The translations under genes and the position numbers were made by a program. Below, piece by piece: positions 1 through 64,000 of a DNA stretch of 64,000 nucleotides. The notes under the pieces are model-generated. The model did not search any database, was not told where the DNA came from, and worked only from the letters and a program-made list of their open reading frames with translations. The stretch spans positions 310,001-374,000 of the forward strand of contig NIVC01000945.1 of NCBI GenBank assembly GCA_002269645.1. The letters are read 5' to 3'. The first letter of the stretch is position 1. The number at the start of each line of letters is the position of its first letter. The stretch comes from Macrostomum lignano (lineage: Eukaryota).

Positions 1-430
1 TTGACCCGCAAACCCCATGATCCTTGACCCACAAACCCCATGATCCTTGACCCACCAACCCCATGATCCTTGACCCACAAACCCCATTATCCTTGACCCA
101 CAAACCCCATGATTCTTGACCCACCAACTCAACGATCCTTGACCCACAATTTCCATGATTCTTGACTCACAAACGCCATGATCCTTGACCCACCAACCCC
201 AGGATTCTTGACGCACCAACTCAACAATCCTTGACCCACAAACCCCATGATCCTTGACCCACAAACTCAACGATCCTTGACCCACAAACCCCATGATCCT
301 TGACCCACAAACTCAACGATCCTTGACCCACCAACCCCATGATCCTTGACCCACAAACCCCATGATCCTTGACCCACAAACCCCATGATCCTTGACCCAC
401 AAACTCCATGATCCATGACCCACAAACCAA
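1..430. repeat. 23-bp minisatellite (CCCCATGATCCTTGACCCACAAA)
   Basis: Period read directly; PDE intron. Confidence 0.95.
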
Positions 431-487
431 TGACACGTAGAAGGGGCTGGATTCGCTAAGCATCAATCTTGACCCTAAACGACCCAG

Positions 488-831
488 GAGCTGGAGCGAG
501 TCAGCATCACGGCCCTGCTCTGCATCCCGGTGAAGAACGCAATATCCCAAGTGGTCGGGCTCTGCCTCCTGATGAACAAGCCTGACGGCAGCTCGTTCAC
601 CCGAGGCGATCAACAGCTGGCGGAGGCCTTCGCCCTGTTCTGCGGTCTCGGCATTCACAACACTCGCATGCACGAGAAAGCCGAGGTGGCCATGAAACGC
701 CAACGAGTCGCCCTGGAAGTGCTGAGCTATCACGCTGTAGCAAAGTTGGACGACGCTATTCGACTGTCCAAATGCCTGGTGCCGTCGGCTCGGTACTTGA
801 AGCTCAACGACTTCGCCTTCACTGATATCGG
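488..831 (+). CDS. PDE exon: GAF-B domain C-terminal half
   Basis: cag|GAG acceptor, GG|gtgagt donor; [17 protein letters not shown]...FAFTDIG. Confidence 0.9.
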
Positions 832-3508
832 GTGAGTGCAGAGTCGCTTCGGACTGTCGAGGACTTTTATAGCCTAGCACTGACAAGGACATCTATCTGT
901 AACCTGGGACTGTCGACGACCTCTGAAATCTAGCACTGGCAAGGATCTCCATAACCTAAAGCAGTCAAGATCATTTGTAGTCTAGGACATTCAAGGACCT
1001 CTGAACCGGCAAAGACCTCCATAACCTAGGACTGTCAAGGACCTCTAGGACTGACCTAGGACTTTCAAGGACCTTTATAGCAAGAATCATTAAGGATCCC
1101 TTTAAGGATCGATAAGGAAAAAGTACATCATAATTTTTTTTGTAACATTCTCAGCCTAAGTGATGACGAGACTCTAATCTGCGCCATAAAAATATTCGAA
1201 GACGCCGGAGCGTTCTCAGCCTTCAAAATCGACTACACCAGCTTCTGCCGATGGCTGCTGTCGGTCAAACGCAACTATCGCAGTGTCACTTACCATAACT
1301 GGCGCCATGCACTGAATGTCACACAGACTATGCACGCTATGCTGAAGGTGAGGCCTCGCTTCGCTTGAAAAACATACTGCCAGTTAGATGGCGGTGAATG
1401 GATGAGGACGGATGGATACTGGGAGGTAGGGAGGGAGAGATGAATGGAGGGAGAGATAAGGGGAGGCAGAGATGAATGGGGCAGAGATGAAGAGAGGCAG
1501 AGATTAAGAAAGGCAGAGATGAAGGGAGGCAGAGATGAAGGGAGGCAGAGATGAAGAGAGGCAGAGATGAAGGGAAGCAGAGATGAAGGAAGGCCGAAAT
1601 GAAAGGAGGGAGAGATGAAGAGAGGCAGAGATGAAGGGAGGCAGAGATGAAGAAAGGCAGAGATGAAGGGAGGCAGAGATGAAGAGAGGCAGAGATGAAG
1701 AAAGGCAGAGATGAAGGGAGGCAGAGATGAAGGGAGGCAGAGATGAAGGGAGGCAGAGATAAAGGGAGGCAGAGATGAAGGAAGGCCAAAATGAAGGAAG
1801 GGAGAGATGAAGGGCCGATACAGCACACGGAAAGAATGCAACATCAGCAAAGACAATTTGAATTCACTGCAGTCTTCAACGGAGCTCAGAGCCCTGAACC
1901 GGCTGGACAAGATGGCCCTGCTGATCGCCTGCCTCTGTCACGACTTGGACCATCGAGGCACCGACAACAAATTTCAGAAGCTGACCCTGTCGCCACTGGC
2001 TCAGCTGTACAGCTCGTCAATGCTGGAGCGGCACCACTTCAACCAGTGCATCATGCTGCTGTCCATTTCCGGCTGTGACATCCTGTCGCCCCTCACCCAG
2101 CCGCAGTACGAGTGCTGCATAGAAACCATTGAAAAGTGCATTCTGGCCACGGATCTGGAGAGGCACTTTCAAGTTAGGTGAGTCACTCCGAGTCCCAAGT
2201 CACTCCGAGTCCCAAGTTATGATGTGTTCCTTACTACCAAGAATTTCTAAGTAATCAAGGAACAATCACTTCTAGCTACTGCTTGGCAACCCAGTAATCA
2301 AATGAAGGTATCTCTTACCTTGAGTTCTGATCAGTAGATCTCTCCGGTGCGTAGTTCTCTGTCTCAATCTGTTCAGACATCTAGATCTAGTTGTTCTGGT
2401 CCAGGTTCCTTTTTACTTGCAATGAAGTAGTTTCCGGTCGGTATCTGTAGTTCGGACCAATCAGAAGCTTCGTATTAACAACGGGGATCCCGACGGGTTC
2501 CCCTAGAAACCAACGGGTTTCTAGCAGTGCCTTAATTCCCTCTAGGTATAGCTCCGGTAATCACTGATAGTCTTCTTATGACTATCAGGGTAGTCATTCT
2601 GAAGACTACAACCAATGGAGTCTCAATAGACTCAACAACAACAATTATATTGAGTCGACTCAAACACCTGGCGCAAATGAGTAAGGCTTACCGCAAGAAC
2701 TCAGCCGAGTCTCGGTTGACTTGGTCTGAGGGAAGTTCCTCGCCGACTTCCTCTTCGGAGCTCTTCTTCCCTCGGGAAGGTTCTCAGTTGTAGCTCCGGT
2801 CCGCTTCGGACCACTTGTATTTATAGGCAGCTTTTGCAAAATATAAATAGCAGCATGATTCATCTTTTTGGTATAAATAGTAACAAGACTCGTCTTTGCA
2901 TTATAAATACTAAAATGACAATTTTTGCGTTATAAGTAGTAACATGATTTCTTTCTGCATTATAAATAGTAAGGTGATTCATTGTTCGTTATACATAGTA
3001 ACATGTTTCATAGTTTCCGTTAATATAGTAACTTGACTCACGCTTTAAGTTCCGCTGCGCATGTTTGCATTAGTCTACTTACAGTAGCACTCTATGAATA
3101 AACTACATAAACACTTTTTATTCTTTTTGTGGGAAGTAGAACACTATACAGTCACTCCGAGTCCCTAATAAAAAGTCATAAAATTTCTAAGAACCATCTT
3201 CTGAGCCATAAAAGTCCCTAGCCCTAGCAACTAGTACATGCACTACCCCAAGTTTTTCCTAAAGGTCATCGCCACCCGCATCCGCAGGAAGCAGATCCGT
3301 CAGATCATTGACACCGGCAGCTTCGACATCTCGTGCCCAGAACACGCGGACATACTGTACGGCCTGCTCATGACCGCCGCGGACCTCAGTGCAATCACCA
3401 AGCCTTGGAATGTTCAGTACAAGACCGCCCACTTGGTTGCCAATGAGTTCTACGAGCAGGGCGATAGAGAACGGAGCGAACTCAACATGCAGCCGGAGGT
3501 AAGAGATT

Positions 3509-3595
<87 letters not shown>

Positions 3596-3935
3596 GACAG
3601 ACAGACAGACAGACTCTCTCCTCACTCCCACAGGATCTGAAGGACCGGGACAAGCGGATGCGTCTCCCTGCGATGCAAGTTGGCTTCATCGATTTCGTCT
3701 GCCAGCCAGTTTACACGGTGAGCGCCACCAACCGATACTAAAATTATTTTCAGCTTACTTATAGTAGCATTATTTGCAAATTCCAATTCTAAAAAAATGG
3801 AATTCTTTATTTGAATTTCAGATGCTCTGCGAGTTGTGCACCGGTTTGGAGAGCCTCAGAGATGGTTGCCAAACCAATAGAAAGCAATGGGACTCCCTCA
3901 TTGACAGATCCTCCGCTGAAGGAGTTCGAGGATGA
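488..3935 (+). CDS. GAF-domain cyclic-nucleotide phosphodiesterase, PDE5/6/11 clade (3' part; 5' exons lie before the window)
   Basis: Exons 488-831, 1155-1347, 1873-2177, 3288-3498, 3634-3717, 3822-3935, all GT-AG with matching phases (2,0,2,0,0). GAF-B segment (LLCIPVKN...[10 protein letters not shown]...[16 protein letters not shown]) and catalytic motifs [54 protein letters not shown] at 3933-3935. Confidence 0.95.
1155..1347 (+). CDS. PDE exon: start of catalytic domain
   Basis: tcag|C acceptor, AAG|gtgagg donor; [23 protein letters not shown]; not shown in the ORF track. Confidence 0.95.
1435..1812. repeat. 16-bp minisatellite (GGCAGAGATGAAGGGA)
   Basis: PDE intron. Confidence 0.95.
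1873..2177 (+). CDS. PDE exon: metal-binding HD motif
   Basis: tgcag| acceptor, AG|gtgagt donor; [14 protein letters not shown]...LERHHF...ILATDL. Confidence 0.95.
3288..3498 (+). CDS. PDE exon: DLS..TKPW / EFYEQGD
   Basis: ccgcag| acceptor, GAG|gtaaga donor. Confidence 0.95.
3509..3614. repeat. (GACA)n microsatellite
   Basis: Fills most of the 135-bp PDE intron 3499-3633. Confidence 0.97.
3634..3717 (+). CDS. PDE exon containing the invariant substrate-binding Gln
   Basis: cacag| acceptor, ACG|gtgagc donor; [17 protein letters not shown]. Confidence 0.93.
3822..3935 (+). CDS. PDE terminal coding exon
   Basis: tttcag|ATG acceptor; GCQTNRKQW; TGA 3933-3935; AATAAA at 3938-3943. Confidence 0.88.
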   Translation: MLCELCTGLESLRDGCQTNRKQWDSLIDRSSAEGVRG

Positions 3936-3977
3936 AAAATAAATTTCTTATTTATGTTGAATCGTAGAAGATATACG

Positions 3978-4075
3978 ACAGCTATGAGTATAGATATGAC
4001 ACAGCTATGAGTATAGATTTGACACAGCTATGAGTATAGATATGACACAGCTATGAGTATAGATATGACACAGCT
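3978..4075. repeat. 23-bp repeat x4 (GACACAGCTATGAGTATAGATAT)
   Basis: Just 3' of the PDE stop. Confidence 0.9.
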
Positions 4076-4727
4076 GTGTGCCATGATGCAGCCAAGACTT
4101 TATACATCAATTGAATAGTTTTTCTCTGGTCTGAAACAAACCACAGCCTTCAAGAAACATGCACTATGTGCTTGTGAAACATATTCTTTGTTCCATTACA
4201 GGCATATCTCAAAACACCATTTTTCAAAAAAGTAAAAAATACCAGTATTTTCACCCTTGTAAAGCTATCAATATAACGATTTGAAAATTGACAAAAAATA
4301 TTTTTGAAACTCTGTTTTGCACATTCGATTGTGATTTTGCTAATTATAGATTGATACTATTAAGCAAATAAACAGCTTTATTGTAAAGATTTTCTTTTGC
4401 TAATCTCTTTCTATATGTATTTTGCTTATCTTACTAAAAGCAGTACAGAGTATTGTTAGAAATATCAGTTTTATGTATTGTGGGGAACAATTAGTACTTT
4501 TTTGTCACAAAGTACACACTAATCACGTTTAGCATGCATTGAGTGCATGGCAATGAGATCACTTGTGCTAGCCTTAGCTTTGAGATGCTTTTGTACAACT
4601 CCTGTAGAATTTGTTTTGCCTTTGATAAGTTTTTTGAATGAGCTTTTTCAGTTTATCAGTTATTCTATACATCAATTTTTCATGGTCTTTGTTTCCTCTT
4701 CTGGATAGAACAAAGTTCCTCTACATC

Positions 4728-4843
4728 CGTGTCTTTGTTCCTTCACTTCCGTGGCTTTGTTCCCTTCACTTCCGGGTCTTTGTTCCTTCACTTCCGGGTC
4801 TTTGTTCCTTCACTTCTGGGTCTTTGTTCCTTCACTTCCGGGT
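4728..4843. repeat. 22-bp repeat (GGGTCTTTGTTCCTTCACTTCC)
   Basis: Between PDE and coe 3' ends. Confidence 0.9.
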
Positions 4844-5447
4844 TTTCCTACTTCCACTGTCTGGACTCCGAAATTATTGTTTCGTGATTCACTCTTCAGC
4901 GAAGATTCCAGTCATACTGGGTAAGTTTTCATACTTACTAGACAAGGACTATTTATTGTCAGAGTTCAGTAAAATTAAATAAGCAAAAACCCGTTAGAAG
5001 TAGGTCTTACAAGCAGATAGATTTGAGGGATTATTTATACATATTTTTCAATGCCGTAAAAGTACAATAGATTTATTCTTATAAAATATAACACAGTTCC
5101 CTTACAAAGACAAAGACAAGCATCAAAAACCTGGTGACAACGGAAACAGATAGCAGAATTGGATAATTAGCACTTTAATAAATAAGCAAACGACAGCTGA
5201 TGTACTTTGTAAAATGTACTTTTTCCACTGCAATTATAAGTCGCACTACTAGAAAAAAGAGATGAATTACAGCAATTAGAAATTTACAGAGCAGATTAAC
5301 TTTAGTTTACAAAGGACAAACGAAATTTAATCAAATTAAGCGCGGGACCAACAGTTCTTGTTTTACATTATAACAAACGGAGACAGTGTGATATGAGTCG
5401 GGCGCGAGCTGGAGATGATATGTTGGCATGGTCCGTGGTTGCCATGG

Positions 5448-35304
<29,857 letters not shown>

Positions 35305-35307
<3 letters not shown>

Positions 35308-35355
35308 GCTCAAGCCTGGTTGGTTATGCAAATTGTGTTACAGACAGACGCGGCG
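35305..35355 (-). CDS. coe: COE start exon: UTR plus only the ATG
   Basis: tctctttgttag| acceptor, ...AGC ATG|gtgagc donor; in-frame TAA at 35338-35340 upstream of the ATG; joins in phase 0 to GAA ATA ATC. Confidence 0.65.
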
Positions 35356-35984
35356 CTAACAAAGAGACGGCCTGGCAACCACTTGTAATAATTACTGGTA
35401 TATAGTAAATACACCCTAATAGTTTAAATATGTCCCTGGTGGGAAAAAATCTCCCAATAGAGGAAGCAGTATGTTAAGATAGATGAGAGATGCTGCGAGC
35501 TGCGAGGCTGTGATGAGGCCGCTGTGTGAGCCTAGAAAATATCTGTTCCTCCAGGGACTGCGATGACCGCTTCTGTTGCTGCTTCCGCAATGATTGAATT
35601 TCTCGTGGGAGATCTCCTATTGCCCTGCAGTTCCGTCTCCTCAGCTTAATACCCACCCCTCACCTACACACGTCTCACTGGGCTGGGGGGAGGCTGGGGG
35701 TTGGGCCGGTGAGACCACCATCGGGTCATCGCAGCGGCCCATCGCCTCATCCTATCCAATTGCGGTTGCTCTGTCGCCGCCCCCCAAGTTGAAAGCCAAT
35801 TATCGACCAGAGATGGTGGGATCTGGGAAATTCAACGGAGCCAATGAGAGGGCAGCTCGGAGTTTCAGGAGAGAAGTGAATTCAGTGGGGATTTTCTTTA
35901 GACAAGTTGAACAGTCAATACACCAGCAGGCTACAACAGAGTCTGTGAAGGTAATTTCAGGAAGCCCAAGTCCCAACGAGGGGC

Positions 35985-36895
35985 GAATCCCGGGGATCAA
36001 GACTCAGGTGGTTGGGCGGATCCCAGGGATCAAAACTAAGGAGAGGGCGGATCCTGGGGATTAAGACTTAGGAGCGGGCGGATTCTTAAGATAAAACTCG
36101 GGATGGATCCCAGGGATCAAGACTCAGGAGGGGGCGGATCCCGGGGATCAAGACTCGAGTGGGGGCGGATCCCGGGGATCAAGACTCAGAAGGGGGGCGG
36201 ATCCCTGGATCAAGACTCAGGAGGGGGGGCGGATCCCTGGATCAAGACTCAGGAGGGGGGGCGGATCCCTGGATCAAGACTCAGAAGGGGGGCGGATCCC
36301 TGGATCAAGACTCAGGAGAGGGCGGATCCCTGGATCAAGACTCAGGAGGGGGCGGATCCCTGGATCAAGACTCAGGAGGGGGGGCGGATCCCTGGATCAA
36401 GACTCAGGAGGGGGGGCGGATCCCTGGATCAAGACTCAGAAGGGGGGCGGATCCCTGAATCAAGATTCAGGAGGGGGGCGGATCCCTAGATCAAGACTCA
36501 GGAGGGGGGGCGGATCCCTGGATCAAGACTCAGGAGAGGGCGGATCCCTGGATCAAGACTCAGGAGGGGGGGGCGGATCCCTGGATCAAGACTCAGGAGG
36601 GGGGGCGGATCCCTGGATCAAGACTCAGGAGGGGGGGCGGATCCCTGGATCAAGACTCAGGAGGGGGGGCGGATCCCTGGATCAAGACTCAGAAGGGGGG
36701 GCGGATCCCTGGATCAAGACTCAGGAGGGGGGGGCGGATCCCTGGATCAAGACTCAGAAGGGGGGCGGATCCCTAGATCAAGACTCAGGAGGGGGGCGGA
36801 TCCCTGGATCAAGACTCAGAAGGGGGGCGGATCCCTGGATCAAGACTCAGGAGAGGGCGGATCCCTAGATCAAGACTCAGGAGGGGGAGGATCCC
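35985..36895. repeat. About 30-bp G-rich array (GGCGGATCCCTGGATCAAGACTCAGGAGGG)
   Basis: Upstream of the coe ATG exon; variable G-run. Confidence 0.95.
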
Positions 36896-37227
36896 GGTGT
36901 CATTACCTATTGGGGGCTAATGAGGCTATGGTCTATCAGTTTCATAACAACATTTGCTTGATCCCCTACACAAAAGTTCCTAATCGATTATTGACGTCTG
37001 AATCGTACAATATTTATATTTATTCATCGACCGAAAATGTTATGAAATACGCTTTATTTAATATAGCACAAAATTTAAATTATCACACGATGAAATTACC
37101 ACGACTACTGATTAAAACTACTAAAAGTAGTGTATGAGTTTTAAAAATAACTACATGTTATAACAAAGTAAAACCCCCCAACTGCGTAATAATGCACATT
37201 TTTGAATTCTAGAGACTGCAGTGCATG

Positions 37228-37680
37228 CATACCCTCTGATGCTAAAACATACCCTCTGATGCTAAAACATACCCTCTGATGCTAAAACATACCCTCTGAT
37301 GCTAAAACATACCCTCTGATGCTAAAACATACCCTCTGATGCTAAAACATACCCTCTGATGCTAAAACATACCCTCTGATGCTAAAACATACCCTCTGAT
37401 GCTAAAACATACCCTCTGATGCTAAAACATACCCTCTGATGCTAAAACATACCCTCTGATGCTAAAACATACCCTCTGATGCTAAAACATACCCTCTGAT
37501 GCTAAAACATACCCTCTGATGCTAAAACATACCCTCTGATGCTAAAACATACCCTCTGATGCTAAAACATACCCTCTGATGCTAAAACATACCCTCTGAT
37601 GCTAAAACATACCCTCTGATGCTAAAACATACCCTCTGATGCTAAAACATACCCTCTGATGCTAAAACATACCCTCTGAT
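37228..37680. repeat. Perfect 20-bp array, about 22 copies (CATACCCTCTGATGCTAAAA)
   Basis: No variants seen. Confidence 0.97.
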
Positions 37681-40587
37681 CAGCAAATGCTCTGATCCTA
37701 ATAAAACATCCACTAATCATCTCCAAAAACGTTTTCCTTTGATTCAAATGTGTTACCTTTTCTATTAAACGAGTCTAACCCTGAAATCTGTATTAGAATT
37801 TGAAGCAATAAATATATTTATATGTATTAAAAGTTATGTATTTTATGTTTACACACAGATTAAGTAAAAAAAGACACTTAAACTCATTTAAACGTAAGCT
37901 AGTCACGAGTACTCTACTCAAAAAGTAGTCATTGAAGCATTTATTTATGCGTGTTAAAATTTGAAACAAAAACCTGTTTACTCGGCGTAAAAATTTATAA
38001 CTTTGCCTTTTATCGCATCAGGAAATTATGAGGAACCTGTAGCACGTTTCTGAACTGTTGCTCAAAAAAACTATAACTGAAAATCTCAACAAAACAAACA
38101 AAAATTATTCAGAATACTAGAATAACAAAATCAAAATTGATTTGAGAAAAACACTGAGAACCAGAAATGGAGTGTAATTGTCTAAGAAGGTGCTAATTTT
38201 CTAATAGAATTTGAGATTAAAGTGTGTGACGGGCATAATAAAATATCTAGGATTGCGCAAATTGATAAATATGCAGATTGCAAACGTGCGTTTCAATACT
38301 TTTTTATTAAATCGTGTTTTAAGTTGACTTGCAACTTATTTACAGAGCACAGCGAACCAGTTGAGATGATGAGCCATAGGCAAAAACAAATTAAGCGTGC
38401 TATAATACTAAATAACTAAGTTTTAAGCGCGCTACTCATCTAAGTAGCCTGAGTAGACAAAATGATACCAAAAAACTCGAATAAAAGTTAGTTTAGAATC
38501 ATTAATACACGCGCAACAACTATTCACAGAGCAAATCACAGCCTTCTTTGATGATGCCTTAGTTTAGACAAGTTTGATAGCAGAGTTACAAAAAAGAGCA
38601 CAAAAAGCAACCATTACAGGGTGAGTTTGAGTAAAAATGAGGCGATTTTCGGTGAGATATTAATGACTCGCCCTAGTGAACAAATGGAAGAAATGTACAA
38701 GTTCGGAAATGCTTCACAGCATCGTCAGTGTATAGATTGGCAGGTAATAGTGCATTAGGCCAAGCTAACAGAGTCGATCGCTAAATTTCCATGTGTGAAA
38801 TTGTTTCTTTAATTGTTGCACAGACTTGTCAATCAATCATGTACTACTAATATGCGCTGGCGAAACTGTACTGTAAAACTAAGATGAAATCGATGAAACA
38901 GATGAGTAAGAATGAGGAAAGAATGGTTAAATAACCTTAACTACGGAACAACTTCTTTACAAAAGTGACATTATAAAAAAGATAGGGAAACTAATTAAGC
39001 ATAAAAAATCAGATCTGTCAAAGCAGCAAAAATATGTACAGTTTAAGGCAGCAGAAGGGTGAAATAAAAGCCAGTGTCACAAAACAGTTCTAAAACTATA
39101 TAAGCATTATAGAAAGTTGCGCTGCTAATTGTGAAAAACATGTTATATACATTTTGCCTAATATACATTCGTGATAGTACATGTCAATTGCACCTTGTTG
39201 ATATGAGCATTGTTATTAATCTATAGTCATAGCATACAAAGGGTGCAAATCCATAATAAGCAGTACAAATACCAGTAGCTATACGGTAGTTACAGTCAGT
39301 GGAAGACCTTGTGACGTTTGTTGCCGCATGTGAGAAAAACAACAAGCAAAAAAACTGTACATGGCATTCATAAAGTTACTAATTAAAACAAAGTTCTCTG
39401 TATACTATATCGACGAACTAAGCTGTCAAACACAATAGCGCTTATTGATGAATAATGATAGTAGATACCTTAAATACAATACGAAATACTGAGACAGACA
39501 ACAAAATCCTGGAATGATGCTGAGTAGAAATGTCAAGTACTACGTAGAAATATTTAACCTATAATTCAATATTTTCATAGATATTCATTAGTATTATATT
39601 CTATTATTTAAATATTCACTTCTTAGCTTTGCCAAACTTCCAGTTGAAGTTTTGCGATATGGTATGGTATTATAGTTAATAAAAAACTTAGCCACTAAAA
39701 CAATTACATATTCACAGTCCATACTCACTACTCCGCGGCTGAAGTCAGCTCTGCGTTCATTCTAACCTCTTTCTTTTCTTCTATCTTCTTCTAGATCAGA
39801 TTCGCAGATGGGTCTGCCCATACCAGACGCTAATAGGTGTCACCAGGTTCCTGTTTAGATGCTGCATTGCCGATTGGAAGTTTGCCAGCGAACAAAACGG
39901 AAGCTATTGGTTTCGTTGCAGCTATATTTATAGCAGTTTGCACCCAGCTGCACACTGTAAACAGATTATAAACACAATTCTATATAAAGCAATCATAATT
40001 AAAACTGAAAATTTCAAGCATATATAGTTTGCTTCCAAAGCTTACCACTTTTGTAGAGATTAAATCTCTGATAGAAGCTGTGCAGGTAGGAAGCAGCAGC
40101 TTACCCGCGGCCTCTCCTAGCCAAGCCAAGAGCCAAGGCCGATGCAGCGCCTCGAGTTCTCCAGACCTTAACCTATTTGCTTTAAATAGCGAGACAGAAT
40201 CGCCTGAAATTGGGGGGGGGGGGGGGTGGTGGGTTGAGATCGGGCTGCGAGGGGTGGAGGGGCGGGGGCGGCACCTTCCGCGGGGCCTCCGCCCAAGCCC
40301 AGCCAAACCGAACCAAAGCCTCCCCCCCAACCCACCACCCCATTGCCCCAGGCGAGTCCAGCAGCACCGCACCCCAGTGCGCAGCTGCAGGACTGCAGGA
40401 TAGGCTAGGTAAGTGATTAAAACCTAAACGCAAACAAGCACAGCACAGCAGGCGCAAAGGTGAAGAGAGAAAGATAGACAGAGAGAGAGAGATGGAATCG
40501 ATTTTCTCTGCTCGATAGCTCACCGCCCACAGCGCACGCTAAGAAGTGAGCCATGCAGCCAGTCAGCCGCCAATTTACCTTCCTTAC

Positions 40588-40646
40588 CTGTCTATACCTG
40601 TCCGCCTGTCTGACCCGACCCAAACGTCTACCTTCTCTTTCACCAG
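40588..40646 (-). other. Candidate non-coding 5'-UTR exon of coe
   Basis: ctctttctctcag| acceptor and CAG|gtaagg donor, no ATG, GC-rich setting. Confidence 0.3.
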
Positions 40647-41280
40647 CTGAGAGAAAGAGCGAGAGAGAGGCAAAACAAGTAAGCAGCGCGTCTCAGTCGC
40701 GATATGCGTGGGCAGTTGCGGCAGCAGAAGTGGACACCCTCCTCTCTCTCTCTCTCCTTACAGACCCCAAGCGCCCTCATGCCAAAAAACTTCGTAGCAA
40801 TCGCTTTATAGATTTTGGGTTTTTGATTAGATATAGAGCACCTCGGCACAACCAGGGAATCCTATTTGTTTCACCAGGAACCGACACTGGTCCCGCCCCA
40901 CCCCACCTCCCCTACAAGTTGAGGCCCAAGCCTTCGAGCCTTCGAGACGCGGGAGTTTTTGTGAGTAAACCCTTCCTTGTAGGGAGTGGGGACGAAAAAT
41001 AAGGACACCGAAGTTTATGTGCACAGTAAAAAGCAGAATGGGCAGGAGATCCTCGCTGCGCTCCTGTGTATGTACGAGTTCGTGAAACAAAGAGCCTTTC
41101 CTGGGGGACGGAAGTGCATAGGAAAACTAATGTGCGTTCTTCCCTCACACTGTACTCTACTGCATATTATTCACTGTTCTTTGCCCCTATATACATTGCG
41201 AGTTTGTCTCGAAGGGCACTGACTCGCAGTCTTCTCAATTCCACTCTATCGCATTTTGAAACTACCTGATCGTTCCCACT

Positions 41281-42843
41281 ATGGGCTACAAGTGCTGCGT
41301 TCCTCTGCGTCATCAACTATGCTCGCTATGAGAAGAATCCAACCGTGACTATCCACAAGTTTCCATCATCTACGCAGTTGGAGCTCCTGAATAAGTGGAT
41401 CACGGCCATTCCAAGCGTGTGGACCGATTCCGAGTTGGAGCAGCTGAGAACAAACCCGAACCACAGCTACAGGGTCTGCTCGCTTCACTTCCCTGAGAAG
41501 TACTTCGTGATCAACTCTCAGGACTCCAATCCCCACCGCAAACGGACCGAAGCAGATGGTCAGCCTGCAGGCAAGCTAAAGCTTCGGCGTCTAGCCGCTG
41601 ATGCCCTGCCTTGCATCTTCCCAAATGCACCCTCCTACCTGAACAAGACCATCACTGAGGAGCGCCCCACTCAGCTGGCATCGGCCGAGACCCGCCGGGA
41701 GAACGACACGAGGCGGTGCGAGGAAGAAGCAACAGCGACAGAATCCGACAAACCTGGAGAAGACAAACGTCCAGCACGATACCAATGTTTTCAGCGAGTC
41801 CACAGTGGAGGCTGCCAAGTTCCACAGGTTTCCCATCGGTCTGATCACCTTACAGCTCATTCTGAGTCTGTGGACGATGTGGAATGTTAGGACCACGAAG
41901 AAGGCAAAGGAGAAGCGGCTTCCGGACGCTGCTCCGTTGGTTGTAAATGATCCAAGGCTCTCAAAGCTGCGCCAGTTTGCCACTTTTTTTCATCGATGGG
42001 AGAAGTCAAAGCTGCCTGGCTTGACTGCTCCTACATTCTTAGCCGTGAGATCCTGCTGCCTCACAGGCTGCATTGTCAGCGATTGGATTGAGCGCCGCTT
42101 CGGTCGCTACCGCCAATTTCACGGTGGCAACTTCTTCATTTCCGTGCGTCAGATCTTTCAGGTGGAGAAGATCCGCATCTCGATCTTGCTCAAGTTTCAT
42201 GGACTTAAGCTGAGGGACTTTCAAATTCTTGATCAAGGAAATCCGTCTGACTTCTCAAGCCAACTGTTGTCTTTGTCGCTGCCTGGCCTGGAGCATCTGA
42301 GTGCTGCTCTTTCATCAACTGATCTGAACCTGTGCTCCTATCTTGGTGGGTATGTCGCGAAGTCTCTGTGTGGTCAGCTGAAGTGCCAGGATTGCAGGAA
42401 CTTCCTGGTCACTGCCGACTATTTGGAGTTCCTAATCCTATCCGATGATGAGGCCCGCGCTGAGGATTTTGCCTTGATCCAGATGCGTGATCGTTGTGGT
42501 CTGAAGTGCCCCAGTGACTTCTTGTTTCTTTTAATGAAGGTATCCTACTTCGTGTTCGGCCACCTGAAGGATAAGAGTTTGCTGACTGCTGATCTGCTGT
42601 ACTCAGGAGGAGCCGTTCAGAGTATCGTGGAGCTCTACCAAGATTGCATCAGCAGATCCGGTGAGTTCCGCGACATGCTGAAACAGAAGTGTCCTTGCGG
42701 AAGACCTGGGGTTATTTTCTCCTCCAGGATCCTCACCCCAGCAGTCAAGAATCTATCTGAAGAATTTCGTGAATGAGACCAACGACAACTTGAAGAACGA
42801 GAAAGCTTTAAAGAGAAAGAAGGTAAAGTTATCGGGTGAGTGA
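41281..42843 (+). mobile_element. Internally deleted, frameshifted P-element/THAP9-type transposase (non-autonomous); possible ends 41117 and 43060
   Basis: THAP domain MGYKCCVP/CVINY...HKFP...W...RVCSLHF with a frameshift near 41305; jump near 41750 to NLEKTNVQ..VFSESTVEA; DWIERRFGRYRQFHGGNFFISVRQ; C-terminal C-x2-C and KRKK tail after another frameshift near 42750. Weak TIR pair CATAGGAAAAC / CATAAGAAATC; TSD only 5/8. Confidence 0.85.
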
Positions 42844-44384
42844 GTCTGTCTGTAGTCCTACTGGAGTCAATGAGTCTTGAAGAATTGCTTTTCAGTGGGA
42901 GTTCTTGCCTGTCATTTGCCAGTGCAATGGAGGATTTTTATATTGATTTATTCTCCAAAATTGAGCAATATAGAACATATATATTAAATTAATGCAGCGA
43001 ATATTTTCTTCGAAACTGTCTTAATTATTTTTGTTTACTTCTTTTCAACGATTTCTTATGCGAAAGGCATGCTAACCAGGCAAGAAATTGGGGGAATGGG
43101 GAGGGGACTTGGGCCTCAACTTGTAGACCCCATTTTTCAGTGTCGCTTCCTGGGGAGCGCAGCGAGCCAATAGGATTCCCTGGCACAACCTGCCACTTCT
43201 AAGTTAAAGCTAAGTCTTTCGTTGACCTGAAATTAAAAAAAAAACGTAGCTCCAACGCAGCGCAGAGTATGCAATTTAGTAGATATAAAAAAGACCTCAG
43301 GTATATCACCTATCACCTTCGTAGTTCCATAGCCAAATTCAACGTTTCAGGGTATACTAGACCTTGACTTTCTAATCTTAAAAAATGAAATTCAATAAAT
43401 CATAGATATGAAAGATATTGACGGTTCGTTGAAATCCAAAACGCAAATTTGCACCCGAAATTGCAAGCTGAAAAAGTTACGTTAAGTCATGTTTAAGTTA
43501 GGTTTGTCGTAGACGGGTTTCACTATAGAATTCTACATGTAGCTCAGTAATGTAAATACAGCATAAGCACAATAATTAGCAAGCCTGGAGGCCTGGAGAA
43601 CTGCGGCAACAGCTATTCACCCATGCAGGTAGTTAGTGCCAACTAACTTTTCAGATCGAATGAGACCCGTATGCATTTAGGGCCGGAAGAAGAACCTTGA
43701 AAGAATTGGAGCAGCAGTTGCCGGTCAGGTTAGTTTAGGCTTTGCGCTTTGTTCTCAATTGCGAAACGAGTTGAGACGAGAATTTTTTGGGCTAAGGGGG
43801 GACAGGGCCACTGCGCGCGAGTTCAAATTCAAAAGGAAGGCGAGCTGCGACTTGCGCGGGCCATTCATGCGAGCCGCCGAAGACTGAAGTTCTTACAAAA
43901 GCTAATAAAGGTAATGCGGTGCGCGAATGGAGCAATCCTGCTTAATGGCATTTGAAATCTGCTCCGATTCTACCAAATGCGCCGCGCAGGAACTGGAGCT
44001 ATGCATATAATAATAGTATTATTAATATTATACAGGCATATAAGTTGGGCGCGCATGGCTGATTTTGAGTTGCTGTGCGCAGTCGCGCAGCCACCCGCCG
44101 AGCCTGCAAAGAGTTGAGAGAAGAACTGAAGAAGCAGCAAGCAAGAGAAGACCGTCCAAAACCGAAAGGAACGCGCATTGTGTGTGCATACATGCGTTTT
44201 GAGATGCGTTGACTATTCTGAATGAGTCAGACTGGCTGCATAGATCATATAATAGCTTTGTTAATTTGAGGGTAAATATACAAACTGGGTAGCTCTTATT
44301 TATTCGGATTTCGGAATGGGTCCACAAACACAATGTATTTATATATTGTATGCGCATACGATCGTACAGTATGCATACACTTCA

Positions 44385-45450
44385 TTTGATTTGATTTGCC
44401 ATTTCATTTGAGTGGGGCGCCAGTTCATTTGAGTTAGGCGCCATTTTATTTGAGTGGGGCGCCATTTCATTTGAGTTAGGCGCCATTTCATTTGAGTGGG
44501 GTGCCATTTCATTTGAGTTAGGCGCCATTTCATTTGAGTGGGGCGCCATTTCATTTGAGTGGGGCGCCATTTCATTTGAGTGGGGCGCCATTTCATTTGA
44601 GTGGGGTGCCATTTCATTTGAGTGGGGCGCCATTTCATTTGAGTGGGGCGCCATTTCATTTGAGTATGGCGCCATTTCATTTGAGTGGGGCGCCATTTCA
44701 TTTGAGTGGGGCGCCATTTCATTTGAGTTAGGCGCCATTTCATTTGATTGGGGCGCCATTTCATTTGAGTGGGGCGCCATTTCATTTGAGTTAGGCGCCA
44801 TTTCATTTGAGTGGGGTGCCATTTCATTTGAGTTAGGCGCCATTTCATTTGAGTGGGGTGCCATTTCATTTGAGTTAGGCGCCATTTCATTTGAGTGGGG
44901 TGCCATTTCATTTGAGTTAGGCGCCATTTCATTTGAGTGGGGCGCCATTTCATTTGAGTGGGGCGCCATTTCATTTGAGTGGGGCGCCATTTCATTTGAG
45001 TGGGGCGCCATTTCATTTGAGTGGGGTGCCATTTCATTTGAGTGGGGTGCCATTTTATTTGAGTAGGGTGCCATTTCACTTGAGTGGGGCGCCATTTCAT
45101 TTGAGTTAGGCGCCATTTCATTTGAGTGGGGTGCCATTTCATTTGAGTTAGGCGCATTTCATTTGATTGGGGCGCCATTTCATTTGAGTGAGGTGCCATT
45201 TCATTTGAGTTAGGCGCCATTTCATTTGAGTGGGGCGCCATTTCATTTGAGTGGGGCGCCATTTCATTTGAGTGGGGCGCCATTTCATTTGAGTGGGGCG
45301 CCATTTTATTTGAGTGGGGTGCCATTTCATTTGAGTGGGGTGCCATTTCATTTGAGTGGGGTGCCATTTCATTTGAGTGGGGCGCCATTTCATTTGAGTG
45401 GGGTGCCATTTTACTTGAGTTTGGCACCATTTCATTTAAGGAAGCGCCAT
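44385..45450. repeat. 21-bp array (GTGGGGCGCCATTTCATTTGA)
   Basis: Source of the MAPHSNE/TQMKWRP ORFs. Confidence 0.97.
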
Positions 45451-46019
45451 TCCACTTGAGTGAAGTGGCAAAACTCAGCCATATACTCGTAATTCTCAGT
45501 GTAAGCCATGAGGCATAGCCCCTGCCTCTACCCTCCCCCGGCACCCTTTGGGTACGCCGACATATGCTACATGCATGCACAGTACAAGACTGAGAAGAAG
45601 GGCCAAAAACAATATCCACCCAACCAAGAATAATTTTCACGTACGAATATACATTCTGATTGTATACACCAACATGTTGCAAGGAGCCAGTTGGGTTATA
45701 AAATATAACGATAAATTTTTCCATAAATTTTCACCCACGTGGCCGCGTGCACAAACACTGCATACACATTCTGTACCAAGCATTTGCTATAATCAGAAGG
45801 TAAAGAAAAACATGAAATGTAATTTTAGTCGATTCGGTCAGCACTAAAAAAACACGAGGGCATGAGAAAATAAAATAATGACTGCCTACACAACAAGCGC
45901 AGAGTCAATAAACTAAAATAGCACAGTCATTCAATAGCTGGCCTTTTCTAAAGCTTGTACACGTGATTTAACGGTAACCCCATTTAATCAATGAATTGTG
46001 AACATAGAAATGTTACATA

Positions 46020-49000
46020 CTTGCCCGCCAAGCTTTTCCCGCAGGAGATTTGCCGGCAAGAGATTTTCCCGCCGAGATTTGCCCGCCGAGATTTGCCCGC
46101 CGAGATTTTCCCGCCGAGATTTTCCCGCCGAGATTTTCCCGCCGAGATTTTCCCGCCGAGATTTTCCCGCCGAGATTTTCCCGCCGAGATTTTCCCGCCG
46201 AGATTTTCCCGCCGAGATTTTCCCGCCGAGATTTGCCCGCCGAGATTTGCCCGCCGAGATTTTCCCGCCGAGATTTTCCCGCCGAGATTTTCCCGCCGAG
46301 ATTTGCCCGCCGAGATTTGCCCGCCAAGCTTTTCCCGCCAAGCTTTTCCCGCAGGAGATTTGCAAGCCGGGCTTTTCCCGCCAAGCTTTTCCCGCCAAGC
46401 TTTTCCCGCAGGAGATTTGCAAGCCGGGCTTTTCCCGCCGAGCTTTTCCCGCCGAGATTTTCCCGCCAAGCTTTTCCCGCAGGAGATTTGCAAGCCGGGC
46501 TTTTCCCGCCAAGCTTTTCCCGCCAAGCTTTTCCCGCAGGAGATTTGGAAGCCGGGTTTTTCCCGCCGAGCTTTTCCCGCCGAGATTTTCCCGCCAAGCT
46601 TTTCCCGCAGGAGATTTTCCCGCCAAGATTTGCCCGCCGAGATTTGCCCACCGAGATTTGCCCGCCGATATTTGCGCGCCGAGATTTTCCCGCCGAGATT
46701 TTCCCGCCAAGCTTTTCCCGCAGGAGATTTTCCCGCTAAGCTTTTCCCGCAGGAGATTTTCCCGCTAAGCTTTTCCCGCAGGAGATTTTCCCGCTAAGCT
46801 TTTCCCGCAGGAGATTTTCCCACCAAGCTTTTCCCGCAGGAGATTTGCGCGCCGAGATTTTCCCGCCAAGCTTTTCCCGCAGGAGATTTGCGCGCCGAGA
46901 TTTTCTCGCCAAGCTTTTCCCGCAGGAGATTTGCGCGCCGAGATTTTCCCGCTAAGCTTTTCCTGCAGGAGATTTTCCCGCTAAGCTTTTCCCGCAAGAG
47001 ATTTTCCCGCCAAGCTTTTCCCGCAGGAGATTTTCCCGCTAAGCTTTTCCCGCAGGAGATTTTCCCACCAAGCTTTTCCCGCAGGAGATTTTCCCGCCAA
47101 GCTTTTCCCGCAGGAGATTTTCCCACCAAGCTTTTCCCGCAGGAGATTTGCGCGCCGAGATTTTCCCGCCAAGCTTTTCCCGCAGGAGATTTGCGCGCCG
47201 AGATTTTCCCGCCAAGCTTTTCCCGCAGGAGATTTGCGCGCCGAGATTTTCCCGCCAAGCTTTTCCCGCAGGAGATTTGCGCGCCGAGATTTTCCCGCCA
47301 AGCTTTTCCCGCAGGAGATTTGCGCGCCGAGATTTTCCCGCCAAGCTTTTCCCGCAGGAGATTTGCAAGCCGGGCTTTTCCCGCCAAGCTTTTCCCGCCA
47401 AGATTTTCCCGCCGAGATTTGTCCGCCGATATTTGCCCGCCGAGATTTGCCCGCAGGAGATTTGCCCGCAATGCTTTCTGTCAGCAGTGCATTGGGGGGG
47501 GGGGGCAATGCAGACGAAATCTGCCGCGTGGCTACGCTCGTAAATTTGCTGCAGGAAACACAGCATTGCGAGCAAATCTGGGCGGGAAAAGCTCAGCGGG
47601 AAAACCTTGGCGGGAAAATCTCCTGCGGTAAAAGCTTGGCGGGAAAATCTCCTGCGGGCAAAGCTTGGCGGGAAAATCTCCTGCGGGAAAAGCTTGGCGG
47701 GAAAATCTCGGCGGGAAAATCTCGGCGCGCAAATCTCCTGCGGGAAAAGCTTGGCGGGAAAATCTCGGCGGGAAAATCTCGGCGGGCAAATCTCGGTGGG
47801 AAAATCTCGGCGGGCAAATCTCGGCGGGAAAATCTCGGCGGGCAAATCTCCTGCGGGTAGGGGGCGACCGGGACGACCAAAGTCGGGCCCGGGTCGGGCC
47901 CGGGAATGAGGACTCGGGCCTGGGTCGGGCCTCGGGAATTCGGGACAAGATCTTTAGGACAGCTCAATAATTGGAAAAAATCATAATAAATCTTAATACT
48001 TTTAGCATATGCGGATTACTATTAAATATACAATAAATATATGAATTTTTAAATTTAATATAATATATTAAATGTATAATAAATATATGATAAACATCAA
48101 ATATATTATAATATATAAATACATTAAATATATAATAATATATAAATATAATAAATATTATTATTATTTAATACATTAGTTACGACTTCAGAATAGATAA
48201 GAGTTACATTAAAAGACTTAATACTCAAATATCAATATACTCAATAGTTCAAATTCAATGTCCCTGTGTGGCACAAGTACTGTGTGTGTGCCAATGACAA
48301 TGACACTAACAGGCAGTGAGGTAGGCAAGCAGGCACTGCGGCAGTGCGGCTGGCACTGGCAGTGGCAGTAATCAAAAAGAAGAAAAGCTGAAGCATTAAG
48401 TGTAAGGCACTTGGCATTGGAAGCAGTAAGGAAGTAAGAACCAAATCAATTGATTGATTCTTTTATTTGAATTTTTAGTTCCTTTACATAGCTTCAATGT
48501 AAAGAGCCATGTACACAGTCAGTATTCAGTAAGACAACAAGACAAGACAACAGAGCAGAACACAAATGAAGTGACAACACAACACAACACTCAACTGTCT
48601 CAACAGAACAGGCAAACAGACAATGGAAATACAAGTAATTAGCTGATACCTGCCTACCTGCTCACCTACCTACTTAAACGAATATGATTACGAATACGAT
48701 ACTACAAGTCTACGACTACGACTACCTACGATACAAATATGAACACGATTACAAACTCTAATAGATAGCAAACTTCTTGGAAAAATGGTTGCCTTGGCCC
48801 TTAATAGGTACTTCTTGGAATGTAAATAGGAAATGTTATTTACAAAAGCTTAAAAATGACAAATCAACTTTTTAAAGAATCATATTTTTGCTTTTAGGCT
48901 GCAGCCTGCAGCGTGTAAAGTGGAATCAATATTGCAAAAAAGTATTGCAAAACTGTTTTAATTTTATCTTCCTGGAAAAAATCCGATCTTCCTGGAAAGT

Positions 49001-49410
49001 GGAAACTGCTGTGGCTGACACTCACGGTCACAGACAGTTGCAGTTGCAGTTGCATTTTCCTGGGGCTGGAATTAAACGTAAATTAGTGTGAATATGTTGA
49101 AAAATAATTTTATTCTTATTCGCACGCGGTTAGTGCCTTTAGGGAAAAAAGACTTGTCCCGATTTCCCGACTTTTTTAGGGTCGGGCCCGGGCCCGGGTC
49201 GGGCCACGATTTTGGTCGGGATTCCCGACTTTTCGGGCCCGGGCCCGGGACTGGGTCGCCCCCTACCTGCGGGCAAATCTCGGCGGGAAAAGCTTGGCGG
49301 GAAAATATCGGCGGGCAAATCTCGGTGGAAAAATCTCGGCGGGCAAATCTCGGTGGGAAAATCTCGGCGGGCAAATCTCCTGCGGGCAAAGCTCGGCGGG
49401 AAAATCTCAT
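46020..49410. repeat. Foldback-like inverted satellite (TTTTCCCGCCGAGA / AAGCTTTTCCCGCAGGAGA units)
   Basis: One orientation 46020-47476, spacer about 47477-47562, opposite orientation 47563-47857 and 49266-49410. Confidence 0.85.
47858..49265. mobile_element. hAT-type non-autonomous element (1408 bp) inserted in a satellite
   Basis: Perfect 12-bp TIR TAGGGGGCGACC / GGTCGCCCCCTA; perfect 8-bp TSD CCTGCGGG (47850-47857, 49266-49273); subterminal GGGCCCGGGTCGGG motifs; no transposase ORF. Confidence 0.9.
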
Positions 49411-50261
49411 TGACCCGATTTTTCATTGTAGAATAGGTAATTTATGAAATCCTGATTACAATGTAGAACATTTTTATTGGAGGTCAGCGTCTCTAGGGGC
49501 CAGTACTAACAGGGGCTCACATCGGGACCGGTACAATATCGCGGTGCCATCGTGGGGGCGTAAAAATCAGCTGGCAACTGCATGGGCACGCGCCACCCTT
49601 GCTGTGAATTAGAAACGCCCAACCAGCTGGGCAAGGGCAAGAATTATGCATATTATACAGGTGCAGCTATCGGTAACTTAGACAATACTGCACGCGAACG
49701 AGCAATACAGAGTCCAATTGTCACGTGCAGTTTCAGCACCTAATCTGCATATCGTCACGTGAACTGGTGCGTCTGCTGTATAGCCTGCAGTGTGTTCATC
49801 GGGTCGAATTATAAACAGGCAGACAAAGTCTATACTATTTGTATAAGCTCTAATCTACATTATATAGCTTGAGAACTTCCGGTATTTACAAATCAAGTCA
49901 GCCGTCGCACCGTGCGCGAGGAAACATGATCATGGCGAATCGAGGACTGCGTATTATGCAATTAATTAGCGCAGAAATAAATGCGGGGATAGGCAACAAA
50001 CAAACTAATTAAACTAGTTGACAGAGATTATACAATTGCACGCAGTCAATGGAAGGGCGTCGCCGTGTGGGGAGGGGGGGCACAAAGGATTTTTGATTGA
50101 AAATTAATGTTCTCATGTTCTCAAAGGCAGTTTGCAAAATGATACAAGTCCAACCAATGATTTGAATTTACGGTGAATTGGCTTGAATTGGATGAAGACA
50201 TCGAGTTCCCCTCTGTTCCCGATGCTCCTTGACTGCATTGGCGACACCTAACGAGCTAACA

Positions 50262-51365
50262 GTAAAACTACGAAGGGGGGAATCCCCCTTGACAATTTTT
50301 TGCTGCGCCTTAACGGAGCAACGCAGGCACACGAAGTTCAAGAACACGGTGAATTTTTATGTTGCGCACCTTCTCAATTAAGAATCAAGTCGCCAGCCCT
50401 CCGGACCGTCGAGATATTCGACGATTCTGCTCGCCAGAATTTGGCTATATAGGCGCTAGTGTGTTCAGTACACCCCTGTGCGCCAATCAGCACTGCGCCT
50501 CAGTGCAGCCTTGCCAAGCCTCCAAATTTCATCAGCGCGTCGATCACATGTGTCTGCAACAGCTCTGACTTCGTTGATCACTGACCTTTACCGAAGCGGA
50601 ACTTCTGGGCCTTCAACAGGTGACACCGGGTGACTATATGGACACCCTGATGCGAATTTCTCAAGTTTCGCTGATCAAGCCTCGGCAGTGGGCAAACCTC
50701 GACTGCCGGACATCTTCAGCTAGTCTCTCAAGCATTAAGTCATCACCCCGACGCCGTCGGCACCTTGAAGGAGACAAAAACATGACTATGCCCACTGTCG
50801 AGGTTTGATCAACGAAACTCGGGAAATTCGCATCATAGTGCTCAAAGTCACCTGGTGTAATCGGTTGAAGTCGCCGACGGCGTCCGGGTGATGACTGAAT
50901 GTTTGAAAGACTAGCTGAGGATGTCCGCCAGTTGAGGTTTGCTCATTATTGAAGCTTGATAAAAAAATCTGACATAGTTCCAACAGGATGCCCATAGTCA
51001 CCTGGTGCCTGAAGGTGCCGACGGCGTCGGGGTGATGACTTAATGCTTGAGAGACAGACACATGTGATCGACGCGCTGATGAAATTTGGAGACTTGGCAA
51101 GGCTGCACTGAGGCGCAGTGCTGATTGGCGCACAGGGGTGTACTGAATACACTAGCGCTTATATAGCCAAACTCTGGCGAGCAGAATCATCGAATATCCC
51201 GACGGTCTGGAGGGCTGGCGACTTGATTCTTGTTCGAGACTAATTGAGAGTGTGCAAAAAAGTTCGCCGTGTTCTTAACTTGATCGTGTGCCTGTGTTGC
51301 TCCGTTCTGGCGCAGCAAGAAATTAACATGAGGGGTGGAGACATTCTTCCTCTTGGTAGTTCTAC
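50262..51365. mobile_element. 1.1-kb palindromic element (long-TIR MITE, unclassified)
   Basis: 50379-50555 is a near-perfect reverse complement of 51055-51231; looser identity extends to about 50262/51365; extra internal inverted blocks; no clear TSD. Confidence 0.75.
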
Positions 51366-52244
51366 GGGCGGAAAATGGCCGTTGGTATTCATGTTAATCA
51401 GCGCATATACGTACATGTACCTGCACTGCGCCTGCAAGAAAGTTAAAATAATAATTTTAGCATATAAATATAGAAAAATAAGTATATTCTACCTAATTTT
51501 ACCGAAATAAAGGTCGAGCACTACTTATAGCCTAATTTTGAATAAGAAAGGAGTTTTTCTGTAAGTGCCGCAGCAGCGATCTCCACTCTATTCTGTTAAG
51601 TAGTGCACGTACATATACGGGCGTACGAAACGAAAGAAAAGCACATATAATAAAACTAAGAAACTGATCGATGTATGTAAACTCAGCTCGTAATCGACAT
51701 GTACATATGTATGCGTAGAAATAATTAATATGTACGCGTACACGTGGACGCATTTTACAATTAAGTTGTGCACAGCTAATAAAGTAAGCTTTAGACAAGC
51801 ATTTTAGCTAATTCCGAGCGTGTACATGCAACATTATATTGTAATACTGTTGACAAGCATTTTAACTGTATGCAGCATGCCTGTATGCACGATTGTCATA
51901 TCTTATCTAAATCGCCAATTATAGACTTCTCTATATACACTACTACACTTCGTGCAACATGTAAGTTAATTTATAGCCTTGTACATGTACGGCTCGTTTG
52001 TGTTACATGTATCACATGTGTTACATGTGTTACATGCAGCTGCAGTATATAATGAATACATTTAGATCTAGAATGAAGCTATCTAGGTGAACTCAAGGTT
52101 ATCAAACAAGCAAGCGGTGAAATGCATTAAGTAGGCTGTTAAATGTAGCAACTGACGAAATTTATGTATATGCAGCATACGCGCACTCGTGACCTTGACC
52201 ATCAAATAAAGCTCTCGCTTATATTAGCTGCATTGGCATTTCAA

Positions 52245-52665
52245 ATGTAGCAACTGGTGTAATGCAGCATTTCAAATGTAGCAACTGGTGTAATGCAGCC
52301 TTTCAGATGTAGCAACTGGTGTAATGCAGCCTTTCAGATGTAGCAACTGGTGTAATGCAGCCTTTCAGATGTAGCAACTGGTGTAATGCAGCAGCCGTTC
52401 AAATGTAGCAACTGGTGTAATGCAGCCTTTCAGATGTAGCAACTGGTGTAATGCAGCCTTTCAAGTGTAGCAACTGGTGTAATGCAGCCTTTTAAATGTA
52501 GCAACTGGTGTAATGCAGCAGCCTTTCAAATGTAGCAACTGGTGTAATGCAGCAGCCTTTCAAATGTACATGTAGCAAATGGTATAATGTAGTCCAGTAG
52601 CCTTTAAAATGTAGCGACTGGTAAAATCAGCAGCCTATCAAATGTAGTAGGTGGTGTAATGCAGA
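52245..52665. repeat. About 30-bp array (TCAAATGTAGCAACTGGTGTAATGCAGCCT)
   Basis: Downstream of the SR gene. Confidence 0.93.
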
Positions 52666-53582
52666 GCTTCAGGTAGTGCTGTCCAAAAGTTTCATAAGAC
52701 TCCTAATTCACTGCACTCTTAAATGGGAAGACCAAGCGATAATTAAATGTTTTAATGCATACTGCAAAGGAAAACTAGTATAAACACATGCTCAAGGTCA
52801 AGGCAACGCAATCAGTTAGTGCCTACGCTCTATTTCAAATCGATTTCAAAAATCGATAACAATTGATCACACAAGAAAATATAAATAACAACGGAATAAA
52901 CGAAACTCTTGAATATTGAGGGGAAAAAGCACAGCTTAATAACACGGCAAAAATAAGGTAGTTAAAGGCAGAAAAAAATGAAAAACTTGAATATAGCACA
53001 CAAGGATGAATAGCAAAAAGCAAACGTCGAATGTAACAATAAGGTCACTAAGTGTGTACCATCAATAACTTTTGGGTTTAGTACTAAGATTTCAGAAATA
53101 CTTCCTTTAAAAGGAAACACAAATAAGACGTCTTATAGTCTACTTTGAGTAGCACACATTAGTAATGCACCATAATAGAGTAATTTCAGCAGTCTTGAAG
53201 TCAGAATGTTTGTATAATTGAATATTGGCAAACAGGTTACTAAAAGCCTTACTGAGCGAAATTAAAATGCAAACGCTGAAATTCTATTTTAATTTCTATA
53301 TAATAATTAGTATGCACTGATTTCCATTAAGCACACAGAAGGCAAGTAGATCGGAAACATTTAAATAAGCCAGCACACCGAGAGCCGACACACCTGGATA
53401 TAATATGTCAATAGTACCTTAATGAATTACTCTGTAACTGACAAAATATCAATAAAAATTTGGCGAAATACAAAGCATCGAGTGGGAAAAACCATAAAAT
53501 GATAGCTTGGATAATGTCTGGTATTGTCCATTTGGCAGAAAATATCAAACGAATAACAATTCAGAAACTTCTATTAAGAATC

Positions 53583-54001
53583 CTAACGAGACTCCAGTCT
53601 CGACGGTGAATTAGATCGCGACCGTTCGATCGAGCGCAAATCTCGTTCGAATTTGCGTCCAAACCTTGATCTAGACCTAGACCTAGACATCGACCTGGAC
53701 ACCGATCGCTTATAAGACTGAGAACCGTCCACAGATGGCGAAGTGGACGGACTCACACGAATAATTGGCTCAATGTGTCGTCTCCTCATGGGTACGAACT
53801 CGCGTCTACGAGAACGCGACCGCTCAATTTGCGGTCGGCGATGCGCCTGCTCAGATGATCTGTATTGGTCTCGGGGATGCCTGCCGGCATTGCCAAACGA
53901 AGACCGATGCTGATGATAGCTTCTATACGAACGGCCGCGATAGTCTCGACTACTTTGAAATCGGCGTCGAACATCTCTTCGGTGCTGCATTTCAGCTGGC
54001 G
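53583..54001 (-). CDS. SRSF10: SRSF10-like terminal exon (RS domain)
   Basis: aaacag|CG acceptor in phase 1; RS/SP dipeptide-rich; TAG 53583-53585. Confidence 0.85.
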
Positions 54002-57000
54002 CTGTTTTAGATTTGTTTTGGATGTTGCAGTTTAATTGCAGGCATTTGGACACGACCTTGGAGTATGCTTTCTATATTAAAAAGTCACCTGTTTTTATTA
54101 GCATGTAAAGCTTGTAGATAGGTTTTGCCGTGGGCGCAACTACGAATACATTCAATGAAGAGTCTGTAAATACCTTTGTTCAAGGGCCCCGGTGCGTGAG
54201 AAACTACGACATAACACCTTTAAAGGGTACTACAATGGGAGCACTAGTAATGTATATACATTCCTTCCTGCAGGCAGCTGAATACTCTCCCTTGAGGGGA
54301 ACAGCAGTATACAACTGTACGTAAGATGGGAATGGGAGTAAGTATGGGAAACACAGGCTTCAAGTTTACACGAAACTGTTACAGTGTCAGTTTAGAATAA
54401 TCCAATTAGCTTTAAAACTAAATCTAGAGCAGTATAGTTGATCTAAATCCCGTTTTGCTATTCCAAAAATATTGGGACTCTTCCCAAGTGGGTCGCCATC
54501 ATAAGCTCGAAAAATCACATTGTCAAAAAGTTTAGCAACCACCATCACAAACTCGAAAAGTCATATCGTCGAAAACTGATTTAGCATCTCTAGCTCTAAC
54601 CCTAACCCCAAGGCACCAACTCTAACTCTAACCTAACCATGAACCCTAAGGCACTAACTTAGCTTGTGATGGAGGATGCTAAATCAGTTCTCGACGATGT
54701 GAGTTTTCGAGCTTGTGATTTTTTCTAGCTTGTGATGGTGGTTGCTAAACTTTTCGACGATGTGATTTTTTGAGCTTGTGGATGGCCCCCTTCTAAGCCA
54801 TAGCAAATCTATCAAAAACAAAAAGACCCTTTATATAAATACTAAAAGCGTAATGTTTTAAAAAATATGAAAGTAAAAAATTCAGATATAATCGAATCGC
54901 TTACATTGTTTAGCATTCAAGAAGAACCCTTCATGATTACGAATGCACATGGCAAACTGCACGACTGAATACGACTGCAAATTTCTGTATAGCACGCACT
55001 ATGCACTGCATTTTAAACTCTGCATGTCACCTTCGGAAACTGATGAGAAAATTGCTGAACTGTAACCATGAAGTTTCTCATTTTCTGAGTCAAGCATTAT
55101 AAAAATGCACCAGTTCCCTTATCAGAAAGAGAAAGCATGCAGTATCAACTCATAATTCATAAGACAATCCAATGCTTTCTGTGACTGCGAAATCCATGCG
55201 CTTAAGAAGGATGCAATTCATGGAGCTGATTTACCGCTGATCAAACTGACTGCGCTGTAATTTTATTCAGTGATAAAACACTGCGGCACTGAACGACATG
55301 TTTGGATTGCTGGAAAATAAGTTGAAACAGCTTAAACCTTTTTGCTTGTGTGCAGTCAACAGTGATGTTAACAGTAAAATATTACATACAACTTCGCGTG
55401 ATGAATCCAAAATTCAAAAAGACGGAATCAGTAAGTCATAAAACTTGACAGACTCACTTTTTCTGGGTCCTTCGGCGATCTCCACTGTGACATTGTGGCC
55501 TAACAGGATCGATCCGTTGGTGTGATCTCTAGCAGTTGCGGCATCGTCGGGGTGAAGAAATGTGCAGACAGACAGCCAAAAAGCACAAATAAGATGACAG
55601 CAGATTGATTGAGTGGCCATAATTGATGCGTTTTAAGGCTCAATGGTTAAGGAAACTAAATTCAATAGAAAACAAGGCAAGAAAAATTTCAATCATATAG
55701 CAGTCTGGCTATTCCTATAGTGGTCCGATGTGTCAAGAAATTTGAAATGATGACAGACAGATGATTTGAAATTAAAAATGCTTAACCTTGTAATAGGGGA
55801 AATAATGGTTCAAGTCAGGCGCGTCGCCACCGGGGAGGGGACATGTCCACCAGTAAAAGCTATGGGGAGGACATGCCAATGCTTCGTCCCCCCCCCACCC
55901 AACCTTTATGAGTCGTGGTAATCAATAGTTTTTCTTCAGGGCGCCAAAATATAGTGCCTGCGGCGCCAAAATGAGTGCCTGCGGCGCCAAAATGAGTGCC
56001 TGCGGCGCCAAAATGAGTGCCTGCGGCGCCAAAATGAGTGCCTGCGGCTCTAAAATGAGTGCCTGCGGCGTCAAAATGAGTGCCTGCGGCTCTAAAATGA
56101 GTGCCTGCGGCGCCAAAATGAGTGCCTGCGGCTCTAAAATGAGTGCCTGCGGCGCCAAAATGAGTGCCTGTGGCGCCAAAATGAGTGCCTGCGGCTCTAA
56201 AATGAGTGCCTGCGGCGCCAAAATGAGTGCCTGCGGCTCTAAAATGAGTGCCTGCGGCTCTAAAATGAGTGCCTGCGGCGCCAAAATGAGTGGCTGCGGC
56301 GCTAAAAGGAATGGCTGCGGCGCTAAGATGAGTACCCGCGGCGTTAAGATGAATTCTAACAACACGATTCTTAAAATAATGGAAATGTAGGAATTTAGCC
56401 ATGTACATGTACATGTTGAATTCTTGGCTTTGTCCCCCCATAAAATCCATGGCGACGCCCCTGGTTCAAGTTAAATACAAGAACCTGGAAGCATGACTGA
56501 CACTGCCAGACTAAAAGAATCAGGGGGATGAATGCCAACTCATTCAGTAATAAAAATGTGGTTTTGCATTATTTGTAACAATTATCAAATGGTGTATCAA
56601 ATAAAATTTTAACAAAAGGATATTCAATGAATGCATAGCCCTTGAATTGCTGAGTCAGTCGATCTGCTGGTATATTTACTGAAAGAATGTCTCCAAATTG
56701 TTCATAGTAGAGTTGTAGCTCTTCCACACTAAAATGCAAGTAAAGTTGTTATGAGGTAACTTTAGTAAAAAGGTACAAAAAGATTAGATTGAATAGCTTC
56801 TATGTTAAATTTTTTACTTTAGAATAATAAATAAAATTAAATATTCAAGTATTTTAAATATAAAAAAGTTGAGTTATAGCATTTTCAAATAAAAATACAA
56901 GCTTAAATATTTTGGTTTAGAGGTGCAGAATTAACAAATTTTATTTTCATATTCATGGCATAGCAACATATCTTGCATCACACAAATAGAGATATAATTT

Positions 57001-58270
57001 GATTGGCTGTAACTTTTATATACTAGCAGACAATGGGGTGAAACTTTAGATATAGCTAGTGTGAGGTACATATTATGACTAGGCAAGTTTTATCATTGTT
57101 GAATGGAGAACAAGGGCAGATCTAAAGGAGGGGCCAAGGGGGCCATGGCCCCTTTAGCTGTGGCCAAAAAATGGGCTATACTATTTTGGTTTGCGACTAT
57201 GCCAGTCCTATTTTCCAATAGTGCTTAGTAAAGCTTGCTTACTCTCAAAATTTTTTTCAATCCATGCCTAGTGGAAAACTGCTTAAATATACTAGATTTG
57301 ATGCAAATAAAATTTTTATAATAGCAATAGAAAGTATCATTTCATAAAAAAACATTGTATCTAGATATGCTTTCACCTATCAATGATAAAAACTAGCCAA
57401 ATCACAATAGGCAGCTCATATTAGCCATATATTTGAAAGTTTAATAAGTTTAAGCTTTTATTATCTAGAATCTTTGGCTCTTATCCCAAAATATGAGTTA
57501 AAAGAGAATGGTTTTTAGGAACTAAAATATCTTTCTTTAACTGTTAATAAATATAATACTTTGAGTTTAAACATTTTATACATTAATGCAATATCATATT
57601 CTATCAACTTTTACTTAATCAGTGTATATTATTTAATAAAAATATTTTAAAGAAAAAATGGTATGCAATATTAATAGGGGCAAAAATATTATTTCATTAT
57701 TTTATATTAAAAGACAAAGCTTTGATAATTTATAAATAATAGGCCTAGCTTTTATTGAAATAATCAATAATAATATAAGAAATAATAGATTAGCAACCAA
57801 AGCAAAATCAAAAGTAAAAACATACTAGGATTTATATTTTGATAGGCCTAATAATATGGAACACATCAGTGATATAACTAGGATTTTCCATTGTGGGATG
57901 ACACATGTTTAGTCTAGGTCAAGGGCCAATAAAAGATAGAACAAAAGTGGTACTCAGCCTAGTAGCTACTGTATCATAGACCTTTATTATCCTTCTAAGC
58001 AATTAGGAAGAACAACCTCCCTATCCATATCATTGCATAGCCTAATATCTAGGTTTAAACTATAAAATAACCTATATAAATAAGTAACTAAAATTGCATT
58101 AAGAAAAAAAAATATTAAGCTTGCTAAGTGACCAAAAGAATCAATATTTATAAGTTAATTAGGTTAAAAAAGTATAATATATCAGATATGACTTTGAAAA
58201 CTTACGTGGCATCATGAGCAATTGGCTTTATAAAGATAGTAGCTTTGTCATATCCTTGGGGGCAAGACAT
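53583..58270 (-). CDS. SRSF10: SRSF10/SRSF12-like SR splicing factor (one RRM plus RS domain), 230 aa
   Basis: Exons 58206-58270 (65 nt), 56624-56728 (105 nt), 55458-55561 (104 nt), 53583-54001 (419 nt); sum 693 nt, open frame. MSCPQGYDKATIFIKPIAHDAT|VEELQLYYEQFGDILSVNIPADRLTQQFKGYAFIE|FLHPDDAATARDHTNGSILLGHNVTVEIAEGPRK|TPAEM...RSRSRSR. RNP1 KGYAFIEF; GPRKTPAEM parallels GDRKTPxQM of SRSF10/12; intron 2 is AT-AC as in vertebrate SRSF10. Confidence 0.88.
54490..54790. mobile_element. Short palindromic MITE-like element with telomere-like core
   Basis: About 100-bp inverted arms (GCCATCATAAGCTCGAAAAATCAC... / ...GTGATTTTTTGAGCTTGTGGATGGC) around degenerate CCCTAA/CTCTAA repeats 54590-54660. 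Confidence 0.7.
55458..55561 (-). CDS. SRSF10: SRSF10-like coding exon 3 (RRM helix 2 and beta 4)
   Basis: Preceded by AC (55562-55563); A|gtgagt donor. Confidence 0.88.
55562..56623 (-). other. U12-type (minor spliceosome) AT-AC intron, 1062 bp
   Basis: 5' end ATATCCTTTT (56623-56614), 3' end AC (55563-55562), TTCCTTAAC at 55654-55646; removal restores GAA TTT in RNP1. Confidence 0.9.
55816..56463. mobile_element. hAT-type MITE (648 bp) carrying a 21-bp minisatellite
   Basis: TIRs CAGGCGCGTCGCCA (55816-55829) / TGGCGACGCCCCTG (56450-56463), 13/14; perfect 8-bp TSD GTTCAAGT (55808-55815, 56464-56471); internal (GGCGCCAAAATGAGTGCCTGC)n about 55940-56345. Confidence 0.9.
56624..56728 (-). CDS. 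SRSF10: SRSF10-like coding exon 2 (RNP1)
   Basis: cattttag| acceptor; ends GA|ATATCCTTTT (U12 5' splice site). Confidence 0.9.
58206..58270 (-). CDS. SRSF10: SRSF10-like coding exon 1 (RNP2)
   Basis: ATG at 58268-58270; AC|gtaag donor; an AG at 58277-58278 suggests a further upstream UTR exon. Confidence 0.75.
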
Positions 58271-59239
58271 GATAAACTAATTAGGGCAATGTAGGCCTAA
58301 ACCTTCTTGCTATTCTAATCTAAGTATATTCTATCTTAGTGAAAAAGCAAAATATATCAATGTGGTAGACCTATGTAAACAACTCAACTAAGTCACTTAG
58401 TCATAGGCAAAGGCAGGCCTATTTTATTAATTTATAGAATGCTGATAATAAGAAAAAATATTTGATATCTGAGACTTAGAAAATCAGATACTGCGAATAT
58501 TAAAGAAGTATCAAAATTAAAAAGCACAGACGAGAGGGTAAAATTTACGACGGAATCCAACTTGTTTTCTGGAAAGGTTTTCTGCTTTCTGTTTTCTGCT
58601 CTTTGCTCTGCTTGTGTGGTTTGTTTACTGACTACTACGTCTAGTCTAGGACCAGCCGACCAGGTAGCTAAAATTAAATACAACTACAGCCAGTTCATGC
58701 ACGTGCGATTAATACACAAGGATATTGTGCCTGGACTCTGATTGTGCGAAAGTTAATTTATGTTTTTCAAAGTGAAAGTTTACCCTGTACTTGTAATTGT
58801 AAAATGAGCTATCTGCTATCTGGAAATCTGACTTCAAAGATTACTAGAATTCGGTGCAGCGAATTCAAATTTTAATCGGTGCTACGAAATTTAAATCGGT
58901 GCTCCAGACAAAAACAAAGTGTTGACAACTACAAGTTGAATGTAAAAATACTGGCTTGTTTTGTGTATTTATTACTGTAAATAAACACTGAGATATTTTA
59001 TTAATGATTCACTATATCATATCAATATTAATCAATATTAATGATAATGATTAATGGCATCTAATATCTGTTTTTTATTTCTCTGTTTGTTATTTGATAT
59101 TTTCTTTTAATTACTAATAATAACTATGATGTTGCGCTCTGAGTTCCTGTATGAACAAGCTCAGCGCTAGCAGTCAGTGTCTCCACAGTCAGCTGTCGCC
59201 GCAGGCAGTTGTCTCTGCAGGCAGTTGTCGTCTAGCCAG

Positions 59240-61060
59240 CTGCCTCCAACGCTTTTGAGAAGATGGTCGAACTCTAAATCTATAGCAGTGCAAATACGCT
59301 GTTCAGGGGGTCAAATTCTTGGCGAAAGGTTGTCCGCAAAAAGGGATCCAGTCAGTTGAGCCGTTTCTCGGCCTGATCGAATTCTTCAGTCGTTTTATTC
59401 CGGGACTCGTGGAAAGGAGCGAGCAACAAGCCTTTCCAACAGTCCGAGACCGCATTGCATGCATGCAACACTACGCTGATATTCTTTGATTTGCGCTGCC
59501 AAACCGAACTCATCGTTGACGCCAGCCCTACAACGCTACAAGACTCGGTGCCAATTCTCTGCCAGGTGGTCCAACCGACCGCGGAGCGTCCTGGCCGGTT
59601 GCATCGCAAGTAGATCTTTGTCTGCACTCCAGTCTAATACTCGCAGACAGTGAGAGGCTTTTAGCAATCAAGTACGGACGTCAGAAGTTTCGGCACTACC
59701 TCAGCGGTGTAGCAAACTTCACAATCGTGACCGATCAAGCCTCTGACCTTCATGTTTTAGCCCAGCTCGCGCCCATTTCCACGCATCTAACGCATTGCAC
59801 TCAGCACCCAGGACTTGCAGTTCAACGTCGTCGATCGACCAGGCCCATTCAACCTAAGGGCATTCTCAGTCGGCAGCCCGAACCCATTCCAAAAATGGTC
59901 AACCTCGGCTAGATGTAAAACACCAACTACAGCATCGTCCAACGACACTAAGAGGACTGTACAGTATCTGCTGCAAGTAGAAGCAAGCAAGCAAGGAGGC
60001 AACGGCCTCCTTTCATCGGCAATGTCCTCATTGCGTACCGGCAGTTCGGATCTGCGGAACGGAAACATCGGCAAAAGGACGCGGCTCAACAGAAGCTTCA
60101 GGAGTTCTTTTAACAAGACTAGCGACGTGTGATCTCCGAAGCTCCACAGTCGACCGTTCTTTAGTTGCATGTAGCTCACAAGAAGTCATCAAGGCGAGAC
60201 AAAAACTTTTCTGCGACTCAACTTAAACTCTAGTGGCCAGGAATATCAGCTGAGGCTAAACGAATGATGGCGAAGAGTCTATGTAGAGTGCGCCGCCGCG
60301 AATCATCAAGCTGAAGCCCCAGCGGCCTCACTACAACAAACCGAACTGCCGGAGTTATCGTGGTCCATCATAGTAGAATAATTGAATTTCTCGGTCACAT
60401 CAACGGACGACAACTTTTAGTGATTGTGGACCACCATTTGCACTATCCGATCGGAGTCCACCATCGCAGAGTGCATCAATCGGCAATGGAAGCAAATGTT
60501 TGGAATTTCCAAGCAGATCGTGACTAACAACGGCCCACCATTCTCGTCGGAAGCATTCACCGGTTTTATTAAGAGTCTTAATTGTGAGACCAGCCACCGT
60601 CGAATCCCGCCGTACCATTTTGAGGCCAATGGCACCATATGGAGCGCATCAACAGGCCCCTGAATTAACAAGTTTCTACGCATCTCCAGCACCCAAGGCA
60701 CCGACTGGTGGATTTCACTATAGAAAGTGGCTCGCCGCGTATCGCAACGGGAGCCACGGAAGCGTTGCCGGCCGACCTGATGTTTGAGAGGCCAGTTCAG
60801 GACTGCATTCTGAGCACAACCAAGGGGATCCCAGTGTTGGCGGCCAAGAGGCGAGACAACGACTACAAGGCCGCGATGAAAATTCACGGTGCGAAAAAAT
60901 GGTAAGAAAGCATCGCATCCAAACCGGGGACAAGGTTTTGAGGAGGCGAGTCAAGCTCTCTAAGACGGACACCCCCTTCGAAATCGATCCCTGGACGGTC
61001 TACGAGATCAAAGGGGATTCTGTCGTCTAAAAGTTCGATTGGGGGAGGGAAGAAGTTATA
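59240..61060 (+). mobile_element. Decayed Ty3/Gypsy LTR-retrotransposon pol remnant (RT end, RNase H, integrase)
   Basis: With stops and frameshifts: CLQRF*EDGRTLN..CKY...KFL, FLGLIEFFSRFIP, TELIVDAS, KFRHYL...FTIVTD, FLGHINGQLLVIVD, IVTNNGPPFSSEAF, PPYHFEANG, PADLMFER, GDKVL...PWTV; RT-RH-INT order; purine tract 61041-61050. No LTR pair found. Confidence 0.88.
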
Positions 61061-62890
61061 CACGGCCATCCGCATTCTCTGTGCGGCTTTTTTAGTCCAG
61101 TTGCACATTGAGGTGACGTACGTACAATACGTGAAAGGTTGGTTTACGCGCAAATTGATGTAAGTTTCTCTCGTATCGAACGTACCGTTAGGTTGGGTCT
61201 TAAATGTTCAAAACCAAAAATCAATCGCTACATGACATTGACTTAGAAGAGGAATCAGCTTAATTCGTCTAGAAATTTTAAACTGGAGAGGGCCGCAACC
61301 CTTCGGGGCGCCAACATTTGATGTCTTGGTTGGCGCCCCTATCTCCTACGTGAGCGTACCACGATACCACGATACCACGTCCAAGTAGTGATAACAGTCG
61401 AGCTGTCAGCAGTTTCTGGAGGAGACCACCTATTTTTAGGGGGGCAATTTTGTCGACACTGTGCATTGTCTTACGATACTACTTCATTTCTATTTATTGC
61501 ATCGTAATCTTTATAGCGTCAAGCGAAAGCAACTTTTTGCAAGTAAATTTAGGCTGCATAATTTGTACACAACGCACATTGATCTATCATTTTCATTTAT
61601 ATTGGCGTAGACTGCTAAACTTTTCATGGGGGGGGGGGGTAACAGAAACGGCGTGTCTTTGTGGACATTGAGCTGAGCGCCATAATTTCAGCTGCGGGCC
61701 CTGTGGACGGGGTCATGGGAAAGGTTTTTAATCATGAAGGTGCCTTGAGGCCTGAGATCGCTACCTATTGTGGCTATAGCCGCTATATAGTATTTTTCGT
61801 GCTCTATTACCATTATTTACCTGCGCAATATTTCGTTGTTACGTTGTACAAGCCATGTACTTTACAGTACCCGGCCTTATGTCAAACTTATGAAAGTTTA
61901 AATATTAACGAAAATATCCGAGTCCTGCGATTTTTATCTCTACTGGATGGCTCTCCATCTCGGTTAAGTTACATTGATCTCTCGCGAGTCTAAAGGACTC
62001 AAATGGAAAACTGTTAAAATAAAAACGTGCGGATGATGCAGTGGTGCAATATATTCGAATATTGAATACCCGCACATTAATACACAATTAGCTAAGCCTA
62101 GTTTAGACTTATCGAGTACTTCATCGAGCTATCAAATCATATTCGAAAATCGATGCGCATTAAACAATATACGCAATTTGGTATAAGTTTTATTCTTTCT
62201 CAACTGCGCTTGCCTACTGGCTATAGATTCCTATGCAGCAAGGCAAAACGTCGAACTGAACTTTGTGCGTTTTATTTGATAATTTCGATTAATAGCATAC
62301 TTTAACCCGAACATGCACATTGCACACCTACAGAGCTTCAATGCTGGAAGAAAGGCTTTTCGATAAGAAAAACTTCCGAGGCTATATATATTTACATATA
62401 GCTGAAAACTTCAATTGAAAACTGAATTCTCTCTCTGGCCTGCGTCTTGTTGGCTAAAATTAATCAACTGTTGACGCAAACAGTGATATATAAGTTTGAT
62501 GCATTGCATATTTTCTGTCTTTCATCACAATACCGCGCGTTCAGTTCAGGCAATTCAATACAGAGGCCTGTAGTGTATGCATGCATATACAGTATATTCG
62601 ACAAGCAAAATAGAATGCTATCGCGTTCGTTTTATAATTCGAAGACCCATCTATACGCAGTTTATAGCTATTGTACACAAACTAGTGGAGAAAAGCGATT
62701 TTGTTTGAGCAGAATAGAGTTGAGGCAAGAATTCAACAATTCAATAAGGGTAGTGGGGGGCTGAATTGAATCGAATACAAGTGAGTCAGTCCATGCTGAA
62801 GCATGCCTAAAATTATACACTATAAACTCTGTCCCCGCCTCATCTGCTATGCGAACAAAACAAAGCCGAGTTTATAGTTGCCTAGGTGTA

Positions 62891-63465
62891 CGAGCGTATT
62901 ATAGGCAGGCTGGAAGACTGCAAAACCATTTTATCGATTCAATTGAGAGTCACGCTGCGGCAACCCCCTCTCTCTCCTCTCAAACTGGAAAAAACCCTCT
63001 CGAGGTATAAACGGCTGCTTTTCTGTCCGCGTGCTCTGAAATTGGAGGGCGGGTGGGTGACGATCGGAACGGCAAGACAAGGAGACTTTTTAGAACGAAA
63101 ATCTGGAGATTTTCTAGGCACAGCAATCTGTGTATCTGCACTGCACAAGCACAGAACACTTTTTTTGATAAAGCTATGATAAATAATTCTATTTGATTTA
63201 ACCGATATTCCTCATCACCTCGTCATCAAAATTACAAATTTTGATATTCTTAATTATTCCACAATTTTGTAAGTATGATACGATGATTAAGTATGACAGA
63301 AGGGGATTAGCGATAAAGAAACAGTCTGTGAGTGTGTGAGTTGACCTAAGATAAGAAGGCTTCGAAGGAAAACTGTTCATGGGAACAAGTAGAGTCCCTA
63401 GATAGGCTTCATTGCAATTGAGCAGGATTTGAGAGGGAGGCAGTGCCTGCCTATATGTACGCTCG
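62891..63465. mobile_element. Tc1/mariner-type MITE candidate (575 bp)
   Basis: TIR CGAGCGTATTATAGGCAGGC / reverse complement CGAGCGTACATATAGGCAGGC; TA on both sides (62889-62890, 63466-63467). Confidence 0.6.
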
Positions 63466-64000
63466 TACAAGTTGCTTATTCTCAGTACAGAACCATTTTG
63501 AACCAATCAACTTCAAATGTCAAATGTCACTATAATTAAATTTCAAATCGGTCCAGAGAAATTAAAAACTGCAAAAATTCTGCAATCACAACTTTTGAGA
63601 ACGTGTCAAGTTCAAAATGTAGAACTTTTTTGTGCTCAAAACTTCTGCAGAAACCAGTTTACAATATTACTCTGGATAATGCCATGAATTTTAAGTAGGA
63701 TACGGGCTATACGGAGACTTATGATACCCATGTAATGTAAAATGATCGAGGGTTTGGGGAAGAGTTGACACTCTCCAGTTTCTCATCTGAGGTCTCCTTG
63801 GCTGAGAGCAACCCACGTCATTTTCTTTCTCTGTTCGAGCCGAGACTCGGTCGGGCAGGGCGCGCAAATCAAATCCAATATTAGTTTGCTTCGGTTCGGT
63901 TCGACGTCCTGCCTAACAACTAACCCATCCCTTCCTCCCCTTATTCTGAATTGTGCAGAGGCGGCTGCCTCAGGAAAAGGCAGGAAAAGAATTGAATAAG

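Follow-up and report, generated by a model that had tools for sequence, protein, structure and literature searches.

A probable U12-dependent AT-AC intron within the RRM of an SRSF10/12-like gene of Macrostomum lignano, with a distant branch-site motif

On the minus strand of a 64,000-nucleotide stretch of Macrostomum lignano DNA (the window), an RRM reading frame breaks off inside RNP1 and resumes 1062 nt further on, and the intervening sequence begins with AT and terminates with AC. The locus thus raises the question of what kind of intron separates the two parts, in which gene it lies and how old the arrangement is. Our answer is that window positions 55562-56623 (minus strand) are probably intron 2 of a gene for a single-RRM/RS-domain splicing factor, the fast-evolving flatworm counterpart of SRSF10/SRSF12, and that this is a U12-dependent AT-AC intron whose exact codon position goes back to the animal ancestor. 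This assignment draws on sequence signals, on conservation in three paralogous copies, on positional homology with five other animal phyla, and on the occurrence of the junction in a transcript-based annotation.

The gene and its annotation

The window is 100% identical to NIVC01000945.1 (Macrostomum lignano). The original prediction regarded the gene as hidden, which it is not: a transcript-based pipeline has annotated it as BOX15_Mlig015740g2 / PAA74483.1 (here P0001), a "hypothetical protein" in GenBank whose CDS uses exons 58270-58206, 56728-56624 and 55561-55458, with exactly this AT-AC junction. That annotation, Mlig_3_7, was made from RNA-seq and Trinity transcripts via STAR, BLAT, StringTie, TACO and TransDecoder (PMC5730564). 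Gene and junction are therefore already known from GenBank, and only the unusually distant branch site, discussed below, is new here. The exons and ordinary introns are as follows.

58206-58270, minus strand: coding part of exon 1, with the ATG at 58270; 65 nt, encoding MSCPQGYDKATIFIKPIAHDA plus 2 nt, then GTAAGT
56729-58205, minus strand: intron 1, an ordinary GT-AG intron of 1477 nt, phase 2
56624-56728, minus strand: exon 2, 105 nt, from RRM beta-1/alpha-1 through the RNP1 residues KGYAFI plus GA; preceded by AG at 56730-56729 and ending ATTGA
55458-55561, minus strand: exon 3, 104 nt, encoding FLHPDDAATARDHTNGSILLGHNVTVEIAEGPRK plus 1 nt, then GTGAGT
54002-55457, minus strand: intron 3, GT-AG, phase 1, leading into the RS exon
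53583-54001, minus strand: exon 4, the RS-rich C-terminal domain (TPAEMQHRRD...) with a TAG stop; absent from the CDS annotated here, present in paralogues P0003 and P0271
40046-40203, minus strand: alternative distal exon of the annotated isoform P0001, with a clean AG acceptor and a GTAAGC donor, coding a non-RS tail
39928-39954, minus strand: final coding exon in annotated isoform P0001, encoding CAAGCKLL before a TAA stop

Joined together, exons 2 and 3 translate as ...QQFKGYAFIE / FLHPDDAATARDHTNGSILLGHNVTVEIAEGPRK and match Pfam RRM_1 (E=1.2e-11), which confirms, on the minus strand, the predicted join KGYAFIE / FLHPDDA across an AT-AC intron that restores the RRM. An SRSF10/12-like architecture is present, with a single RRM at the N terminus, then a short linker, and an RS-rich domain at the C terminus (RS exon 54001-53583; the paralogue P0003 has 230 aa).

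Splice signals of intron 2

The features of intron 2 that bear on its class are these.

55562-56623, minus strand: intron 2, U12-type AT-AC, 1062 nt, phase 2, within a Glu codon of RNP1
56614-56623, minus strand: U12-type 5' splice site ATATCCTTTT, directly after exon 2 and the same in all three M. lignano copies
55646-55654, minus strand: perfect U12 branch-site motif TTCCTTAAC, with the branch A 85 nt from the annotated 3' splice site; kept in all three copies
55562-55563, minus strand: AC that closes the intron at the annotated productive junction; the ~42 nt before it are rich in T, C and G

The AT...AC terminal dinucleotides can be read directly from the minus strand, and the 5' splice site fits the RTATCCTT consensus immediately after the exon. 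The prediction of a U12-type AT-AC intron that splits RNP1 of an RRM/RS gene is accordingly borne out by the 5' splice site, the branch motif and the AC terminus. It had also been claimed that no usable AG lies nearby, and this proved correct: AG occurs just twice in the last 130 nt of the intron, 94 and 77 nt before exon 3, and is out of frame each time. When 18 GT/GC donors and 7 AG acceptors around the junctions were enumerated in all pairings, no product retained both RNP1 and helix alpha-2, so that GT/GC-AG pairs never preserve the RRM.

By number, the motifs are at chance level in the whole window, where ATATCCTT occurs 4 times (3.4 expected) and TTCCTTAAC twice (0.74 expected). Their significance is positional, not numerical, since the 5' motif falls exactly at the frame-preserving break and the perfect branch motif lies in the same intron and on the same strand; the chance of both motifs as placed is ~3e-5 x 7e-4. 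The other ATATCCTT and TTCCTTAAC sites in the window (29374 and 58250, plus strand; 58718, minus strand; 25574, plus strand) are without exon context and were set aside as chance matches. An Rfam gathering scan of the 64-kb window found no snRNA, minor or other. A search for the spliced junction in JGI metagenome contigs gave 0 matches, and a search for Logan-derived Macrostomum proteins found none.

Paralogues and orthologous introns

Two paralogues in M. lignano, P0003 and P0271 (loci L002 and L006), each encode a full RRM+RS protein of 230 aa; the former also surfaced when P0001 was searched against a representative set of 1.84 billion proteins. Both read ...KGYAFIE / FLHPDDA...EGPRK / TPAEMQ..., followed by the RS tail, and their introns retain ATATCCTTTT, TTCCTTAAC at -85 and the terminal AC. 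The same junction is consequently found in three independent gene models (the window gene, P0003 and P0271). Differences between the paralogues in the RRM exons are mostly synonymous (three of the four seen in exon contexts).

Outside the flatworm, coding exons 1-3 measure 65/105/104 nt, with phases 2, 2 and 1, in Limosa (a bird, locus L005), Priapulus and Haliotis, as they do in Macrostomum. The original prediction gave these sizes for the human gene, and they are matched in the bird SRSF10 locus, the priapulid and the abalone. Exon 2 is likewise 105 nt, with its phase unchanged, in Paramuricea (octocoral) and Corticium (sponge). In Limosa, Priapulus and Haliotis, intron 2 begins ATATCCTT and terminates with AC; in Paramuricea and Corticium it begins GTATCCT and terminates with AG, which is the U12 GT-AG subtype. 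In all five orthologues a motif resembling TCCTTAAC lies 9-13 nt before the 3' splice site. A U12-type intron is thus present at the identical nucleotide position and phase in bird, priapulid, abalone, octocoral, sponge and M. lignano, and the intron-position alignment upholds the claim that the intron occupies the SRSF10 minor-intron position in the RRM, to the exact codon and phase.

Because the octocoral and the sponge have U12-type introns (GT-AG subtype) at the same site, the intron predates Bilateria; the suggestion that it is ancestral to bilaterians therefore holds, and the true age is even greater. From sponge to bird the SRSF10 minor intron occupies one and the same nucleotide position; the tie of this SR regulator to minor splicing is therefore as old as animals, and not restricted to vertebrates. 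Positional conservation of U12 introns is already known, and the AT-AC intron of M. lignano does not overturn current knowledge, but it offers a specific intron by which minor-spliceosome activity can be followed in a flatworm that lives freely. The literature on Macrostomum or flatworm U12 introns yielded nothing specific beyond minor introns in another flatworm genus, Schistosoma (PMC10639083). The concern that GT-AG gene predictors may break such genes is exemplified by the bird model P0195, which contains a spurious 'QYPFFRWLIN' read-through.

A distant branch-site motif and possible nearer 3' ends

Typically, though not by strict definition, the branch A of a U12 intron lies about 10-20 nt from the 3' splice site, and a pyrimidine-rich tract is usually absent. 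Intron 2 departs from both patterns, in its spacing of 85 nt and in the T/C/G-rich composition of its last ~42 nt. The branch-motif distance of 85 nt compares with 9-13 nt in the five orthologues and with a published optimum of 11-13 nt between branch and 3' splice site (PMC3584512). The original prediction had missed this feature. The gap constitutes a testable exception to the tight U12 distance rule.

A nearer branch site was sought in the last 70 nt of the intron, and no TCCTTAAC match was found at <=3 mismatches. The best candidate close by, TCTTAT at about -28, was rejected as weak and altered in the paralogues. Folding of the segment between branch and 3' splice site did not support a distance-shortening structure (z-scores -0.19 and +0.38); the minimum-energy stem leaves ~17 unpaired nt. 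Four further features of the intron are relevant to its 3' end.

55630-55631, minus strand: proximal AC, ~17 nt after the branch A; its use would extend exon 3 by 68 nt, with a frame shift and a TAG inside exon 3
55613-55614, minus strand: second AC, ~34 nt after the branch A; its use would add 51 nt in frame (17 aa)
55613-55815, minus strand: invariant block of ~200 nt, from the end of the MITE-like insertion through the branch motif to the AC at 55614-55613, with no difference between window and paralogues
55816-56463, no strand assigned: MITE-like insertion, in which a 21-nt tandem array (55940-56343) is flanked by inverted arms of 14 nt at the two termini (55816-55829 and 56450-56463)

The repeat family of this insertion is also seen at 17759-19233.

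We tentatively propose one of two things: that minor splicing in the flatworm can cope with a distance from branch to 3' splice site ~6x the known optimum, or that the ~200-nt block and the two intervening ACs (+17 and +34) together make up a switch between alternative 3' splice sites that is specific to the lineage. If real, this switch would tune SR-protein output via the minor intron, unlike the mammalian competition between major and minor 5' splice sites. An allied possibility, which complements our best explanation and to which we give a similarly low but not negligible probability, is that the perfect branch motif is used chiefly for 3' splice sites closer to it. The alternative 3' ends would then comprise an unproductive one (AC 55631-55630, +68 nt and a premature stop), an in-frame one (AC 55614-55613, +17 aa) and the productive distal AC, together acting as a flatworm-specific switch for unproductive splicing and autoregulation.

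Autoregulation by unproductive splicing is common among SR genes, and mammalian Srsf10 autoregulates in this way around its minor intron (PMC7244321). The proximal sites are those favoured by the U12 distance rule (PMC3584512) and by the spacing of 9-13 nt in the orthologues. The ~200 nt between the end of the MITE and the AC at 55613 also fit such a role, being invariant between window and paralogues (the single change among the three copies is an A>G private to L006), whereas the rest of the intron differs by ~5%. In the last 51 nt, four of the five paralogue substitutions are synonymous in the exon-2 frame, compared with 0/5 and 1/5 in the other two frames, although this bias involves five substitutions, was noticed post hoc and has p ~0.02-0.07. 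However, each of the three annotated CDSs uses the distal AC alone, and the 17 added residues, QSICCHLICAFWLSVCT, are hydrophobic, rich in Cys and would fall inside RNP1.

Relationship to SRSF10 and SRSF12

Our preferred reading, an inherited U12-dependent intron, includes the assignment of the gene to SRSF10/12, for which gene structure carries more weight than sequence similarity. The flatworm RRM is 28% identical to that of human SRSF10, in a gapless alignment over residues 10-97 of both, whereas other invertebrate, cnidarian and sponge orthologues reach 60-72%. The linker after the RRM (EGPRKTPAEMQ, versus QGDRKTPNQMK in human SRSF10) fits the GDRKTPxQM motif, which is not fully specific, as RKKPSEM occurs in plant SCL33. 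The best per-domain phmmer matches of the flatworm RRM are SRSF10/12 proteins (48-54 bits, versus <=45 for other RRMs), and a bridging sequence, P0272, shares 51% identity with SRSF10 and 36% with the flatworm protein. The SRSF10-family HMM scores the flatworm protein at 68.7 bits, in the same range as unrelated multi-RRM proteins. A PDB sequence search gave generic RRM matches only (PABP, PUF60, PPIE and SRSF2), with no SRSF10-specific signal, and in the P0001 search of the 1.84-billion-protein set multi-RRM proteins dominated the ranking, which gave no decision on orthology.

The description of the gene as "SRSF10-like" therefore stands with regard to its structure, its RKTPxEM linker and its RS tail, but draws no strength from its identity to human SRSF10 or from a family HMM that does no better than on generic RRMs. 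Orthology to SRSF10/12 rests mainly on gene structure, plus the linker and the RS tail. The gene could alternatively be some other lineage-specific RRM/RS protein whose likeness in exon structure and intron type reflects coincidence or older paralogy. This would account for the low identity and the generic HMM score, and an RK(T/K/S)PxxM linker is found in plant SCL33 and also in the RS-rich single-RRM matches P0274 and P0275. We nevertheless consider it improbable, because the gene agrees with SRSF10/12 in three intron positions and their phases (65/105/104), its middle intron falls at the same nucleotide and is of U12 type, the N-terminal offset is equal in an alignment without gaps, SRSF10/12 proteins are the best per-domain matches, and P0272 bridges the two. 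A protein entered in GenBank as "hypothetical" can thus be identified as a likely SR protein of the SRSF10/12 type in Macrostomum lignano, a model for regeneration.

Proposed splicing mechanism

From the signals described above we infer that the minor spliceosome, presumed to be working in this species as the original prediction suggested, is the splicing machinery, and which A is the branch point. By analogy with established minor splicing, U11 and later U6atac would pair with ATATCCTT at the 5' end of the intron, and U12 would pair with TTCCTTAAC. Ligation of exon 2 to exon 3 at the AC would then rebuild the RNP1 Glu codon. If intron 2 is retained, the reading frame meets a stop after 17 further codons (YPFVKILFDTPFDNCYK*), so the output of SR protein is expected to depend on minor-spliceosome activity. 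In mouse and human Srsf10, a productive AT-AC intron has been shown experimentally to couple expression level to the minor spliceosome (PMC7244321).

That intron 2 is one of the rare U2-type AT-AC introns, excised by the major spliceosome, or that the locus is decaying and its AT-AC junction an artefact of mapping or annotation, would suit the pyrimidine-rich tract at the 3' end and the absence of a U12 branch motif near it, but is very improbable given that ATATCCTTTT is a perfect U12 consensus at the 5' end (in a comparison with the U12 consensus only), that the homologous introns are U12-type in five other phyla, that the signals are retained in three copies with intact ORFs and RRM-exon differences that are synonymous in 3/4 cases, and that three independent gene models have the identical junction.

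Comparison with known systems

The closest known system is the AT-AC minor intron between exon 2 and exon 4 of vertebrate SRSF10 (FUSIP1/SRp38; Meinke et al. 2020, eLife, PMC7244321). Both genes encode a protein with a single RRM and an RS domain, both have an AT-AC U12-type intron inside RNP1 at the same codon position and phase, and the 65/105/104 exons are shared (bird L005). In both, retention or mis-splicing truncates the RRM, so that protein output should depend on minor splicing. The flatworm gene differs in that its RRM has only 28% identity to the human sequence, its branch motif lies at 85 nt rather than the 10 nt of the bird, and its intron contains a MITE-like insertion. A search of the flatworm intron for the mammalian type of module, with a competing downstream major 5' splice site and an exon-3-like poison/polyA exon, found none that was convincing, only weak GTTAAA and GTTACA sites, the latter not conserved in the paralogues.

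The flatworm gene matches the SRSF10/12 genes of Priapulus, Haliotis, Paramuricea and Corticium in exon structure and in the site of a U12-type intron, but those four are 60-72% identical to human SRSF10 and have branch motifs 9-13 nt from the 3' splice site. The Macrostomum intron is AT-AC, as in the other bilaterians, whereas those of the cnidarian and the sponge belong to the GT-AG subtype. Compared with U12-type introns in general (Turunen et al. 2013, PMC3584512), intron 2 has the expected RTATCCTT 5' splice site, TCCTTAAC branch motif and AT-AC termini, and it lies in an 'information-processing' gene. It differs from them in its branch distance of 85 nt, against an optimum of 11-13 nt, and in the T/C/G-rich tract before its 3' splice site.

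An AT-AC intron within RNP1

Intron 2 of the minus-strand gene (55562-56623; 1062 nt) splits a Glu codon (GA/A, phase 2) within RNP1. Joining the flanking exons at the AT-AC boundaries gives VEELQLYYEQFGDILSVNIPADRLTQQFKGYAFIE/FLHPDDAATARDHTNGSILLGHNVTVEIAEGPRK, and the product matches Pfam RRM_1 (E=1.2e-11). The exons below were placed by mapping P0001, the protein annotated at this locus, onto the window.

Coding features of the gene
58270-58206, minus: exon 1, 65 nt, followed by GTAAGT
56728-56624, minus: exon 2, 105 nt, preceded by AG and ending ...GCATTCATTGA
56623-56614, minus: first bases of intron 2, ATATCCTTTT, directly after exon 2
55561-55458, minus: exon 3, 104 nt, preceded by ...CTGTCTGCAC and followed by GTGAGT
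40203-40046 and 39954-39928, minus: remaining coding exons of P0001

Just two AGs occur in the last 130 nt of the intron, neither of them in frame. Every pairing of 18 GT/GC donors with 7 AG acceptors was tested, and none preserves RNP1 and helix alpha-2. Exon 2 itself contains a plausible major-type 5′ splice site (CA/GTAAAT, 56675-56685), but the one pairing free of stops joins it to an AG within exon 3, at the cost of the RRM. Neither ATATCCTT (4 occurrences in the whole window versus 3.4 expected) nor TTCCTTAAC (2 versus 0.74) is over-represented, and the weight of these 5′ and branch motifs comes from their exact position and conservation, without a window-wide excess. The RRM-restoring join, the lack of a GT/GC-AG alternative and the presence of the signals in three M. 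lignano copies bear out the U12-type AT-AC intron proposed in the original prediction.

Annotation, RS exon and paralogous copies

A search with the RRM gave a single near-identical protein, P0001, deposited as 'hypothetical protein BOX15_Mlig015740g2 [Macrostomum lignano]' (PAA74483.1). Window positions 29928-64000 match its contig, NIVC01000945.1 in assembly GCA_002269645.1 (Mlig_3_7), with 100% identity. The AT-AC junction is already present in this deposited annotation, so the gene is not hidden, contrary to the original prediction; its record states neither the identity of the gene nor the nature of intron 2. RNA-seq and a de novo transcriptome, processed with STAR, BLAT, StringTie, TACO and TransDecoder, underlie the Mlig_3_7 annotation (PMC5730564), and the junction therefore reflects transcripts, not an ab initio guess.

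Downstream of exon 3, an acceptor (...AAAACAG/CG) at 54001 opens an RS-rich ORF that runs to a TAG at 53585-53583. The annotated isoform leaves out this RS exon (54001-53583) and joins exon 3, through clean GT-AG sites, to two distal exons about 15 kb away (within 39928-40203). The resulting protein is RRM-only and ends in a non-RS tail of 61 aa. These distal exons either form a true alternative 3′ end or reflect a merged transcriptional unit.

Two further M. lignano proteins were found, P0003 (230 aa; BOX15_Mlig005216g1) by exhaustive HMMER search and P0271 (Mlig005216g2) by cluster look-up. Both read MSCPQGYDKATIFIKPIAHDAT VEEL...KGYAFIE FLHP...EGPRK TPAEMQHR..., followed by an RS tail, and their loci, L002 (NIVC01001737.1) and L006 (NIVC01002081.1), have an identical four-exon structure. 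Since the M. lignano genome is partly duplicated (PMC5730564), the three loci are paralogous or homeologous copies. Intron 2 measures 1239 nt in L002 and 1039 nt in L006, and its L002 version shares ~95% identity with that of the window. The terminal AC, ATATCCTTTT and a perfect TTCCTTAAC are kept in all three copies.

Relationship to SRSF10/12

We mapped the exons of five SRSF10/12 loci for comparison with the flatworm gene.

Gene structure at SRSF10/12 loci (species; coding exons 1/2/3 in nt; intron 2 boundaries; distance from branch A to 3′ splice site)
Macrostomum lignano (window); 65/105/104; GA/ATATCCTTTT to ...TCTGCAC/; 85 nt
Limosa lapponica (bird); 65/105/104; CA/ATATCCTTTC to ...ACCTTAACACTCACCAC/; 10 nt
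Priapulus caudatus; 65/105/104; CA/ATATCCTTTC to ...TCCTTGACCAGGTAGGTAAC/; 13 nt
Haliotis asinina; 65/105/104; CA/ATATCCTTAC to ...ACCTTAACCAGATCAC/; 9 nt
Paramuricea clavata (octocoral); 68/105/104; CA/GTATCCTTTT to ...TTCTTAACCAGTTAAAG/; 10 nt
Corticium candelabrum (sponge); 71/105 (exons 1/2); CA/GTATCCTCTC to ...TCCTTTACGTTTGCCGCAG/; 12 nt

Gene structure is strong evidence for SRSF10/12 identity. The exon sizes given for the human gene, 65/105/104, are correct for Limosa, whose N-terminus equals that of the primate protein. A U12-type intron is found at the octocoral and sponge loci as well; the minor intron is thus ancestral, as predicted, and its presence at this site is older than Bilateria.

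The evidence from protein sequence is weak. In BLASTP, the flatworm protein has 28% identity to human SRSF10, gapless over residues 10-97 in both, with EGPRKTPAEMQ aligned to QGDRKTPNQMK; SRSF10/12 orthologues from chelicerates, a priapulid, molluscs, echinoderms, cnidarians and a sponge have 60-72%. (The human sequence is 100% identical to the database entry P0151 over the 113 residues that served as query in the comparison with these orthologues.) By per-domain phmmer, SRSF10/12 proteins are the best matches to the flatworm RRM at 48-54 bits, compared with at most 45 bits for RRMs in the 149 top-ranking library hits and at most 45.5 bits for single-RRM PDB chains. An HMM built from 88 SRSF10/12 N-termini gives the flatworm protein 68.7 bits, in the same range as unrelated RRMs (up to 73 bits). 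P0272, a protein predicted from a Logan transcript (run SRR28720658), contains KGYSFVEF and RKTPGEM and shares 51% identity with SRSF10 and 36% with the flatworm protein. Its intron-less contig, L007 (SRR28720658_77351, 19-834), encodes a 271-aa SRSF10-like protein intermediate between canonical SRSF10 and the Macrostomum protein.

The label 'SRSF10-like' is partly supported: it draws on gene structure, linker motif and RS tail, and the RRM sequence is weak evidence, with SRSF10/12 proteins as best phmmer matches but 28% identity and an HMM score within the generic-RRM range. Because three intron positions and phases, the rare class of the middle intron, the N-terminal offset, the linker motif and the RS tail agree, we consider it likely that Mlig015740/Mlig005216 is the fast-evolving flatworm counterpart of SRSF10/12.

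The expectation that GT-AG predictors would probably break such a gene is illustrated by the bird model P0195, with its spurious read-through 'QYPFFRWLIN' at the intron, but does not apply to the flatworm annotation. P0195 (L005, Limosa lapponica KZ510915.1, ~3695-5670) mishandles the AT-AC intron, reading through ('YPFFRWLIN') and using a GT that lies 25 nt downstream. This GT is probably the competing major 5′ splice site already described, and past exon 3 the model runs on into non-RS sequence.

A distant branch motif and candidate alternative 3′ splice sites

In all three Macrostomum copies, 85 nt separate the sole good branch motif from the annotated 3′ splice site downstream of it, whereas the distance is 9-13 nt in the five SRSF10/12 orthologues, and 11-13 nt is the reported optimum for U12 introns (PMC3584512). 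The last 70 nt of the intron contain no site with three or fewer mismatches to TCCTTAAC. As a nearer branch site, TCTTAT at -28 is weak, and reads TCTCAT in the paralogues. An AG at ~+8 nt from the branch A and two ACs lie between the branch motif and the annotated 3′ splice site.

Candidate proximal AC sites
55631-55630, minus: proximal AC, ~+17 from branch A; use would add 68 nt, with a frameshift and a TAG in exon 3
55614-55613, minus: second AC, ~+34 from branch A; use would add 51 nt, in frame

One possibility is that so long a distance from branch to 3′ splice site is tolerated; another is that the proximal ACs are used, in a regulated or error-prone manner. The last 51 nt of the intron (55562-55612) are open in the exon-2 frame and carry 4-5 paralogue substitutions; in a post hoc count of five changes, four are synonymous in this frame, compared with none and one in the others. 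The open frame and synonymous bias hint weakly at an in-frame alternative 3′ splice site at AC 55614-55613. Folding the branch-to-3′ splice site segment gave no significant structure (z-scores -0.19 and +0.38).

The ~200 nt from the end of a MITE-like element through the branch motif to the second AC (55613-55815) show no window-versus-paralogue differences among the three copies, the sole change being one A>G private to L006. Divergence outside this block is ~5% in the surrounding intron and ~2% in exons. The block may be a regulatory element or the outcome of gene conversion.

The MITE-like insertion itself (55816-56463) has 14-nt inverted terminal arms (CAGGCGCGTCGCCA / TGGCGACGCCCCTG, 93% complementary) and a core of 19 copies of a 21-nt tandem repeat (55940-56343), an array that varies in length between the three paralogues. 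At 17759-19233, repeats of this 21-nt family make up an array of 70 copies. Minisatellite arrays are dense throughout the window (1-64000), with 43 Tandem Repeats Finder rows of score at least 400 and periods of 4-300 nt (for example 1-428, 6771-7966, 21990-23198, 44398-45462 and 46024-47477), and the window's long 'ORFs' are mostly translated arrays. Upstream of the gene, several overlapping stop-free stretches of 90-177 aa (59300-61200, minus) could be transposable element remains.

Predicted dependence on the minor spliceosome

In minor splicing, /ATATCCTT is bound by U11 and later U6atac, and TTCCTTAAC by U12 (PMC3584512, PMC7244321). U11 and then U6atac would recognise the 5′ ATATCCTT of intron 2, U12 would recognise its TTCCTTAAC, and removal of the intron would yield an intact RRM. 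In translation of the window, retention leads to a stop after YPFVKILFDTPFDNCYK. Since retention meets a stop and excision restores the RRM, SR protein output should depend on minor-spliceosome activity, a dependence demonstrated for Srsf10 in mouse and human (PMC7244321).

From the perfect signals in three copies and the transcript-based junction, we infer a working minor spliceosome for M. lignano; Schistosoma, another flatworm genus, is known to have minor introns (PMC10639083). Rfam detected no minor snRNAs within the 64-kb window. No convincing counterpart was found of the major 5′ splice site that competes from a downstream position in mammals; the sole candidates are GTTAAA at +10 and GTTACA at +43, the latter not conserved in the paralogues.

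Comparison with known minor introns

Published work describes the AT-AC intron of vertebrate SRSF10 and how it is coupled to the minor spliceosome (PMC7244321), and deep positional conservation is a known general property of U12 introns (PMC3584512). As these features and flatworm minor introns are all known, intron 2 joins a known kind: it is most likely the flatworm counterpart of an ancient minor intron already described, and the gene that carries it is annotated but unnamed. The distant branch motif is the sole feature that departs from the known pattern.
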